Translations under genes and position numbers: made by a program | Source of the DNA: an uncultured Gemmatimonadales bacterium | Lineage (GTDB): Bacteria; Gemmatimonadota; Gemmatimonadetes; Gemmatimonadales; Gemmatimonadaceae | Reading direction: 5' to 3' | DNA length: 64,000 nucleotides | Assembly: GCA_963707505.1 (NCBI GenBank) | Contig: CAVPQB010000004.1 | Coordinates: 1,344,001 to 1,408,000, forward strand | Notes under the pieces: generated by a model | Seen by the model: only the letters and a program-made list of their open reading frames with translations | Database searches by the model: none | What the model was told of the DNA's origin: nothing | Shown here: piece by piece, positions 1 through 64,000 of the stretch | Layout of the letters: each line of letters starts with the position of its first letter | How positions within the stretch are numbered: position 1 is the stretch's first letter

Positions 1-385
1 CGCCAGCGACTTCGGCGCGAAACATCTTGCCGATCCAGTACTGCCTGAACTGATCCTCGTCCATGCGATAGATCAGATCCAGCACCACGGCGCGCTCGGG
101 CGCGACCGGTGCGCGCACGAGCAGTGTGATCTTGGACCGGTCCGGCCAGAACTGTTGCTGACCGAGAAATATCCGGCGCAATTCCGCGAACGAAAGATCC
201 GTGACGGCGGTGTGCGGATTCACGACTATCGCAACCGCCTGGCGCGCGGCGGACCCGCTCGCCTGCGCATCAGGATGACGGAACGGGATGCACAGTATCA
301 CAGCGCAGCACAACGTGATGCGCATAAGCGATCGCGCGAGAACTGCGCGCACCTTGAATTGCGATATGCTTTGCGGCTCCATCAT
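1..385 (-). CDS. PstS-like/periplasmic binding-protein-like protein, runs off window edge
   Basis: Manual translation: signal-like N-terminus then AVAIVVNPHTAVTDLSFAELRRIFLGQQQFWPD...FRQYWIGKMFRAE; ATG overlaps porin stop (ATGA). Confidence 0.7.
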   Translation of the reverse strand, partial: MMEPQSISQFKVRAVLARSLMRITLCCAVILCIPFRHPDAQASGSAARQAVAIVVNPHTAVTDLSFAELRRIFLGQQQFWPDRSKITLLVRAPVAPERAVVLDLIYRMDEDQFRQYWIGKMFRAEVAG

Positions 386-1488
386 GGCTGCGCCGGGTTG
401 TGGTCGCCGCCGCCGAGGTTGGGAACGGTAAAGCTGGCCTGCACGTACGCGCCGTTGGACCAGTCGTACGTCTCGAACCGCTCGCGCCGATATTCCGCCT
501 TGAGCGCGGCGAACGAGGTGAAATCGTAGCGCACTCCCGCGATCCCGCCGTCGTAGCCAAGTTTCAGCGGCGCGAAGATCACGTCACCTGCCCCAATCGT
601 CGTACGCTCGGCGCGTACGTACGGTTTCCATTGCGCTGCCGCGCCCGTGAGACGATACGCAAGCTGCACGTAGCCCGCGTGACTGTGCGTCGTGGCGCCG
701 CCAGTAACTGGAGTGTGGTCGATCATCGCGTATTCCGCGATGAATTCCGGACGCTCACGCTGCCACGCAACGTATGCGGATGAGATTCCCTCCGTGGCAC
801 TCGGCCCACTCGTCTCGCTTACGCGATCGTGATAGTAATCAACGCCGACCTGCATTCCGAACAGTGCTGAGGGACGTGCGGAGAGCGCCAGCGTCCATGC
901 GCGATTTCCATTCACGTCACCCGCATCGCCAGCGCGCGAGATCACGCTGCCGCGTCCGTTACCGACGCCGGCCATGTACTGCAGACCGAGCTCGTCCAAC
1001 AGAAGGTTGCCCTCGGCGAATGCGCCAACGAAGTGCGTGGGGATAAGCTGACTGCCGAACTTGATCATCTCCGGGCGCGATACCGTGGTCTGCAACCAGG
1101 TGCCATGGTGGAACGCCGTGTTCCAGTACCCAACCGGCGTGTGGTAGCGGCCGACCGACAGCTTTACCGCATCGCTGAAGTCGTAACGCAGGATTGAGCG
1201 CTCGACCTCGAAGGCGTAACCCGTAGGCTGCGCTGTGGCGCTGAATTCACCGAAGTAGTTGAGCCGATCGTTGAACGAGACGATGACGTGCCCGACCATC
1301 TGCCCGAGCTGGAATCCTGCCGGGATCTTTCGGTCTGTGGCGACGTACGTCGCGTCACCGAAAAGCATCGCGCGCACGACCGGCATGGACGGCGGCGCGG
1401 GCTGACTTGATGTGGTATCCTGCGCATGCGCCCGAGGCACAGCCGCGAGGAATATCGTTACAACTGCAACCGCGAGCGGTTTGCGCAT
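382..1488 (-). CDS. Outer-membrane beta-barrel (porin-like) protein
   Basis: Signal peptide (AHA-Q), amphipathic strands, GRYHTPVGYWN motif, aromatic-rich C-terminal strand. Confidence 0.7.
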   Translation of the reverse strand: MRKPLAVAVVTIFLAAVPRAHAQDTTSSQPAPPSMPVVRAMLFGDATYVATDRKIPAGFQLGQMVGHVIVSFNDRLNYFGEFSATAQPTGYAFEVERSILRYDFSDAVKLSVGRYHTPVGYWNTAFHHGTWLQTTVSRPEMIKFGSQLIPTHFVGAFAEGNLLLDELGLQYMAGVGNGRGSVISRAGDAGDVNGNRAWTLALSARPSALFGMQVGVDYYHDRVSETSGPSATEGISSAYVAWQRERPEFIAEYAMIDHTPVTGGATTHSHAGYVQLAYRLTGAAAQWKPYVRAERTTIGAGDVIFAPLKLGYDGGIAGVRYDFTSFAALKAEYRRERFETYDWSNGAYVQASFTVPNLGGGDHNPAQP

Positions 1489-1570
1489 GTACGGAGACGA
1501 ATGTGAGGCTTCTTACCCGTCGCTAACTTACCGGTGCCCCGTGCCGGCGGCAAGCCGCCGGAGTCAACTA

Positions 1571-2107
1571 CTACGGATTGGGGTCCTGCGGGTCGCCGTT
1601 CGCACCACGCTGCATCTCGCGGATACGCTGCCGAATCTGCGCCTGAAGTCCAACATACTGCGCAACCTGCACAGGGGTCATGAAGCTGGAAAGCTGCTGC
1701 TGCTCGTCCTGCTGCAACGCGAAGCGTTTTCCCTGAAGGTCGTGGGCCTGCGCCATGAGCTGCGCAACCTTCGCCTGGTCGGCCGAGCTCCCCTTGCCCA
1801 TCTCGTCACGCAGATTCATGCGAACCGCCCGCTCCTGCTGCAGCAGAGCGTTACGCTGGCCGCCGATGTTGGCATTGACCGAGCGCAGGCGGTTGACCTG
1901 ATCGTCGCTCAGGTTGAGCCGCTGCCGAACGATCTGCTCGCTGCGCTGGCGGAACTGCTGCTCGAGCGCCTGCCTGTGTGGCTGGACGCCCTGGGCCGGC
2001 GCGGGACGCATCGGGCGTATGCGACGGCCCTGGGCACTCGCGGTCGTGGCGCCGGTGACGCTCGTCACGCACAGTATCGCGGCCGTCATGAGGGTAGCTA
2101 CTCTCAT
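1571..2107 (-). CDS. Spy/CpxP-like periplasmic protein
   Basis: Signal peptide, LNLSDDQ and MTPVQ (LTxxQ-like) motifs, Gln-rich helices; follows anti-sigma gene. Confidence 0.75.
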   Translation of the reverse strand: MRVATLMTAAILCVTSVTGATTASAQGRRIRPMRPAPAQGVQPHRQALEQQFRQRSEQIVRQRLNLSDDQVNRLRSVNANIGGQRNALLQQERAVRMNLRDEMGKGSSADQAKVAQLMAQAHDLQGKRFALQQDEQQQLSSFMTPVQVAQYVGLQAQIRQRIREMQRGANGDPQDPNP

Positions 2108-2631
2108 GCCGAATCTCCCGCGCTTGCAGGCTCGGGCGCGTCTTCGAGCGCCGCCGGTGTGACTGACTCGGGATCAACCGTCGGCATCGCCTGAAGCTTG
2201 TCGAGATCACGCGTGAGCTGCGCCAGCCCGTCGTCGCTCAGATCGCTCGTGTTGACGAGCGCAAGCCCCTGACTCGCGACACCTGCAGGGCTATTCGTCG
2301 CTGGCGTGGCGCCGTTTCTGGAATTGTGGAGCGCGAACGTGGAGATCCCAACCGCACCGATCAGGCACGCAGCAGCAAGCTCCAGATAGACTCTGCGCAT
2401 GCTCGTCCGCTTGCGACGATACGGTGGGATTACGGCGACGATGCGTGCAACGTCCACGACCGGAACGACCGCACTGGCACGCACTGCGCGAATGATCGCG
2501 AGCTCCGCGGAGCAGTCGTCGCACACATCCAGGTGCTGTTGCACCCGCACGCGCTCGACCTCCGGCAGCGTGCCGAGCATCAGCTCCGGCAACACTTCGC
2601 GAATCTCTATGTTCTCACAATCATTCATCAT
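2104..2631 (-). CDS. zf-HC2 anti-sigma factor
   Basis: HLDVCDDC (HxxxCxxC) plus one TM helix; start moved to MMND overlapping the sigma stop. Confidence 0.8.
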   Translation of the reverse strand: MMNDCENIEIREVLPELMLGTLPEVERVRVQQHLDVCDDCSAELAIIRAVRASAVVPVVDVARIVAVIPPYRRKRTSMRRVYLELAAACLIGAVGISTFALHNSRNGATPATNSPAGVASQGLALVNTSDLSDDGLAQLTRDLDKLQAMPTVDPESVTPAALEDAPEPASAGDSA

Positions 2632-3181
2632 CGAGAAACTCCTTGACCGCGCGCATCGCGTTGTGGTAGTGGACGCGCGCTGCGCCCTCCGTACTCCCAA
2701 CCAGCTCCGCGATCTCCTTATACGACAGCCCCTGTTCCAGCCGGAGCGTAAAGACCTCTTTCTGTTTCTGCGACAGTGCATCCACTGCCTGCCTTACCCG
2801 CACCATCGATTCGTCCGCGACCATCGTGTCCAGTGCATCGAACGTCGTAACCGCATCACCCTCTTCAACCGTCGCCACCATTCTACTTCGTCGCTCCGAT
2901 CGTCGCCGATCCAGTATCAGTCGTCGCGCAATGGTGAAAAGCCATGTTCGGAAGGCACTCTCGCCACGAAAGCTGTCGATCGCCGCAAACGCTCTTACGA
3001 AGGTATCCTGAACCACCTCATCGACGTTGTCGCGCTCTCCCTCGCCCGCCACGAAGCGCGCCAGCCCGGGAGCGTGCCGCTCGACCAGTCTTGTGGCCGC
3101 CATGCTTTCCCCGCTCCGCCATCGGCGAATGAGTTCCGCGTCAGTTGGTTCTTCGGCGACCGGCTGAGCAGTGACTTCCAC
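2621..3181 (-). CDS. ECF RNA polymerase sigma factor
   Basis: Region 2 DEVVQDTFVRAF...FRTWLFTIAR; region 4 GLSYKEIAELVG. Confidence 0.92.
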   Translation of the reverse strand: MEVTAQPVAEEPTDAELIRRWRSGESMAATRLVERHAPGLARFVAGEGERDNVDEVVQDTFVRAFAAIDSFRGESAFRTWLFTIARRLILDRRRSERRSRMVATVEEGDAVTTFDALDTMVADESMVRVRQAVDALSQKQKEVFTLRLEQGLSYKEIAELVGSTEGAARVHYHNAMRAVKEFLDDE

Positions 3182-3312
3182 ACGCTAAATAGACGTCATG
3201 CGGCGACATATGTTAAGTGGCAGCGGTTGACGGATTTACGTTCCCTGGCTAGCTTCTTTAGAACGACCGTTCGACGGTCAGGAACCCGCCAAGTCTCAAG
3301 AGGTACAGGACG

Positions 3313-3966
3313 ATGCCCGACGAAACAACGCCCAGCCCCGCCGACCCGACCGCAGCTCCAGCCGCAACTGCCCCGCGCGCGCCCAAACTGGAAACGCTCC
3401 TGGCCGCCGCCGCTACCACGTTCGCAACGCGTGGCTATAGCGGAACGAGCATGCGCGACATCGCGCACGATTCCGGCATCTCGCTATCCGGTATCTACTA
3501 TTACACCCGCGGCAAGTCATCGCTCCTCTACGAGATTCAGTCCCGCACCATCGACGCGCTCATCGCCTCGGCGGCCCAGGCGCTTTCCCGTGTTACCAAG
3601 CCGACTGACCAACTGCTCCAGTTCGTCGAGAATCACGTCTCGTATTCCAACGAGCACCCGGCTTTCGTGCGCGTGCTGTCGCACGAGACCGCGCCCGATG
3701 GCTCGGACGAGCGCCGCGAAGCGGTCGAGCTCAAGCGACAACAGTATGTCGATGTCTTGCGCGACATTCTCGACCGGGTGCGCCAGGAGTTCGAGGCGCC
3801 AGTCTCCACCGCATTCGCGGCCGACATGCTCTTCGCGATGATGAGCGGACCGCGCCAGTGGGGAGTGTCGGATACGGAGCTCAATGTCGGCATCGCGTCG
3901 CGGCTCATCTACGATCTGTTCGTGCACGGCTTCACCGGAGGCACTTCGCCGTCAAGCCAGGCTTGA
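3313..3966 (+). CDS. TetR/AcrR family regulator
   Basis: FATRGYSGTSMRDIAHDSGISLSGIYYY HTH. Confidence 0.9.
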   Translation: MPDETTPSPADPTAAPAATAPRAPKLETLLAAAATTFATRGYSGTSMRDIAHDSGISLSGIYYYTRGKSSLLYEIQSRTIDALIASAAQALSRVTKPTDQLLQFVENHVSYSNEHPAFVRVLSHETAPDGSDERREAVELKRQQYVDVLRDILDRVRQEFEAPVSTAFAADMLFAMMSGPRQWGVSDTELNVGIASRLIYDLFVHGFTGGTSPSSQA

Positions 3967-4664
3967 TGGAGTTCATAGCGCACCGCGGAGCGCATGACGT
4001 TTTCACCGAGAACACGCTCGACGCATTCCAGCGAGCTGTCGATCTCGGATTCCACGGCGTCGAGCTGGACGTTCATGTAACCGCTGATGGCGTCTGTGTC
4101 GTCAATCACGACGAGTCGGTCGTAACGTCCAAGGTCGCGCTCTCCATTCGAGGCACCTACTACGACACGCTGCACGCCGCGGCCCCTCTTCTGCCGCGGC
4201 TCGATGCGGTTCTAGAGCTGGTCGCCGGAAAGGCCCACGCCTACGTCGAGATCAAGAACCGCGAGGTTGAGACGGAGCTTGCCGAAGTCATCCGGCGCAG
4301 CTCCGCCGAGGCGTCGGTCCACTCGTTCGATCACGAAGTGATCTTGCGCATGAGGCGGTTGTTGCCGCAACTTCGCACCGGGATTCTTCAAACCAGCCGG
4401 CTCGTGGACAGCGCCCATGCTCTCCGGGCCGCCGGCGCGACGGATCTCTGGCAGTGGCACGAGTTCGTCGATCGCGCACTGGTCGAGCAGGTAACGGCGG
4501 CCGGCGGAAGGGTGATTGTCTGGACTGCAAACACCCCTTCGGAATGGCGCGTGTTCGACGATCTGGGAGTCGCCGCAATCTGCACTGATCTGCCGATCAG
4601 CCCGACCTTGGCATCAACTCGAAGCACTCACACGCGAGGCTCATCTCTGGATGCGAACCACTAG
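3966..4664 (+). CDS. Glycerophosphodiester phosphodiesterase
   Basis: IAHRGA, ENTLDAF, GVELDV, YVEIK motifs; ATG overlaps TetR stop. Confidence 0.88.
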   Translation: MEFIAHRGAHDVFTENTLDAFQRAVDLGFHGVELDVHVTADGVCVVNHDESVVTSKVALSIRGTYYDTLHAAAPLLPRLDAVLELVAGKAHAYVEIKNREVETELAEVIRRSSAEASVHSFDHEVILRMRRLLPQLRTGILQTSRLVDSAHALRAAGATDLWQWHEFVDRALVEQVTAAGGRVIVWTANTPSEWRVFDDLGVAAICTDLPISPTLASTRSTHTRGSSLDANH

Positions 4665-6123
4665 TCTCTTTCTTCTCTGCGCTGCGGGAGTGGCATGCGC
4701 GCACAATCCGGCACCGACGCCAGCTGCGTCGCCGTCGAGCAGTGCGCCATCCACTTCCTCTACGGCCAGCGCCACGACAAGCGCCACCTCGGCGCGCGAC
4801 AGCGCCGGCAAGCCGGGAATCGGCGCGCTATCGCTACCGAATGCGAATCCGTTTCCGAGCACGTACGTTCCCTTCCCGTCACACACGACGCTGATCAGGA
4901 ACGCAACAATAATGACCGCCGCGGGCCCGACGATGCAGAACGCGTCGATCCTGCTGCGCGACGGCAAGATCGTCTCGGTCGGAACTTCCGTCACAGCACC
5001 CGCAGACGCCGTTGTGATCGATGGCACGGGCAAGTACGTGACGCCAGGAATCATCGACGTACACTCTCACCTCGGCGTTTACGCAGCGCCCGGCGGCGGC
5101 GGGCTCAATGACGGCAACGAGGCCACCAATCCGAACACGTCATATGTCTGGGCTGAGCATTCGGTATGGCCGCAGGATCCGCAGTTCCCGCGCATCCTCG
5201 CGGGCGGTGTCACGACCGTCCAGATCCTTCCCGGCTCGGCAAATCTTTTCGGCGGCCGCAGCGCGATCCTGAAGGTCGTACCATCGCGCACGGTACAGGG
5301 AATGAAGTTTCCCGGCGCCAAGTACGGCGTGAAGATGGCATGCGGCGAGAACCCCAAGCGTGTTTACGCTTCGCGCGGGCCGTCAACCCGTATGGGGAAC
5401 GTCGCGGGTTATCGCACGGCGTACATTCAGGCCGCCGAATACCGCCGCAAGTGGGACGAATGGAACGCGAACCACAAGGGGCCGCCGCCAGCGCGCGACC
5501 TCGGCCAGGAAACGCTCGCCGAAGTATTGCGCGGCGACATTCTTCCACAGATGCACTGCTACCGCGCCGACGAGATGGCGCAGATGCTCGATGTCGCGAA
5601 GGAATTCGGCTTCAAGATCCGCGCGTTCCATCACGCGGTCGAAGCGTACAAGATCGCCGACCTGCTTCGTGAGAACGGAACGGGCGCCGCGATGTGGGCC
5701 GACTGGGGCGGTTTCAAGGAAGAAGCGATGGACGGCATTCGCGCCAACATCGCACTGGTGGATGCGGCAGGTGCGAAGGCGATGATTCACTCCGACGATC
5801 CGTCCGGATCGCAGCGTCTCAATCAGGAAGTTGCAAAGGCGATGTACGCGGGTCGCGCCGCGGGGATCAACGTTACGGAAGACGAAGCGGTCAAGTGGAT
5901 GACCATCAATCCCGCATGGGCGCTCGAGCTGGACAACAGGATCGGCTCACTCGAGCCCGGTAAGGATGCCGATGTCGTGCTATGGAGCGGAGATCCGTTC
6001 AGCGTCTACACGAAAGCCGAGAAGGTCTGGATCGACGGCGCGATGTTGTTCAACCGTGACGACCCAGCACAGAACTGGCGCACCGACTTCGACCTGGGCT
6101 ATGTGAAGGGAGAATCCCGCTGA
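4651..6123 (+). CDS. Amidohydrolase family lipoprotein, metal ligands intact
   Basis: PGIIDVHSH, KMACGENPKR, HCY, HHAVE, HSDD, GSLEPGKDAD; lipobox-like GVAC. Confidence 0.88.
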   Translation: MRTTSLFLLCAAGVACAHNPAPTPAASPSSSAPSTSSTASATTSATSARDSAGKPGIGALSLPNANPFPSTYVPFPSHTTLIRNATIMTAAGPTMQNASILLRDGKIVSVGTSVTAPADAVVIDGTGKYVTPGIIDVHSHLGVYAAPGGGGLNDGNEATNPNTSYVWAEHSVWPQDPQFPRILAGGVTTVQILPGSANLFGGRSAILKVVPSRTVQGMKFPGAKYGVKMACGENPKRVYASRGPSTRMGNVAGYRTAYIQAAEYRRKWDEWNANHKGPPPARDLGQETLAEVLRGDILPQMHCYRADEMAQMLDVAKEFGFKIRAFHHAVEAYKIADLLRENGTGAAMWADWGGFKEEAMDGIRANIALVDAAGAKAMIHSDDPSGSQRLNQEVAKAMYAGRAAGINVTEDEAVKWMTINPAWALELDNRIGSLEPGKDADVVLWSGDPFSVYTKAEKVWIDGAMLFNRDDPAQNWRTDFDLGYVKGESR

Positions 6124-7403
6124 TGAAAAAGCAACTTCTATTTGCCGCGTGCGTGACGTTCGTTACCGTCGCGGCGGCACATGCGCAGACAGTCGCGATC
6201 ACTGGCGGAACCGTGTATCCGGTGAGTGGTCCGGCGATTCAGAATGGTACGGTACTGATGCGCGATGGCAAGATCGTCGCGGTCGGTGCTGACGTGGCGG
6301 TTCCCGCCGGCGCGCAACGCATCGACGCGACCGGCAAGATCGTGACGCCGGGATTCATCGATGCATCGACTACGCTTGGTCTGGTCGAGATTGGCGGTGA
6401 GCCGAGCACGCGCGATGCCAACGCGAAGGGAACGGACGCAATCGCAGCCTCGTTCCGTTCGTGGGACGGACTCAACTCTGAGTCTGTGAACTGGGCACCC
6501 GCGCGCAATGAAGGTGTCACCAGTGCTGTAGTGCTGCCCGGCGGCGGTCTGGTATCCGGAGGAGCCGCAATGGTCGATCTGGCCGATGGCACTGCGGCGC
6601 AGATGATCCGGCGGGCACCCGTCGCGATGATCGCACAGATCGACAATCCGCGCAGCGCGCAGACTGGCGCCCGGGGCGAGCTGATCGGCAAGCTGCGGAA
6701 CCTCATCGAGGACGTGAAGTTCTACCAGGCTCACAGGGCGGACTACGACCGTTCCGCGACACGCAGCCTCACCGCACCGCGCGTGGATCTGGAAGCAATG
6801 ATCCCGGTCGTGGAAGGCAAGCTGCCGCTCGCGATCGAAGCCGAGCGCGTGGACGACATACAGGCAGCGCTCCGGCTCGCGAAGGAGTTCAACCTCAAGA
6901 TCATCATCATGGGGGGCGCCGAAGCATGGCTCGCTGCCAATGACCTCGCGGCGGCGCACGTGCCGGTCGTTGCGGGCGCGATGAACAACATCCCGAGCAG
7001 CTTCGAGACACTGAACCAGCGTCAGGAGAATCTTGGAATCCTGAGCAAGGCTGGCGTCACCACGGCGATCGTCGGGAACAACGGCGACGGCGACGAGGAG
7101 CTGTTCAACGTGCGCAACATCAAGTACGAGGCCGGTAACGCAGTTGCCTACGGCATGACGCACGATGCGGCGTTGCGCGCCGTGACGCTCGCGCCGGCCG
7201 AGATGTTCGGCGTCGCAGATCACGTCGGCTCGCTGCAACCGGGGCGCGACGCGAACGTGGTGATCTGGAGCGGCGACCCGTTCGAGTTCTCGACGCACGC
7301 GGAGCACGTGTACATCCACGGCCGCGACGTGATCGCGCCGAGCCGGCAGGACATGCTGACTCAGCGGTACAAGACGCTCCCGCCGAAGTATTCGCAGCCG
7401 TGA
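6123..7403 (+). CDS. Amidohydrolase-fold secreted protein, degenerate metal site
   Basis: PGFIDASTTLG replaces HxH; GSLQPGRDAN; signal peptide. Confidence 0.85.
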   Translation: MKKQLLFAACVTFVTVAAAHAQTVAITGGTVYPVSGPAIQNGTVLMRDGKIVAVGADVAVPAGAQRIDATGKIVTPGFIDASTTLGLVEIGGEPSTRDANAKGTDAIAASFRSWDGLNSESVNWAPARNEGVTSAVVLPGGGLVSGGAAMVDLADGTAAQMIRRAPVAMIAQIDNPRSAQTGARGELIGKLRNLIEDVKFYQAHRADYDRSATRSLTAPRVDLEAMIPVVEGKLPLAIEAERVDDIQAALRLAKEFNLKIIIMGGAEAWLAANDLAAAHVPVVAGAMNNIPSSFETLNQRQENLGILSKAGVTTAIVGNNGDGDEELFNVRNIKYEAGNAVAYGMTHDAALRAVTLAPAEMFGVADHVGSLQPGRDANVVIWSGDPFEFSTHAEHVYIHGRDVIAPSRQDMLTQRYKTLPPKYSQP

Positions 7404-7427
7404 GCCACGCTACACGGTAAGTATTCG

Positions 7428-7460
7428 AGAAGGCCGCCTTCGATACGAGGGCGGCCTTCT
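7428..7460 (+). terminator. Hairpin, probable intrinsic terminator
   Basis: agaaggccgccttcg-ata-cgagggcggccttct inverted repeat after the amidohydrolase stop. Confidence 0.65.
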
Positions 7461-7481
7461 TCATGACCGGGACGAGAATCG

Positions 7482-9080
7482 ATGCAGCAAAAGACTCTTC
7501 TGATCGCAGCGCTGTGCGTTGCTGCTCCCTGCAGCGCGCAGCGCATTTCCAAGCCAGCCTCATCGCCGTCGAAAGCAGCCTCTGCTTCCGGTGATGCGGC
7601 GACGCTCCGCATCGGAGCGCAACGATACCGCCGTTCCCACGAAGCGACGATCCTGCGCGAGTTCTCGGATCTTCTCGCGCTGCCGAACGTCGCCTCCGAC
7701 CATCGGAACATCCGCCGCAATGCAGACATGCTTGTAGCGATGCTCAGGAAGCGAGGAGTCGATGCACGCACGCTCGAGCTGGAGGGCGCGTCGCCGGCGG
7801 TGTACGGCGTACTCACAGCGCCGGGCGCGACGCACACCGTCATTCTGTATGCGCACTATGACGGCCAGCCTGTCACCGCGTCGCAATGGGCGACGCCGCC
7901 GTGGTCGCCTACCCTTCGCGACAAATCATTTGCTGAGGGTGGAAAGGCGATCGCGTTTCCTGTGGACAATACGGCGCGCGTCAGCGGCGAGGCGCGCATC
8001 TACGCGCGGTCATCCGGCGACGACAAGGCAAGCATCGTCGCGATGCTTACGGCCCTCGACGCATTGCATGCGAGCGGGCGCAAGCCATCGGTGAACATAA
8101 AATTTCTTTTCGAGGGCGAGGAGGAAGCTGGCTCCCCTCACCTGCTCGCGATCCTGCAGCGCTATCACGAGCTGCTGACGGGTGACGTGCTATTGCTGTG
8201 TGACGGGCCCGAGCATCAGAGCGGCAAGCAGCAGTTGCTCTTTGGTGTACGTGGCACGGCGAGCATGGAGCTCACCGTTTATGGCGCCACGGCTGCGCTG
8301 CACAGCGGACACTACGGCAACTGGGCGCCCAATCCTGGCGCAATGCTCGCGAACCTCATCGCCAGCATGCGTGATGACGACGGCCACATCAGGATCGCCG
8401 GCTTCTACGACGACGTCGCGCCTGTCTCACGTGCGGAGGAGGCTGCGATCAGAGCCGTGCCGCCGATCGATTCCGCGCTGCGCCGCTCGTTCGGGCTCGC
8501 CCGAACGGAAGACAACAACGCTCCGCTCGCCGAGCGACTCATGGCTCCAGCGCTCAACGTGCGCGGGCTGAACTACGGCAGCGTTGGCGAGCACGCGGCG
8601 AATGTGATCTCGACGGAAGCGCACGCGTCCTTCGATTTCCGGCTCGTTCCACGCGAAACCCCGGAGCACGTGCGCGAGCTGGTGGATGCGCACATCCGGA
8701 AGCAGGGTTACTTCGTTACCGGCGACAGCGTGACGACCGCAATGCGCCTGGCCCATCCGCGAATCGCACGCGTGGTGTGGGCGCCCGGTGGCTATCCCGC
8801 GAATCGCACCGCGATGGATTCGCCGGTCGCACGAGCCGTGATCGACGTCGCAGCCGACAGCACGGGGAAGCCGCCTGTAGTGTTGCCGACGATGGGTGCC
8901 AGTGCGCCGAGCTACATGTTCACGCAGGCGCTGCACGTACCGGTGATCATCGTGCCGATCGCCAATTACGACGACAACCAGCACGCCGCGAATGAGAATC
9001 TGCGCGTCCAGAATCTGTGGGATGGCGTCGAGCTGTACACGGAGATAATGGGCCGGCTCGGAACGGCAGAGTGGCGTTAG
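7482..9080 (+). CDS. M20/M25/M40 metallopeptidase, secreted
   Basis: YAHYDGQP, RSSGDDK, EGEEEAGS, LHSGHYG, NQHAANEN. Confidence 0.9.
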   Translation: MQQKTLLIAALCVAAPCSAQRISKPASSPSKAASASGDAATLRIGAQRYRRSHEATILREFSDLLALPNVASDHRNIRRNADMLVAMLRKRGVDARTLELEGASPAVYGVLTAPGATHTVILYAHYDGQPVTASQWATPPWSPTLRDKSFAEGGKAIAFPVDNTARVSGEARIYARSSGDDKASIVAMLTALDALHASGRKPSVNIKFLFEGEEEAGSPHLLAILQRYHELLTGDVLLLCDGPEHQSGKQQLLFGVRGTASMELTVYGATAALHSGHYGNWAPNPGAMLANLIASMRDDDGHIRIAGFYDDVAPVSRAEEAAIRAVPPIDSALRRSFGLARTEDNNAPLAERLMAPALNVRGLNYGSVGEHAANVISTEAHASFDFRLVPRETPEHVRELVDAHIRKQGYFVTGDSVTTAMRLAHPRIARVVWAPGGYPANRTAMDSPVARAVIDVAADSTGKPPVVLPTMGASAPSYMFTQALHVPVIIVPIANYDDNQHAANENLRVQNLWDGVELYTEIMGRLGTAEWR

Positions 9081-9125
9081 GACATGGGCGATCCGTAGGC
9101 CCGCCCACATTTCCGTTCACCAATG

Positions 9126-9153
9126 AAAAAGGGTCCCGAAACGGGACCCTTTT
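9126..9153. terminator. Bidirectional intrinsic terminator
   Basis: aaaagggtcccg-aaa-cgggaccctttt between convergent M20 peptidase and rpmA. Confidence 0.8.
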
Positions 9154-9174
9154 CAATCGCTGCAGAGTGCGCTA

Positions 9175-9453
9175 TTACGCAGTCGCCGTCTCGGCCTGCT
9201 GCTGAGGATAGACGCTGATCTTGTAGCGCGTCTTGCTCTTGTGCTCGAACTTCACGACGCCGTCGATGAGCGAGTAGATCGTGTAGTCGGAGCCGAGGCC
9301 GACGTTGCGGCCCGGGTGCCACTTGGTGCCGCACTGGCGGACGATGATGTTGCCCGCGACCACGCGCTCGCCACCGAACTTCTTGACGCCACGGTACTGC
9401 GCGTTGCTGTCGCGACCGTTGCGAGTGGATCCTACGCCCTTTTTATGTGCCAT
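9175..9453 (-). CDS. rpmA: 50S ribosomal protein L27
   Basis: [16 protein letters not shown]. Confidence 0.98.
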
Positions 9454-9466
9454 GTTTTTCTAAGCC

Positions 9467-9784
9467 TCAGGCGAGTGTGATGTCGCCGATCTTGATCTCG
9501 GTGAAGCCCTGACGATGTCCCTGCTTGCGCGCGTAGTTCTTGCGGCGCTTCTGCTTGAAGACGATGATCTTCTCGCCGCGGCCGTGCTTGACGATCTCGG
9601 CGGCGACTGACGCGCCCTTGAGGGCCGGCACGCCGACGTGGGTGTTCTTGTCATCGCTGCCGAGCAGCACGTCGGAGAACGTGACTTTGGCTCCGGCGTC
9701 GCCGACAAGCGTGGGGATTCTGTAGGTTTTGCCGGGCTCGACGCGAAACTGCTTGCCGCCGGTTCGGATGATAGCGTATGGCAT
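9467..9784 (-). CDS. rplU: 50S ribosomal protein L21
   Basis: YAIIRTGGKQFRV...KRRKNYARKQGHRQ. Confidence 0.98.
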   Translation of the reverse strand: MPYAIIRTGGKQFRVEPGKTYRIPTLVGDAGAKVTFSDVLLGSDDKNTHVGVPALKGASVAAEIVKHGRGEKIIVFKQKRRKNYARKQGHRQGFTEIKIGDITLA

Positions 9785-9814
9785 GGAATCGTATTGGTTT
9801 TGGTGCAGCCTTTA

Positions 9815-9823
9815 AGTATAGCA
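9815..9823 (-). promoter_or_regulatory. Extended -10 promoter for rplU-rpmA
   Basis: Minus strand reads TGCTATACT (TGnTATAcT) about 30 nt upstream of the rplU start. Confidence 0.55.
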
Positions 9824-9871
9824 ACCCCGCTGGCGAAACGGTAGGGCGTCGGGATATCCGCGCCCCACACC

Positions 9872-11470
9872 TCACGCCAACGCGTACTGCTGCGTCACGT
9901 CCCGCCCCTGGGACTTCACAACCAGCTTGAACTCATCGGGCCTAAGTAGCGGATCGTCACGCATTTCCAGCGAAAACGACGCCGACTTCTGCAGCTTCTG
10001 CACGAGGTCCCGCTCCTGCTCCAGAACGTACATCGCGACCTCTGGATGCAGCTTCACCAGCAGATTGTCGCGACGCCCTTCGAGCACCATCCGGCGCACA
10101 GAGCGCTCCATCCGGCGCACTATCGTCTCGGGGGTGAAGACCCGCCCACTGCCATGACATGTGGGACACGCTTCCGTCATGCTCTGATAGTGACTCTGCC
10201 GCACGCGCTGGCGAGTCATCTCGACCAGCCCGAGATCGCTCACCGCAAATGCCTTGGTCCGCGCGCGGTCGCGCGAGAGATGGTTCCGTATCTCCTGAAG
10301 CACCTTGTCACGGTTCGACTTGGTCTCCATGTCGATGAAGTCCGTGACGATGATCCCGCCCACGTCGCGCAATCTCAACTGCCGCGCGACCTCTGCGGCA
10401 GCCTCCATGTTGGTCCGAAGAACGGTCTGCTCTGGATCCTTCTTGCCCGTGTAACGCCCCGAGTTCACGTCGATCGAGACCAGCGCTTCCGTCGGCTCGA
10501 TGATCAGATATCCGCCCGAGGGCAGATCGCAGCGACGCTTGAAGATGTCCCTGATCTCCGACTCGATCTCGAACTTGTCGAAGAGAGGCGGCTCCTCAGC
10601 GTGCAGCTTCACGCGCGGGATCAGATCCGGTGCGATGTCCTCCAGATAGTCCACGATCTCGTTGAAGACCTGCTTCGAATCCACGGTCAGCGAATCGACC
10701 TTGGCGCTGAACAGGTCGCGCACCAGTCCGCGCGTGAGACCTGTTTCACGATGGATGACCGCCGGTGCGCGCACGAACCGCGTCTTCTTCTTGATCCGCT
10801 TCCACTGCGATATGAGCGCCTCGAGCTCGCGCTTGAGCATGTCCGGCGTCACGTCCTCGCTCACGGTGCGAACGATCACGCCGCCGACCTTCTCCGGCAA
10901 AAAGCCGCGGACCATCTCCTTGAGTCGCTGGCGCTCAGCACCGGCACCGATCTTTCGGCTCACCCCGACCTTGGTGCCGCCGTCCGGGATGTACACCAGG
11001 AACCGGCCCGCCAGAGAGATCTGTGCCGTGACGCGCGGACCCTTGGTCGAGATCGGCTCCTTGGTCACCTGAACCAGAATGTCCTGACCGCGCTTGAGAC
11101 TGTCCTGGATCGGCGGGACCTTGCCGCGGCGACCATTGCCGCCGTTGCCATGCCCGTTGCCGCCGTTGCCGCCGCCGTTGCCGTTGGCTGGCTCGGCGTC
11201 GTCGTCGTCATGATCGTCCGGATCGGAGTCGTCATCCGAGTCGTCCGCCTGGACGTCGGACGCGTGGAGGAAGGCACTCTTCTCCGTCCCGATATTGACG
11301 AAGGCTGCCTGAATGCCGGGAAGGACGGCTTCCACCTTCCCAACGTAGATGTCGCCGATCATTCGGCGGTTATCTGGACGGTCGACCAACAGCTCTACGA
11401 GGCGGTCGTCCTCCAGAATCGCGATGCGCGTTTCGCGCGCAGCCGCGTTTATGAGGATTTCACGTTTCAT
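9872..11470 (-). CDS. rng: Rne/Rng family ribonuclease (RNase G length)
   Basis: S1 domain, QVTKEPISTKGPR, IDVNSG, GGIIVTDFIDM, CPTCHGSG. Confidence 0.92.
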   Translation of the reverse strand: MKREILINAAARETRIAILEDDRLVELLVDRPDNRRMIGDIYVGKVEAVLPGIQAAFVNIGTEKSAFLHASDVQADDSDDDSDPDDHDDDDAEPANGNGGGNGGNGHGNGGNGRRGKVPPIQDSLKRGQDILVQVTKEPISTKGPRVTAQISLAGRFLVYIPDGGTKVGVSRKIGAGAERQRLKEMVRGFLPEKVGGVIVRTVSEDVTPDMLKRELEALISQWKRIKKKTRFVRAPAVIHRETGLTRGLVRDLFSAKVDSLTVDSKQVFNEIVDYLEDIAPDLIPRVKLHAEEPPLFDKFEIESEIRDIFKRRCDLPSGGYLIIEPTEALVSIDVNSGRYTGKKDPEQTVLRTNMEAAAEVARQLRLRDVGGIIVTDFIDMETKSNRDKVLQEIRNHLSRDRARTKAFAVSDLGLVEMTRQRVRQSHYQSMTEACPTCHGSGRVFTPETIVRRMERSVRRMVLEGRRDNLLVKLHPEVAMYVLEQERDLVQKLQKSASFSLEMRDDPLLRPDEFKLVVKSQGRDVTQQYALA

Positions 11471-11577
11471 TGTAGCCCACGCAGGCCCGGGATCGTGTTA
11501 CAGGGTCCCTGCCTCGGCGCGGTCCAAAAGAGAAATAGACTGGGGCGCCGGAGTAGCCGGCGCCAACATGAATAAAG

Positions 11578-12123
11578 CTACGTGCGGAGGGTCCGGAACG
11601 CCAGCCAAATCATTGCCAGAACATAAGTTAGGCCGGCTTTCCACTCCCCGTGCTTCATGTAGAGGGCAGCATCGAAGCGGTTCATGGAGTCGGCATCGCC
11701 ACGCCAGGGCGCCGGCCGCGGGAAGAACAGGGGCACATTGGTCGCATAACGACCGTACGCTTCCGGGAAGCGTCCTTCGATGTTCACGATCTCGCGCCGC
11801 ATCGTCGGATAGTAGATGAGCAGGAAGAATACGACGACTGCGACAAGCAGACTCCAGTGCGCCGCGACGGCAAATCCCGCGGCGATCAGGAAGCTTCCGA
11901 AGTACAATGGATTTCGAGTATGAGCATACGGACCGCTGGTAGCGAGCCGCTCATTCTTGTTGATGTGTCCCGACGCCCATGCGCGCACCAGAACACCGAT
12001 CAATGCAATCGCTCCGCCGAACACGAGCGAGCCCATGGTTGGGTGCGCGAAGATGACGTACGCAATTCCGAGAACGAAGCCCAGCGGGATGCGAAGTGTC
12101 TTGGCGACTTCCGAAAGCGTCAC
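11578..12123 (-). CDS. ICMT/PEMT-family membrane methyltransferase
   Basis: LATSGPYAHTRNPLYFG, TM helices. Confidence 0.85.
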   Translation of the reverse strand: MTLSEVAKTLRIPLGFVLGIAYVIFAHPTMGSLVFGGAIALIGVLVRAWASGHINKNERLATSGPYAHTRNPLYFGSFLIAAGFAVAAHWSLLVAVVVFFLLIYYPTMRREIVNIEGRFPEAYGRYATNVPLFFPRPAPWRGDADSMNRFDAALYMKHGEWKAGLTYVLAMIWLAFRTLRT

Positions 12124-13337
12124 GCCGTGAGCCCGCGCAGAATGTGACGGCCGATCACGAGCCGTTGAATCTCCGATGTCCCCTCGCCGATCTCACATAT
12201 CTTGGCGTCGCGCATCATTCTCTCGACCGGGTAATCCTTGGTGTAGCCGTAGCCGCCGTGAATCTGCACGGCTTTGGTGGTGGCGCGCATCGCCAACTCG
12301 GAGCAGAACAGCTTGGCCATCGCCGCTTCCTTGCCGAACGGCTTGCCGTGCTGCGACAGCCACGCGGCGTGAAACACGAGATGTCGACCCGCCTCGATCT
12401 CTGTCGCCATGTCGGACAGTTGAAACTGCACGCCCTGGAAATCCGCGATCGGCTTCCCGAACTGCTTTCGCTCCGACGCGTATCTCAGCGCCTGCTCGTA
12501 CGCGCCCTCGGCGATTCCGAGCGACAGCGCGCCGATGCCGATGCGACCCGAATCCAGCGTCTGCATGAAATTCGTGAAGCCCTCACCCTCGTTGCCGAGG
12601 AGATTTTCCTCCGGCACCTCGACGTCTTCGAATACCAGCTCGCGCGTATCCGACGAGCGCCAGCCGAGCTTGTCTTCCTTCTTGCCGGCGCGGAATCCCT
12701 TCATCGCGGGTAGCGACTCGTCGTGTCCGATCCCGATCTGCTTCGCTGTCTCGAGGTCGGTGGTCGGCTTGGTGAGAATGAACGAGCTGATTCCCTTGGT
12801 TCCGCGGCTCGGATCGGTGACTGCGGTGACGACGAAGATCTCGCCAACCCCACCGTGCGTGATGAAGATCTTGGAGCCGTTCAGTATGTAGCGGTCTCCG
12901 CGCTTCTCCGCGCGTGTGCGCGTTCCGCCGGCGTCGCTTCCGGCCGACGGCTCCGTGAGACCAAAGCCGCCGAGGACCTTTCCGGACGCAAGCAGCGGGA
13001 CGTAGCGCTTGCGCTGCGCATCATTGCCGAACTTGACAATGGGTGATGTGCCGAGGGTCGTGTGAGCGGAGATTGTTATCGCGTGCGAAGCATCGACTTT
13101 GGCCATCTCGTGTATGGCGATGATGTACGACGTCAGGTCGAGGCCGGCACCGCCCAATTCTTCCGGCCAGGGCACGCCAAGAAGTCCGAGCTCGCCCATT
13201 CCCTTGACGTTGTCCCAGAGAAACTTTCCTTCCGCGTCGAGCTTGGCTGCAACCGGTGCGACGTGATCCCGCGCAAATCCGCGGACGGTGTCGCGCACTG
13301 CAAGATGTTGTTCGGAGAAGTAGAAGGAATCGTCCAT
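12120..13337 (-). CDS. Acyl-CoA dehydrogenase (short/branched-chain type)
   Basis: FGLTEPSAGSD, GSKIFIT, RKQFG, QIHGGYG, IGEGTSEIQR. Confidence 0.93.
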   Translation of the reverse strand: MDDSFYFSEQHLAVRDTVRGFARDHVAPVAAKLDAEGKFLWDNVKGMGELGLLGVPWPEELGGAGLDLTSYIIAIHEMAKVDASHAITISAHTTLGTSPIVKFGNDAQRKRYVPLLASGKVLGGFGLTEPSAGSDAGGTRTRAEKRGDRYILNGSKIFITHGGVGEIFVVTAVTDPSRGTKGISSFILTKPTTDLETAKQIGIGHDESLPAMKGFRAGKKEDKLGWRSSDTRELVFEDVEVPEENLLGNEGEGFTNFMQTLDSGRIGIGALSLGIAEGAYEQALRYASERKQFGKPIADFQGVQFQLSDMATEIEAGRHLVFHAAWLSQHGKPFGKEAAMAKLFCSELAMRATTKAVQIHGGYGYTKDYPVERMMRDAKICEIGEGTSEIQRLVIGRHILRGLTA

Positions 13338-13351
13338 TATCGGGTATCGTG

Positions 13352-15421
13352 TTATCCCTGATCGTCGGCCAGCGCAGCCATGAACCGCGCACCGAACCGC
13401 TCGGTCTTGACCGGTCCGATTCCGCGCAGCTCGCCAAACGCGGAGAGTGTGCGCGGACGGTGCACCGCGATCTGCCGGAGCGTCTTGTCGTCGAACACAA
13501 TATAGGCAGGGACCTCTTCTTCCCGCGCTATTTCGCGCCTGAGGGCACGGAGGCGATCGAACAGCTCCCGCGCCGGTGCCGGTAGGTCATCGGCGGCATC
13601 CGGCGCTTCGCGAGCGCGACCGCGAGCAGGTTTTGGAACGGGAGCGCCGCGCGTGCGGGCGGTCGATCGGCTTCGGGCTGGCGATTCTTCCTTTGCGGGA
13701 CGCGGCGCTGTGGTGCCCTGGCAATTGTCGCATCCCGAGCAGCTGTTGCCCGCCGCCGGATCGCCGAAATATCGAAGGACGAAGGCGCGCCGACAGCTCT
13801 TCGCATATGCGTAGCGCTGAACGGCTTCGAGCTTCTCGAGCTCGGCCTGGCGCCGCTGGTCCAGCGATTTCCAATCGACCTTGAAGCTGTCCAGGTCGCG
13901 CGATGGTGCGACGAGCGTAATGCCCCCACCGATTCTCTGCGCCGTTACGAACTGGCGATTCTCCAGAGATTCCAGCGTGTCCTGAATTTCCATCGGCGCG
14001 CCGAGTCCCGATGGAAGCGAGGCGATGTCCACTATCGCGCCGTCGTTCAGATCGTTGCCGGCGGCGCGCCAGAGCGCGCGAAGAACACCGAGCGCGATTG
14101 CGTCATCGGAATTGGAGAGCTCTCGCTTGATGCGCGTTGGAGTCGCAAGAAGCCTCACGCGCACGAGTGACGCTGACTCCTGCGCCTTTACCGTCGCGGC
14201 CGCCTGTTCCAGCACGCGCAGCGCGCTCTCGATGTCGCGCGCGTTGATCTTTCCCGGAACGGCGCTCGCGAGCTCTTCCGGCGACTCCGATATCGTCGCG
14301 GACCGATTGGCGAGACGTTGCAGCGTCGTGTAGACTCGCGTCACCAGCTCGCGCTCTGGATACGCGCCCTTTATGAAATACTCGTGCGTGAAGCGATCCT
14401 GGAAAGCATGCAGCAGGATCGCCTCGGACGGCAGGCCGTCACGCCCCGCACGGCCCGCTTCCTGATAGTACGCTTCGAGCGTTCCGGGCATCGAGTGATG
14501 AACCACAGCGCGCACGTTGGCCTTGTCGATTCCCATTCCGAACGCGTTGGTCGCGACGATGACCCGTACGCGCTCGGTCATGAAGTCTTCCTGAACTTCG
14601 TGCCTGTGGACGTCGTCCAGCCCCGCGTGATATGCCGCAGCAGAAATCCCTTCCCGCTGCAACATGGACGCGATCCGCTCTACCGACTTGCGCGTTGCGG
14701 CGTACACGACGGTCAGGCCGGGCCGATCACTCAATACCTGAACCAGCAGCGCATCCTTGCCGGCGTCGTTGCGGGCAGGAACCACCGAATAGCTCAGATT
14801 GGTGCGATCGAATCCGGTGATCACGACCTTGGGATCGCGCAATGCAAGCTGCCGCGCGATGTCACGCCTTACTGTTGGAGTCGCAGTAGCGGTCAGCGCA
14901 ATGGTCGGCGGATCACCCAGCGCCTCACGCACAGCGCGCATCCGGAGATAACTCGGCCTGAAGTCATGACCCCACTGGCTTATGCAGTGAGCCTCGTCGA
15001 TCGCGAGCAACGACACTCCACCACGGCGCAGCTGCTCGGCGGTGCTGCCGGCATCGAAGCGCTCGGGTGCCATGTACAACATCTTGATCTCGCCGCGCGC
15101 AACGCGGGCCATGCGGTCGGAAACCTGGCCGTTGGTCAGAGTGCTGTTCACAAACGCCGCGGCGATTCCCTTTGCCTCGAGCGCATCGACCTGATCCTTC
15201 ATCAGCGAGATCAATGGCGATACAACCACGGTAAGACCCGGGAGGAGCAACGCCGGCACCTGATAGCACAACGATTTACCGCCGCCGGTCGGCAGAATCA
15301 CGAGCGTGTCGCGCCCCTGCAACACGGACTCGACAGCGATCTCCTGTCCCGCGCGGAATGCGGGATATCCGAAGGCTTTGCCGAGCGTGGCGCGCGCATC
15401 ATCCAGAGTTGGGACTGTCAT
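13352..15421 (-). CDS. recQ: RecQ family helicase with HRDC domain
   Basis: PTGGGKS, DEAHCISQWGHDFRP, QEAGRAGRDG, Zn-binding Cys, C-terminal HRDC. Confidence 0.93.
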   Translation of the reverse strand: MTVPTLDDARATLGKAFGYPAFRAGQEIAVESVLQGRDTLVILPTGGGKSLCYQVPALLLPGLTVVVSPLISLMKDQVDALEAKGIAAAFVNSTLTNGQVSDRMARVARGEIKMLYMAPERFDAGSTAEQLRRGGVSLLAIDEAHCISQWGHDFRPSYLRMRAVREALGDPPTIALTATATPTVRRDIARQLALRDPKVVITGFDRTNLSYSVVPARNDAGKDALLVQVLSDRPGLTVVYAATRKSVERIASMLQREGISAAAYHAGLDDVHRHEVQEDFMTERVRVIVATNAFGMGIDKANVRAVVHHSMPGTLEAYYQEAGRAGRDGLPSEAILLHAFQDRFTHEYFIKGAYPERELVTRVYTTLQRLANRSATISESPEELASAVPGKINARDIESALRVLEQAAATVKAQESASLVRVRLLATPTRIKRELSNSDDAIALGVLRALWRAAGNDLNDGAIVDIASLPSGLGAPMEIQDTLESLENRQFVTAQRIGGGITLVAPSRDLDSFKVDWKSLDQRRQAELEKLEAVQRYAYAKSCRRAFVLRYFGDPAAGNSCSGCDNCQGTTAPRPAKEESPARSRSTARTRGAPVPKPARGRAREAPDAADDLPAPARELFDRLRALRREIAREEEVPAYIVFDDKTLRQIAVHRPRTLSAFGELRGIGPVKTERFGARFMAALADDQG

Positions 15422-15530
15422 GCCTGAATGATTCAGCGGATGCGCCCGCGCAGTCGAATCGATCCTGCTCGCCTCAAGGCAATACTATCCAGGGGCGCAG
15501 CCAGAGAATCGCCCATCGATGCTGTGCCGA

Positions 15531-18011
15531 TCAGACGGCTCGCGCAAAGTGGCCGCGCGTGAACGCGGACCCGACGACCGAGCGGACTGAGTCAGTTGGC
15601 CCCGATGCACCAGATGCGAGCGAGTCGATCAACTGGCGGTAACCGGCAACTACCTCTGCAACGGGGTCGCCGGGTACGTTGAATACCGCGTTGAACGAGC
15701 GGACGCCAACGCTCCAGAGCCTTGGTATGTATTCCGAGCCTTCGATCGGGCGTGAGTGCAACAGCCGGTTGCGACAGGCGCTGTCGGTTGCCACCGCAAA
15801 TGTGTAACCAGCCGGATCCGTCAGCGATACGTTCCTGTGTTTCTGCACGCACAGATCGCGACACGTCGTCGGCTCGCGATCGAAAGCTGCGGACAGCACA
15901 CAGTGCTCGATGGTCATCCCTTCTGGCCGGCCATACACGAGAACGTCGAACCCGCTTCCGTTCCATGGCGCTACGAGTTCGCGAAGCTCGTCCACCGTCA
16001 GCTCAATGGAGGGAACGATCCGCCGAACTCCGTTCCCGAACAGATGCGCTGCGGTATGCTGGTTGAAACAGTTCACCGCGTAGTCTGCAATTACGTCGCG
16101 ACCCTGGCGCGCAAGCTCGACGACCAGTCCAACGTGGCCCGATACGATCGGCAGATCCAGCGCGAGCCACTTGTCCACGACCGCACGATCCTCCGGGCGA
16201 ACGATGCTCGGCGTGCGAATGCGCAGCGAAACCCCAACTCCTGAAAGTTCAGTAGTTAGCGCACGGACGCGTGACACAGGCGGCGTTGGGTGGCGCAGGA
16301 ATGGATCGAGCACGATCTCTGTAGCGCCCGCGGCAGCGGCCGCACGCGCATCGGCGAGATCGTACACGTGCGCTGACAACGTCGGTCTGTCGTTCGCCGG
16401 CGTTCGGTTCACAGCAACTTCCGCAATCGCCGCCGAGATCCGCTCCGCGCGCTCACCAAGCCGTGATGCGTTGCCCCACTCGACCCGTTGCTCCAGATCG
16501 GCGATCGCGCTCTGGCGCAGATGGTTCAGAACGCTTACGGGAATGAACTGACCCGCGCCAAGCCCGTTCGCGTCCACTTCGCGCAGCGCGAAGCCGGTCT
16601 CCCCGAGCCGGCCCAGCTGCTCGCGCAGCTGCGCGACGTCGAGCGCGCGCTTCGACGCCGTTGCCAGCGCGATGTCACTGCGTACGACGACGTCTCCGAC
16701 GTCCGATCTGAACACGAGCTTGAGAGGCGAACCCACGCTGCCGAACGCGGCGACGTCGACAGGACGCTTGCGCGCGGGCGACAGCTCCACCGACTCGAAG
16801 CTCGCCCGCGCACGCGCGAGAAGTGTGGCGTCGGAGCTGCGAACCACGACCGCGCCAACCTGCGGATGCGCACGCAATGTCAGAGCCTGACGGAGTCTTC
16901 CGTTCGTCTCGCTCAACGTACGCACCGAGGTAACAGTCGCGCCGATGGTCTCGACTCCGCGACCGCCCTCGAACGCGACTCCGTCGCCTGCTTCGATTCG
17001 AGTCGACACCTCTACAACTACTTCACGCGCGCTGACGTCCACAACGGTGCCCAACTCCACGCCACGGTTGTCCGGTTGATCGCGCGTGACGTACTCGCGG
17101 CCGGCCCGCCCTCGGTACATTCCCGGCGTAAAACCGCGGCTGAAGATCTGAACCAGATCCTGCACTTCGTCTACCGCCGGCGGGGTCGTATCGCCTTCCC
17201 CAACGCGCGTTAGAAAATCGCGATATCCCCGCGTGACAGTCGCTACGTACTCCGGCCGCTTCTTTCGGCCTTCGATCTTGAGACAACCCACACCGGCATC
17301 TGCGATGTCGGCCAGCGAGTCGTACGCGCCAAGGTCCTTCGCGGAGATGAGGAAGCCGGTGTCGAGCGTCTGGCCCGTCGTGGAATCCGTAAGCGTGTAG
17401 TCCTTGCGGCACGACTGTGCGCACGATCCGCGATTAGCGCTGCGCTCGGAGATCATCCCGGACATGTAGCACTGGCCGCTGTACGAGATGCAGAGCGCGC
17501 CATGTATGAAGGACTCGAGCCCGAGCTCCGGCACAGCGGAGTGAATCGCGCGAATGTCTTCGATCGTGTTCTCGCGTGCCAACACAACGCGATCGATCCC
17601 CAGCTCCTGCATCAGCCGTGCGCCCGATTCGTCGTGCACGGTCATCTGGGTCGAGCCGTGTATCTCGAACCCCGGGTACACCGTATTGATGAGCTTGACG
17701 AGCCCGATATCCTGCACGATCGCTGCGTCGATCCCGCGATCGATTGCCTGACCCAGAAAATCGAGCGCGTCGCTCAGCTCGGCGGGCTTCACGAGCGTGT
17801 TGAGCGTCAGGTAGATCCTCGTCCCGCGAGAGTGCGCCAGCGCACATGCGGCTTCGAGCTCGTCCAGTGTCAGCTGGGCGCCCTCGTCCCGCGCATTGAA
17901 CTTCTCGGCGCCGAGGTACACGGCGTCGGCGCCGTTCGCGACGGCGGCCCGAACGGCATCCAGAGAGCCGGCGGGTGACAGGAGTTCGGGAATGTTTCGG
18001 GTGGCCTTCAC
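15531..18011 (-). CDS. rlhA: U32 peptidase family long form (RlhA-like rRNA hydroxylation protein)
   Basis: ELLSPAG, HGALCISYSGQC, NRGSCAQSCR, LKIEGR, DUF3656-like QLGRLG. Confidence 0.78.
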   Translation of the reverse strand: MKATRNIPELLSPAGSLDAVRAAVANGADAVYLGAEKFNARDEGAQLTLDELEAACALAHSRGTRIYLTLNTLVKPAELSDALDFLGQAIDRGIDAAIVQDIGLVKLINTVYPGFEIHGSTQMTVHDESGARLMQELGIDRVVLARENTIEDIRAIHSAVPELGLESFIHGALCISYSGQCYMSGMISERSANRGSCAQSCRKDYTLTDSTTGQTLDTGFLISAKDLGAYDSLADIADAGVGCLKIEGRKKRPEYVATVTRGYRDFLTRVGEGDTTPPAVDEVQDLVQIFSRGFTPGMYRGRAGREYVTRDQPDNRGVELGTVVDVSAREVVVEVSTRIEAGDGVAFEGGRGVETIGATVTSVRTLSETNGRLRQALTLRAHPQVGAVVVRSSDATLLARARASFESVELSPARKRPVDVAAFGSVGSPLKLVFRSDVGDVVVRSDIALATASKRALDVAQLREQLGRLGETGFALREVDANGLGAGQFIPVSVLNHLRQSAIADLEQRVEWGNASRLGERAERISAAIAEVAVNRTPANDRPTLSAHVYDLADARAAAAAGATEIVLDPFLRHPTPPVSRVRALTTELSGVGVSLRIRTPSIVRPEDRAVVDKWLALDLPIVSGHVGLVVELARQGRDVIADYAVNCFNQHTAAHLFGNGVRRIVPSIELTVDELRELVAPWNGSGFDVLVYGRPEGMTIEHCVLSAAFDREPTTCRDLCVQKHRNVSLTDPAGYTFAVATDSACRNRLLHSRPIEGSEYIPRLWSVGVRSFNAVFNVPGDPVAEVVAGYRQLIDSLASGASGPTDSVRSVVGSAFTRGHFARAV

Positions 18012-18024
18012 CCCCGCAATCTAA

Positions 18025-18180
18025 TTACGCTCTCGGACGGACGAAACGGAGCAGAAACGCCCCGAGAAGGCAGACAATAGCTGCAAGACGATAAGCGACC
18101 ACGCCGGACCTGATCGAGAACGCAAAAAGGACGATCGCACAAATCGCAAGTCCGATCTTGAACGAGTCGATGCGCCTCAT
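18025..18180 (-). CDS. Small two-TM membrane protein (51 aa), absent from ORF track
   Basis: MRRIDSFKIGLAICAIVLFAFSIRSGVVAYRLAAIVCLLGAFLLRFVRPRA*; ATG overlaps hydratase stop (ATGA) and fills the gap. Confidence 0.65.
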   Translation of the reverse strand: MRRIDSFKIGLAICAIVLFAFSIRSGVVAYRLAAIVCLLGAFLLRFVRPRA

Positions 18181-18935
18181 GCTTTCTTCGTGAACCGTAG
18201 AACGCCGTTGCGGAAGTCCTCGGTGGTTCGGGCCGCGACATTCGTGCGCGCGCCGGCGAGAACACCCTCGCGGAAATCCAGCCCATCGAGCTGATAGAAC
18301 AGCGTCTTGGTGAGCGCCTGCGCGCTTGCCGACGATTCCGCGATCTCACGCGCGATCAGCTTTGCAGCTTCTGCGAAATCGTCGCCGCCGATCACGCGAC
18401 TCACCAGGCCCATTGCAAGCGCTTCGGCCGCTTCGATGCGTCTCCCGCTTGCGACCAGGTCGTAGGCGCGCTTCTCGCCAACGGACCGGCGGAGCATCGT
18501 CATCACCATTGCAGGTACGAAGCCGACGAGAACCTCCGGGTAGCCGAACTGGGCGTCTTCGTGTGCGATCACGATGTCTGCGGCGGTGGCCAACCCTGCA
18601 CCGCCGGCAAGGGCACGTCCACGCACGGCCGCTATCACCGGCTTGGGCATCTCGCGCATCGCGATGAATACGCGTCCGAGCGCCTCGGCGTCGGCATAAT
18701 GCTGCTCCGGTGTTGCGCCGAGCATGCCGGCGAGCTCTGTGAGATCGGCGCCAGCGCAGAAGTCGACGCCGTCGGCGCTAAGCAGAACGGCATGAGTGCC
18801 AGTGTGCTGTGCGCACGACGTGAAGGCTTGCAGGAGCTCGTGCGTCGTCTCGTGGTCGAGTGCGTTACGCTTCTCCGGCCGCGCGAGCGTGATGTGCGCG
18901 AGTGCGCCGTCGGACTCGACGCGAATGCGGTTCAT
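18177..18935 (-). CDS. Enoyl-CoA hydratase (methylglutaconyl-CoA hydratase-like)
   Basis: RPEKRNAL, FCAGADL, ALAGGAGL, FGYPEV. Confidence 0.88.
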   Translation of the reverse strand: MNRIRVESDGALAHITLARPEKRNALDHETTHELLQAFTSCAQHTGTHAVLLSADGVDFCAGADLTELAGMLGATPEQHYADAEALGRVFIAMREMPKPVIAAVRGRALAGGAGLATAADIVIAHEDAQFGYPEVLVGFVPAMVMTMLRRSVGEKRAYDLVASGRRIEAAEALAMGLVSRVIGGDDFAEAAKLIAREIAESSASAQALTKTLFYQLDGLDFREGVLAGARTNVAARTTEDFRNGVLRFTKKA

Positions 18936-19285
18936 GCGGACGGCAGACCGAGAGCGCGCGCCTCGGCGTCAGGTACCTCGAGCATCATGCGCAGCAACGC
19001 GGTCGAGTACACTTTCCCCTGCGCATCGGTCTTGAGCGACAGTGTCCCACCGCCGCCAAGCGCCCCATGCAACAGAAAGTTGAGAGCGTTCAGGTTCGGC
19101 AGCTCGAACCGATCGACCTCGCCCTTGATCATTCCCGCGAAGTGTTGCGTAACGCGCGCCTGCGTCAGCTCCCGGCTGATGAGGGGATACCACTCGGGCC
19201 GGTTCGCGATGATTCCGACGTTCGCTGTATCGCCCTTGTCACCGGATCGCGCGTGCGCGATGTCGAGCAAGCGTACTATCATCAA
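18932..19285 (-). CDS. AtuA C-terminal-like small protein
   Basis: AHARSGDKGD...ALGGGG..SLKTDAQGK. Confidence 0.85.
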   Translation of the reverse strand: MMIVRLLDIAHARSGDKGDTANVGIIANRPEWYPLISRELTQARVTQHFAGMIKGEVDRFELPNLNALNFLLHGALGGGGTLSLKTDAQGKVYSTALLRMMLEVPDAEARALGLPSA

Positions 19286-20640
19286 ACAATCTCCACTTGA
19301 GTCTGCACGACTGTCTTGTCTATCAGGGCCGGCCAGTATGCAACGATCTCTTCCACTTTCGGTCGCCCGCCGGCGAAACCGGTGACGCCCGGTGGCCCGT
19401 TCAACACGAGGGGAGCGATCTCGCGCGTAAAGCGTTCGACGGTTGCACGATCATCTGACCGCACACCGACGCGAAGCTGGATTTCGGGTGCGTTCCTCCC
19501 TGCATCGCCGGCGAGTGGGCCATGCGTGGCCGATGCACCGACGAATTCAGTGAGAATCTCGTCGAAGCGCAGGCCCAGACGATCGAGTCGCTCGCGCAGG
19601 ATACGGTCGGCGAGCTGCGCCTTTTCCAGCGCGTCAGGCCACGAATAAACGAGCGTGCCAACTGCCTTGTATCCGGACTTGTATGCGATCGACACCTTCA
19701 GCTTGTCAGTCGGCGCGTAGCCCTTGATTCCGAATACGCGAACGCGGTCCGGTCCCGCGTCCTCGATGCGAATCGTGGAGAAATCGGCAATCACGTCCGG
19801 CGTGATGTAGCCGTGCGGATCGCCCATCTCGTACACGAGCTGCTCCGACACGGTCTGCACCGACACACGTCCCCCGGTGTTCGGATGCTTGGTGACGACA
19901 AAGCTGCCGTCTTCGTATGCGTCGGCGACAGGATAGCCGACGTTGGCAAGATCCGGAATGTTGCGCCAGTCATACTGGCAGTTGCCGCCGGAGCTCTGCG
20001 CACCGCACTCGAGTATGTGGCCCGCAACGATCCCGGCAGCGAGCCGGTCGTAATCCGTGTCTGCCCAGCCGTATTCGAACCGGATGGGAGCCATCGTGAG
20101 CGCTGTATCGGTGGAGCGTCCTGTAATGACGACCTGCGCCTTGCGGGACAGCGCCTCGACTATCGGTTTCGAGCCGATGTACGCGTTCGCTGAGAGAACG
20201 CGATCACGCACTGTTTCGAGCGGCTCACCGGTTTCCATGTGCGCCAGCGCATGTCCCTGCTGCACCAGCTCGTTCAAACGTGGCAGAAGATCGTCGCCAG
20301 TTACCACGCCAATGCGCAGGGACTTGCCGCGCTTCTTCGCGACGCCCTGAATGGCAGCCGCGCACGCGGGCGGATTCACCCCTCCCGCATTCGCAATTAC
20401 ACGCACACCGCGCTCGGTCACCGCGTCCAGCACCGAATCCATTGCACCGACAAAATCACGCGCGTAACCCATCGCGGGATCACGCTCCTTCTGCTTCTGC
20501 AGAATCGACATGGTGACCTCGGCGAGATAGTCGAGCATCAGATAGTCGACCGGTCCGTTCTCCACCTGTTGGCGAGGAGCGTCGAGCGAGTCACCCCAGA
20601 ATCCCTGGCCGCTTGCGACGCGGACTACGCGTTCAGTCAT
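19282..20640 (-). CDS. AtuA family (DUF1446) protein
   Basis: GFWGDS, DYLAEVTM, ANAGGVNP, AGHILECG, YITPDV. Confidence 0.88.
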   Translation of the reverse strand: MTERVVRVASGQGFWGDSLDAPRQQVENGPVDYLMLDYLAEVTMSILQKQKERDPAMGYARDFVGAMDSVLDAVTERGVRVIANAGGVNPPACAAAIQGVAKKRGKSLRIGVVTGDDLLPRLNELVQQGHALAHMETGEPLETVRDRVLSANAYIGSKPIVEALSRKAQVVITGRSTDTALTMAPIRFEYGWADTDYDRLAAGIVAGHILECGAQSSGGNCQYDWRNIPDLANVGYPVADAYEDGSFVVTKHPNTGGRVSVQTVSEQLVYEMGDPHGYITPDVIADFSTIRIEDAGPDRVRVFGIKGYAPTDKLKVSIAYKSGYKAVGTLVYSWPDALEKAQLADRILRERLDRLGLRFDEILTEFVGASATHGPLAGDAGRNAPEIQLRVGVRSDDRATVERFTREIAPLVLNGPPGVTGFAGGRPKVEEIVAYWPALIDKTVVQTQVEIV

Positions 20641-20647
20641 TGTATGA

Positions 20648-22239
20648 TCAGGCTATGTGCGTTGGAAGAACGAATGGTCCGAGATGCGGACCGGGATTGT
20701 TGAGCGATGCCGTCAACGCGGTAATGATGGCGGCACGAGTGTCTTCAGGGTGAATTATCGCGTCCACGTAGCCACGCGCTGCGGCGTAACGCGCATCGAG
20801 CTGATGTTCGTAATCCGCGCGCATCTCGTCGACGGCAGCAGACACTTCATCCTTCAACTCACCGCCGGCCTTGCGTGCGGCGTCGATCGCGGGACCGTGC
20901 ACCGCCTGAATCGCGGCCTCGCCCTCCATCACGCCCATACGTCCCGTTGGCCAGGTGAATACGAAGTCCGGATCGAAGCCCTGCGCGGCCATCGCGTAAT
21001 AACCCGCGCCGGATGCGTGATTCACCGTAAGCACGATCTTCGGCACGCGAGTCGTCGCCATCGCTTCGACGAGTCGCGCCCCCGCACGAATGATTCCTTC
21101 GTGCTCGGCTTCCGGCCCAACCATGAAGCCGGACACGTCCTGCACGAACAGAATCGGAATACGCTGACGATCACAACGGTCGATGAAGTAGGCCATCTTC
21201 TCGGCGGATTCCGCGTAGATGATTCCGCCGAACCGTGGCTTCTCGCCGGCGCGTCCCTTCACCAGCCCGCGCTGGTTGGCGATGACAGCGACCGGGATTC
21301 CACCGATGCGTGCGTCGCCGCAGATCACTTCCTTCGCCAGCTCGCCCTGAAATTCATCCAGCGCGCCGTCATCGACTATGAGCCTGAGCAGGGCATGCAT
21401 GTCGTACGACATGCGATGATCGGTTGGCAGGAGGTCCGCGATCGCCGCATCTGTGCTCGCCCGTTCGACGGGCGCCGCCACTGCAGGACGCGGCAGGCGC
21501 GAGATCAGCTCGCGGATCTTGGCGATGCACGAAGCGTCGTCATCGACGGCATAATGCGCGACACCGCTCACCTGCGTGTGCGTGTCGGCACCGCCGAGTG
21601 TTTCGCTGTCGATTACCTGGCCCGTTGCGCCCTTTACGAGGTTGGGCCCGCCGAGTCCCATGAAGGACGTTCCCTTCACCATGAGAATGACGTCGGACAA
21701 GGCGGGGAGATACGCGCCGCCCGCGATGCACTGCCCCATCACGGCCGCGATTTGCGGGATGCGCAGGTAACGTCGCATCACCGAGTTGTAATAGAAGATG
21801 CGACTCGCACCGAACTGGCCCGGAAATACTCCGCCCTGATACGGCAGATTCACTCCTGCAGAGTCGACCAGATATACGATCGGGATCGTACACCGCATCG
21901 CAATTTCCTGCGCGCGCAGAATCTTCCTGATCGTCTCAGGCCACCACGAGCCCGCCTTCACGGTCGGATCGTTTGCGACTACCACGACCTCGCGACCATC
22001 GACTACTGATAAACCAGTTACAACGCCGGCCGACGGTGCCTGCCCGTCATACTGATCGTACGCGACGAGCAGGCCAATCTCGAGGAAGCTGCTTCCCGGA
22101 TCACACAACAGCCTGACTCTTTCACGCGCCGACAGCTTGCCCTGCGCATGCAGCTTCTCGATCTTCCTTGCGCCGCCGCCCTGCTCGAGTTTGCTCTCGA
22201 GCTCCCGAAGGTCGGTGTCGAGCGAATGCAGCCGAGACG

Positions 22240-22243
<4 letters not shown>
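20648..22243 (-). CDS. Acyl-CoA carboxylase carboxyltransferase (beta) subunit
   Basis: [33 protein letters not shown]. Confidence 0.92.
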
Positions 22244-22665
<422 letters not shown>

Positions 22666-22668
22666 GGG

Positions 22669-24333
22669 TTAGAAGAACACGGGCTCGCGATACGCGCCAA
22701 ACACTTCTTCCATGGCGGCACGTATCTCGTACAGCGTACAGTAGGTGCGAGCGCAGTCGAGAATGAACGGCATCAGATTGGCGTCGGTCCGAGACGCTTC
22801 GCGCAGCGCGGCAAGACGCGCTTCCACGAGCTTGTTGTCACGCGACGCGCGCATCTGCGCCATTCTCGCACGCTGCTCACTCTCGGCGGCCGCGCTCACC
22901 TTGAGCAGTGGAATCGTGAGCTCGCCCTCTTCGGTGACGAACTCGTTCACGCCGACGATGGTGCGCCGATGCTGCTCGATCTCCCACTGCTGACGTGACG
23001 ACGATTCGGCGATCTTGCGTTGCAGCCATCCGGTCTCCAAACCGTGCACGACGCCGCCAACTTCGGCGATCTGCTCGAACAACGCCTCTGCTTCCTGCTC
23101 CAGCTTGTCCGTCAGAGCTTCCACGTAGTACGAGCCGCCCAACGGGTCAGCGACATTTGGGACACCGGTCTCGTAAGCGAGCACCTGCTGAGTGCGAAGC
23201 GCGACCTGCACCGCCTGCTCGGTCGGCAGAGCAAGTGTCTCGTCCATCGAGTTCGTGTGCAGCGATTGCGTGCCGCCCAGCACCGCGGCCATGGCCTGAT
23301 ACGCGACGCGCACGATGTTGTTCATCGGCTGTTGCGCAGTGAGTGTCACGCCGGCCGTCTGCGAGTGAAAGCGCATGATGAGCGAGCGCGGATCCTTCGC
23401 GCCAAAGCGCTCCTTGAGATGGCGCGCCCAGATGCGCCGCGCCGCACGCAGCTTCGCGATCTCCTCGAAGAAGTCGTTGTGGATATCCCAGAAGAACGAC
23501 AGGCGCGGTGCAAAGTCGTCCACGTCCAGGCCACGCGCGAGGCCACGCTCGACGTAAGTGAAGCCGTCAGCAAGCGTGAACGCAAGCTCCTGCGCAGCGG
23601 TGGCGCCGGCTTCGCGAATGTGATATCCGGAGATCGAGATCGTGTTCCAGAGCGGAACGTGCTCCGCAGACCACGCGAAGTTATCGACTATGAGACGCAG
23701 CGCGGGCTCGATGGGGTAAACCCACGCGTGCTGCGCCATGTACTCCTTGAGGATGTCGTTCTGAATCGTTCCGCGCAATTCCTTGATGTCCACGCCCTGC
23801 TTCTCGGCAGCAGCAACATAGAACGCGAACAGAATTACCGCGGGGCCGTTGATGGTCATCGACGTCGAAACCTTATCGAGCGGAATCCCCTCGAAAAGCG
23901 TCTCCATGTCGGCGAGACTCGAGATCGCGACGCCGCACTTGCCAACCTCCCCCTCGGAACGTGGATGGTCCGAGTCGTAACCCATCAGCGTCGGAAAATC
24001 GAACGCGACCGAGAGACCGGTCTGCCCATGCGACAGGAGATATTTGTAGCGCGCGTTGGTTTCGGGTGCAGTGCCGAATCCGGCGAATTGCCGCATCGTC
24101 CACAGCTTGCCGCGATATCCGGTTGCGTGTATGCCACGTGTAAAGGGATAGTCGCCGGGCAGCTCCAGTGCAGATCCGTCGCCCGCGACGTCGAGCGCCG
24201 TGTAAACCGGATCGACGACGTCGCCGGAATTCGCGAATAGCGCGTTGCGTTTTTTCGCGGCGTCGAATCGCGCACGCCACTGGGCGACTTCCTCGCGCAG
24301 TCTGTCAAGCTCCAACATCTCAGCCGTCGTCAT
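22669..24333 (-). CDS. icmA: Acyl-CoA mutase large subunit, isobutyryl-CoA mutase-type residues
   Basis: [10 protein letters not shown] (Phe), DILKEYMAQ (Gln), [10 protein letters not shown]. Confidence 0.8.
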
Positions 24334-25394
24334 GCATCGACTCCAGTCAACAAGGGACCGCTCCGTCTCAGCAACTCGTCCGCAACGCTGAACGGCGTTG
24401 TCGCTCCGGATTCCAGCAGGTCGAGCTGCGCGTCAAGCCATACGTTGGTCTCCGGGTCGTCCCAGAGCCTGTTGCGAACCCGCTCGGCTACAACTTCAGC
24501 GACCTGATTCCGAAGCCGGATGCGCCGGCGCCCCTTCAGTGCGCCTGACGTCTCAAGATAACGAAAGTGACGCGCCACGGCGGCCAGCAGCAGGTCGATA
24601 CCCTCGCCCCGGGATGCGATGGTTCCCAGTACGGGCGGCGTCCATTGCTCGGGATCTTCCGCTTTGGCAGCCTCGCGCGCTATCCGGATCGGGTTGAAAG
24701 TCTTGAGCTGCACACCGTGATGTGCGGGAACGCTGCCGGTCGAGCCCCGTCGCAGGCCGAGCATCAGCTCGATGTCGTTGCGCAGACGGTCGGCGCCGGG
24801 ACGGTCACCCTTGTTGACGACGAAGATGTCGGCGATCTCCATCACGCCGGCCTTCAACGTCTGGATCGAGTCGCCCGATTCGGGCACGAGAACGACGACC
24901 GTAGTATCAGCAGTGCGTGCGATGTCGAGCTCCGTCTGCCCGACACCCACCGTTTCGATGATGATTCTGTCGAACCCGAACGCGTCGAGCACATCCGCAA
25001 CCTCCGCCGTCCGCGCGGAAAGGCCGCCAAGCGATCCGCGCGTCGCCATCGATCGGATGTACACACCAGGATCGAGCGCTACGGACTCCATCCGCACGCG
25101 ATCGCCGAGCAGCGCGCCGCCGGTGAACGGTGAAGTTGGATCGACAGCAATCACGCCAACGGTGTGCCCTTCCTGCCGCAGCGACTGCACGACCAGATTC
25201 GTAACCGTACTCTTGCCCGCACCCGGTGGCCCCGTAATTCCCAGACGCTGCGCACGACCAATGTGAGGGTGCAGCCTCGCCATGAGCTCGTCATAACCGG
25301 CGCGATGATTCTCGACGATGCTCACCGCGCGCGCGAGAGCCGCCGACTTGCCAGCCTCGAAGTCCGCGATGAGCGCATCAAACGACTGAGGCAA
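24330..25394 (-). CDS. meaB: MeaB/ArgK GTPase chaperone of B12 mutase
   Basis: [39 protein letters not shown] start after AGGAGG. Confidence 0.92.
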
Positions 25395-25821
25395 GGATCT
25401 CCTCCTGACGGCGCCACATATTGCCGGTGGTGCGGTGAGATCCTTCCGCATGGGTGTATCCAAGAACATGCAACGTGCCGTGTACAACGAGCCGTGTCAG
25501 CTCCTCGCGAATACCAACGCCGTTCTCGATCGCATTGCGGCGCGCGACGTCCGGCGCAATGTAGATGTCACCGAGTATCGCACGGCGCGATGACCGCGTC
25601 TGCCGGCCGTCCAGCTCGAAGGTGATGACATCCGTTGCACCGGAGTGGCCGAGAAACTGTCTGTTCATTCGTGCAATTGCGGCGTTGCGGATGAACGCAA
25701 CGGAGATCAGCGCCTCGTTCACTCGCTCGTGACGGCACACGGAGCGAACGATCTCGCGCACCCGCTGTTCGGACAGGGCGATTCGCACTCCGTCGCGTGA
25801 TACGTCGACGGCTACGCTCAC
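25378..25821 (-). CDS. ybeY: rRNA maturation endoribonuclease YbeY
   Basis: TDVITF, LGDIYI, HGTLHVLGYTH. Confidence 0.93.
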   Translation of the reverse strand: MSVAVDVSRDGVRIALSEQRVREIVRSVCRHERVNEALISVAFIRNAAIARMNRQFLGHSGATDVITFELDGRQTRSSRRAILGDIYIAPDVARRNAIENGVGIREELTRLVVHGTLHVLGYTHAEGSHRTTGNMWRRQEEILASVV

Positions 25822-26855
25822 GCGCTCGCGCGCGAATCGGGTTTCGGCGCGATGGCCAGCGGCCGCACCGGCGACGGATACTCGATACGGCCGTGGAACA
25901 TACCGGTCAGGATGCGCACGAACTGCTCGCGCACTATGCTGAGCTGACGCAGCGTGATTGGTGCGTCAGCGAGCTGCCCTTCCTCCATCCGCTCGGCGAT
26001 TGTCGCTTCCACCATCGTACGTATCGCCACCGGCGTCGGGTCGGCCAGCGCTCGGACCTTCGCCTCGGCCGCATCCGCAAGCATGCAGATTGCCGTTTCC
26101 GCGCTCTGTGGAATCGGACCCGGATACGAATATTCGCTCGCGTTCACCGAGTCGTCCCGCTCGCGCGCCTTGGCCAGGAAGTACGCGATCGGAAGCGTTC
26201 CATGATGTTCGGCGATGAACGCGCGTATGGGACGCGGAACCCCGTTCTCCTTGGCCAGCTCGATGCCGTCCCGAACGTGCGAGCGTATGATCGAGGCGCT
26301 CGTCGCCGGCTTGAGCTTGTCGTGCGGATTGCGTCCCCGCGGCTGGTTCTCGACGAAGTGCTGCGGCTTGCGAAGCTTGCCCACGTCGTGATAGTACGAT
26401 CCCACGCGCCCCAGCAGACCATCTGCACCGATGGCGTTGCACGCAGCCTCGGTGAGATTCGCCATCGCGATGGTGTGAGCGTAAGTACCGGGCGCTTCCA
26501 GGCTCAGGCGTCGCATGAGCGGCATGTTGAGGTCGGCCCACGCGAGCCAGCGGATGTGATCCGGAATCCGGCGCCACTGTTTGGCGCGATACACGAGCAA
26601 CGCGCCAACGGCGACAAAAAAGGCGGTGATCAACTCGCCCACGCGACCCGGAACTAAGATCACGACTGCTATGGCGATCGCGAAGGTCACGCGCGGATCA
26701 AGCAGTATGCGCGCGGTTACCGCGGCTATCTCGAGGATCACGTCGAGCCGCGGCGCGAAGGATGTTCGCGCAACTGCATCGTCGCGCTTGTTGCGATCTG
26801 GAGGGTCCGCCTCGTCCGCGGCATCACGCTCCGAGAGTCGTCGCCACAGATTCAT
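25818..26855 (-). CDS. Membrane-anchored HD (HDIG) hydrolase, PgpH-like C-terminal part
   Basis: APGTYAH, YYHDVGK, FVENQ, EHHGT, YPGPIPQ, LADAAEA; short hydrophobic N-terminus. Confidence 0.85.
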   Translation of the reverse strand: MNLWRRLSERDAADEADPPDRNKRDDAVARTSFAPRLDVILEIAAVTARILLDPRVTFAIAIAVVILVPGRVGELITAFFVAVGALLVYRAKQWRRIPDHIRWLAWADLNMPLMRRLSLEAPGTYAHTIAMANLTEAACNAIGADGLLGRVGSYYHDVGKLRKPQHFVENQPRGRNPHDKLKPATSASIIRSHVRDGIELAKENGVPRPIRAFIAEHHGTLPIAYFLAKARERDDSVNASEYSYPGPIPQSAETAICMLADAAEAKVRALADPTPVAIRTMVEATIAERMEEGQLADAPITLRQLSIVREQFVRILTGMFHGRIEYPSPVRPLAIAPKPDSRASA

Positions 26856-26859
26856 AGCA

Positions 26860-27816
26860 TCACCCCGTTGTATCCTCAGCGTACGCCTTGATGATGTCGC
26901 GCACCAGTCTGTGCCGCACGACATCAGCGTCGGTGAAGTAGAAGAACGATATGCCCTCGATTCCGGCAAGCACGCGCTCCACCTGCACCAGACCGGAGTC
27001 TTCACGACGCGGAAGGTCGATCTGCGTCTTGTCGCCGGTTATGACGACGCGTGAATTGACGCCCAGTCGAGTTAGAAACATCTTCATCTGCGCCGCCGTC
27101 GCATTCTGCGCCTCGTCAAGGATGACGAACGCATCGGCGAGTGTGCGACCGCGCATGTATGCAAGTGGTGCAATCTCGATCGTGCGCGTTTCGAGCGCCT
27201 TCTGCACGCGCTCTGCCGGCATCATGTCTTCCAGCGCGTCGTAGAGAGGACGCAGGTACGGATCGACCTTGGCCTGCATGTCACCCGGAAGGAATCCGAG
27301 ACTCTCGCCAGCCTCGACCGCCGGGCGCGCGAGCACAATGCGGCGCACGCGCTTGCGAGAGAGGGCGTCGACCGCAGCGGCCACAGCGAGATATGTCTTT
27401 CCCGTTCCCGCGGGACCGATGCCGATGACGATGTCGTTGTCGCTGATCTGCTTGAGATATTCCGCCTGCCCTGCGGTCTTGGGCTGGATGACCTTCCGGA
27501 TTCCCGGCAGCACGATCCGCTCGTCGGATGCAGTGCCATCCGGGCGCACGCCATCGAGACTCATCCGCAGAACGTCGTCCGCGGTCAGCGGAAGCTGGCG
27601 CTTGGCCTGGTCGATCATGCGCTGCGCAACCGGTTGAGCGCGGTCCAGCTCCTCCCGTGAGCCCGTGAGCGTCATGGTGTCGCCGCGAAGTGCGACGCGC
27701 GCTCCTGACTGACGCATGAGCTCGGTGAGATTCTCGTCGTTCACCCCGGCGAGAGTGAGCATGTCAGCGCCTTCGGTGGAGATTCTGAGCGCCGTGTTGT
27801 CGTCTGAAACGGTCAA
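26860..27816 (-). CDS. phoH: PhoH family ATPase
   Basis: GPAGTGKT, LGFLPG, AYMRGRT, DEAQN. Confidence 0.95.
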   Translation of the reverse strand: MTVSDDNTALRISTEGADMLTLAGVNDENLTELMRQSGARVALRGDTMTLTGSREELDRAQPVAQRMIDQAKRQLPLTADDVLRMSLDGVRPDGTASDERIVLPGIRKVIQPKTAGQAEYLKQISDNDIVIGIGPAGTGKTYLAVAAAVDALSRKRVRRIVLARPAVEAGESLGFLPGDMQAKVDPYLRPLYDALEDMMPAERVQKALETRTIEIAPLAYMRGRTLADAFVILDEAQNATAAQMKMFLTRLGVNSRVVITGDKTQIDLPRREDSGLVQVERVLAGIEGISFFYFTDADVVRHRLVRDIIKAYAEDTTG

Positions 27817-29594
27817 GCTTGTGCGGGTTTGAGATGTAGTGCAGCGAGCTCGTCGGCCGGAATCACGGTCGGCGCTCCCTCGAACAATGCGCGTGCGGCG
27901 GTCGTCTTGGGAAATGCGATGACATCACGCAAGCTGGGGGCCCCGGCGAGCAGCATCGCTATCCTGTCGAAGCCTAATGCAATTCCCCCGTGCGGAGGCG
28001 CACCTGCGGAAAGTGCCTCCAGCAGGAAGCCGAAGCGCTCTTCTGCCGTGACGGAATCAATACCGAGAAGAGATAATACCCGCCGCTGCAGCGCCGGGTC
28101 GCCGATGCGAATACTGCCACCGCCCAGCTCCGTGCCGTTGAGAATCACGTCGTACGCGAGCGCACGAACGCGTGCCGGATCGCTGTCGAGGAATCCGAAA
28201 TCTTCAGGATTCGGCGCGGTAAATGGATGGTGCATCGCATCGAGGCGTCCGGTCTCCGGATCGACCGCGAACATTGGAAAATCAGTCACCCAGAGCAGCT
28301 CGCTCACGCCGTCCGGCACCAGCGACATCCGGCGCGCCGCGTCCTGACGCGTGCGATCCAGTGCTGGATTCGAGATGTGATCCGGACCGGCCACCAGCAA
28401 CATGAGATCGCCATCCGACAACTGCAACGCGGCACGACCGGCATCGGTCAGAGCCTTTGCGGGTGCGCCATCGACGACACCGTTCGCGCACTTGATGCGC
28501 ATCAGGCCGGCCGCACCGGCGCTCCTGGCTGCGACCTCGATCTCGTCCACCTGCTTGCGTGACAGCGTCGCTCCGCCCGGAATCACTATCCCGCGCACGC
28601 GTCCGCCGGCAGCGATCGCCGAGCGCGCGATGGCGAAGTCGGACTCCGCGAATACGGACGTAACGTCGCGAATCTGCAAGCCGTATCGCATGTCCGGACG
28701 GTCGCAGCCGTAATTCTCCATCGCAGCCGCGTAGGTCATTCGCGGGAACGGTGTCGCAATCTCGACGCCGGCGACCGCGAACAGCGCCTGCAGCATTCCT
28801 TCTGTGAGCGTGTAGAGATCTTCCGGCGTGATGAACGACGCTTCGATGTCGATCTGCGTGAATTCCGGCTGACGATCTGCGCGCAGGTCCTCGTCGCGAA
28901 AGCAACGCGCGAGCTGGAAATAACGATCCATGCCGGAGATCATCAACAGCTGCTTGTACAGCTGCGGAGACTGCGGCAGCGCGTAGAACTCGGCGGCATG
29001 CAACCGGCTCGGCACAACGTAATCGCGCGAACCTTCCGGCGTCGGCTTGGTGAGGATCGGCGTCTCGACTTCCAGGAACCCGCGCGCGTCCAGAAATGCG
29101 CGCGTTACCTGCAAGAGGCGATGGCGCAGAATGAGGTTCGCCTGCAACGGCGCACGACGCAGATCCAGGTAGCGATACCGCAGCCGTATCTCCTCCGCCG
29201 GCAGGTTCGATCCCTTGGAGACGACCGGCATCGCGAGCGACTCCGCCGGTCCAAGCACGGCTATCGAAGTCGCCTGCACCTCGACCGCGCCCGTATCCAT
29301 GTCTGAGTTCGCCATGTTCTGCGGACGCAATGCGACGCTGCCCTCGACGCGCACGACGCTCTCGAGCGAAACCGACGACGCGGCTTCGATCATGGCAGCG
29401 GGGGTGAAGTCTGGATTGAACGAGACCTGAACCACGCCTGCGCGATCCCGCAGATTCAGGAAGACCATCCCGCCGAGGTTACGCGAGCTCTCGACCCATC
29501 CACCAAGCCTTACTTGCGATCCGGCATGCTCGGCGCGAATGGCGCCGCAGAGAGTGGTTCGCTCGGTTGTTGCGGGAAATTCCGGGGCGCTCAC
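27813..29594 (-). CDS. aspS: Aspartate-tRNA ligase
   Basis: PQSPQLYKQ, FRDEDLRADRQPEFTQ, HHPFT, PPHGGIALG; GTG start chosen. Confidence 0.96.
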   Translation of the reverse strand: MSAPEFPATTERTTLCGAIRAEHAGSQVRLGGWVESSRNLGGMVFLNLRDRAGVVQVSFNPDFTPAAMIEAASSVSLESVVRVEGSVALRPQNMANSDMDTGAVEVQATSIAVLGPAESLAMPVVSKGSNLPAEEIRLRYRYLDLRRAPLQANLILRHRLLQVTRAFLDARGFLEVETPILTKPTPEGSRDYVVPSRLHAAEFYALPQSPQLYKQLLMISGMDRYFQLARCFRDEDLRADRQPEFTQIDIEASFITPEDLYTLTEGMLQALFAVAGVEIATPFPRMTYAAAMENYGCDRPDMRYGLQIRDVTSVFAESDFAIARSAIAAGGRVRGIVIPGGATLSRKQVDEIEVAARSAGAAGLMRIKCANGVVDGAPAKALTDAGRAALQLSDGDLMLLVAGPDHISNPALDRTRQDAARRMSLVPDGVSELLWVTDFPMFAVDPETGRLDAMHHPFTAPNPEDFGFLDSDPARVRALAYDVILNGTELGGGSIRIGDPALQRRVLSLLGIDSVTAEERFGFLLEALSAGAPPHGGIALGFDRIAMLLAGAPSLRDVIAFPKTTAARALFEGAPTVIPADELAALHLKPAQA

Positions 29595-29709
29595 GCGGCG
29601 TGTTGGGGCAGTGCCGCGACCTGATGATATGATTGCATGTAGATCGGTTAAATTTATGGCTGGCAACGGCTTATGGTAGGCCCTTCGCACCGTTGCCCGC
29701 CGACCCCAC

Positions 29710-30789
29710 ATGCCCAAAATCAATCTTCTGAATCTCACGCCCGCGGACGCCGATGCGACCCTGGAGGCGTTCTTTCGCGATCGTGGCGAGCCACTGTATC
29801 GTGCTCGTCAGGTCGCGCGCAGGCTGTGGCAGGCGCCAGCCCGCTCGTTCGCAGACATCACGGAGCTGCCTGTTGCGCTCCGTGAAGCGCTCGAACAGTC
29901 GTTCGACTTGCCCGAGCTCAGCATTGCGGCGCAACAACTGTCGGCCGACGGCACGCGCAAGTTCCTCTTCCGCCTGGCCGACGGCGAAGCGATCGAAACC
30001 GTGTCGATTCCGGACGACGACAGACTCACGTTGTGCATCTCATCCCAGGCCGGCTGTGCGCTTCAGTGCGCGTTCTGCGCGACCGGCAAGATGGGCTTCA
30101 CGCGCAACCTGGAGCCGTACGAGATAGCCGCTCAGGTGCGAGAGATGGCTCTGCTGGACCCGCCAATCGCCGTCACCAACATCGTCTTCATGGGGATGGG
30201 CGAGCCGCTCATGAACTGGCGCGCGGTCGATTCCGCACTCACCATCCTGAACGATCCCGCCGGACTCGGCATCGGTTCGCGTCACATCACCGTGTCGACG
30301 GTCGGGATTCTGCCCGGCATCGTCGCACTCGCGGACCGTCCTGAACAGTTCCGGCTCGCGATTTCAGTGCATGCACCGACCGATGAGCTGCGTCGCAGCC
30401 TCATGCCCATCAACACGAAGTATCCGCTCGCTGAAGTGATCGAAGCCGCGAAGCGCTTCGACCGGCGCGTCACCTTCGAGTACGTGATGCTCGGCGGTGT
30501 CAACGATCGCGATGAGGATGCGCGCGAGTTGATGAAGCTCGCGCAGGAGTGCAAGGCGTTCGTGAATCTCATTCCGCTGCATCCTGGCGGCGCGGGTGAT
30601 TTCACACCAACCACCGCGGACTCCATACGGCGGTTCGCCGCCATGCTGCGGCGCGGTGGGTTGAGTGTCGCGATCCGCAAGAGTCGCGGAAAGGACATCG
30701 CCGCCGCGTGTGGACAGCTACGGGTAGAACGGCATCGGAGGCGGCGTCCAGTCGGTGCCGAGCACGACGGTGGCGTCGAGGTAGCGTGA
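29710..30789 (+). CDS. rlmN: 23S rRNA m2A2503/tRNA methyltransferase RlmN
   Basis: CALQCAFC, MGMGEP, DIAAACGQL. Confidence 0.95.
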   Translation: MPKINLLNLTPADADATLEAFFRDRGEPLYRARQVARRLWQAPARSFADITELPVALREALEQSFDLPELSIAAQQLSADGTRKFLFRLADGEAIETVSIPDDDRLTLCISSQAGCALQCAFCATGKMGFTRNLEPYEIAAQVREMALLDPPIAVTNIVFMGMGEPLMNWRAVDSALTILNDPAGLGIGSRHITVSTVGILPGIVALADRPEQFRLAISVHAPTDELRRSLMPINTKYPLAEVIEAAKRFDRRVTFEYVMLGGVNDRDEDARELMKLAQECKAFVNLIPLHPGGAGDFTPTTADSIRRFAAMLRRGGLSVAIRKSRGKDIAAACGQLRVERHRRRRPVGAEHDGGVEVA

Positions 30790-31150
30790 CGTATCGGGGC
30801 GAGTGACGACCTTGCCCCCAATTGCCTTGCCGATCAGCGCGGCCCACTCGGGATGATTGGATCTATCCAGTACGAGTGTCGGCGCCTGCGTCGTACGAGA
30901 ATTGCCCATCGCAACGACGTCGTAGCCGCGCGCGCGCAGCAGTAGCGTCGCGCGTCGCGCCGCACCGCGGGTCGCGCTCGCGTTCAACACTTCTACCTTG
31001 ATGCGCACGCCGAGCGGCGCGTGACCAATGGTAGTATCGATCTTTGCCGAAGATGCATCGGACGCACGTGCCGCGACGTTGATCGCCCTTTTTGCAGCCC
31101 ACGATCGCAAATACCGTAGCGATCGCCAGCACTACGGAACGCCGCAACAT
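30718..31150 (-). CDS. LytR C-terminal domain protein, frameshift near 31090
   Basis: VEVLNAS...GAARRA...DATVVLG; N-terminal anchor MLRRSVVLAIATVFAIVG in another frame. Confidence 0.72.
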
Positions 31151-31692
31151 TACTGCAGGCTGTTCCAGAGCGTGACTGTTTCCGGGAAGATGTGATTTCC
31201 CTCGCGCACCGTCCATTCGAGACGCATCCGCACCACCTGGCGAAACACCGTTTCGAACGACGTCGGGACCTGCAGCGAAAGAAAATACCTGTCCTGCTTC
31301 ATGAACTTTCGGCCAGGCTCCAGAAAATCGGCCATGTACAGCGCGCGGCCGACGACGCCCCAGCGCGCACTCCCGACGGTATGATAGCGAATCGCGTCGA
31401 GCACATCGGTGCGCTTCTCGCCGTGCTTTTCCAGTGTAATCGCCGCAGCGGGCCCGTGCAGCAGTCCGAACGGGCTTTCGTTGTCACCGGTTATCTCGCG
31501 CAACTCGGCTTCGGTCGCATCACGCAATGCATCGTGCAGTACGCCCGCATCGATGAACGCGCGCGCTTCCGCCGGCGGAAGCCGCATCGCCGCTGCCCAC
31601 GCATTGAGTAACGCGGTGACGCGTTGAATGTGCTCGGCGCGCTTTTCGCCCACGCGCGCCCAATCGGGAAGGTCCAGCGTCGAGCTGTGCAT
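31150..31692 (-). CDS. yqeK: YqeK-like HD hydrolase (Ap4A hydrolase family)
   Basis: RAEH, GVLHD, LLHG, AIRYHT, LYMADFLEPGR. Confidence 0.8.
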   Translation of the reverse strand: MHSSTLDLPDWARVGEKRAEHIQRVTALLNAWAAAMRLPPAEARAFIDAGVLHDALRDATEAELREITGDNESPFGLLHGPAAAITLEKHGEKRTDVLDAIRYHTVGSARWGVVGRALYMADFLEPGRKFMKQDRYFLSLQVPTSFETVFRQVVRMRLEWTVREGNHIFPETVTLWNSLQ

Positions 31693-31694
31693 TG

Positions 31695-32537
31695 TCAGAG
31701 TCTGATGTTGTCGATCAATCGAGTGCCACCGATCCGCGCCGCCACGAGTACCGAATCGCCGCTTGTCGCGACCGACGGCGTTGCAAAATCAGCTTCATTC
31801 ACCAGTGCGAAATAATCAACATCGAAGGCACCGTCCTCCGCCAGGACCGCGCTCCCTCTCGCTTCGATCGCCGACGGATCGGTATTACCGGCGTGGAACG
31901 TATCCTTTGCGGTGACCAGAGCTGCATGCAGCGCCGGTGCGTGGCGGCGTGCATCGGTGTCGAGGTAGCGGTTGCGACTGGAGAGCGCGAGTCCATCGCT
32001 TTCTCGCACCGTGTCGATTGCCGTAATGTGAACCGGAAAGTTCAGATCGGCGACCATTGTGCGGATCAGCGCCAGTTGCTGAAGGTCCTTCCGTCCAAAC
32101 ACCGCCACATCGGGCTGCACGATGTTGAACAGCTTCGCGACCACGGTGAGCACACCGGCGAAGTGACCGGGCCGAACGGCACCCTCGAAAAGCGCAGCGA
32201 ACGATGGAGGCGTTACGGTCGTCCGCGACGTGCTTCCCGCGTACATCTCGTCCGCCGTGGGCATGAAGACAAGCGTCGCACCGTGCTCGGCGAGCTTCGC
32301 CGAATCGCTCTCGGGCGTGCGCGGATAACGCGCAAGGTCCTCGTTCGGTCCGAACTGCAACGGGTTTACGAAGATGCTCACCGCGACCACGTCCGCAGTT
32401 TTCGCCGCGGCGTCGACAAGCGCGAGATGTCCCTCGTGCAGTGCCCCCATCGTCGGCACGAGCGCCACGCTCGCGCCGTTCGCGCGGAGCTCGCGCAAAC
32501 GCGCACGAATCCCGGTGATACTGCTCTCGATCAGCAT
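31695..32537 (-). CDS. panC: Pantothenate synthetase
   Basis: PTMGALHEGH, SIFVNPLQF, RPGHF, GLALSSRN, TRLIDN. Confidence 0.96.
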   Translation of the reverse strand: MLIESSITGIRARLRELRANGASVALVPTMGALHEGHLALVDAAAKTADVVAVSIFVNPLQFGPNEDLARYPRTPESDSAKLAEHGATLVFMPTADEMYAGSTSRTTVTPPSFAALFEGAVRPGHFAGVLTVVAKLFNIVQPDVAVFGRKDLQQLALIRTMVADLNFPVHITAIDTVRESDGLALSSRNRYLDTDARRHAPALHAALVTAKDTFHAGNTDPSAIEARGSAVLAEDGAFDVDYFALVNEADFATPSVATSGDSVLVAARIGGTRLIDNIRL

Positions 32538-32546
32538 GTGGTGTGT

Positions 32547-33359
32547 CTAGAAGCTCTGATCGGCGGACGGATAGCGATGCTCACGAACGTCGTCGCCGTA
32601 TGCGCGCACGGCGTCGCGTACCGTATCGGCGAGATTCGCGTAACGCTTGAGGAAACGGGGTGAGAACTCCTCGTTCATGCCGAGCATGTCGGGAAGCACC
32701 AGCACCTGACCGTCGCACCCCGGGCCAGCACCGATCCCGATCGTCGGAGCGCCCACGCTCGCCGTGATGCGCGCCGCCAGCTTTGCCGGCATCAGCTCCA
32801 GAACTATCGCGAAGGCGCCCGCCTCGTCCAATCGCTTCGCTTCGGCCAGAATGCGCTCCTCTTCTTCCGCTTCCCGTCCCTGCACTCGCACGCCGATTGC
32901 ATTCACCGATTGCGGCGTGAAGCCGATGTGTCCCATCACCGGGATTCCGATCTCGACAAGACGCGCGACTGTCGCGGCGATGTGCTCGTTACCGCCTTCC
33001 AGCTTCACAGCCTGCGCTCCAGTCTCGACGAGCAACCGTCCCGCATTCACGATCGCAGCGGCGGTATCGATCTGATATGTCAGGAATGGCATGTCGACAG
33101 TAACGAGTGCGCGGGAGACCCCACGACATACCGCTGCACCGTGGTAGATCATTTGATCCAATGTCACCGGCAGAGTCGATTCGAATCCCGCCACCACGTT
33201 GCCGGCGGAATCACCGACGAGCACGATGTCCACTCCAGCCTGATCTACGAGCCGGCCGAAGAGCACGTCGTACGCAGTGACGACGACGATCGGATCCTTG
33301 CCCTTGCGATCGCGAATGTCGCGAACCGTGACGGCGCGTGACGGTGGTGCGCTGCTCAA
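32547..33359 (-). CDS. panB: Ketopantoate hydroxymethyltransferase
   Basis: TAYD, LVGDS, VKLEGG, GHIGFTPQ, IGIGAG. Confidence 0.96.
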   Translation of the reverse strand: MSSAPPSRAVTVRDIRDRKGKDPIVVVTAYDVLFGRLVDQAGVDIVLVGDSAGNVVAGFESTLPVTLDQMIYHGAAVCRGVSRALVTVDMPFLTYQIDTAAAIVNAGRLLVETGAQAVKLEGGNEHIAATVARLVEIGIPVMGHIGFTPQSVNAIGVRVQGREAEEEERILAEAKRLDEAGAFAIVLELMPAKLAARITASVGAPTIGIGAGPGCDGQVLVLPDMLGMNEEFSPRFLKRYANLADTVRDAVRAYGDDVREHRYPSADQSF

Positions 33360-33805
33360 ATGGATACCTCTGCGAGCTCGGCAAGCTCTCGCTGCCAGAA
33401 GTCGCGGTTGTCGATTTCTATATGTGGCACCTGCAGCTCAGGCGAGCTCCAGGTGGTGTGCGCATACCTGACAATGTCCAAATCTATTGTGCGCGGCCCC
33501 CAGCGGACGGTCGAACGCGCCCACCCTCACGCTCCGCCTCGTGCAGCGCCGCGAGCAATTCGGGCGGCGACAGCGAGGTACGGATCGCGACCATCTGATT
33601 CAGATAGCGCCCCTGTGCAACGGGACCGATCGGCTCGGTTTCCTCGGCGCGGGTCACCGCCAGTATCGCGAACTCCTCGAATTCTGCCAATGCGTGTCAG
33701 GGCGTCGGACAGATGTTTTCGCCGGTCGCCCAGGTTGGAGCCGAGCGCGACGAAGGCGACGTCATCCATGACGGCATCCATGACGTCACGCGCGACGTCA
33801 TCCAT
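33356..33805 (-). CDS. folK: HPPK, split by apparent frameshifts
   Basis: VALGSNLGD, YLNQMV and WGPRTIDLDI...QVPH lie in different frames. Confidence 0.85.
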
Positions 33806-34149
33806 CTCGCTCGCGGGTGATCGAGACTTCGGCGTATTCCACCGGGCCGGGCAACGGCACATGCGGCTTTCTGATCGACACCGTGGCTGACCGGACACCT
33901 GCGACGCGCAGTGCAGCAGCCGCGACGCGCTCGGCCGCCTCTTCGAGATAGGCGATGTGACGCACGTTCATCACTTCTGCGACCGCGGTGTAAAGCGCGA
34001 CGTAGTCGACGACGTGCGGCGGGCGCACATTCTCATCCACCTTTACCGAGAAGATCGAGCTCAACCGGTTGCGGAAGCTGCGCCTCATGCGGTAACACTC
34101 CGACGCGCGAGTGAAAGCGCATTCCTCTGAGCGAAACAGTGTCGGACAT
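33798..34149 (-). CDS. folB: Dihydroneopterin aldolase, frameshifted
   Basis: LRGMRFHSRVGVLPHE, then VVDY...YLEE...IRKPHVP in another frame. Confidence 0.85.
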
Positions 34150-34151
34150 TC

Positions 34152-34957
34152 TCACCCTGCGTTGTCGATCCCAGCACGGAGGGACCGCGTGAGTGCGATC
34201 GCCGCATCAACGCTCGTTCCCGCCGCCCGGACGATCGCGCTTCCCACCACAACGCCGTCGGCGACAGCCGCAACAGCAGCGGCCTGACGTGCGTCCGTCA
34301 CACCGAAGCCGACGCAGATAGGCAACGTGGTGACCGAACGCAGACGCTCGACCGTAGCGCCAGGTTCCGGGGCGATCCGCTGCTGCATACCTGTGACGCC
34401 GAGCCGGCTGATGAGATAGACGAATCCGCTGCCATTCTGTGCGATGAGCTTCATTCGATCAACCGGAGTGGTTGGTGCGACGAGTCGGATGAATGCAAGC
34501 GGGCTGGCCGTAAAGCGAGCCTTCGAGCGGCGGATCTGCGCCCACCGGAAGGTCGGTAATCAGCAAGCCGTCGCATCCCGCCTTCACTATCCGATCCAGT
34601 GCGCCCTCGCCGGCAGCGAGAAACGGATTGAGATACCCGAACAGAACCACCGGAACGCCGAGAGCCGCTTCAGCGACGATTTCGAGCACGCCGCTGAATG
34701 TCGTGCCCGCGTCGAGCGCGATCTGCGAGCTTGCCTGAATGACCGCGCCCGTCAGCGAGCGGGTCGGAGAACGGCACGCCCACTTCAACTATGTCGGCGC
34801 CGGCGTCTTCCAGGCCGCGCAGCAAGGCTATCGAGCGAGCGCGGTCAGGATGTCCAGCTGTCGCGTAGCACACGAGCGCCTTTCTGCCCTGGTCGCGCAG
34901 AAGAGCGAACCGCTCGTCGATTCTGTTAGATGACGTAATCGCTAACCCTGATGCCAT
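34152..34957 (-). CDS. trpA: Tryptophan synthase alpha chain, frameshifted
   Basis: YATAGHP, EVGVPFSDPLADG, GYLNP, YLISRLGVTG, GFGV, ADGVVVGSA over three frames; start approximate. Confidence 0.88.
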
Positions 34958-36195
34958 ACCTGTCCGGATCTGCAGTCTTGATGATGGTGCGCGCAAACTG
35001 ACCATCGGGTCCGGTCGCCGCAAGGTCTGTCTCGATTGGCGGCTGCAGAAGATTACCACGTCCGTCGCTCACTACTACCACGCGCGGCCTCGACAACATC
35101 TCGGGATTCGGATTTGCGGCAAGCACGACCGCCAGCTCGAACGTGTCGAGCACGACGAGCGTTCCGGACGGGTAGATCCCGAGCAGCGTTATGAACGCCT
35201 TCACTACAACCGGATCGAGCCCGCGGCGTGGATTGTCACGCATCTCCTGCAGCACCGCTGACGGTGGATACGGCTTGGTCTGATATGAGCGCCTGCTCGT
35301 TGCACGTCATACGCGTCCGCCACCGCTCGATCCTGCTCGTCATCGCAATGGATCGCGGACGAATCACGCGAGGATAACCGGACAGGTCGCGGCGCATGTG
35401 ATGCTCGTGCGCGCTCACCATCGCACGATATGGAAGCTCCTGTTGCCCGCGCAGCTGAAACAGAGTGAGCATCCCCAGCCATGGATGCGCCGTGATGCGC
35501 CGCCAGTCGTCCTCGTCCAGCGCGGTGGACTTCTGGAGCAGGTCGGTCGGAACGCGCGACTTGCCGATGTCGTGCATCAGCGCGGCGACACCGAGCTCGT
35601 AGAGCTGCAGCTTCGTCATCCCAATTCGCTTGCCAAGAGCCACAGCAAAGATGCAGACGTTGACGGAGTGCGTGTACGTGTACTCGTCGTACTCACGGAG
35701 AGTCGTAAGTCCGATCAGCGACGCCTCTTCCGTCAACACCTCGTCCACGATGGTCTGCACTGCTCGCTTGATCTTCCGCGCGCTCGGCACGCGGCCCATG
35801 CGAACAGAGTTGATCACGTCCTTGGTGAGCGCGACCGACTGGGCATACGTACGCCGCGCCGCAGCCTTGGCGACCTCACGCTCCTCGATCTCTTCCTCCT
35901 CATCCGCGTGGGCGACTGCCTCGAACGCGTCCACTCCCGCGGCGCGCAAGCGGGTGACAAGCTCGTCCGCATCGCCCTGGCCGGTGGCGCCGACTGTCGC
36001 CAGCAATGTGAGCAGCGAGAACCATTCGCGTGGCGTCGCTTCACGCACCACACGCAGCGACCCGACACCAGCTGATCGAAACAGGTCCAGCACGCGACCG
36101 AAGCTTCCGGCATAATTGCTGAGATCCAGGCGCAAGCGCGTGCCGTTTACGAAGATGAACTCGCCGTGCACGCGCAGCTCGAGCTCGGAATCCAC
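34926..36195 (-). CDS. HD-GYP domain protein, 5'-truncated at junction and frameshifted
   Basis: YTHSVNV, HDIGK, HEHH..SGYP, LGIYPSGTLV. Confidence 0.85.
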
Positions 36196-36218
36196 GCTCC
36201 TGCATTCCGACGCTGTGG

Positions 36219-37544
36219 ATGCGCACCGCCGACATGCCCACGACCGACACGCGGGCGTACCGCGGCGGCAGCATCATCGCCGCCGTCGCGGCCGGGCTGG
36301 CGGTGTCGGTGAAACTGAACCTGCTGGCTCCGGTGGGGGCACTTACGCTCGCCGCGATCGCGTTGACCCCCCGCGGCCGGCGCGGGAGCGCGACCGGGTG
36401 GTGGATCGGGGGGCTGGTCCTCGCCGGTGGTTACTGGTATGCCCGTAACCTCATCGCGATCGGGAACCCGCTCCCGTGGTTCAGCTTCGGCGTACTGCCG
36501 ACACCTCACCCGCCGCCGCTGCAGCAGGGCAACTACTACTCCCTGGCCGACTACGCGACCTATCCCCGGATCCTCCGCCACTGGCTGATTCCGGCGTTGA
36601 ACATGAACCTCGGGCCGTGGTGGCCGGCGTTGGTCGCCGCCGCCGTGGTCGGTCCTCTCGTGTGTCTCTTCTCCACGCGCGACCGAGTGATCCTGGCGGC
36701 GGCTCTGATCGCCCTCGCCTCCCTGGTCGCCTACACCTTGACCCCGGTCACGGCGTGCGGGCCCTGGGGACATCCCTACTGCTTGATGTACTCCATACGG
36801 TACGCAGCTCCCGCACTGACGCTGGCGCTGGCCGTCACGCCGCTGGTCCTGCTGTTCAGGAGCCAGCTTGGCAGCTCGGCGGCGGCGGCCGGACTCACGA
36901 CGCTGTTCGTGGCCACGGTGGCCCTGCGCCGCCTATGGACGCCGCACTACAACCTGGGCGGAGCTGCCGCCGCCGTGGTCCTAGTCCTCGTGGTGGCGGT
37001 GATCGTGGTCCTCAGACCGTGGTCGCTGATCCCGCTCCGGCGCCCGCTCGTGCGCGCCACCGCCGCGACGCTGGCTCTCTCGCTCGTGCTGGGCGGGGTC
37101 GCACTGGGCTACTCGGGGACGCGGGATTACCTGAGGCACCGATATACCGACAAGTCCGGGCGGGTCGCCGTTTACAAGGTGTGGCGCTGGGCTCGGGGTC
37201 TGCACCACGCGCAAATCGCCCTGGTGGGCAGCTTCGGCTTCTTCTTCGGCTATCCCCTCTGGGGTCTCGACGATTCCAATCGCGTCGCGTACATGGGCCA
37301 GCGCGGTCCCCATGGCTCGTTCCGGCCCATCAACAGCTGTCGGGCCTGGCGCACGGCGCTGAACCGGGGGCACTACCAGTACGTGATCACCACCGCGCGC
37401 GCGATCACCTTCACCACGCGGCTCGTGCACTCGCCGGAGGTCGACTGGACCCGGACCGACCCCGCGGCGAGGCTGGTGCTCTCCCCGAGCTGGGCGATCC
37501 AGGTCTTCCGGCTCACCGGGCCACTCCACCCGGATCGCTGCTAA
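36219..37544 (+). CDS. Multipass membrane protein (possibly GT-C glycosyltransferase-like), 5'-incomplete
   Basis: AGLAVSVKLN, WYARN..GNP, many TM segments; begins at the junction. Confidence 0.6.
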   Translation: MRTADMPTTDTRAYRGGSIIAAVAAGLAVSVKLNLLAPVGALTLAAIALTPRGRRGSATGWWIGGLVLAGGYWYARNLIAIGNPLPWFSFGVLPTPHPPPLQQGNYYSLADYATYPRILRHWLIPALNMNLGPWWPALVAAAVVGPLVCLFSTRDRVILAAALIALASLVAYTLTPVTACGPWGHPYCLMYSIRYAAPALTLALAVTPLVLLFRSQLGSSAAAAGLTTLFVATVALRRLWTPHYNLGGAAAAVVLVLVVAVIVVLRPWSLIPLRRPLVRATAATLALSLVLGGVALGYSGTRDYLRHRYTDKSGRVAVYKVWRWARGLHHAQIALVGSFGFFFGYPLWGLDDSNRVAYMGQRGPHGSFRPINSCRAWRTALNRGHYQYVITTARAITFTTRLVHSPEVDWTRTDPAARLVLSPSWAIQVFRLTGPLHPDRC

Positions 37545-37550
37545 AGAAAC

Positions 37551-37655
37551 CTTGTGGACGAGGCGCAGGACTTCTCGGCGAACATGATCAGGGCGATATT
37601 GGGCCACCTCGCGCCCGATCACTCCGTCACGTTGTGCTCGACGCCGCACAACGTG
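37551..37655 (+). pseudogene. SF1 (UvrD-like) helicase fragment
   Basis: LVDEAQDFSANMIRAILGHL...(shift) VLDAAQR = motifs II and III only. Confidence 0.55.
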
Positions 37656-38020
37656 GTTCCATGAGTCGCTACGCCAATTCGGGCGACTTCCGAAGTAGGC
37701 ACGACACCAGAGCAGGACCCTCCCCGAGCCTGGTCCGGCACCTAGTCCACTCCAGCAGGCGGGCTACATCTCCTTGACGCCCGTGACCAGTACCAAACTG
37801 AGATTGACGACGCTGATGAGAAGCGCGCCGGCCGGGCTGACTAAGGTCTACGGGCTACGTCCTGCCGCCGCTCGCGGCACCTCACGACAGGTTGCCCTGT
37901 CAGCGACCGTGCGGACCGTGGAGCTGCGTGGTTTCGCCGACGCTTTGACGGATACCGGGCGATGGCACCGTCATGGCTAACACGGCTCGGCGGAGCGTCA
38001 CGGATGACCGGATGTCGGAC

Positions 38021-40040
38021 TCATGATGTTTGGGTTCTCGAGGAGCGCTCCGGCGACCGGCGTTGCCGGTCGTGGGTTTCTATTTGGATCTCGCCATTGG
38101 TCAGTGGCTGGTGCTCGGAGTCGTAGCCGTTGCTCAGGCGGATGCGGTAGCTGGCGCCCGAGCCGCGCTCCTCTCCGGCGGTGACGTCGACGCGCATGAA
38201 CACCGTTTCGTTGCGACTGAGTGTTGCGTGGGCGAAGATCGACGCATCGCGTCGGTCGGAACTGCAGGTGATCGCGTCGAGCCTGTTGACGCTGACCTTG
38301 ATTGGCTGCGCAGGTCCGCGGTCTCGATAGCTCAGAGCGCCGTCGAGCCAGGGGTGCTCGCGGGGCCCGTGGGCGTCGGCTGTCAGCCCGAAGCGTGCGC
38401 GGTCACCGTTGCCCGCAGTGATTGCCCCCTCGCCCTCGATCCGGCATCCGCGTGTGCTCGCGGGAACCGCAACGCCCACGGTCGTGTAGCCGACGCTCGT
38501 AGCGTGCGTACCGTCGCCATCGTAGCTGGCGGTGATCGTATCGAGCCCCCGGAGTCAGCGAGCTGTAGGTCATCGAGCAGGTGGCCGCTGACGTGCTGGT
38601 TGCTGACAGGATGCAGCTCGCGCCTGAGGGGAACGTCCCAGCGCCGCTGGTCGCGGCCGTGACCGTTCCCGTCGGGGCGCTTTGTGTGCCCGGGCTGTCG
38701 TCGGCGACCGCCGCCGTGCAGTTGCTCACGTCCCCGGGCGCGACCGCGTTTGGCGAACACGACACCGCGACCGTGGTCGCGCGCTTTCCCTGAATGGAGA
38801 TCGTTGCCCCGGAAGCGTCCGCTGATACGAGCGTGATCGCGAGGGTTCCCAGGGGGTCGCGGAACGTCGCTCCGATCGGCAGCGCCGCATCGTAGAAGTT
38901 CCCGGTCGTGTCGGGCGTCGTGTCGAGGAGATACGACCCCGGCGCGGCGAAACCCTCGTCGTCAGGACCTTGGAGCAGAATTCTGACCCCGGCGGTCGCT
39001 TGGGGGTACCCAGATAGCCAGGCGTCGACTCCGATAGCTTGGCGATATTCGACCCAGAAAGTCTCGCTGCCGTCCACCACCTTCACGGCATGCAAGGCCG
39101 CGCTCTGCTCTTCGAGCGGCGCGATGGTGTACCTCGATGGGCCAGTCGCAGTTGTTTCTCGGCTCCCCATCCAGCCGAGGTAGTCGCTTTGCATGGCGGT
39201 GAAGGACCCCGCGCTAGCAGGCCCGCCATTGTATGCTTGACCCATCACGTCGTAGGGGTCGCCGTATTCCTCGGGCAGTTGGTTAGCCGCCGGGCAAGGG
39301 GCATTGGGATCACCAAATGCGCTCGCGGCCAGGGTAACGCTGTTGTCGTAGCAAGGGTACGAGTGGGCGTGGCCGAGACCGAGAGTGTGGCCTAGCTCGT
39401 GAACTGTCACCCCGGTTGTCCCCATCGCGCCGTTGATCCAGATATTGGTACCGATCGTCCAGCCCGCCCAACCGCACGGGACGTTTGAAAAGTAGTACAT
39501 GACAACGTCGTAACCAGATGGGTTGTAGCCGGCCGCCTGGGCGGCACCGTTGGCCTCAGACTGAATGGTCGCCCGGAATGCATTCCCGCAACCGTCTGAA
39601 TCCAGTGGCGGCGTTGCGATCGCAAACCAACCGGTAGCTTGGGCTTTCCAGCCTGCAAACTGTCCGTAGGACACTGACTGATACCACGCCGTGTCGGTTG
39701 TTCCTATCTGTGTCTGCGCCTCTGATGTCGTCACACTGTCCGACGGTGCAGCGGGTGCGTACGTAACCCCGGAGGCCGGCGCTTGCGAGCCCCAGTCGGC
39801 GAGGATCACGAGAACGGTCCTGGCGGATGTCACTGCCGCACCCAGAGGCGCCAGTCCCTGCTGTAGCCGCGGAGAGACGGACCGAATTCCTGGGTCGACA
39901 GTTGTTGGTGTCCGCGGAGACAGCGACGCCTGAGCGCTTGACCCTACCGGGAGGTTCGATCCCGCGCGGGCGAGCGCAGCGGATCCGAAGAAAGTAACGG
40001 CTGCAAACGCGGCGGCGAACGCAATCCCCGGCGCCCGCAT
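38021..40040 (-). CDS. Secreted M11/M6-like zinc metalloprotease with C-terminal beta domains, frameshift near 38545
   Basis: Signal peptide, HELGHTLGLGH, EYGDPYDVMG Met-turn, WVEYR; last domain in ORF 38021-38479. Confidence 0.78.
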
Positions 40041-41067
40041 GTGGGTCCTCGGATAGTGCGCGACATTCGACGGTCGACCTCTAACCGGGACCATGGTGAG
40101 TCGGCAAGCACGACGGTTGATCATGTTTCAGCGCGCCTGCCGTCGGTCGCCGGCCCGCCGCGACACCTGGAGCGGCCGTCGTAGAGCGGAGAGCTGTCCG
40201 TGTCATACACAATGCGCTGCCGGCCGTCGCCACGAAACGGTGCGGCAGCCCGCCATGGGCAGCAAGTCGCCGCTGACGCGCATGCCCGTCCTGAGCCACC
40301 GTCGGTGACGGTGGTGAAACCGCTAAAGGTCCCGATTGCAGCGTTCTGCCGCATGGAGCCACCCCCGGCCCGTGCTGTCCCCTACTCTTCACCCAGCCCC
40401 TACTGCGCTATCTCGGGTCAAGCGCCTCTACCAAGGCTGACACCCGCTCACCTGCGGTCACCATGATAGACCCCGCTTGTCGCCGCGTCAACCCCGGGCC
40501 GCCCGACAGGTACTGCCGAGCGGAGCGATACGAAGGTACTGGCGCTCAAAGTAACCACCCGACGAGTAAGGAGCGATGAACACTAAGAGTCACCGTGATT
40601 ACGAACGCTCGAGCGCAGACGTGACGAACCCCGCGCGCCGGCCAGGTAGCAACAGACGACCGACCAGGGAACTACTAACCGCAGACGCCCTGCAGGAAGC
40701 AGCATGGAACAAGGGCATCCAACCCTATCCGGCGAGGAAGTGCATGTCGAGCGGCCCTGCATGCCACAACCGTGAAAGCAGCGGAGCGTCTGCGACTGCT
40801 CCTGGTGGCGCGGCGACTCACGCCTTTCATCTGTCTGCGCCATCCACCACCTCTCGTCGCGGCAGCCGATCGCAATCGCGGCCTACGGAGAAGTTCGCAT
40901 CGTTATGGGGCGGTCCGGAACGCCGGCGCTCGCCCCGCGGTATCGTCGCGGCACGGTTTGCGGTTTCGTGTTCATCGCCGCTCTGAGCGAAAGCAACAGG
41001 CCGTGCGGCGTGACCGGAGCAACTCATCGTCCTATCGCCGCTCCGTTGTTGGGTTGGCTGGTGGGTC

Positions 41068-41760
41068 TGACTGGAGCGCGTTCATCGGTCTACCTGCTGT
41101 GAGAGCTCGGCCGGTGTGATGGGTGTGCCACGGTAGCTGCCGCGGCGGTTGAGCCGCGGTGCGGTGGTCTCCTCAGCAGGATGCTTGCCTCCACGCGGTC
41201 CGAACGCGGCTGCCTGTCGGTCGCCGCCTGCCTGAGGAAGCCGGCAACGCCGCTCGACCCTTCCCCAGCCGCAGTTGCTGCGAATGCCCGCCGCGGCTGC
41301 CCGAGATGGGCGGCGAACGCGGCCGGGGTCATGATCTCACGCGCGTTGTGCAGGCGACGCTGGTTGGCGTCGATGCGCCAGTCCTCGGTCAGTACGCGCG
41401 CCGCTTGGAGGCAGGAGAAACACCTCGACGGCGAGGAGCTCGTCGCGGATGCGCCCGCCGAGCTCTCCACATATGAGTTCTGCCACGGCGAGCCGGGCTC
41501 GATATGCGCGCTCCCGAGCCTTCGCGAAGCGGCACAGTCCGGCGGGCGTGGGCGGTCATCTCCGGCCCGTTGTCGCAATGCAGGAACCCGGGGGTCCGGC
41601 GTTCGCCGACGACCCGGTCGAGCACATCGACAGGCTTACAGCGACCATCGCCGCCGCGGCCTCGCCCTGCGGGCTCGGCCTCGCCACGACGATCGCGCTG
41701 CTGCCTCAACCCACAAGCGGCCTCGTTTGAACCGACGCGGTTGACACCTTGTGGCCTGAT
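41068..41760 (-). mobile_element. IS3-family remnant (degraded integrase plus right end)
   Basis: CDNGPEM, IEPGSPWQNSYVES, DELL, EDWR across frameshifts; end reads CTCTCACAGCAGGTAGACCGATGAACG..TCA. Confidence 0.75.
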
Positions 41761-42729
41761 TTTCGACCGAGGCCAGTCGCCTATTTTTCGACAGGCCTCG
41801 CCAGTCAGACCCATCGCGGCGGGGCGGCTGCTATCCCAGCACGATTGCAATCACGTGCTCGTCGTGGACTGCGTCGCCTCTCCCCCTGCCATCCGATCGC
41901 CCCAAGCTACGTCGATCAGCGGCCCATGAGTTCCCGCGCTGGGAGGAGCCGGGCACGTCTCGCGGGCCACGGCGCGCCGCCTCCTCGCCAGACGCACAAC
42001 CAACAAGCGGTGGGGGCCGCTACAGTCGCCGCATGTTGAGGACCGGCGGCCTCACGTGCCGCTCGGCGCTCCTCTTCTGTCACAGTTGTTGAACCGCCCT
42101 CTACGACAACCTTCGGGTTTGTGACCCTCCGGTTATGAGAGGCTTCGAGGGGTCCAGCTAGGTGCTGATTTGCAGCGCTTTTGTGATTTTGCCTGAGCTT
42201 GCCCGAGGCTAGATTTTGCCGGTCTTGTTAGACGGTCTGCGACCGTCCCGGTGCGCTTCGGCGCCACAGCAAAGGAACTCGCTGTCCGCGCAAGCCAGGA
42301 GAGCCGGCGTCACGCCCGAGATGCTCGCGGCACCCGGAGAGCAGGTCTCTGCTGACCAATCGGTCGCTTCCCCAGCGCGGCCCTGCCGCTTCACGTCTCG
42401 AGCGGCAGTCTCGTCAAGACTGCCTGGGTTCGCGCGGTGATCGCATCCCGCGCCCGGGTCGAGGGACTTTGTAGGTTGTCCGGGTTCGGGGCGGGGAGCC
42501 CGTGAGGGCTCTTTCTGGGGTGGGAGATCGGGGGTCGTGTCGCTGAGCACCGCCGTCGATATCCGCGACGGGGTCGAGCGTTCGTCGCCATCTGTGGTGT
42601 TGCCTTCGCAAAGCGTCGGTGAGGGCGCGCCGCGGTCCCGGCCGCGATCCGGCATCCTGTCGGGCTAGGATCGTCGCCCTTGCCTCCCCCGTGATCGCGG
42701 CGCCCGCCCGCTCTGTGCCGCCGCTGCCG

Positions 42730-43776
42730 GTGGCTGCGCACCTCACCGCCGAGGATCTCGCTGCGATCGGTCGGGACTTCGATGCCATCCGCACAGACGT
42801 CGTCGCCCGGCTCGGCCGCCGGGACGCTGACTACATCCGGAGAGTGATCACGGTCCAACGCTGCCTGGAGCTCGCTGGTCGGGCCTCGCTCCTGCTCTCC
42901 AAGCGCCGTCCCGCGTTCTTCGCCGGGACCGCGATGCTGACGCTGTCCAAGATCCTGGAGAACATGGAGATCGGCCATAACGTGATGCACGGCCAATATG
43001 ACTGGATGGACGATCCCGCCGTCTGTTCGCGCCGCTGGGAGTGGGATGCGGTCTCCACCGCCGCTTCCTGGAAGTTCGCCCACAACTTCCAGCACCACTC
43101 GTTCACGAACGTGATCGGCAAGGACCGCGACCTCGGCTACTCCGTGATGCGAGTCGACGCCGACCAGCCGTGGCATCCCATCTATCTCATCCAGCCGATC
43201 TACGGCGTCGCGGTGGCGCTGACGTTCGAGTGGGGAATCGCGATCTACGACATGGAGCTCGACGCGGTGCGCCGAGGCGAGAAGTCATGGGACAAGGGCC
43301 GAGCGGAGTTGGTGGCGTTCGCGCGCAAGGCGCTGCGCCAGCTCGTCAAGGACTTCGTGCTCTGGCCTGCGCTCTCCGGGCGGGCGGCCAAGCACACCGC
43401 GGTCGCGAACCTGATCGCGAACGCCGCTCGGAACGTGTGGGTCCACACGATCGTGTTCATGGGGCACCTCCCCGAGGGCGCGGAGACGTTCAGCGAGGAG
43501 CAGACTGCCGACGAGACCCGCGGCGAGTGGTGCGTCCGGCAGTTGCTCGGCTCCTGCAACCTCGAGGGAACGCGGCTGTTTCACATCATGAGCGGCAGCC
43601 TCTCCTTCCAGATCGAGCACCACCTGTTCCCCGACATCCCGAGCTGCCGATATCCCGACATCGCACCGCGCGTTCGTGAGGTCTGCGAGCGCTACGGGCT
43701 CCCGTACAACAGCGGCCGGCTGGGCAATCAGTACAGGTCGGTCGCGACCAAGATCCTGCGCTACTCCCTGCCCTGA
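42730..43776 (+). CDS. Acyl-CoA/fatty acid desaturase (DesA3-like)
   Basis: His boxes HNVMH, HNFQHH, QIEHHLFP; start approximate. Confidence 0.9.
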   Translation: MAAHLTAEDLAAIGRDFDAIRTDVVARLGRRDADYIRRVITVQRCLELAGRASLLLSKRRPAFFAGTAMLTLSKILENMEIGHNVMHGQYDWMDDPAVCSRRWEWDAVSTAASWKFAHNFQHHSFTNVIGKDRDLGYSVMRVDADQPWHPIYLIQPIYGVAVALTFEWGIAIYDMELDAVRRGEKSWDKGRAELVAFARKALRQLVKDFVLWPALSGRAAKHTAVANLIANAARNVWVHTIVFMGHLPEGAETFSEEQTADETRGEWCVRQLLGSCNLEGTRLFHIMSGSLSFQIEHHLFPDIPSCRYPDIAPRVREVCERYGLPYNSGRLGNQYRSVATKILRYSLP

Positions 43777-44035
43777 GGCGCCAGCTCACGCAAGGATAGG
43801 CACGCCACCCAACGCGTCGTTGGGGGACCAGTTCCTGCGCGTCCGCTCAACGTTCGGCGATTGAGACGGGCTCCGTGGTCGCTCTGGGCCGCAATCGCCA
43901 GCAAATCGTTGTGGATGGGCGTCTGAGACACGCACCACCTATCGGCCCGGGATGACCGCGAGCCGACACCTATCTGCCGGCTGAGTCCGCTCGGCGGTCG
44001 CGTACCTGATACGCAGGCGGCTGTAGGCTCGTTTC

Positions 44036-44723
44036 ATGTCCGGTCCCGAGACGAACTCGGTCAAGTGTCATCTTGACGTTGACGCTGATGGCTACGACGT
44101 CCAGATCCGACGCCTGATTCCACACTACGACGAGATGATCGCCACTGGTGTCGAGCTGCTGAGCGCGCTGGCGCCGCCCGACGGGCACGTTCTCGACCTC
44201 GGTGGCGGTACTGGTGCGCTCTCGTCGGCCGTGCTTGATGCGCTTCCCGGTGTCCGCGTGACCTGGACGCGGACATGCTCGGCGAGGCCCGTCGCCGGCT
44301 GGCCCGCTTCGCGGATCGCGTCTCGTTGCAGGAAGGCAGCTTCTTGGACGCGCTGCCGGCCGCAGATGCCGTGGTCGCGTCCTTGTCGCTGCACCACGTC
44401 CATGACCTGCAGACCAAGACGGCGCTTTACCGGGCGATTTACGCCACGCTGTCGCCCGGCGGGGTGCTGGTCAATCTTGACGCGGCGGTGACTGAAGGCG
44501 CGCGGCTTCGCGGGCTCGGGTTTGACCGCTGGGCGGCTCGGGTGGGTGATCACGGCATCACGATGCGCAGGCGCACGGCCATTTCGCGGCGTGGTCAGAT
44601 GAGGACCGGTACTTTGCGCTGGACGCGGAGCTGAGCGCGCTGCGCGAGGCGGGCTTCGATGAGGTCGAGTGCTTCTGGCGGCGGGAGTTGTCTGCAGTCA
44701 TATGCGGGTTGCGCGCCAGCTGA
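44036..44723 (+). CDS. Class I SAM methyltransferase, frameshifted
   Basis: IPHYDEM, VLDLGGGTG, SLSLHHV, LSPGG, LREAGF in successive frames. Confidence 0.78.
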
Positions 44724-45362
44724 CCGGCCCCCATCCGCCGCGATGACAGGTCCCCGGGACCGCCCGAACCGACGTTCGCTGGACCATCCCCATCGCGACG
44801 GCCGTGTTCAGGGTTGCGGTGGCTTAGCACCGACTCCCGGCCCGGCGTCCGGTCAGCAGTCGCTGAGCGAGCGCCGCTGACGCGCGGGTGTATCGGCAGT
44901 CGCCGACGGTCAAGAGATGCGTCCACGGGACCGTCTTGCCCCGTGGGCGCACCAGATGACGCGCCCCAACTCCTTCGTGTTCGTGCCCCCACCGATCTCT
45001 ATCGGCACTCGCCTAGCAAACCTTTAGCAAGAATTATGAGGTCTACCGAGGGCACGTCCCCGACGCCGGGGTCATCCCACCGACTGGATGCCCAGCAACC
45101 ACAGGCCGGCAGGACCGGGCTGGCAGATCGATCACTGGTGGCAGTCCAGAGCGGTCCGCACACATCGTGCCCTCGCGCGGGAAGCGGAGCTGGTCGCAGA
45201 CGCGGATAGACCAGCGGACGCTTGAGCGTCGGCCGATATCGTCCGCCGCCGGCCGAGAGCGCGTCTCACGTGTTGACACTATCCGCACGCTAAGGCGACG
45301 GATTGAGAGGCGGCTGTCTCTTGACTGGTGGCTTGACGGTCGACCGACGACTTCGCCGCTAA

Positions 45363-45638
45363 CTACCGGCGCGCACGCGGCCGTCCTGGCGCGCCAGTCC
45401 TCGACCGACGCACCAGCCAGACAAGGAACATCGAGAAGAGGACCGACAACAGCAGTCCCGCGCCATGGCGATGCAGGACATACCAAGAGAACAAACCAGC
45501 ACTGAACGTTCCGACCAGCCCGACCACCGCAGTCATCCACACGCTCATCGGATCGCGGCCAGGCAGCAGCAGACGCGCCAGCGCCCCTACGAAGAGACCA
45601 ACCACAAACAGGACGATGAGGTAGACGAGCAGGCCCAT
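45363..45638 (-). CDS. GlsB/YeaQ/YmgE family stress membrane protein
   Basis: GLFVGALARLLLPGRDPM...VGLVG. Confidence 0.85.
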   Translation of the reverse strand: MGLLVYLIVLFVVGLFVGALARLLLPGRDPMSVWMTAVVGLVGTFSAGLFSWYVLHRHGAGLLLSVLFSMFLVWLVRRSRTGAPGRPRARR

Positions 45639-45862
45639 TCGTTACGCCTACCCCGTTGCAAGCACCGGCTATCATCGCGGGCGCCAATCGACCGACGATC
45701 GGTGTCCGAACGAGAGGCTTTTACCTCGCCGTCCGGTCGGGGATGGGCTCGCGCGACTAGCCCTGCCTGCCGCGCAAAGCTGGAAAGCCTACGTCGGCGA
45801 AGAGGTGCCTGTCGCGCGCTGAAAGGAGGTTCCGGTGACGGCCGGCCCGTGTCTAGCTTGAG

Positions 45863-46357
45863 TCACGCCCTGACAGGTCCGAATGCGCCGTTGGGCTGGT
45901 CTTGGACCTGCGCTTCGGTTCCGCGATCATGAGCGGGGCTGTTGCCCGATAGCGCAATCCGGGTCGCGGGGTCAGACCACTTCCATGCGTACCAGACGGC
46001 AGCCGCCGATGTGGCGATCAATATCAGTGAGAAGAACAGATAGGCCAAAGTCGGCGTTCCGACGAATAGCGTCACGATCTGAACCGCGGTCAAGAACGCG
46101 CCGGCTGCGATGTTGGCCCGGCGATTTGCCCGGTACCGCAATACACGAGACAGGACGACCATCGAGATCGAAATCTCGATGAGGACGCCGGCTCCGAGTA
46201 GGAATGCTTGGGTGTAATGCACCTTCGCGTGGTGGTTAATGAACACGCTGTAGTAGAGCGTGGTGATGTCGATGTAGGCCGCGTTGAACATGTAGAAGAT
46301 CCAGAGCAACGAGAGCCTCGAACCCATGTCCAAATTTGTTGTGTGCGATGCGGTCAT
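45863..46357 (-). CDS. DUF6326-like four-TM membrane protein
   Basis: LSLLWIFYMFNAAYID...LRYRANRRANI...WYAWKW. Confidence 0.7.
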   Translation of the reverse strand: MTASHTTNLDMGSRLSLLWIFYMFNAAYIDITTLYYSVFINHHAKVHYTQAFLLGAGVLIEISISMVVLSRVLRYRANRRANIAAGAFLTAVQIVTLFVGTPTLAYLFFSLILIATSAAAVWYAWKWSDPATRIALSGNSPAHDRGTEAQVQDQPNGAFGPVRA

Positions 46358-46599
46358 TGTTGGTCTCTTCCGTTCGTTTTGGTTGGGCTCTCGAGCATTG
46401 CGACCTCTGGAGCAAGACCCCGCATGGCTACCTGCCTTCCCCGCAGAAGGGGCGAACGCCAAGACCCGACCATCGCAACTTACTCTCAGTGCAGAGCGCT
46501 GGATATGGCCCGTTCGGACCTGGTTGAGGGGCCCGTTCAGGCCCCCTCTGGGGAGTAGGAATGCGACCCGAACATCCACTCGCCGGCTCACCCGCTCGC

Positions 46600-46623
46600 G
46601 TTATCGGCACCCGCGCCGGGTAT
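46600..46623 (+). promoter_or_regulatory. SigB/SigF-like promoter
   Basis: GTTA-N14-GGGTAT upstream of the response regulator. Confidence 0.5.
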
Positions 46624-46670
46624 AGATGCTCCGAGTAGACGATCTCGGGGGATCGGGATTGGTCCCGACT

Positions 46671-47360
46671 ATGCCCGCGCAACACGACTCGACGCAGCAC
46701 CCGCAGCCGATCACGGTTGTCGTGGTCGACGACGAGCCGATGATCCGCGGGGCCCTGGCTCAGACACTGACGGCTGGCGGGCTCGACCTCGTCGGTGAAG
46801 CCTCCAGCGCGCGAGACGCCCTCCGGCTCGTCGTTGACGTCCGCCCCGACGTCGTGCTGATGGACCTCCGGCTTCCCGACAGCCCGGGTGTGCGCGCGAT
46901 CGAGCAGCTCGCTCTGTTGGCCCCCGCCTCGCGCATTCTGATCCTCACCCGCACCGAGCAGAACCGCGTGGTCGAAGCGATCGTGGCCGGCGCCAGCGGC
47001 TACATCCTCAAGACCGCGCCCCCCAAAGCGATCATCTCCGCGGTCAGGGCAACCGCCGCCGGAGAATCAGTCATCTCCTCCCAGATCGCCGGGAAACTCC
47101 TGCAGCGCATCCGCGAACGCGACATACCCGTCACCACCGCCAGCGACAACGCCGCGAGCGCGATCCGCTCCGTCCTGACCGAACGCGAACTGGAGATCTT
47201 CGAACGGCTCGCCAGCGGCAGAAGCAATCACGACATCGCCCACGAGCTCTCGCTCAGCACCAACACCGTCCACAACCACATCGCCAGCATCCTCGCCAAA
47301 CTCCACCTTGACAACCGCATCCAAGCAGCGGTCCAAGCCGTACGCAGCGGCATCTCCTAA
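46671..47360 (+). CDS. NarL/LuxR family response regulator
   Basis: VVDDE, DVVLMDL, GYILK, LTERE...NTVHNHI. Confidence 0.92.
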   Translation: MPAQHDSTQHPQPITVVVVDDEPMIRGALAQTLTAGGLDLVGEASSARDALRLVVDVRPDVVLMDLRLPDSPGVRAIEQLALLAPASRILILTRTEQNRVVEAIVAGASGYILKTAPPKAIISAVRATAAGESVISSQIAGKLLQRIRERDIPVTTASDNAASAIRSVLTERELEIFERLASGRSNHDIAHELSLSTNTVHNHIASILAKLHLDNRIQAAVQAVRSGIS

Positions 47361-47667
47361 CCAGCTACGCGTGACGTCTTCGCTGCGGTGGCCTATCGGA
47401 ACACCGCGATCGACCGCGACGCGGTACCGGACGCGCGTGATCGCCAAAGCAGGACCCGCCGACCCCGCAGCCCGCCCGACCTGCTCGTCGCCAATCTCAG
47501 GGCCCGGCGCCTCACAAGCCGCTGTTCGTAGAGGGTTCCCCGTGCGGACGGGTGCGGGGGATCGCTCAATAGCTACGGCACGCCAACCCGCTCGGCCTTT
47601 AGCGGCATGAGATCGGGGCCGCGACGCTTCCGCGGGCGCGTGGTGGGTGAGTCATAGGCTGTTAGCC

Positions 47668-48250
47668 ATGCTCGGGCGTCTGCCTTCTCAGGTTGCGTGG
47701 CGTCACGTCGGGGCGCGCGAGGGTTTTGAGGTCACGTTCGTCGCCGAGGTCAACGGCCTCCTGTGCTTCACAGGAACGACGTCTGCGCTGGAGGATGGGC
47801 ACGCCTGGACCGTCAGTTATCAAGTCATGGTCGACCCGATGTCCTGGGCGACTCGGAGCGCACACGTCAGCGCCCGTACCGACGCCGGGAAGCGTGCGCT
47901 GGAGCTGACTACCGACGGGGCGGGAGCGTTGGTGGCTCAACCGCCGGCCCGCTGCGCACCTCGATGGCTGCCTGGACATCGACCTCGAGTCCTCGGTGCT
48001 CACCAACGCGTTTCCCGCGCGCCGGCTCGGGCTGGCTTCCGGGCAGGGCGCTGACGCGCCCGGCGCCTATGTCCGCGCAGAGGATCTCCGCGTCGAACGT
48101 CTTGAGCAGCGCTACGTCCGCCTCGAGGACCAAGATGCGGGTCAGCGTTTTGCGTATGCCGCGCCCGCGTTTGACTTCACGTGCGTGCTGGCCTACGACG
48201 ACGCCGGCCTCCTGCTCGACTATCCAGGCATCGCGGTCCGGGCCACCTGA
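47668..48250 (+). CDS. Putative glycolipid-binding domain protein, frameshift near 47925
   Basis: REGFEV, GCLDIDLESSVLTNAFP, LEQRY, GLLLDYPG. Confidence 0.75.
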
Positions 48251-48367
48251 CCAAGCGATCCCGCGCCCCGAGCCCTCTCGCACTCAGCGTTCCCCTCTGA
48301 GATGTCGACTTCGTCCGCGTGACTGCCTTCGAGGGCATGCGGCAGTCTCGGTTTCGTGGCTGCCTTG

Positions 48368-48590
48368 GTCGGAGAGGCCGAGCGCCTTGCGACGCGCGGC
48401 CCTCCTCAGAACCAGGACGTGCGGCTTTCACCGCATCCGGCTCAAGCGAGTCCTGTTGGCTTTTGGCGGGCCGGTGCCGTGTCGCTGCGTGGGGTGCAGT
48501 CGGCGTGTATGAGACGGCGCTCAGCTTCGTCTGTAGTGCCTGTGTTCGACGTCGTGATCGTGATGATCGCGGCGTGGTTGGCGGCCAGCT
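48368..48590 (-). mobile_element. Group II intron 3' remnant (IEP C-terminal tail, domains V and VI)
   Basis: Minus strand GAGCCGGATGCGGTGAAAGCCGCACGTCCTGGTTC (DV), DVI ending CCGAC, preceded by ...RRLIHADC...PTGLA*. Confidence 0.85.
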
Positions 48591-48801
48591 ACGGCGACAC
48601 AGCACACGCCGAGCACCGTGTCGAATCTTCGCGCTCGGTCCTGGGGAGGTTGCCAGTGCTGTGGTCGCCGACGTCGTTGTCGCGACGCGGTCTCGCGCGC
48701 GTCAGCACAGGTGGGGCACCGGCGGGTTGCCCGCGCTCCTCAGCAGCCTTCGATGTCACGGCTTGCTCGTTCAGACGCTGCTGTGCGCGGTTCCGGTTTG
48801 C

Positions 48802-49908
48802 TCAACGAACCAGTCGAGGGCCGCGACAACCGCCTCGTAGTTCTCGGGCTGCGAGAAATTGCTCAACTGGGAACGACTTGAAGGATTGGTCGATGATCTT
48901 GTCCTCGACGGGCATTCCTGCCGCTGCGCCAATGCGGCGGACGAACTCGAGGCGAAGGTCGTCTCTATTGAACGGCGGGAGGCGGCGCATCTCGTGCGGG
49001 TAGAGGTCGAGCTTACCGTCCGTGGACAAGCCGAAAGGCCGGGCGGTCGAGTCGTGAGGGCCGGCGACCACGACGTGCGCGTACCCGATCTTCGCGCCCG
49101 AGCCCCATGCGACTGGGAGGTTGCGGTCGTTCGCCCAACTGAGCAGTCGTTCGGCAACCGTCACGGTCTCAGCCGATGATGAGCGTCTCATTTCGTCCAG
49201 CCCCGATTCGGAACTCCAGTCGCGCTTCTCGGTCACCGCCTTGGCGTGTTGTGCCGTCGACGTCCTCCCAATGATCTGGGTCGTCAGAACGGTGACGCCA
49301 TCGCCTTTGTGCTGCTTCACCTCCACCGCGAGCACCTCGGTGGCGCGCATCTGCTCGTTGAGAAACTCGACGACCGTCTGCAGGCTCGCGGGGATCTCAT
49401 CGGCAACGAACACGAGGCGCAGCCGCTTGGCGGCTAGGTTCGTCTTCACTCGAGTCCAGTACTCCTCGTAGTCAGCGTCCGATATCTCCCGAACCTTCTC
49501 AGCGGGCTCGACGCCGGCGTGATCGCATCTGGCTTCGAACTCGTCACGCATCCGTTCCGGCGGCCAGTGCGCCAGGATGTTCGCCGCGTAGTCGAGCATC
49601 TGCCCCACGACCTCACGCCGGATCCGGCTATCACTGGACCGTTTCACCTCGACAAGCGTTGGCACTGCCTCGGCGTCAAGGAACAGGTGATCAAGAAACC
49701 AGCGGTCAGAACCACCATCGCCTTCCGGCACCCCAGCTTCCCGGCGAACGAGCAGGTACCTGGACGGATGGCCGGAGTCCGCCGTCTCGCCGAGCAAGAG
49801 CTCAGGGTTGACCTCGAGAAGCTCCTGTAGCTGGTCTTCCGACTCGTACAACTCGCCACGCAGCTGCACGAGCTCGCCTGCGTCTCGTCTCAGGAAGATG
49901 CCGGGCAC
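48802..49908 (-). CDS. PD-(D/E)XK (NucS/EndoMS-like) nuclease domain protein
   Basis: EDQLQELL, LDHLFLD...LVEVKR, VVGQMLDYA. Confidence 0.7.
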   Translation of the reverse strand: MPGIFLRRDAGELVQLRGELYESEDQLQELLEVNPELLLGETADSGHPSRYLLVRREAGVPEGDGGSDRWFLDHLFLDAEAVPTLVEVKRSSDSRIRREVVGQMLDYAANILAHWPPERMRDEFEARCDHAGVEPAEKVREISDADYEEYWTRVKTNLAAKRLRLVFVADEIPASLQTVVEFLNEQMRATEVLAVEVKQHKGDGVTVLTTQIIGRTSTAQHAKAVTEKRDWSSESGLDEMRRSSSAETVTVAERLLSWANDRNLPVAWGSGAKIGYAHVVVAGPHDSTARPFGLSTDGKLDLYPHEMRRLPPFNRDDLRLEFVRRIGAAAGMPVEDKIIDQSFKSFPVEQFLAARELRGGCRGPRLVR

Positions 49909-50636
49909 GGGACCACGCTACCGAAGACAGCGCCGCCCGACAAAGAGCCGCACGGCAGCTGGGCGACTCCGAGAGCGCCGACCAACCGTTGTCCCTCACG
50001 AAGCTCCCTGTCTCCTCCGTGGGGGGTGATGGCGCGAGTACCGCAGCCACGAAAGCACCGGTCGCGTCGCGCTGGACTTGGCCTCCGAGCGGCAGTCCTC
50101 CTTCGGGGCAACGAGCGAGAAGAGCGGCAGTCAGCGGCTGACGCCCCGGCTGGCGACGAAGGGGGAGCGCTCGCCGATCGCCGGTCCGAGCGTCTGCTTG
50201 CTCGCCAACGGCTAGCACCGCTGCGTCGCGAAGTTGCGCTTGGTCGCCGAAGCGATGCCGAGCTGCGCGAGGCTCTGAGACGAAAGCGATCATCACAGTG
50301 TCCTCCAAGTGATGTACGCCGATGAGCCATGCGGCGGCCCCAGCGGTGATCGCCTTCACGCGATTGCGAGGGCGCGGTTGCTGACGCGCCCGGTCGCCTT
50401 CTGCATGCCGTCTGCCCTGGCAACTTCTTCAGGCCGGAGCAGGATCGGCGGGGTGCCGGCGTCCGCGCGTGGGAGACGGTCGGCGAGTCCGTTCAGGTGT
50501 GCGCCGCAGCTCGACAGGAGGTCTCCGGCCGTAGCGCGGGCAGGCACCTCGTGCCGGGCGACGATCTGCGTTGGGGGACCGATGCAGCTGGTCGGTTGCG
50601 TGGTTTGCGCGGGCGAGGCGTATGTTGCTAGCGACG

Positions 50637-51781
50637 ATGGTGAGTGGTCAGCCCGAGGCAGGTGAGCTGCTGGGTGCGTCGTTGCCGCATCTGGTGCCCG
50701 AACGGGTCGTCGAGGTCGCGTCGGCGCAGGCGGGCTGCCCGGTCGCGGCGTATGTGCTGGATCTGGATGGGTCGTTCGCTCTGCGTTTGGCCGGCGATGT
50801 GGAGCGGTTTCCCGAGCGGATCCGTGCGCCGGTCGGTGTCGGCCCGGAGATCATTCCCGAGGCTATGCCGCAGTTGCGGGGGCTGGTGATCGATCGCGTC
50901 GGACCGAGCACGCTGTGGCCGTTGGTGGTTCGCGATCGCGTGATGGGCTTTCTGCTGGCTCGCGACCGGCCGGCGGTTGATCTGGAGCCATTTGCGGGCC
51001 AGGCCGCGTTGGCGCTGGAGTTGGCGTCTGGCTACACCGACGCGTTGCATGCCGTCCGTCGGCGCAAGGACACTCAGCCCGCTGCCGAGATTCAGCAGAA
51101 CCTGTTGCCGCCGCGGCTGGCCCGTGTGGACCGGGCCGACGTCGCCGGGGGTGTGCTGCCGGGCTATGACGTCGGCGGCGACTTCTTTGATTACGCCGCC
51201 AACGCGGACGGCTTGTGGCTGGTCGTCGCTGACGCGACCGGAAAGGGCAATCCGGCCGCGGCGCTGTCTTCGTTGGCGATCGGGGCGCTGCGCGCCGCTC
51301 GCCGTGCCGGCGCTGGTCTGCAGGAAGCCGCGCGGCTGGTCGACGAGGCGATCCTGACGCTCGATACGCCGCTGTACCTGACCGCGGTGCTGGGATCCTG
51401 GGATCCCCACACGTATCGGCTGCGCTGGATCAACTGCGGCCATCCCACGCCGCTCGTCCTGCGCGCCGATGGGCGGATCGAAGAGCTCGACGGCGAGCGC
51501 ACCTATCCGCTGGGCATGCGCTTCGCCGAGCGCGTGTTCCCGGTCCTCAGCGCTGAGGTGGGCCCGGAGACCGCCTCTTGCTGTACTCCGACGGGGTCAG
51601 CGAGCGCCGCACCACAGACGGCGGCCGCATCGGCGAGACGGGCCTGCGTGCGGTTCTGGCCGAGCTGGGTACCCGGTCGGCCGCGATGACGGTACGCGGC
51701 TTGCAAGACGCGGTGATAGACGCCTCCCGTGAACCGCTGCGCGACGACGCCACGATGCTGGTGATCGCGCCCCACGACTGA
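50637..51781 (+). CDS. SpoIIE/RsbU-like PP2C phosphatase, frameshift near 51570
   Basis: EIQQNLLP, VGGDFFD, VADATGKG, NCGHP, LYSDG, RDDATM. Confidence 0.87.
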
Positions 51782-51847
51782 CAACCCAACCGGTCCCAGC
51801 CCGATGCGACGCGGCTAGCCGGTCGTCATCGAGGGTAGCTTCCGATA

Positions 51848-52205
51848 GTGCGCGAGGAGACACGTGAGCCGCGAACAGTCATGTGCGACGACGTCGCGGT
51901 CGTCACGGTCAGCGGCGAGCTCGATCTCGCGCTGTGCATCAAGCTCGCCCCCGAGCTCAATGCCGCGGTGCGCTCCACCGCGCGAGCGGTCGTCATCGAT
52001 CTCGAGGACGTCTCCCTGGTCGATTCCTCGGGTATCGCGCTGCTGCTAAATGCCTTCCGCCATCTAGACCACGCCGGGCGCCAGCTCGCGATCGCCTGCC
52101 CGCATGGGATCGCCGCGCCGCGCGTTCGAGCTGACAGCCCTCGATCGCCAGCTGCCGATGCACGAGACCCGCCGAGATGCGCTGGCTGCCGTACGCGTCA
52201 GCTAA
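51848..52205 (+). CDS. STAS anti-anti-sigma factor (RsbV-like), frameshift near 52110
   Basis: SGELDL, IDLEDVSLVDSSG; tail RRAFELTALD in another frame. Confidence 0.83.
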
Positions 52206-53418
52206 CCGTCTTTGGGTGAGGACAGCCACCGGCGCCAGGCTGGCGGGCGGGATCTAATCGAGAGCGCATCGCTCAGGTGCGTCGTCTAGGTGTAGTTCCT
52301 GACCACGTTGTTCCGGTCTGAGGGGTAAGCCATCCGGTGCTCCTTGGAGGCTGACAGGTGCTCAAGCCAGTCAGTCCCAAGGAGGACACCGGATGAAGAT
52401 GCACGCTAACGCTCGGCTCAGTCTGAAGGGCCGCGAGCTGCTGGTCGATCGCGTCCAGGACGCGGGGTGGTCGCTGGTCGCGGCCGCCGAGGCGGCCGGG
52501 ATCAGTGACCGCACCGCGCGCAAGTGGCTGGCCCGCCACCGGGCTGAAGGGCGCGAGGGGCTGCTGGATCGCTCCTCAGCCCCGACGGTGGTCGCCAATC
52601 GCACCGAGGAGCGCACGGTCGAGGTCATCGCTGCGCTGAGGCGGCTGCGCCTGACCGGCGCGGAGATCGCCGAGTGCCTGGATATGGCGCTCTCGACCGT
52701 GTCGGGGATCCTGACCCGGATCGGGCTGGGGCGGCTGGGGCGGCTGGGCTTGGAGCCCGCGCAGCGCTATGAGCGAGCTCGCCCGGTGAGCTGATCCACA
52801 TCGACGTCAAGAAGCTCGGCCCGATCCACAACGGCGCTGGGCACCGCTTCACCGGCCATCCCGGCCAGCGCCGGGCCGCGGGCAGCCGCACCGACGCCGA
52901 AGGCGTCCGCCGCAACCGCAGCGGCTGGGAGTACGTGCACGTCGCCATCGACGACGCCACCCGCCTGGCCTACGTCGCAGTTCTCGCCAACGAGAAAGCG
53001 CCCACCGCCATCGGATTCCTGCGCCGCGCCGTTCAGCACTTCGCCAGCTACGGCATCACCACCGAGCGACTGATCACCGATAACGGCAGCGCCTACCGCT
53101 CCACCGTCCACGCCATCGCCTGCCGCGCCCTCAAGATCCGCCACCTCCGCACCCGGCCCTACCGACCCCAGACCAACGGCAAAGCCGAACGATTCATCCG
53201 CACCCTGCTCGGCGGCTGGGCCTACGGCGCGATCTACCGCTCAAGCGCCGAGCGCAACGCCGCCCTCGCCGGCTGGCTTGACTTCTACGGATGAAAGTCA
53301 AGTGGCAGGAGCGGTCTGTTGGTGGGATCCTTTCGGGTGGTGCGGGTGACTGACGAAGCGAAGTGCAGGTATCAGGGGCTTGTGGCCTGCCGCGCGGCTT
53401 TGCCCTTCGAGGGCCTTT

Positions 53419-54652
53419 CTAATGCGCGCCCCGGTGTCGCGCCCGCACCACCGTTCGGTCGCTGTCCAGTCGGCGACGAGCCGGCGATAGGCCGTCTCGG
53501 CCTGGCCGGCGAGCTCTTTCTCGAGGCGACGCTGATCGACGCTGGCAAATGTGCGTCCCGCGCTCGCGAGGCGTTTTCCTTGTTGGCGTGGCGCGCCGAG
53601 CATGCAGCTCATAGCGCCGCAGCTTCTCGCGGTGCAGCGAGGGTCGGCCAAACGCGTATCCCTCGCCGCGGCGCAGCATGTGAAACGCGATGACCACGAG
53701 CTTGCGGGCGACCGCGACCGTGGCGATGTTCGCGCCGCGGCGGGCGGCGACCCGCTGGTGGAACGCGCGCAGCGGGCCGGTGGTTCTCGCGGCGTGCCAC
53801 GCCGCTTCGACCAGCAGCCCCCGAACCGGCCCGGGGCCTTGTTTGCTGATCCGGCCGTGCTTGGCGGGCTCGTTACCGGATTGACTGCACCCGCGGGCTC
53901 AGCCCGAGATAGCCGACCAGGTGATCGGCGGTCGGGAACCGGCGCACATCACCGATCGCGGCCAGCATCGCGGTCGCGGTCACGCCGCTGACTCCCGGGA
54001 GGGTCATCAGCCGGCGGATGTCCTCGCTGGCGAGCACCTGCTTGGCGATCTCGATGTCAACCAGCTCGATCTCTGCGGCTAGGAAATCGATCTGGCGCAG
54101 GCACGCATCGACTGTCTGCTGCTCATCGGTCGGCAGCAGCCTGCACTGGTCAGAGAGCCAGATACGTCCCTTGACCCCGAACACGTCTGTCATCGGTGGC
54201 CGGCTCTTGAGCTGGCGTTGGAGAACGGCGTGCACCTGGTTCTTCTCACGCACCCGCTGACGCACGAGGTGCATTCGCCGGGAGATCAGGCGCCGACGGA
54301 CCCGCGTGGGCTCATCAGGCGTCCACACCTCCGCCAGGAAGCCTGCCGCCAGCAGACGAGCCAACAGCGCCGCGTCGATCTTGTCGGTCTTGGCTCGCAG
54401 ACCGGTGATCCTCTTCACCGACTTCGGGTCGGCCAGCACCACCTGCGCGACGTGCGGCTCGACGATCCGGGCGATCGCCAAGGCGTTCGCCGTGGCCTCC
54501 ATCGCGACCACATCGTCCGGCGCCAGGCTGCACGCGAACACCTCCAGCTCTGACGGGGTGCTCGCCACCTGACCGGCGAAGCGCAACCTGCCGTCCTCGA
54601 CGACCGCGACCTCGCAGAAGTCACGATGGACATCTACTCCGATGAACCTCAC
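53419..54652 (-). CDS. IS110 recombinase A, frameshifts near 53885 and 53605
   Basis: IGVDVH, AMEAT, KTDKIDA (DEDD); LPGVS, GLSPRV.QSG, LVEAA, AVARKL. Confidence 0.88.
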
Positions 54653-54669
54653 CACCACCTCCTTCAGCT

Positions 54670-54880
54670 CGAAGAAGCAAGGTGGAGACGCGGCGGGCAA
54701 AACGACAACTACGGATCCGTGCTCGAAGCACACCCGGGCAAGTCGCGGGGGCGGCCAACTACAAATTGCGGGCTCTCAGCCCATAGAACTAACGGCCTGC
54801 CCAGCCAACGTTCTCCCGGAACCCCCGTCCCGGAACGCCGCCAACCTACGACGGGCCCCGGACACAACGGGCTCCAGGAC
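54670..54880 (-). ncRNA. Putative bridge RNA of IS110-A
   Basis: AGUUCUA and UUGUAG match target actt-CT-acaa; UGCCC and AUCCGUAG match donor tgccc-CT-acggat; each pair flanks a hairpin; ends approximate. Confidence 0.68.
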
Positions 54881-55059
54881 GCAGTTTCATGCCCCTACAA
54901 TCGCCGCCGACCACACGGCGCCCTCAGCCACAAGCCACCCATCGACCGCCTCAACGAACGGAACAACCTCCTCGGGTCCTACAGCTGATATGGAGAGTCG
55001 TTTGTCAACCCGGGCGCGGTGATTTGTCGCTGGTGGCGCCGTGGGGGTGTGGGTGTGGT

Positions 55060-55260
55060 CGGCTGGGTGGGTGGCGGTCCGGCTTGCTGTGCGCGACGCG
55101 CGGTCAGGCTGATATTCGCGGGTTGGGACCGCAGGACCATGTTCGTCGTGGGGAGCCGCTGTCTAGGATCGGGCGTGGCCGGCCGGTGAGGGCGGGTTGC
55201 TCATAGCTGTCTCGCGGGTTCCCCGCGCGTGCCGGGCCGCCACCGACCCAGCCGACGGGA
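55060..55260 (-). ncRNA. Putative bridge/seek RNA of IS110-B
   Basis: ACAGCUA and CCUAG match target acag-CT-agg; AUAUCAG is complementary to donor CT-gatat; ends approximate. Confidence 0.68.
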
Positions 55261-55274
55261 TGAGGGACTCGGGG

Positions 55275-56357
55275 TTACTCGATTTGGCTGATCGCCCAGC
55301 AGAACCCGGCGAGCTCGCGGGCGGCGGCGACGGCGATGATCGTGCGGCGCTTGGCGCGGGCCTCCAGACGGGTCCAGGTGCGATGCAGTCGCCGTTGGGC
55401 TGACCAGGCGATCGCGATCGCCTCGGGTGGCTGGCCGTCCTGGCGCTCGGTGAGTGCCTTGCCGATCGCGGGGCGCTTGCGGTAGTGCCAGGCGGCTTCG
55501 ACCAGCAGCCGCCGGGCGTGCCCAGAACCGGTCTTGGTGATCGACCCCAGCCGTCGCTGCTGCCCGGTGGTGTTCTCGCACGGGACTAGGCCGACGTAGT
55601 TCATCAGCTGCTCGGCCTTCGCGAACCGTTCGAAGTCGCCGATCTCTGAGCACAGCCCGACCGCGGTGAGCGTGTCGACCCCGCGCAGGCATCGCAGCCG
55701 CCCGACCTGCGTGGCCCACGGCGAGCTCGGGAGCAGCGCGAGGATCTCGCGCTCTAACGCGTCGCGGCGGTGACAGAGCGCGTCGATCGCTCCCTGCACG
55801 TCGAGCAGCGTCGATTGCGCGGCCGGCCACTGCAGCGTGATCGTCGCCAGCCAGGCTCGGTGGCGGTCTGTCCACGCCTTCCCGTCGTCAAACCGGATCC
55901 CGTGACGCAACAGCAGCTTGGAGAGCCGATGCCGGGAGCGCATCAGATCCACCCGAACCTGCTCGCGGGCGCGGACCAGGTCGCGCAGCGCCTCCTCCTC
56001 GGGCCCGGGCACCCTGACCGGGTGAAGCTTGCCGGCCAACAACAACCGGACCAGATGCTCGGCGTCACGCCGATCGGTCTTGACCCGATCCCCCGACGCC
56101 CGCGGGATCTTGCTCGGCGCCGCGACCACGCACTCCACGCCGCGCCGCGCGAGCTCCCGCGCGAGCCCGTACCCGGTCGGGCCGGCCTCATACGCGACCC
56201 GCACCGGCCGCGGCAATCCCGCGCAGAACCCGGCCGCCCCACCAGCATCACCGCTCATCGCAAACCGCGACAGCTCCCCGGTCTCCGCGTCCAGCACCGC
56301 CGCGACGATCTTCGCCGCGTGCACGTCCAAGCCGACGACGGTCCTAGCCTTCGCCAT
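55275..56357 (-). CDS. IS110 recombinase B, intact ORF
   Basis: VGLDVH, YEAGPTG, KTDRRDA, GLVPCENTTG, ITKTG, LVEAAW, AAARELA. Confidence 0.95.
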   Translation of the reverse strand: MAKARTVVGLDVHAAKIVAAVLDAETGELSRFAMSGDAGGAAGFCAGLPRPVRVAYEAGPTGYGLARELARRGVECVVAAPSKIPRASGDRVKTDRRDAEHLVRLLLAGKLHPVRVPGPEEEALRDLVRAREQVRVDLMRSRHRLSKLLLRHGIRFDDGKAWTDRHRAWLATITLQWPAAQSTLLDVQGAIDALCHRRDALEREILALLPSSPWATQVGRLRCLRGVDTLTAVGLCSEIGDFERFAKAEQLMNYVGLVPCENTTGQQRRLGSITKTGSGHARRLLVEAAWHYRKRPAIGKALTERQDGQPPEAIAIAWSAQRRLHRTWTRLEARAKRRTIIAVAAARELAGFCWAISQIE

Positions 56358-56580
56358 GGCTGGTTCCTCCTATGCGATTGTGGGCCGCCGCGCGGGTACC
56401 AGCCGCGCGGCATAACTTCACCCCCACCGACGACGTGGGGGGAACCGGCCTCTTCTATCTCTCAGGCCGGACGGACCAACAATCCATATTGTCTAGGCGA
56501 GCCGGGGCAGCAGGTCGGCATGTCTCTGCTCCCTCCCGTTCGTCGACTCGCCGTCGGGCAGGTTGCGCGGACCCCAGTTG

Positions 56581-56988
56581 CTACGCGTTTACGGGTTCGG
56601 GCGCATCGACCAAGTCCGCATCTGGGGCGAGAACGAAGATCTCGACCAGCCGGTCCGGGTCAAACAGGATTTGGCTGTGGTAGCTGACGATCTTGCGCTC
56701 GAGGACGTCCTCGACGCGGCGGATGAGTTCGGGGGCGATCACGGCTTGGAAGCGGAGACGGTATGCGCGTACGGCTTCGTGCTCTCCTCCGCGGACCATC
56801 GTTTCCTCATCGCGGGTCATGCCGCCGCTCATCGTGCAGAACACGTATTCGTCGCAGAAGTAGGTCTTGGCGTGGGTCGGGCCGCGTCCGTAGAGGTCCT
56901 TCATCGTGCGCACGACGGCTTGTGAGACACGCGCTTGCAGGGACTGCGCCTCTGAGGGGCTTCCCTCGGTGACTTCGTCATCGGCCAT
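56581..56988 (-). CDS. DUF2294/MpsC-family protein
   Basis: VSQAVVRTMKDLYGRGPTHAKTY...EIFVL. Confidence 0.85.
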   Translation of the reverse strand: MADDEVTEGSPSEAQSLQARVSQAVVRTMKDLYGRGPTHAKTYFCDEYVFCTMSGGMTRDEETMVRGGEHEAVRAYRLRFQAVIAPELIRRVEDVLERKIVSYHSQILFDPDRLVEIFVLAPDADLVDAPEPVNA

Positions 56989-57062
56989 GTGCGCGCAGAC
57001 TAGCTCAGGCAGCGAGCTCAGCAGAGATGGGCCGAGTCCAAAGGATTCAGGGGCGAACGCAC

Positions 57063-57088
57063 GTTTGGGCGGACCTAGCGCGGGGTAG
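57063..57088 (+). promoter_or_regulatory. SigB/SigF-like promoter
   Basis: GTTT-N16-GGGTAG upstream of the 57222-58799 genes. Confidence 0.62.
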
Positions 57089-57221
57089 ACTCAGCTATGA
57101 GCGAGCCGACGTCAGCTTGCGCCGCTCCTGCAGTATCAGACGGGAACGATCCCACCGGGCGAAACGCCGTTGGAGCGATCGGTCCAGTCGCCAGCCTCAA
57201 TTCTCACTTTAGGAGTGTCGC

Positions 57222-57542
57222 ATGAGCATTACCACCCCCGCTGAGGGACGCCGTTTCGACCGTGCCGACCGGGACCGTTCGGCCGCTGAACATTCAACTC
57301 GGCGTCTGTCGACCGAGACAAAGGCCGCGTTCAAGACGACCGAGTTCATCGCGTATCTCGTCGTACTCGCCGGAATCCTGATCGCCGGAGCGGTGGCGAA
57401 GGCCAGCCACTATGCCGGTGCCCACGATCCCTTCCGAGCCGACCGTGTGTGGCTGTACGCCACGATTCTGACGGTCGGGTACATGATCAGCCGCGGGCTC
57501 GCGAAGGCCGGCACCCGCGAGCGCTACGACGAGCAGTCGTAA
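57222..57542 (+). CDS. Small two-TM hypothetical protein
   Basis: RBS aggag; ETKAAFKTTEF...GYMISRGLAK. Confidence 0.75.
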   Translation: MSITTPAEGRRFDRADRDRSAAEHSTRRLSTETKAAFKTTEFIAYLVVLAGILIAGAVAKASHYAGAHDPFRADRVWLYATILTVGYMISRGLAKAGTRERYDEQS

Positions 57543-57648
57543 TTCGGACCGTCGCCTCCCGCTGGGCCCGGCCGGCACCCATTTGGGTGCCGTTCGGGTC
57601 CGCCAGGGCTACTCGCAGCGGCCCCTTGGCCGACTGCCCTCCCAATTA

Positions 57649-58176
57649 GTGAAAGTGAATGACAAGTTGAGTGGTCGAGAGAATTCCGAGCGGACCGCCG
57701 GTGGTCTGGTCGGCAAAATTGCCGGTAGGACAAAAGAAGCTGTCGGGTCCGCGCTGGGCCGCGACGACCTGGCGCGCGAGGGGCGTTTGCAGCAGGCGCA
57801 GGTTGACGCCGAGGCGCAGGCGGCTCGTGCGGCGGCCGAAGCGAACCACCGCGCGACGGAAGCGTCGCTCCAGGCGGAGAAGACCGAGGCTCAGCTTGAG
57901 TACGACCGCCTCCAGAATGCCGTAGCGGCCCGCGAGCGTGAGCAGCGGATCGAGGGTGAGCGCGACGACGCCGAGCGTCAGGCCGAGTCCCAGGCGCGCC
58001 GTGAGCAGGCGGCTGCCGAGAGCCAGCGCGACGCGCACGAATCCGCAGCTGAGAACACTGAGCAGCGCGCCGTGGGTGAGCGCGTGGCTGCGGCCGAACA
58101 GGCGATCGGGTTGGAGCAGCAGGCACGCCAAGCCGAGACAGAGGCGGCAACTATCGATCCCCAGGAGCAGCGATGA
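57649..58176 (+). CDS. CsbD-like domain plus coiled-coil protein
   Basis: KIAGRTKEAVGSALGRDDLAREGRLQQ then an Ala/Glu/Gln/Arg helix. Confidence 0.7.
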   Translation: MKVNDKLSGRENSERTAGGLVGKIAGRTKEAVGSALGRDDLAREGRLQQAQVDAEAQAARAAAEANHRATEASLQAEKTEAQLEYDRLQNAVAAREREQRIEGERDDAERQAESQARREQAAAESQRDAHESAAENTEQRAVGERVAAAEQAIGLEQQARQAETEAATIDPQEQR

Positions 58177-58799
58177 ACGTACGTGACACCCCCGGAATCG
58201 CGGTTGACCGCTATCTACGCCTCGTGCGCCTGCCGCTTGATGCGGCTATCGAGCGGCTCCCTGGAAACGGTCGTGGGGTCCGACCCGCCGCGAGCCTGAT
58301 CGTTGATCGCGCCGATGCCTCCGTGCGAGGGCTGTTTGCAGCGATCCTCAGCGACTCGGCGCTGCGCGAAGATGCCCAGCAGCGACGAGCTGCTGTGCAG
58401 AAGCGCGAGCACGCTGCGCGCTTGCGTGACGCGGCCGAGCGCAAGACCGAGCAGGCGGATACTCGTTTAGAGGAGCGCTACGCGCAGGCGGAGCGTCAGC
58501 GCTCGCGGGCCGAGCAGCGCGCCGAGGGACGGCGCAAGCAGGCCGCTGAGGAGCGCGATAAGAAGGCTGACCGCGCGGCTGAGGCTGAGAAAAAGCGTCT
58601 TGACGCAAGCCGCGAAGCGAAACGTCGTGTTGACGCCGCAATCGACGAGCGCACGCCGAAGGAGCGGCTCCAGACGCTCGATGCCAAGGCCAGCGCGCTG
58701 GCCGAGCAGGACCGGGCCCTGACAGCCAGCGGCGAAGCTCGCCGCCTGAGCGAAGCCGCCAGCCGTTCAAAGGCCGAACGCAAGAACCGGAGCACCTAG
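58173..58799 (+). CDS. Charged coiled-coil hypothetical protein
   Basis: ATGA-coupled to CsbD-like gene; YLRLVRLPL N-terminus, Glu/Arg/Ala-rich. Confidence 0.7.
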   Translation: MNVRDTPGIAVDRYLRLVRLPLDAAIERLPGNGRGVRPAASLIVDRADASVRGLFAAILSDSALREDAQQRRAAVQKREHAARLRDAAERKTEQADTRLEERYAQAERQRSRAEQRAEGRRKQAAEERDKKADRAAEAEKKRLDASREAKRRVDAAIDERTPKERLQTLDAKASALAEQDRALTASGEARRLSEAASRSKAERKNRST

Positions 58800-59438
58800 C
58801 AAATGCGGTTGCCCTGTTTGGTCTCCTCATCGCCGTCGCAATCTTGGCGATATCCGGCGGACGCGTCTGCTTGCGGCCGTTGTTTTTCTTCCTGCCGCTC
58901 GGCGGCATGTTGGGCCACTGGAGCCCGTATCGCCGCGGCGACCGTCGAGGCTGTTCGGCGGGAGGGCACGGTTTGACGATCGCCGAATCGCTCGGTCAAG
59001 CTGGCTTGGCGGCCGGCGCCAGTCGCAGGCTTACCTGCGGAGCGCCGTGCTCGTGTGCAAGTCCTGATGCGCCAAGTCGCGATCGGGCCGGCGAACCTCT
59101 CCCCGGGCGAGCGCCAAGAGATCGGCGAGCTCGTCGGGGAACTCAACCGTGGCGAAGTGCTGCGTGACACCACGATGCGTACGTCTCGCGTCGGCGTTCG
59201 CCGACGTCAGTAACCGCTAGGGGAATCACGGCCACGGCAAAGGCCGTAGCCGACACGTGCAGCGACCCGCCGCAGGGTAGTGACGCTAGTCGAGGCCCGC
59301 CACGACGAGGGCAAGGGTGGTCCGCGACCGTCTTGCTCGGCGCGACAGCCGGTGATCCCGCCGCCCTCGCCTGCGCAGCTATTAGCTGGTTGCACAACGT
59401 GCGCCAGCGTGCAAGCAGAACCTAAGAAGAGGAACACG

Positions 59439-60334
59439 ATGACCAGCACGAACAAAGCCAAGCGCGCGGCCGACCCCCCGCTCCTGCACGCGCCCCCGCC
59501 GGCGCGCCGGCGCTGACGCGCCACCGCGGTGGCAGCGGGCAGCCGCTGGTGCTGGTGCTGGTGCACGGGCTCGGGCTCAGTTGGCGTTCCTGGCAGCCAG
59601 TGCTCGACGCCCTTGAGGGCCGCCACGACGTGATCGCGATCGATCTCCCCGGCTTCGGCGAAAGCCTGCCGCTTCCCGATGGCGCCGCTCCAATCCCGAC
59701 CCGATTGGCTGATGCGGTCGAGTCCGAGCTGGACCGCCTCGGCCTGGACGCGCCAGCGCTGGTCGGCAACTCCCTCGGCGGCTGGGTCGCGCTCGAGCTG
59801 GCCCGACGCGGCCGGGCGGCCCGCGCCGTGCTCATTTCGCCGTCGGGACTCGAGTCGCCTCTAGAACGCGCCTTGGTCATCGCCCTCAACGAGCAGATGC
59901 GTCTCCGCGCGCGCTTCGGCGTGCCGCTGGGGCAATGGCTGACTGGGACGGCGCTGGCCCGCACCATGCTCTTCGGCGGCCTGCGGAGCCAGCCGTGGCG
60001 GTTGACGCCGGACGCGGCCGCTCGCGACCTGCACGACTTCGGCTATTCGCCGGGCTTTCAATCCACGCTGAGCTCGACCGTCGCTACCCGCGCTGCGATG
60101 CGGCTCGGCGAGATCGACGTGCCGGTCCGCGTTGCCTACGGGACGCTTGACCTGATGCTCGGTGTCTTCACCGCCCCACGGTTCGCGGCGGCGATCCCGC
60201 GCGCCGAGCTCGTCCCGCTGCTAGGAGTCGGACACGTCCCGATGCTCGATGATCCCGAGCTCGTGGCCCGAACGATCCTCAACTTCACCGCTGACGCCGA
60301 TACACCACAACGACCCGCGGCCACTCGAGCATGA
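59439..60334 (+). CDS. Alpha/beta fold hydrolase, possible frameshift near start
   Basis: LVHGLG, IDLPGFG, GNSLGG, GHVPM. Confidence 0.85.
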
Positions 60335-61699
60335 CGTCTTAGCGTGAGTGGCCCTGAGGGCTTTGATCGCCGCACTTGGTGCGACTGACGACGATCGCTC
60401 AGCACCAGCCCTACATGGCCGACTGAGGACAGCCGCGTCAAGCAGACGCTGCTGGCCGCCGCCGCGGGTCGAGTATGAGCCCGAGCCGCTCCAAGGACGT
60501 GGCAATGGTCGTGCGTGCGGCCGCGCTCGGCTTCGCGACGACGGCGCGCTAGTCAACCACGGAGCTCAGACGACCTAGAAAGTCCCTCCAACTGGGCGGG
60601 TGTTGCGATCACCGCGCGGACCCTAGAGCGCTGAGCGGACGCCGCCTATCACTCGTGAGCACGGCGAGCGCGGTTAGGATCGAGGCATGCCGAAGGAGCT
60701 GCGGTCGCGGCCGCGATCGCCGTCGCTGCCGGCGGGTGCGACGGGTCGACCAAGACGGTGACAGTCACGACGCGCGCCCCGTCGGTCACGACATCCTCGG
60801 CAACGTCGTATCGCCCGAGGTCCTGGCCGTCCGACCATGGCGGCTTTTATGGGGCCGCCCCCGCCGCGACGATGTCTGGACGCTGCAGTTCGTTGTCCCC
60901 GCCACAAGCGCATCGGACACGATCACATCCAAGATCGGGAACGGCCCGCTCCGACATGCTCAGGTCAACCCGGGCCAGGCTGCCACCTTTCGTCTGATCC
61001 CCAATGCAGCCCGCGCCCGCCAGCCGGCCGACCCGTGTCCAGGCACCGCGCGACCACGGCCGCAAGCGCAGAGCCTCTCGACATTCATATCTCCCAGGCC
61101 ACCGAGTGGCAGTCTGGCGGCCGGACATTTCTCTCGCGCTGACCGCGATCGGCGGGGAGACCGGCCAGTGCGCACTTGCGGACAGTCGGGTCGATGCCCG
61201 CACCTACTTCAACTGGCACTCAATAGTCCGCTACACACGCCCGAACGCGAAGCGATGCAGACGCGGTCAGGCTTCGGATGCCAACGGTATCTCGCGGTGA
61301 AGCCGCAGGTCTCAATCGAGGAGTCCACCAGCACACGCTCGCGCCGGCCGCGGGATGACGTGACGCCGCCGGCTGAAAGTCTCAGAGCGCCGACGTCCAT
61401 GCGACAGCGCTCCGTCCGGCTTGCCGGACGCAGCGCGATCCCAGTCCGTGGCACCAGTGTCTGGATGGCATCTCGTGACGGGAGGACACCTACCGTTGGC
61501 AGCTGCTCTAGCGAACTGATCTTCGGCTTCGGTGCGGCTGCTCGGCCTCGCTTGCCGGCCCCGATGTCGGCCCTTTCTTATTCAGCGCACCGAGATTGCT
61601 CGCCCGCACCGGCAACCGCCCGGCGCTAGCCGACCGCGCTGGCGATGTCCTTGATGCCTACGCCCAGCCCGCTGCGAGCGGGTGCGCCCAGAGGGGGTC

Positions 61700-61958
61700 G
61701 GACCCTACGCTGCACGTCCGCGTGACCGAGGATGTCCACGATCAGCGGCAGATCCGCGGCCCGCTCGCGCAGTAGCCGCGTCGCGAGCGTGTGCCGCAAC
61801 GCGTGCGCGCTCTCACCAACGCCGGCGTCGCGCATCGCGCCCGTGGCGATCGCGGTGATCGAGCAAACCGACAGCGAGCCGCCGCGCCTGTTCCACAACG
61901 GCCCATCATCGGGATCGACCCGCGGCAGCGCCGCCCGCTCAGCCAGCCGTTTCGGCAT
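61700..61958 (-). pseudogene. Tyrosine recombinase C-terminal fragment
   Basis: AHALRHTLATRLL...ILGHADV (HxxR, LGH); no catalytic Tyr segment or N-terminus. Confidence 0.7.
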
Positions 61959-61980
61959 GCCGTCCGCTAGCGTTTTCGCG

Positions 61981-63615
61981 ATGCCGTTGCGGGCGTCCGC
62001 GACGAGCGACCTATGGTGGAAGAACGCCGTCGTCTACTGCCTTGACGTCGAGACGTTCGCCGACTCCGACGGCGACGGCTGCGGCGACCTCGCCGGGCTC
62101 GTTGAGCGGATCGACCACGTCGCCAACCTGGGAGCCACCTGCCTGTGGCTGATGCCGCTGTACCCGACCACCAATCGCGACGACGGCTACGACATCACCG
62201 ACTACCTCGGCGTCGACGCCCGGCTCGGCGATCTCGGCGATGTCGTGGAGGCGATCCGCCACGCCCGCGACCACGGGCTGCGCGTCCTGATGGACCTGGT
62301 CGTCAACCACACGTCGAACCGGCACCCGTGGTTCCAGGCCGCGTGCGCGGACCGCTGCTGCCCCTTCCGCGACTACTACGTCTGGACGGACGATCCCGCT
62401 AGCGAGGACGGCACCACGAAGGAGAACTGGACGTGGGAGGAGACGGCGGCCCAGTACTACCAGCACCAGTTCGCGCCGTTCCAGCCCGACCTGAACATCG
62501 CCAACCCGAGCGTCCGCCACGAGATCGCCAAGACCGTCGGGTTCTGGCTGACGCTCGGCGTGTCGGGCTTCCGCATGGACGCCGTGCCCTTCCTCGTGCA
62601 GGTCGTCGAGGGGACCGGCAGCGATCCCGGCTCGGGGAAGCGGTGGCTGCATTCACTGCGCGAGTACGCCATGCGCCGGCGCGGCGAGGTTATGCTGATG
62701 GGCGAGTGCAACGTCGCCAAGGAGGAGGTGCCGTCCTTCTTCGAGGACCACGGCGACGCCCTGCACCTCCAGCTCGCGTTCCTGATCAACCAGCGGCTCT
62801 GGCTCGCGCTGGCCCGCGGCGAGGCCGCTCCGCTGGAGGACCTGATCCGCGACCTGCCGGTCCCGCCGCACGACTGCGGCTGGGCCACGTTCCTGCGCAA
62901 CCACGACGAGCTCACGCTCGACCGGCTCTCGCCGGCCGAGCGCGACGAGGTGTTCGCCGCCTTCGCGCCGGACGAGGACATGCGCATCTACGGGCACGGG
63001 ATCCGCCGGCGGACCGCGTCGATGCTCGGCGGCGACGGCCCACGGCTGCGCATGGCGTGGTCGCTGCTGCTCACGCTGCCCGGCACGCCCGTGATCCTCT
63101 ACGGCGACGAGATCGGCATGGGCGAGGACCTGAGCCTGGACGGTCGCATGAGCGTGCGGACGCCGATGCAATGGTCACCCGGCCGGGGCGCGGGATTCTC
63201 GACCGCTCACCGCCTCGTGCGGCCGATCGCCGAGGGCGCCTTCGCCCCCGATCGGGTGAGCGTCGCCGGCCAGCGGCGCAGCGAGGACTCGCTGCTGCGC
63301 TTTCTCAGCCGGCTGATCCACGCCCGCCGCCAGGCGCCCGAGCTGGGTTGGGGCACGAGCACACTGCTCGAGAACGACCCCACGGCCCTCCTCGCCCATC
63401 GCTGCGACTGGCAGGGCTCAACAGTCGTCACCGTCCACAATCTGTCGGCGTCGCCCGTCGCAACCGAGCTTGACCTCGGTCAGGACGTTGAAGGCGCCGA
63501 CGATCTGCTCGACATGCGCGAGCACCACGTTGAGGGCGGCCGCCTGCGCGTGGACCTCGCTGCCTACGGCTACCTGTGGCTGCGAGCGCGGCGCGCGTCG
63601 GATGGAGCCACGTAA
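61981..63615 (+). CDS. GH13 alpha-amylase family (trehalose synthase-like)
   Basis: WWKNAVVY, DDGYD, DLVVNH, GFRMDAV, FLRNHDE, YGDEIGM. Confidence 0.9.
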   Translation: MPLRASATSDLWWKNAVVYCLDVETFADSDGDGCGDLAGLVERIDHVANLGATCLWLMPLYPTTNRDDGYDITDYLGVDARLGDLGDVVEAIRHARDHGLRVLMDLVVNHTSNRHPWFQAACADRCCPFRDYYVWTDDPASEDGTTKENWTWEETAAQYYQHQFAPFQPDLNIANPSVRHEIAKTVGFWLTLGVSGFRMDAVPFLVQVVEGTGSDPGSGKRWLHSLREYAMRRRGEVMLMGECNVAKEEVPSFFEDHGDALHLQLAFLINQRLWLALARGEAAPLEDLIRDLPVPPHDCGWATFLRNHDELTLDRLSPAERDEVFAAFAPDEDMRIYGHGIRRRTASMLGGDGPRLRMAWSLLLTLPGTPVILYGDEIGMGEDLSLDGRMSVRTPMQWSPGRGAGFSTAHRLVRPIAEGAFAPDRVSVAGQRRSEDSLLRFLSRLIHARRQAPELGWGTSTLLENDPTALLAHRCDWQGSTVVTVHNLSASPVATELDLGQDVEGADDLLDMREHHVEGGRLRVDLAAYGYLWLRARRASDGAT

Positions 63616-64000
63616 CCCCTGTGGATTAGGCGCACTTCTCTGAAGGCCCCCCCGCTACCGCGGTGCGCGACGAGGAACAGCCGCACGGCGGCGCGGTCAG
63701 TCGATGGCAGTGGTTCGTCCCGGTTGATGTCAGCGCGTCGTGGCGCGGAACCGCCCGTGGCGTAAGGCCGGACGAGGCGCTCCCGGTCGCGAGAGCGGGA
63801 TCCCTCCCGGCCGCGCGGTGTCATTCGACCGGCACTCGACAGATTCAGCTGTGCGGCGAGTCATCACAGACTCTGGCGTGAGCAGACGCTCAGCCGATCT
63901 TTTTGTGGCGGTGCGTTCTGGTGGTCGACTGCCGAGATCGGAACGGAGAGGCAGGCTCAGGTCGACCCATGAACCCGAACGAGACTGCCCTCAGAAGTCG

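Follow-up and report, generated by a model that had tools for sequence, protein, structure and literature searches.

In the window, by which we mean the whole stretch of 64,000 nucleotides that was analysed, an IS481 element is split at a Tyr-Asn codon pair of its transposase gene by an IS110-family element, IS110a, whose predicted guides match that site. The reading that we favour, at a probability of about 0.8 and from sequence comparison, is that IS110a homes into this codon pair in many DDE transposases, and that an unrelated IS110-family element, IS110b, entered the target duplication of the same IS481, where its own short guide matches. By analogy with IS621 and ISEc21, the non-coding end of each insert would be transcribed into a bridge RNA, and the recombinase would join a circular copy of the element to the target at a 2-nt core that is not duplicated. 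Insertion of IS110a would remove the last 28 residues of the host transposase, likely inactivating it, and would leave both IS481 ends intact. In its spread, IS110a thus likely disables the jumping genes that it enters.

Layout of the nest and its IS481 host

The first-pass annotation had described an IS481 element invaded twice, by two different IS110 elements, removal of the inner one restoring the host frame. Scripted deletion of both inserts (53287-54896 and 54987-56494) does give an open frame, ending in ...WLDFYNRRRPHGALSHKPPIDRLNERNNLLGSYS-stop, with a C-terminus equal to that of intact 328-aa relatives. Both gene pieces are called as IS481 transposase by Pfam, the 5' piece matching LZ_Tnp_IS481, rve and rve_3 (the last match stopping at model position 53), and an intact relative, P0002, that is 94% identical scores 292 bits against NF033577 (cut-off 224). 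The empty element, at 1083 bp with terminal inverted repeats, has the IS481 family's TGT...ACA ends (the right ACA at 54981-54983), its length of ~1.1 kb and its DDE transposase of ~330 aa. Its flanks, TCTAGG (52285-52290) and GCTAGG, agree at 5/6 positions, as had been reported; among relatives the pair is exact in L039, L065 and L090 and inexact in L060 and L105. The two inserts are indeed different IS110 elements, as the DEDD recombinases of both match PF01548 and PF02371, score 179.9 and 228.3 bits against NF033542 (cut-off 140), and are mutually 30% identical.

Two parts of the earlier description need correction. The inner element does lie in the transposase gene, but the outer one sits outside the IS481 end, in the right target duplication. 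A CT core, assigned to both, holds for IS110b (AG in its own orientation), whereas IS110a repeats CTAC at its borders (53285-53288 and 54895-54898) and its relatives fix the core as TA (53286-53287 and 54896-54897), other lineages having TC. Across relatives, both inserts show a short repeated core (TA, and AG/CT) without true target duplication. The arrival of IS110b changed the stop codon of the IS481 transposase from TAG to TGA (54986-54988), the new codon being formed jointly with the IS110b end, and would leave the host protein unchanged. An exact 7-bp GTCTAGG around the whole nest, considered as the duplication of a composite transposon, was rejected because in relatives the T ahead of CT is part of the IS110b terminus.

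Table 1. Features of the nested elements, with positions in the window and the basis of each call
Feature	Position	Strand	Basis
Left target duplication of IS481, TCTAGG	52285..52290	no strand	sequence
IS481 5' part, with TGT end, left inverted repeat and transposase gene running from 52393 to Phe-Tyr	52291..53286	+	Pfam, inverted repeat
IS110a, inner IS110-family element, 1610 bp, antisense to host gene	53287..54896	-	ends common to relatives; empty allele
IS110a DEDD recombinase gene, 3' limit approximate	53298..54649	-	PF01548, PF02371; NF033542 above cut-off
IS110a predicted donor-binding loop	54690..54752	-	left-donor guide varies along with core and donor among relatives
IS110a predicted target-binding loop	54759..54789	-	guide-flank covariation, positions, pair counts
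IS481 3' part: Tyr-Asn onward, right inverted repeat, ACA end	54897..54983	+	frame check; L039 host end 94% identical
Right target duplication, first half (G and CT core)	54984..54986	no strand	sequence; host ends
IS110b, outer IS110-family element, 1508 bp, IS1111-like layout	54987..56494	-	ends common to relatives; X2 contig
IS110b predicted bridge RNA loops	55109..55211	-	guide-flank covariation; fold
IS110b DEDD recombinase gene, 360 aa, intact	55275..56357	-	profile matches
Right target duplication, remainder AGG	56495..56497	no strand	sequence

Predicted guides and targets of the inner element

The non-coding ends of both inserts appear to carry guides matching target and donor, and the predicted bridge RNA of IS110a fits the antisense sequence of the Tyr-Asn codons in the YNxxRxH motif of DDE transposases. 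In its target-binding loop, a guide for core and right target (54784-54789) and a guide for left target and core (54759-54769, with one extra U) flank a small hairpin (54770-54782); the donor-binding loop holds a predicted left-donor guide (54709-54716) and, picked out by eye only, a candidate right-donor guide at ~54736-54740. Another position for the right-target guide, 54740-54744, was rejected as invariant among lineages with different flanks, the covarying guide lying 5' of the hairpin. For 33 distinct guide pairs, taken from 57 elements in which both ends are present, agreement of a guide with its own flank averages 3.48 of 4 nt on the left (permuted 1.86 +/- 0.16) and 2.67 on the right (permuted 1.28 +/- 0.15), values that none of 5000 permutations reached in either case, though the relatives are not independent. 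Variants of the right guide mostly spell Phe, His or Trp ahead of Tyr. Two-sided change is seen in 2 of 19 pairs of the RNA structure, with a covariation score not above slid controls; folded as a single sequence, the IS110a RNA does not outdo shuffled sequences (z -0.64), and Rfam returned zero matches across 52200-56600.

IS110a has the IS1111-type guide order (top-strand before bottom-strand) and 7/3-bp terminal extensions, with subterminal repeats (53291-53296 and 54885-54890) of only 6 bp. It was nevertheless not filed in the IS1111 group, since its guides lie upstream of the gene and not in the downstream non-coding layout of that group; rare IS1111 cases with an upstream non-coding region, such as ISMtsp17, are described (PMC11187229).

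Among the best 80 of at least 273 loci of IS110a relatives, 32 are usable and carry this guide or flank, and 22 of these interrupt a DDE transposase at the Tyr-Asn codons (21 identified by Pfam at E <= 0.01, one by tblastn); a further five are placed in a transposase by motif alone, and five lie outside any recognisable transposase, three of them in host genes (for a DNA methylase, for a DsrE protein and one more) and two in places without a clear host. An upstream rve_3 match, in hosts that have one, never runs past model position 52, which is the residue just ahead of Tyr. The background in five carrier genomes is 48 rve_3 matches against 2064 RTTGTAG sites, so that such genes could hold at most 2.3% of the sites. 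The guide stays on the Tyr-Asn motif across recombinases down to ~60% identity, and a sister lineage sits at the aspartate codon of D-N-G/A in 7/7 of the matches listed. The target is a codon motif common to IS481, IS3 and other integrase-core transposases, and not IS481 as such. In one genome, G202, seven left ends share one guide and all lie at Y-N-x-x-R-x-H, and six IS110a-type copies, 99.2-99.9% identical, each occupy a different transposase gene, the hosts being 48-71% identical, which argues for homing. The same genome contains a second doubly invaded IS481-type element.

It is possible, if doubtful, that a short guide admits IS110a to any RTTGTAG-like site and that only insertions in dispensable transposase genes persist. 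Among 24 sampled RTTGTAG sites in G202, 20 are Tyr-Asn codons of host genes and two lie in transposases; three relatives do sit in host genes; and the right guide is often mismatched, fitting one of the six G202 sites with a readable right flank, so that base pairing there would involve only ~6-7 nt. If every insertion of that kind were eliminated, transposases would make up roughly half of the sites left, and six of six would then have p ~0.016. However, the six G202 copies are similar enough to be recent, and all are in transposases, and the guide has been held on its motif through the divergence of the recombinase, its variable part tracking the residue before Tyr. Selective loss is in part compatible with homing to the Tyr-Asn codons; some of the transposase enrichment likely reflects host-gene insertions that did not survive.

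The outer element and the state of the assembly

IS110b has 288 nt of non-coding sequence downstream of its gene and 137 nt upstream, in agreement with the downstream layout of the IS1111 group. Its subterminal repeat is ~7 bp, and the spacing of core + 5 nt and 3 nt holds; for the group, the length of these inverted repeats is given as 11-13 bp (7-17 bp in Durrant) and their distance from the ends as 7 and 3 bp. Guides are predicted at 55204-55211 (right target), 55163-55170 (left target) and 55109-55115 (left donor), in a non-coding region (55050-55265) with a fold z of -4.2. The right guide matches its flank at 3.73 of 4 nt (permuted 1.32 +/- 0.21, 22 distinct guides). A right guide at 55139-55143, with G54984 taken as an error, was rejected, as the covarying guide predicts that G.

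The first-pass annotation had suggested that both IS110 lineages use another IS as landing pad. For the inner element this is well supported by guides, hosts and the G202 copies; for the outer one a preference for IS481 ends is unproven. One may propose, tentatively, that the lineage of IS110b as a whole is programmed for IS481 ends, much as IS4321 is said to be aimed at Tn21 ends. Its predicted guide matches 9 contiguous nt of its site, the arrangement recurs in G202, the host protein stays intact, and three confirmed and one likely of ten other elements with this guide or flank lie at IS481 ends, against 3/30 background sites. Yet the enrichment has a Fisher p of 0.05-0.15, 22 different right guides occur among the 37 read, and IS481 matches number two among 44 right and 52 left flanks and two in ~40 further elements. 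Moreover, CTAGCTGT sites are rare (57 in five genomes), so IS481 ends form a sizeable share of them by default. With relatives carrying many different guides and sitting mostly in unrelated sequence, the targeting of IS481 by IS110b has largely to be given up; IS110b is likely a generalist, and the fit of its present guide to the CTAG-based end of IS481 a coincidence.

Hitch-hiking, in which IS110 elements inside or beside an IS481 are moved as one composite by its transposase, had also been put forward. Both IS481 ends are intact around IS110a, and in L039, the closest IS110a relative listed, an IS481 is likewise paired with the IS110 at that position, although the flanks differ and the 6-bp duplication is perfect. 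Such a composite is nonetheless very unlikely, as the L039 element is 94.5% identical to IS110a and the 5' part of its IS481 host only 84.3%, the near-identical G202 copies occupy unrelated hosts, and IS110b lies outside the IS481 end.

The empty allele that had been proposed as a check is present: contigs of 3/4 public runs, all from one study, carry the form without IS110a, joined from 53284 to 54895 (1610 letters skipped, four fitting both sides). The frameshift near 52781 in the IS481 gene is corrected in the contigs of 3/4 runs, and the frame is also restored in P0001; those of IS110a at 53457, 53605 and 53887 are corrected in 1/4, 2/4 and 4/4, respectively, and all four are therefore probably assembly errors. 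Among the contig pieces listed from the four runs, none spans the left junction of IS110a or IS110b and none contains a circle joint; one contig, X2, crosses the right junction of IS110b, 48 letters inside. Of the runs on record as containing the stretch, none is an RNA run. IS481, IS110a and IS110b are each single-copy in their own genome, and 200 genomes of its family gave only short, weak matches, which fits a chimeric contig tail; the region probably belongs to a tail from a Solirubrobacteraceae-like organism. That the nest itself arose from mis-joined repeats is extremely unlikely even in such a tail (of contig C4, probably mis-joined at window 36,210 and bearing frameshift errors), given that both junction pairs obey the end rules of their family and the guides, that P0001, from a 30.7-kb contig which may be of the same sample, ends at the same junction, that this insertion recurs in the separate genome of L039, and that X2 crosses the right junction of IS110b.

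Meaning and comparison with known systems

What is new is the target of IS110a, the Tyr-Asn codons; the mechanism itself is known. A search, mostly of open-access literature, for a published IS110 aimed at Tyr-Asn codons or at IS481 found none; ISEc21 Supplementary Fig. 11 and the target logos of ~300 ISfinder elements could hold one. The system offers a clear example from nature in which an RNA guide stays on a protein motif, via its codons, across several host transposon families. One RNA scaffold serves about ten re-aimed sister lineages, directed to catalytic Asp codons, tRNA-like sites, stop codons of tandem genes and IS ends, which form a ready set for separating base pairing from selection in IS110 site choice and put compact bridge recombinases with TA, TC and AG cores on offer. 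A bolder view, which we consider unlikely, is that a long-lived, RNA-guided IS110 lineage preys broadly on DDE transposons. Its guide would be held on one codon pair common to IS481, IS3 and other integrase-core families, and its selection of genes would be sharper than 6-10 paired bases allow, via distal Arg-x-His-x-Leu codons or transposase-bound DNA. If true, soil Actinomycetota would have in it a natural, programmable check on their IS load.

The host resembles ISLxc2, an IS481-family element with TGT...ACA ends, a length of ~1.1 kb and a ~330-aa DDE transposase, whose NCTAGN duplication supplies the stop codon (PMC2516522); here the duplication agrees at 5/6 positions and the gene is interrupted. 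IS621, which targets REP repeats (Durrant et al. 2024, PMC11208160), and ISCro4 share with both inserts a DEDD recombinase and a core of 2 nt; their separate loops for target and donor within a non-coding end, and their target of ~11 nt, are likewise predicted here. Unlike them, the present elements have TA and AG cores and place the predicted right guide before the left around a small hairpin. Similarity of the IS110b protein to theirs is weak (E 2e-5 and 5e-4; structures 8wt6 and 9t56) and confined to the C-terminal part. IS4321 and IS5075 belong to the IS1111 group, and IS4321 reportedly has its fixed target within the terminal repeat of Tn21. IS110b is likewise an IS1111-like element at the end of another mobile element, but it lies just outside the IS481 end and its relatives carry many guides.

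The closest precedent for IS110a is ISEc21, like IS4321 an already published IS110 aimed at another IS. In some IS3 members it targets the codons that surround the second catalytic Asp (Siddiquee et al. 2024, PMC11187229). ISEc21 is an RNA-guided IS110 element with an upstream non-coding region, which enters conserved codons of another IS's DDE transposase without duplication; IS110a shares this layout and kind of site, its RNA guidance being predicted. Second-Asp targeting was considered for IS110a and rejected, as only its D-N-G sister lineage, likened to ISEc21 by target site, strikes that kind of site. The top-strand guide comes first in IS110a, which is the order given for IS1111 and not for ISEc21 (PMC11187229), and IS110a itself aims at the Tyr-Asn of YNxxRxH, in IS481, IS3 and other integrase-core hosts.

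The nested locus and its contig

The first-pass annotation had read this locus as an IS481 element invaded by two IS110 elements, both at CT cores. The nesting is real: when both inserts, IS110a (inner) and IS110b (outer), are deleted by script, an empty IS481 of 1083 bp is left whose frame reopens and ends ...WLDFYNRRRPHGALSHKPPIDRLNERNNLLGSYS-stop, with the same C-terminus as in intact 328-aa relatives. Both recombinases pass the NCBIfam IS110 model and share 30% identity. The CT core, however, belongs to IS110b only; the junction repeat of IS110a is CTAC, and its core is TA because its relatives have a fixed end layout (core, 5 nt, ATG repeat ... CAT repeat, 3 nt, core), with TC instead of TA in other lineages. 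The IS481 stop codon lies within the duplicated CTAG, as has been described for ISLxc2 (PMC2516522), and the original TAG is replaced by a TGA contributed by the IS110b end. The IS481 target duplication is mismatched here (T versus G), relatives having exact as well as inexact pairs, and the G is predicted by the IS110b guide.

Features of the nested locus and its contig, in window positions
Feature	Position	Strand	Remark
IS481 ends	TGT at 52291; ACA at 54981-54983		from sequence
IS481 transposase start	52393
IS110a	53287-54896	minus	interrupts F-Y-N of IS481 in the region of its Tyr codon
IS110b	54987-56494	minus	at CT/AG in the right-hand duplication, one base past the IS481 end
Stress-regulon-like genes surrounding the nest	50571-52219; 56581-58176
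Neighbours of the nest			SpoIIE-type phosphatase and STAS gene (both frameshifted), MpsC/DUF2294 gene, microaggregate-binding-like protein
Probable chimeric join	36195-36215 (G000:C4, about 1,380,200)		broken HD-GYP-like gene, composition shift, Solirubrobacterales-like genes

Each of the three elements is present in one copy in the assembly (G000). The last 58 kb of the contig (C4) have 67% GC versus 62% and start mid-gene, in an HD-GYP-like gene that is broken off and whose intact form runs on in contig C5; past window position 36,220 no match was found among 20 relatives. Genomes flagged as unpublished were counted in tallies only and carry none of the claims made here. This tail is probably mis-joined DNA from a Solirubrobacteraceae-like organism, a source suggested by the nearest relatives of its insertion sequences among the matches listed. 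Four soil runs, all from a single study that may cover the source campaign, gave contigs in which the window frameshifts are corrected; in three of the four runs the contigs contain IS481 without IS110a, forms that may be separate IS481 copies rather than excision products. The right junction of IS110b is spanned once by a soil-run contig among the matches listed. In another genome (L039) an IS481 with 84% identity carries an IS110a with 94.5% identity at the same codon, within different flanks and without IS110b.

Targets and predicted guides of the inner element

Among the best 80 of 273 confirmed relatives of IS110a, 79 loci were compared, and 35 of these besides the window were assigned by guide (33) or by flank and tree (2) to the Tyr-Asn group, named for these codons of the YNxxRxH transposase motif; three lack a usable flank, leaving 32 to be scored. 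Within the same best 80, a DDE transposase is interrupted in 22 of the 32, always antisense and always at the Tyr-Asn codons (21 recognised by Pfam rve, rve_2 or rve_3 at E <= 0.01, one by tblastn to IS481), five have a YNxxRxH-like motif only, and five are misfits (a DNA methylase, DsrE, one further host gene and two unclear). One genome gives four of the 32, and two others give one pair each. The interrupted hosts include IS481-type, IS3-type (HTH_21 plus rve) and other integrase-core genes; five carrier genomes hold 2064 RTTGTAG sites versus 48 rve_3 matches. One relative (L033, genome G205) lies at Y-N-x-x-R-P-H of a transposase-like gene whose product, recognised by no Pfam or NCBIfam model, resembles an IS1-type protein.

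The upstream non-coding end of these relatives (the 79 loci from the best 80 of 273) is built on a scaffold that stays constant apart from two variable stretches, one on each side of a small hairpin, the 5' stretch being the complement of the core and right flank, the 3' stretch identical to the left flank and core. Across 33 distinct guide pairs the guides match their flanks at 3.48 and 2.67 of 4 nt versus 1.86 and 1.28 when permuted, values reached in none of 5000 permutations of sequences that include kin and are thus non-independent. The left-donor guide changes along with the core, from TA to TC, and the window guides read GCAAT(T)TG-TA-GAAC against a site of GCGATTG-TA-GAAG. The predicted RNA fold is plausible but not proven, because its helices are 95% paired (14 sequences) with two-sided changes in just 2 of 19 pairs; Rfam has no model matching this RNA.

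In one genome (G202) all seven left ends sharing one guide lie at Y-N-x-x-R-x-H. Six of the elements are 99.2-99.9% identical in hosts only 48-71% identical over 90 nt, the seventh diverging past its left end; this is a pattern of repeated independent homing. The right guide matches just 1 of 6 readable sites in this genome, and of 24 background sites sampled, 20 fall on Tyr-Asn codons in ordinary genes and 2 on those in transposases. Much of the enrichment at transposases could therefore come from insertions in host genes having been lost. The recent age of the G202 copies, together with right-guide variants that correspond to Phe, His or Trp preceding Tyr, argues for a guide tuned to the transposase motif.

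Sister lineages have other targets. One (seven loci among the best 80 of 273) inserts at the aspartate codon of T-D-N-G/A. In another (L069, L071, L073, L075, L076, L078, L086, L234) the guide points, judging from the flanks, to the stop codon that separates tandem genes; these have M-S-Q-E-N-V as their first residues and are presumably SnoaL-like. In L101, L103 and L232 the guide matches a tRNA-like sequence over 9 nt and 7 nt, which looks like a tRNA-Phe anticodon arm in antisense, and Y-T-T codons are the aim in L061, L068, L077, L084, L107, L206, L208 and L216, at sites that seem to us to resemble the end of IS256-type elements.

Predicted guides of the outer element

The long non-coding end of IS110b lies downstream and folds better than shuffled sequences (z -4.2). 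Among 37 elements read, a subset of 50 with a right end, the right guide occurs in 22 versions, matching 3.73 of 4 flank nt versus 1.32 permuted. IS110b relatives with 79-93% protein identity (L110-L189) nearly all have a different flank-fitting right guide of 4-5 nt in the downstream end, which speaks for unusually fast re-aiming in nature.

The window guide is CCT-AG-CTGT, nine bases that are available at an IS481 end. Of 10 further elements that share the guide or the flank, 3 (by tblastn) plus 1 likely are at IS481 ends, versus 3 of 30 sampled background sites (p 0.05-0.15). Most IS110b relatives lie in unrelated DNA, and an aim at IS481 ends is unproven. The double invasion does recur, because an IS481-type host in G202 (L305, G202:C9:152500-158055, L066) bears the two kinds of insert just where the window has them, an IS110a-type at Tyr-Asn and an IS110b-type with the window guide at the stop codon.

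Comparison with known systems

No report of a Tyr-Asn target was found in the main texts of the literature searched, nor any mention of IS481 in passages of bioRxiv 10.64898/2026.08.14.744561. ISEc21 is known to insert into IS3-family transposases at the codons that surround their second catalytic Asp, and Tn21 ends and attC sites are targets of IS1111 members (PMC11187229). The Tyr-Asn target of the inner element is well supported and, among the texts searched, new; its presumed mechanism is already known, as the bridge mechanism of IS621 (PMC11208160). For IS621 a one-sided match can suffice to drive insertion (bioRxiv 10.64898/2026.08.31.748434), and one-sided matching of this kind would fit the loose right guide of IS110a.

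Follow-up and report, generated by a model that had tools for sequence, protein, structure and literature searches.

A predicted bridge (seek) RNA in the left end of an IS110/IS1111-family element, with a target loop matching Tyr-Asn codons of the IS481 transposase gene it interrupts

The left non-coding end of the insertion element IS110-A very probably encodes the bridge (seek) RNA of an IS110/IS1111-family element, with a target loop that matches the Tyr-Asn codons of the IS481 transposase gene interrupted by the element. The features in Table 1 are numbered in the window, the whole 64,000-nt stretch of an uncultured Gemmatimonadales genome (G000) that was analysed. The evidence is drawn from sequence and consists of the element ends, the TA core, the two-loop RNA scaffold, covariation of guides and sites among homologues, and enrichment of Y-N-x-x-R-x-H at the sites of this guide class.

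Table 1. Features of IS110-A and of the IS481 element that it interrupts (window positions)
Feature	Position	Strand	Remarks
IS110-family DEDD recombinase (D7, E52, D90, D93)	53370..54652	-	PF01548 and PF02371; end approximate
Left non-coding end of IS110-A with predicted guide RNA	54653..54895	-	243 nt, upstream of recombinase
Long 5' stem-loop	54815..54878	-	-43.1 kcal/mol, z -4.3, 0/200 shuffles; absent from the first-pass annotation
Target loop 5' side, AGUUCUA	54784..54790	-	complements core and flank past right end (IS481 codons D-F-Y)
Target-loop hairpin, UGGGC/GCCCG	54769..54783	-	11 compensatory cells, 99.7% paired, 62 sequences
Hairpin segment GGGCTGAGAGCCC	54782-54770	-	within target loop
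Target loop 3' side, CAAUUUGUAGU	54758..54768	-	sense of flank before left end and core (codons Y-N), one extra base
TTGTAG	54764-54759	-	within target loop 3' side
Donor loop 5' side, includes UGCCC (54740-54736)	54733..54742	-	complements left-end positions 2-6 from core; weakly supported
Donor-loop hairpin, UGUGC/GCACG	54718..54732	-	16 compensatory changes at one pair, 100% paired
Hairpin segment GTGCTTCGAGCAC	54731-54719	-	within donor loop
Donor loop 3' side, GAUCCGUAGU	54707..54717	-	sense of element's right end and core; exact 8-mer
ATCCGTAG	54716-54709	-	54709-54716 equals 53285-53292
TA core, left junction	54896..54897	.	first two bases of Tyr codon
TA core, right junction	53286..53287	.	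from junction comparison and contigs skipping 1610 bases (runs X1-X3, X5, X14, X19)
Left short inverted repeat, ATGAAA	54883..54890	-	7 nt in, core counted; overlaps predicted -10 box GAAACT of circle junction
Predicted -35 box TTGACT and right short inverted repeat TTTCAT	53291..53301	-	repeat 3 nt from core; from rebuilt junctions
Host IS481 element, TGT...ACA ends	52291..54983	+	transposase start 52393, broken after F-Y; PF13011, rve, rve_3
Separated IS481 tail	54899..54985	+	29 codons, begins N-R-R-R-P-H

The element and the gene it interrupts

IS110-A is 1610 bp long, counting one TA, and is bounded by TA dinucleotides (53286-87 and 54896-97). The IS481 reading frame runs to ...GWLDFY and then meets G and a stop codon within the element, with the 29 residues after the Tyr on its far side; this frame reading confirms the claim of the first-pass annotation that the transposase loses its last ~29 residues, and places the insertion at G-W-L-D-F-Y|N-R-R-R-P-H. 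The best match of the transposase fragment is NF033577, at a score below cut-off for this fragment. The DDE triad is retained and the C-terminal motif is lost, a loss which, judging from the sequence, probably inactivates the transposase. IS110-A is present as a single copy in the source genome, where no second IS481-like gene was found. Joints corresponding to the empty site, with 1610 bases skipped, a 4-letter overlap and a single core remaining, were present in contigs from six of eight sequencing runs; the sides of these contigs are short (19-39 letters), and they may derive from related IS481 elements of other organisms. No circle-junction joint was among the joints listed from the contigs of the sequencing runs.

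Homologues were gathered in two sets. The genome set, collected with the N-terminal 259 aa of the recombinase as query, comprises the best 79 of ~620 loci, plus the window. Among order-level relatives of the source genome, a long homologue was found in one of 300, the others giving short chance matches. In the genome set, element ends were located by terminal motifs, independently of the guides, and both junctions were available for 60 loci. The truncated locus L037 was excluded from the left-end alignment, L048 and L092, in which the left ends are replaced, were excluded from left-junction counts, L057 was placed by hand, and seven guides outside the pattern were re-parsed. The metagenome set of 120 loci (L114-L233) was found with a pattern omitting the target loop, and provided 107 parsed loops with 72 left and 16 right flanks. 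An identical 2-nt core, TA or TC, occurs at both junctions in 58 of the 60 genome-set loci with both junctions (from the best 79 of ~620) and in 15 of 17 metagenome loci, and no further duplication accompanies it, as is usual in the IS110 family. The two junction cores differ (TG, TA) in L038, L040 and L110, and L040 has TG in both of its 3' guide sides; such unequal cores may mark where the strands are exchanged. In L080 the final 20 bp of the right end stand in tandem, in two copies, at the right junction. The family's circle-junction promoter is present as predicted boxes: the rebuilt circle junctions read TTGACT, 17 bp, GANNNT in 63 of 63 cases, TTGACT having been the anchor for locating right ends.

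The recombinase has the DEDD RuvC-like domain and the Transposase_20 domain with the catalytic serine motif of the IS110 family. Its frame is broken in this assembly near 53887, 53604 and 53456 by bases that are extra with respect to intact relatives, and the S-G motif sits just beyond the first of these breaks. Short-read contigs ~99% identical to the region are free of the recombinase frameshifts and also of a break in IS481 at 52781; the recombinase breaks probably either reflect errors of assembly or occur in this copy alone. Two genes adjoining IS481 (window 50571-52219), which we take to be PP2C-like and anti-sigma-antagonist-like, likewise look frameshifted, which would fit indel errors in this stretch of the assembly. 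An open frame of at least 360 aa is found in 73 of the 79 genome-set rows (best 79 of ~620), and intact relatives pass NF033542 with 244 against a cut-off of 140. Because intact natural copies exist, no repair of the recombinase is needed.

From ~36000 of the window to the end of the contig (G000:C4 1380001-1438271), the GC content changes from 62-63% to 66-70% and the tetranucleotide distance from ~0.10 to 0.24-0.30. The closest homologues are mostly from Solirubrobacterales-type soil actinobacteria. The region is a foreign island or a chimeric join, which makes the host uncertain.

Structure of the RNA and covariation with its sites

The segments originally assigned to a bridge RNA lie on the minus strand where the first-pass annotation had placed them, the identity of 54709-54716 with 53285-53292 included. 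AGTTCTA matches the target arm ACTTCTA (53281-53287) at 6/7 letters, and TTGTAG complements CTACAA (54895-54900), both as claimed. TTGTAG is, however, only part of the 3' target guide, which is longer and contains one extra base; two candidate handshake bases come after its core match. When the 241-nt left end was dinucleotide-shuffled 20,000 times, with either strand allowed, the AGTTCTA arm was matched 4332 times, the TTGTAG arm 1488 times and the donor 8-mer 44 times, and the three longer matches never occurred jointly (0/20,000). TGCCC was found in 12359 of the shuffles and by itself is thus no evidence. The frequency of each short match in shuffles, together with an Rfam search that returned two weak matches far below threshold, none within the RNA, and no family at E < 0.26, is what could be said for reading the matches as chance or as left-over duplications of the element ends, and the region as only a promoter or leader. 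Against the covariation seen in two sets of homologues and the compensatory changes in the hairpins, this is scarcely credible.

Folding of the single sequence returns the two-hairpin layout at an energy no better than that of shuffles (z -0.48 and +0.39), so structural support comes from the alignment. There, the two hairpins together show 29 compensatory cells against 4.1 when shuffled, with 98% of cells paired; the closing stems are almost invariant and hence uninformative. RNAalifold pairs the outer GGGC otherwise than in the model adopted here, and the two sides of the donor loop are able to pair together in the free RNA. The scaffold is strongly conserved across homologues and the loop sides are variable, and a two-loop structured RNA thus occupies the non-coding end, as in other members of the IS110 family. 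The model R1 matches 54815-54684 with 144 bits, the window being included in R1's own alignment. A metatranscriptome contig of a relative (54573-54845, depth 2.5, 13 differences) was uninformative as evidence of expression.

Both sides of the target loop covary with the flanks of the element, as the IS110 family's bridge RNAs do; this was the check proposed in the first-pass annotation, and its reading withstood it in the genome and the metagenome set. In the genome set (best 79 of ~620 loci), agreement of the 3' target side with the left flank at positions 1-3 was 1.00/0.88/0.98 against 0.51/0.60/0.66 shuffled (41 distinct pairs). For the 5' target side and the right flank it was 0.49 against 0.28, with a best shuffle of 0.37 (57 pairs), rising to 0.61-0.74 against 0.25-0.41 at positions 1-3 and 5 from the core (57 distinct pairs). 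To limit the effect of kinship among related elements, which are not independent, the count was repeated with a single row for each guide state, and in the same set (best 79 of ~620) 58 of 60 letters over 12 states then agreed on the 3' side (31.6 shuffled, 0/200,000) and 104 of 165 on the 5' side (48.8 shuffled). The metagenome set gave 0.62-0.67 against 0.26-0.38 shuffled on the 3' side (52 pairs) and 0.87/0.73 against 0.39/0.40 on the 5' side (15 pairs); its signal is lowered by 12 loci with an 8-nt left extension, which were kept off register. The guide order of IS621 gave no signal in either set (0.21-0.22 vs 0.24-0.26 shuffled in the genome set). Guide states track recombinase clades, each with its own sites, on a recombinase tree that is a quick version without bootstrap, and in a clade-by-clade matrix 11 of the 15 scored guide clades had their best fit at their own sites; of the four exceptions, three favoured another Y-N clade. 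Where the 3' side has 6 nt before the core, pairing extends over 5 nt (27 and 25 of 29); with the 7 nt seen in the window's class, pairing resumes past the one extra base in 23 of 28. Handshake pairing at the target loop is suggested by the first base after the target-loop core, which equals the donor base in 21 of 39 loci (10.8 shuffled), but this base also equals the element's own target in 19 of 39 (11.9).

At the donor loop, the core of the 3' side is identical to the junction core, TA or TC, in 65 of 66 loci of the genome set (best 79 of ~620). The 5' side agrees with the element end at 0.586 against 0.559 shuffled (best shuffle 0.593), and its core is mismatched in most loci; TGCCC, the candidate 5' donor guide, does lie where it was reported, but its agreement is near the shuffled level and it is the weakest part of the model. 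The donor is nearly invariant, which gives the covariation test low power, with eight distinct pairs for the 3' side. This invariance, the ability of the donor sides to pair with each other, and the movement of ISEc11 and ISEc21 with target-loop-only RNAs described in the available part of PMC11187229 would all suit a seekRNA model, in which the target loop alone is the guide, the second loop is structural and the protein recognises the ends via the short inverted repeats. That model is considered improbable for this element: the donor 3' side not only tracks the core but follows rare changes of the right end (GCG in L072/L078, CCC in L099/L100), and the compensatory changes of the donor hairpin likewise speak against it.

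The target motif and its hosts

Among sites of the window's guide class, N-x-x-R-x-H follows the insertion point in 23 of 28 genome sites (from the best 79 of ~620 loci) and five of six metagenome sites, 28 of 34 in all, and in other guide classes in 0 of 78. The homologue sites thus support the earlier proposal of a conserved transposase coding motif as the site, and modify its identity. The first-pass annotation had named the FYN codons; Y-N (TAC AAY) is fixed, but the residue encoded just before Tyr can be F, H, Y, W, D or T. The guide is accordingly aimed at Y-N and not at F-Y-N, and IS3 and other integrase-core genes are targeted as well as IS481. The codon before Tyr as read by the guide equals that of the site in 13 of 28 cases, the 5' target side being loose. 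Non-self tblastn integrase matches to a six-protein query set reach the junction in only 16 of 28. Host profile scores lie above cut-off for IS481 (L060) and IS3 (L047, L080), and other integrase-core genes are also among the hosts.

A rather unlikely alternative is that the guide is genuine without being tuned to transposases: it would read a short common word, and the insertions that persist would mostly be those in IS genes, which are dispensable. The source genome contains CTACAA 869 times and TTCTACAA 77 times, the exact motif is missing at six of the 34 sites of the class, a few of these six lying in unrelated genes (L081, a methylase; L070), and the 5' guide is loose. However, the R and H residues lie beyond the reach of the guide and are present at 28 of the 34 sites, separate branches are directed at T-D-N-G and at T-N-G-Q-V-E / N-G-K-A-E, both of them further motifs of the same protein family, and seven copies in G303 with the same guide and a readable left junction all read TTG-TA. 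The first of these further motifs belongs to a guide class with the 3' side TTG-TT, in which N-G (of T-D-N-G in IS481/IS3) comes next in nine of ten sites. The second is the site of plasmid relatives at 49-50% identity and with the same scaffold, one of them annotated ISMch4, which are inserted at T-N-G-Q-V-E or N-G-K-A-E of IS481-type genes. A guide aimed at transposase codons remains the preferred reading.

Several further guide classes were observed in the two sets. One is found at the stop codon of SnoaL-like genes (L069, L071, L073, L075, L077, L079, L085; also L126, L172, L175, L200), in six of the seven loci with a Pfam match, and a similar gene starting M-S-Q-E-N-V is often next; these sites look like tandem arrays with a conserved junction. 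Another lies at CTTGACA-TA-GGAG (L072, L078, L094, L101, L168), in L078, L094 and L101 immediately 3' of other IS110 recombinase genes, a case of IS110 targeting IS110 ends. GTGGTG-TA sites (L062, L074, L083, L087, L102, L109, L127, L137, L142, L229) presumably resemble IS256-family ends. In the largest metagenome class (33/107; 3' side TAG-TA) the left repeat is preceded by 8 nt, and the sites resemble GTTGG-TA. A tRNA-Phe target for L105-L107 was rejected, as ARAGORN found no tRNA at the rebuilt sites. Hitchhiking of the composite was likewise not accepted: L039 has the same composite elsewhere, with the left part of its IS481 84% and its IS110 95% identical to the window, and by these identities separate insertions fit equally well.

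Relation to known systems and proposed mechanism

In IS621 and ISCro4 the core is CT (available text of PMC11208160 and PMC11208158, the latter by Hiraizumi et al., who also describe the handshake bases), whereas it is TA or TC here; according to the same available text, their guides follow the opposite order relative to the element and their subterminal repeats are 2-3 bp, against 4-6 bp here. Their recombinases match that of the window in the N-terminal domain only (E 4e-8, 4e-6). As far as the available part of PMC11187229 describes them, IS1111 RNAs present the top-strand complement first, the repeats lie 7 and 3 nt from the ends and the RNA is usually downstream, with ISMtsp17 as a published exception with an upstream region. 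The available descriptions of the IS1111 seekRNAs of ISEc11, ISKpn4 and ISPa11 share with the window the top-strand complement before the bottom-strand match; the group also shares the G-L-x-P-x4-S-G motif and the distances of the repeats from the left (7 nt) and right (3 nt) ends, and also targets other mobile DNA (IS4321/IS5075, Tn21 ends), but its RNA is downstream and its repeats are usually 11-13 bp, whereas here the RNA is upstream.

The element departs from each subgroup in a defining character, because it combines the order and spacing of IS1111 with short repeats and an upstream RNA. The RNA is in the left end, as in the IS110 group (IS621 type), but the bottom-strand guide does not stand 5' of the top-strand guide; the order is that of IS1111, with the top-strand complement first. 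Repeats lie 7 and 3 nt from the ends in the window and the genome set, and at 8 nt in one metagenome class (12/72). They fall short of the 7-17 bp of IS1111, with a perfect stretch of 4-6 bp in 58 of 63 and of 8 bp in one, and in place of a long non-coding region downstream, intact relatives have ~80 nt. The IS110 bridge-RNA layout first ascribed to the element holds for the two-loop scaffold 5' of the recombinase, but not for the arrangement found in IS621, the guide order being reversed and IS1111-like.

The nearest named relative is ISMch4, whose recombinase is 46% identical to that of the window over 256 aa. The plasmid copy annotated with this name has the same upstream RNA scaffold (112 bits) and also interrupts an IS481-type transposase, but at H-P-W-T|N-G-Q-V-E as against Y|N here, and its left repeat is preceded by 8 nt instead of 7. 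In the portions of Siddiquee et al. 2024 available (PMC11187229), ISMch4 appears in the source data only, with 17 copies and one unique site; it is listed there with ISAtu7 and ISPye32 as IS1111 family, and the published matrix gives it 48-51% identity to these two and <=32.4% to all others. A full-text literature search found no paper for the name ISMch4. The same available text describes ISEc21 of the IS110 group, the seekRNA of which is likewise upstream and aimed at a conserved coding motif of a DDE transposase, the codons around the second Asp of IS3 transposases. In ISEc21, however, the bottom-strand match comes first, where here the top-strand complement does, and motif and host differ (Y-N of IS481/IS3 here), as does recombinase length (358 aa vs ~425 here).

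If the element works as IS621 and ISEc11 do, its circular form would join the -35 box of the right end to the -10 box of the left end and so transcribe the RNA, which the recombinase would bind. Pairing would involve both strands around the TA core for the target loop and the circle junction for the donor loop, and exchange of strands at the core would then leave the element inserted antisense to the host gene. A motif common to IS481, IS3 and related integrase genes may benefit the element by providing a large supply of dispensable landing sites. Neither the mechanism nor the habit of aiming at transposase codons is new; what appears to be undescribed is the Y-N target, the mixed layout and how widely the guides have been retargeted in nature. 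Neither Y-N targeting of IS481 nor this layout was found in the literature searched, including the available parts of 10.64898/2026.08.14.744561, 10.64898/2026.08.31.748434, 10.1101/2025.10.25.684509, 10.1101/2025.05.14.653916, 10.1101/2024.06.21.599552, PMC13626964 and 10.64898/2026.10.21.760802; the 86 bridge RNA models of the Evo-PIN preprint, as far as its available text goes, may include the clade.

Tentatively, the ISMch4 branch could represent a third family architecture, with IS1111-type ends and guide order and a two-loop RNA in the left end, possibly an intermediate in the move of the RNA between ends. Its guides would have been repeatedly retuned to conserved motifs of other mobile DNA (three IS481/IS3 integrase motifs and other IS110 ends), making the element a parasite that silences its host element and is able to ride on it; this wider proposal is possible but doubtful. 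For a soil branch of bridge recombinases that is abundant (estimated at ~2,100 metagenome stretches), little studied and distant from IS621, the clade provides a guide code that can be read. With a TA or TC core, reversed order and 12 or more natural target states on a single scaffold, it forms a test set for guide rules, and it shows that the position of the RNA and the order of its guides can be uncoupled. The ISEc21 observation, which concerned one IS3 motif, is extended to a Y-N motif common to IS481 and IS3.

A second, intact IS110-family element (360 aa; window 54985-56495, minus strand) lies in the CT of the right-hand target duplication of IS481. Its junctions read TCTAGG on the left and, rebuilt, GCTAGG on the right, and in its downstream RNA ACAGCTA (55210-55204) and CCTAGAC (55167-55161) match its site. 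Its two relatives with readable ends carry other guides and occupy other sites, so a habit of following IS481 is not supported for this element. Within the clade of IS110-A, two elements adjoin within 2 kb in L036, L050 and L064.

Follow-up and report, generated by a model that had tools for sequence, protein, structure and literature searches.

Mobile elements at the locus

The window (the whole 64,000-nt stretch that was analysed, part of genome G000) contains a cluster of insertion sequences flanked by a SpoIIE-type phosphatase/STAS pair (50571-52219) and an MpsC-family (DUF2294-type) gene (56581-56988). Within this cluster, an IS110-family element, designated IS110-B, abuts the right end of an IS481 element whose reading frame is interrupted by a second, broken IS110 element, IS110-A (Table 1). 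A genome search returned one copy each of IS110-B, IS110-A, and the IS481, and G000 therefore offers no series of targets of its own.

IS110-B ends at a short CT core (AG on the sense strand of the element) on both sides, with no longer duplication, in the window and in relatives. The plus-strand junctions read TACAG-CT-GATAT at the IS481-proximal core and ATTGT-CT-AGG at the distal core. Excision of the element in silico restores a pre-insertion site, ACAG-CT-AGG, that comprises the last three bases of the IS481 followed by its right flank. The non-coding ends of IS110-B measure 288 nt on the 3' side of the recombinase gene versus 135 nt on the 5' side. Promoter and terminator scans of the linear form found neither. 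In the predicted circle junction, TTGACA lies 17 nt from GACAAT, the latter agreeing with the −10 consensus at 4/6 positions.

The homologue set consisted of 80 loci at 47-94% identity, mostly from Solirubrobacterales, which share the element ends and the 3' region. The nearest of these, at 79-94%, are from Solirubrobacterales, in contrast to the order of G000 itself, where 24 of 300 other genomes matched, all at only 39-49%. Between ~36000 and 64000 of the window (G000:C4 from 1.38 Mb), GC content climbs from 0.62 to 0.67 and the frequency of CTAG increases. Either the segment was acquired as an island or the contig is chimeric at its end, and another host may have been the source of the IS110-B locus.

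Table 1. Coordinates of the insertion sequences and of the predicted RNA segments in the window
Feature	Position	Strand	Remarks
Left IS481 target duplication, TCTAGG	52285..52290	+	Right copy, GCTAGG, split by IS110-B
Host IS481 (TGT...ACA)	52291..54983	+	PF13011, PF00665, PF13683; frameshifted, split by IS110-A
IS110-A, second, broken IS110 in the IS481 reading frame	53290..54899	-	Limits approximate
IS110-B element	54987..56492	-	Bounded by CT cores 54985-54986 and 56493-56494; ends conserved across relatives
7-bp subterminal inverted repeat, right-end arm	54988..54994	-	Partner at 56483-56489
TTGACA, putative −35 box	55003..55008	-	From sequence, conserved in most relatives; putative promoter function
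Predicted bridge RNA: outer stem enclosing a target loop followed by a donor loop	55073..55245	-	Within the 288-nt 3' non-coding end; limits approximate
Right donor guide AUAUCAG and handshake base C	55108..55115	-	C pairs with target G at −1
Left donor guide (..AUGGUC)	55135..55142	-	5/6 match to donor ATTGTC; register as in the accessible part of the IS621 report (PMC11208158)
Right target guide CCUAG and handshake bases AC	55161..55167	-	Covariation with the other flank
Left target guide ACAG-CU	55205..55210	-	Covaries with the flank in 55 elements
Intact 360-aa IS110-family recombinase	55275..56357	-	PF01548 and PF02371 (RuvC-like DEDD domain and Tnp domain)

The IS110-B recombinase

Alignment to IS621 and a motif survey place the DEDD residues of the recombinase at D11/E57/D95/D98. 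The conserved catalytic serine that precedes a glycine is absent; its place is taken by Thr264 (codon 55566-55568, minus strand), which aligns without gaps to the catalytic Ser241 of IS621. Homologues have threonine here in 35 of 96 and 23 of 77 cases and serine otherwise. In some of them, Ala or Gln stands immediately before this position. Threonine occurs in nearly the whole 79-94% clade and is scattered elsewhere, including in multi-copy elements of G302 and G303. A threonine nucleophile, a conservative variant of serine, is predicted from these alignments. In the literature covered, which excludes subscription papers and ISfinder entries, we found no description of a threonine nucleophile.

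A predicted bridge RNA with covarying guides

The first-pass annotation, made from the sequence alone, had proposed that a bridge RNA lies downstream of the recombinase gene. The motifs on which it relied are where it placed them, in the same orientation as the recombinase gene (minus strand): ACAGCTA at 55204-55210, CCTAG at 55163-55167, and ATATCAG at 55109-55115. A further motif, ATGGTCC, is located at 55134-55140 (minus strand); its match to ATTGTCT had been counted as 5/7. The match is indeed weak, and the count becomes 5/6 because the left donor guide of IS621 has the core C as its last base, as the accessible part of PMC11208158 describes together with the handshake pairing. The G-versus-T mismatch of this guide recurs in 17 of 38 relatives. 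In the window, the right donor guide is complementary to the circle junction at 7/7 positions and the left at 5/6, and both right guides run on into handshake bases that fit the post-insertion junctions (CCUAG-AC and AUAUCAG-C). When the region was shuffled 100,000 times under a Markov model, one shuffle contained three ordered guide matches.

Both the bridge RNA and its guide assignments are strongly supported by covariation in 55 relatives. Sixty-six elements had a right end (65 loci and the window), of which 55 could be parsed with their flank. At positions −4 to −1, the left target guide matched the flank at frequencies of 0.71, 0.89, 0.89, and 0.87 (n = 55), compared with 0.33-0.43, and a maximum of 0.64, over 2000 shuffles. 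For the right target guide, the base two before AG matched the flank in 35 of 38 elements (20.7 when shuffled). The handshake base after the right donor guide equalled the −1 base of the target in 43 of 54 elements, versus 23.4 when shuffled (maximum 34). Covariation of the donor guides was seen at one position (23/38 vs 15.6), with donors that vary too little for a strong test. An extension of guide pairing to −5 and −6 was considered and rejected: position −5 matched at the shuffled level (22 of 90 vs 20.4, among the matches listed). Since pairing ends at −4, the RNA does not read the inverted repeat (IR) of the IS481.

The 3' region folds better than its shuffles (z = −3.9), and a fold constrained to leave all guides unpaired lies 2.9 kcal/mol above the minimum. 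The target loop is seen in the single-sequence fold. RNAalifold on 20 close relatives returned a different fold in which just 2 of 44 pairs were compensated. An Rfam search gave no meaningful match. In expression data, 12 runs had small word shares, and contigs from four runs, derived from relatives, covered the gene and the non-coding end alike and gave no indication for or against a discrete RNA.

In two clades (L046-L049; L052, L054, L059, L062, L065, L068, and L071), similarity of the right flank extends past the four-base guide, which suggests short repeated targets or longer element ends. Six ORFs scanned in the conserved flanks of L046-L049 and L052, L062, L065, L068, and L071 included no transposase.

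IS481 insertion often creates the target

The host IS481 carries its right IR at 54959-54983 (IR scores 29.2 and 21.4). Both a frameshift near 52790 and IS110-A already disrupt it, and its target duplication is imperfect at the first base. The proposal that IS481 transposition itself would create the IS110-B target is supported by 29 IS481 relatives fetched regardless of IS110, of which 24 had clear ends. Right flanks read NCTAGN in 23 of these 24. Perfect 6-bp duplications accounted for 17 of 23 flank pairs, a count to which end calling contributed by giving weight to duplications, and the G that IS110-B requires starts the right flank of 13 of 23. A first-base mismatch like that of the window also occurs where no IS110 is present (L250, L254). 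More broadly, L249, L250, L254, and the window all show first-base-mismatched duplications with G beside the right-end ACA.

The order of events can be read from the far end of the IS481. Had the IS481 inserted beside a resident IS110 end, its far end should repeat that IS110 end. Both IS481 and IS110 do use CTAG-containing sites, which would suit this order. The far end, however, reads NCTAGN in the window and in 7 of 7 visible relatives among the matches listed (L037, L116, L168, L173, L184, L189, and L237), and the IS481-facing junction lacks CTAG. We therefore reject IS110-first insertion as scarcely credible; at the visible loci, the IS481 preceded the IS110. The near and far copies of the duplication form a perfect pair, split by the element, in L037, and are mismatched in three or four others (L168, L173, L184, and L189).

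Other IS110 elements were also encountered in or beside IS481. IS110-A sits at F-Y/N-R codons of the IS481 frame, and its 5' non-coding end contains segments that match the insertion site as well as the donor junction of IS110-A itself. In a set of 29 relatives, an IS481 gene is likewise interrupted by L319, at a different position, and L317 is situated where an IS481 begins. L064:2339-3883, a relative with 50% identity, is inserted at the beginning of an IS481 gene, in its H-A-N codons, and its guides spell this conserved codon stretch. The right flanks of L006, L025, and L029 (from ~3880) adjoin the left end of another IS110; L034 has the same flank and no gene.

Landing sites of relatives with the same guide

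The first-pass annotation described the guides as aimed at the IS481 terminus. We scanned metagenomes with the RNA pattern alone, which gave at least 120 loci (~220 estimated); 102 had a right end, and 90 distinct sites were left once 12 short or duplicate flanks had been removed. Among the matches listed, 70 of the 90 sites are exact AG-CTGT and 35 (39%) are identified as IS481 ends by protein or by IR score. Of the listed sites, 28 have an IS481 transposase at the expected distance, 21 at right ends and 7 at left ends; the distance rule had yielded 29, and the doubtful L118 was dropped on inspection. The remaining 55 of 90 listed sites (~61%) lie away from IS481 ends, the outcome that the annotation had itself put down as counting against it.

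With one motif test applied to both sides, the IR signature was found at 30 of 70 occupied exact sites versus 109 of 1064 free ACAGCTAG sites (~10%) in 119 genomes, a background from one order set against metagenome loci whose hosts were not identified. The odds ratio is 6.6 (p = 2e-11, with relatedness ignored), and IS481 ends are enriched about four-fold over their average availability; metagenome contigs may favour repeated flanks. The idea of aiming thus holds as an enrichment and fails as an exclusive preference.

Word coincidence would account for these numbers if the guide were an ordinary short CTAG-centred one, not tied to IS481 by selection, and if the enrichment arose from IS-rich hosts that carry both elements and from assembly bias. 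The 11 genomes with at least three signature sites, which were chosen on outcome, are consistent with this view: 77 of their 181 free sites are IS481 ends, a share (43%) identical to the one observed (ten of the genomes sum to 74 of 170). As availability in IS481-rich genomes equals the observed rate, host co-occurrence could explain much. Guides also change fast in the window's clade. In a quick version of the tree, for which 42 metagenome rows had been chosen for ACAG and the count of ACAG-versus-TCAG changes is uninformative, nearly every member of that clade has a different guide and 2 of 20 rows keep ACAG. Against coincidence, ACAG (10/55) and TCAG (6/55) are the commonest guides among the 55 protein-selected elements and together make up 16 of the 55, though ACAGCTAG averages only ~9 sites per genome. 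Both are spread across the tree, and ACAG recurs in clades only 48-65% identical. The ACAG guide matches TGT-type IS481 ends; TCAG fits TGA-type left ends (L037, L247), and 3 of 13 TCAG sites are IS481 ends.

In whole-genome assemblies, ACAG copies sit at IS481-type ends in only 5 of 17 cases (4 of 16 if two G303 copies represent one event), distributed as G000 1/1, G303 3/3, G304 1/1, G302 0/2, G305 0/1, G890 0/1, G1027 0/3, and 0/5 for five single loci. Coincidence gains from G302, G1027, and G890. The closest relative of IS110-B, in G302 (94% identity, same guides), has neither of its two copies at an IS481 end, and one IS481 8-mer site there is empty. G1027 has three copies at near-cognate sites, and neither G1027 nor G890 contains a G-type IS481 signature site; the elements thus spread in hosts without a cognate IS481 end as well. 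G303 weighs the other way, as its copies occupy IS481-type ends with ninth-base mismatches while two perfect 9-mers stand empty. For one ACAG element in G303 (L279, G303:C8), the IS481-type end is a solitary 25-bp inverted repeat that no transposase follows. No other perfect ACAGCTAGG 9-mer was present in the G000 assembly, which is 83% complete. On balance, we consider coincidence a doubtful explanation.

At the opposite extreme, the complex might biochemically prefer IS481 ends, for example by recognising the IR itself, a bound IS481 transposase, or intermediates of transposition. G303 would fit such a specialisation, with two to three IS481-type ends occupied and none of its five free sites being IS481, as would the use of both IS481 ends. 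We nevertheless judge it very unlikely: no pairing extends beyond −4, most sites are elsewhere, and free cognate IS481 ends are present in G302 and G304.

Stop codons at insertion sites

Because the donor continues as CT-GA, insertion converts any C-TAG stop to C-TGA, and the other strand keeps TAG. As had been suggested for this locus, the IS481 stop changes from TAG to TGA, and the reading frame has the same ...LGSYS* ending with and without IS110-B. IS481 relatives typically finish their reading frames on the TAG of their own target. The rescue is family-wide and applies to any gene ending in C-TAG, beyond IS481. Among the matches listed, 47 non-IS481 sites remained once 39 IS481-like and 4 short ones had been set aside, and by a crude frame test 19 of these 47 resemble in-frame host stops, versus 3 and 0 in the other frames. 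Free CTAG sites in actinobacterial flanks were stop-like in 39 of 311 cases (~13%; odds ratio 4.7). The further suggestion of a harmless landing site is plausible as a general property; it is not specific to IS481, and for the already broken IS481 of the window it is moot.

These counts, along with the habit of IS481 frames of ending on TAG, would also be expected if selection for kept stop codons alone shaped the distribution, with IS481 as one class of gene ending in AGC-TAG. Such a gene-end safe harbour leaves the dominance of ACAG over other 4-mers unexplained, and at least seven of the protein-confirmed sites lie at IS481 left ends, where an IS481 stop plays no part. We rate it unlikely as a rival; it can hold alongside the explanation that we prefer, which incorporates part of it.

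Proposed mechanism and relation to known systems

That explanation, which we regard as probable, is that IS110-B is an IS1111-like bridge-recombination element whose guides target ACAG-CT-AG(G), with IS481 ends as a frequent, non-exclusive landing site. Four guide segments in the 3' non-coding end would steer the recombinase to this short word. If IS110-B behaves as IS621 and ISEc11 do, it would form a circle whose junction makes a promoter (TTGACA, 17 nt, GACAAT), the RNA–recombinase complex would pair with target and donor, and strands would be exchanged at the CT core. An insertion at an IS481 end or at a host C-TAG stop would keep the stop codon and survive selection. IS481 ends supply a large share of cognate sites, since CTAG is scarce in these genomes and IS481 duplicates NCTAGN on insertion and has ACA as its last three bases. 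The enrichment most likely results from word availability and survival, selection having favoured guides that match IS481 footprints. The link to IS481 is real and recurrent, yet non-exclusive. More tentatively, and with somewhat less than even confidence, we propose that a widespread actinobacterial IS110 lineage keeps or re-evolves ACAG and TCAG under selection because IS481 makes the target, with a stop-restoring CT-GA donor and, in many members, a threonine nucleophile.

Judged against the accessible portions of the IS621 reports (Durrant 2024, PMC11208160; Hiraizumi 2024, PMC11208158), IS110-B shares the DEDD and Tnp domain recombinase, the CT core, the guide order LTG-RTG-LDG-RDG, a left donor guide ending on the core C, and handshake bases after both right guides. 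Unlike IS621, its RNA lies downstream of the gene, and threonine occupies the Ser241 position. The target word is ~8-9 bp, with a left target guide of 6 bases versus 9 in IS621, and the frequent target is an IS481 end or stop codon rather than REP.

Features shared with the IS1111-group elements ISEc11, ISPa11, and ISKpn4, insofar as the available part of Siddiquee 2024 (PMC11187229) covers them, are the long 3' non-coding end, subterminal inverted repeats, and relatives that are naturally reprogrammed. In the IS1111 group, the top-strand target match likewise lies 5' of the bottom-strand match; the first guide of IS110-B is complementary to the top strand in the element's sense. The 7-bp repeat, close to the ends, falls at the lower end of the 7-17 bp IS1111 range (PMC11208160, accessible part), whereas the 360-aa recombinase is outside the 330-350 aa given for IS1111 in the text available. 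A 3' non-coding end is also found in some IS110-group members, not in IS1111 alone.

Downstream guide RNAs, natural reprogramming, and IS110 elements that target other mobile elements are already known. IS4321/IS5075 target Tn21 terminal repeats (by a title cited in PMC11187229) and ISEc21 targets IS3 DDE codons (PMC11187229, accessible part), and like them IS110-B lands on another mobile element. In contrast to these cases as the accessible text presents them, the IS110-B site straddles the terminal 3 bp of the IS481 and its duplication, and exists only after the IS481 inserts; the host IR also stays intact, and use is not exclusive. Our literature search, with subscription papers and ISfinder entries outside its scope, turned up no publication that connects the guides of IS110 elements with IS481 ends, and the accessible part of one preprint (bioRxiv 10.64898/2026.08.31.748434) names IS481 only in a list.

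The lineage represents a heavily reprogrammed short-target bridge system in which nearly every close relative has a different guide, and its stop-codon-preserving insertion design and candidate phosphothreonine recombinase are relevant to bridge-recombinase biology and engineering. If true, the proposed link would be a clear case of a guide-RNA sequence shaped by the target-site chemistry of another mobile element, with one transposon following the footprints of another, and the natural series of guides makes this idea of target shaping testable.
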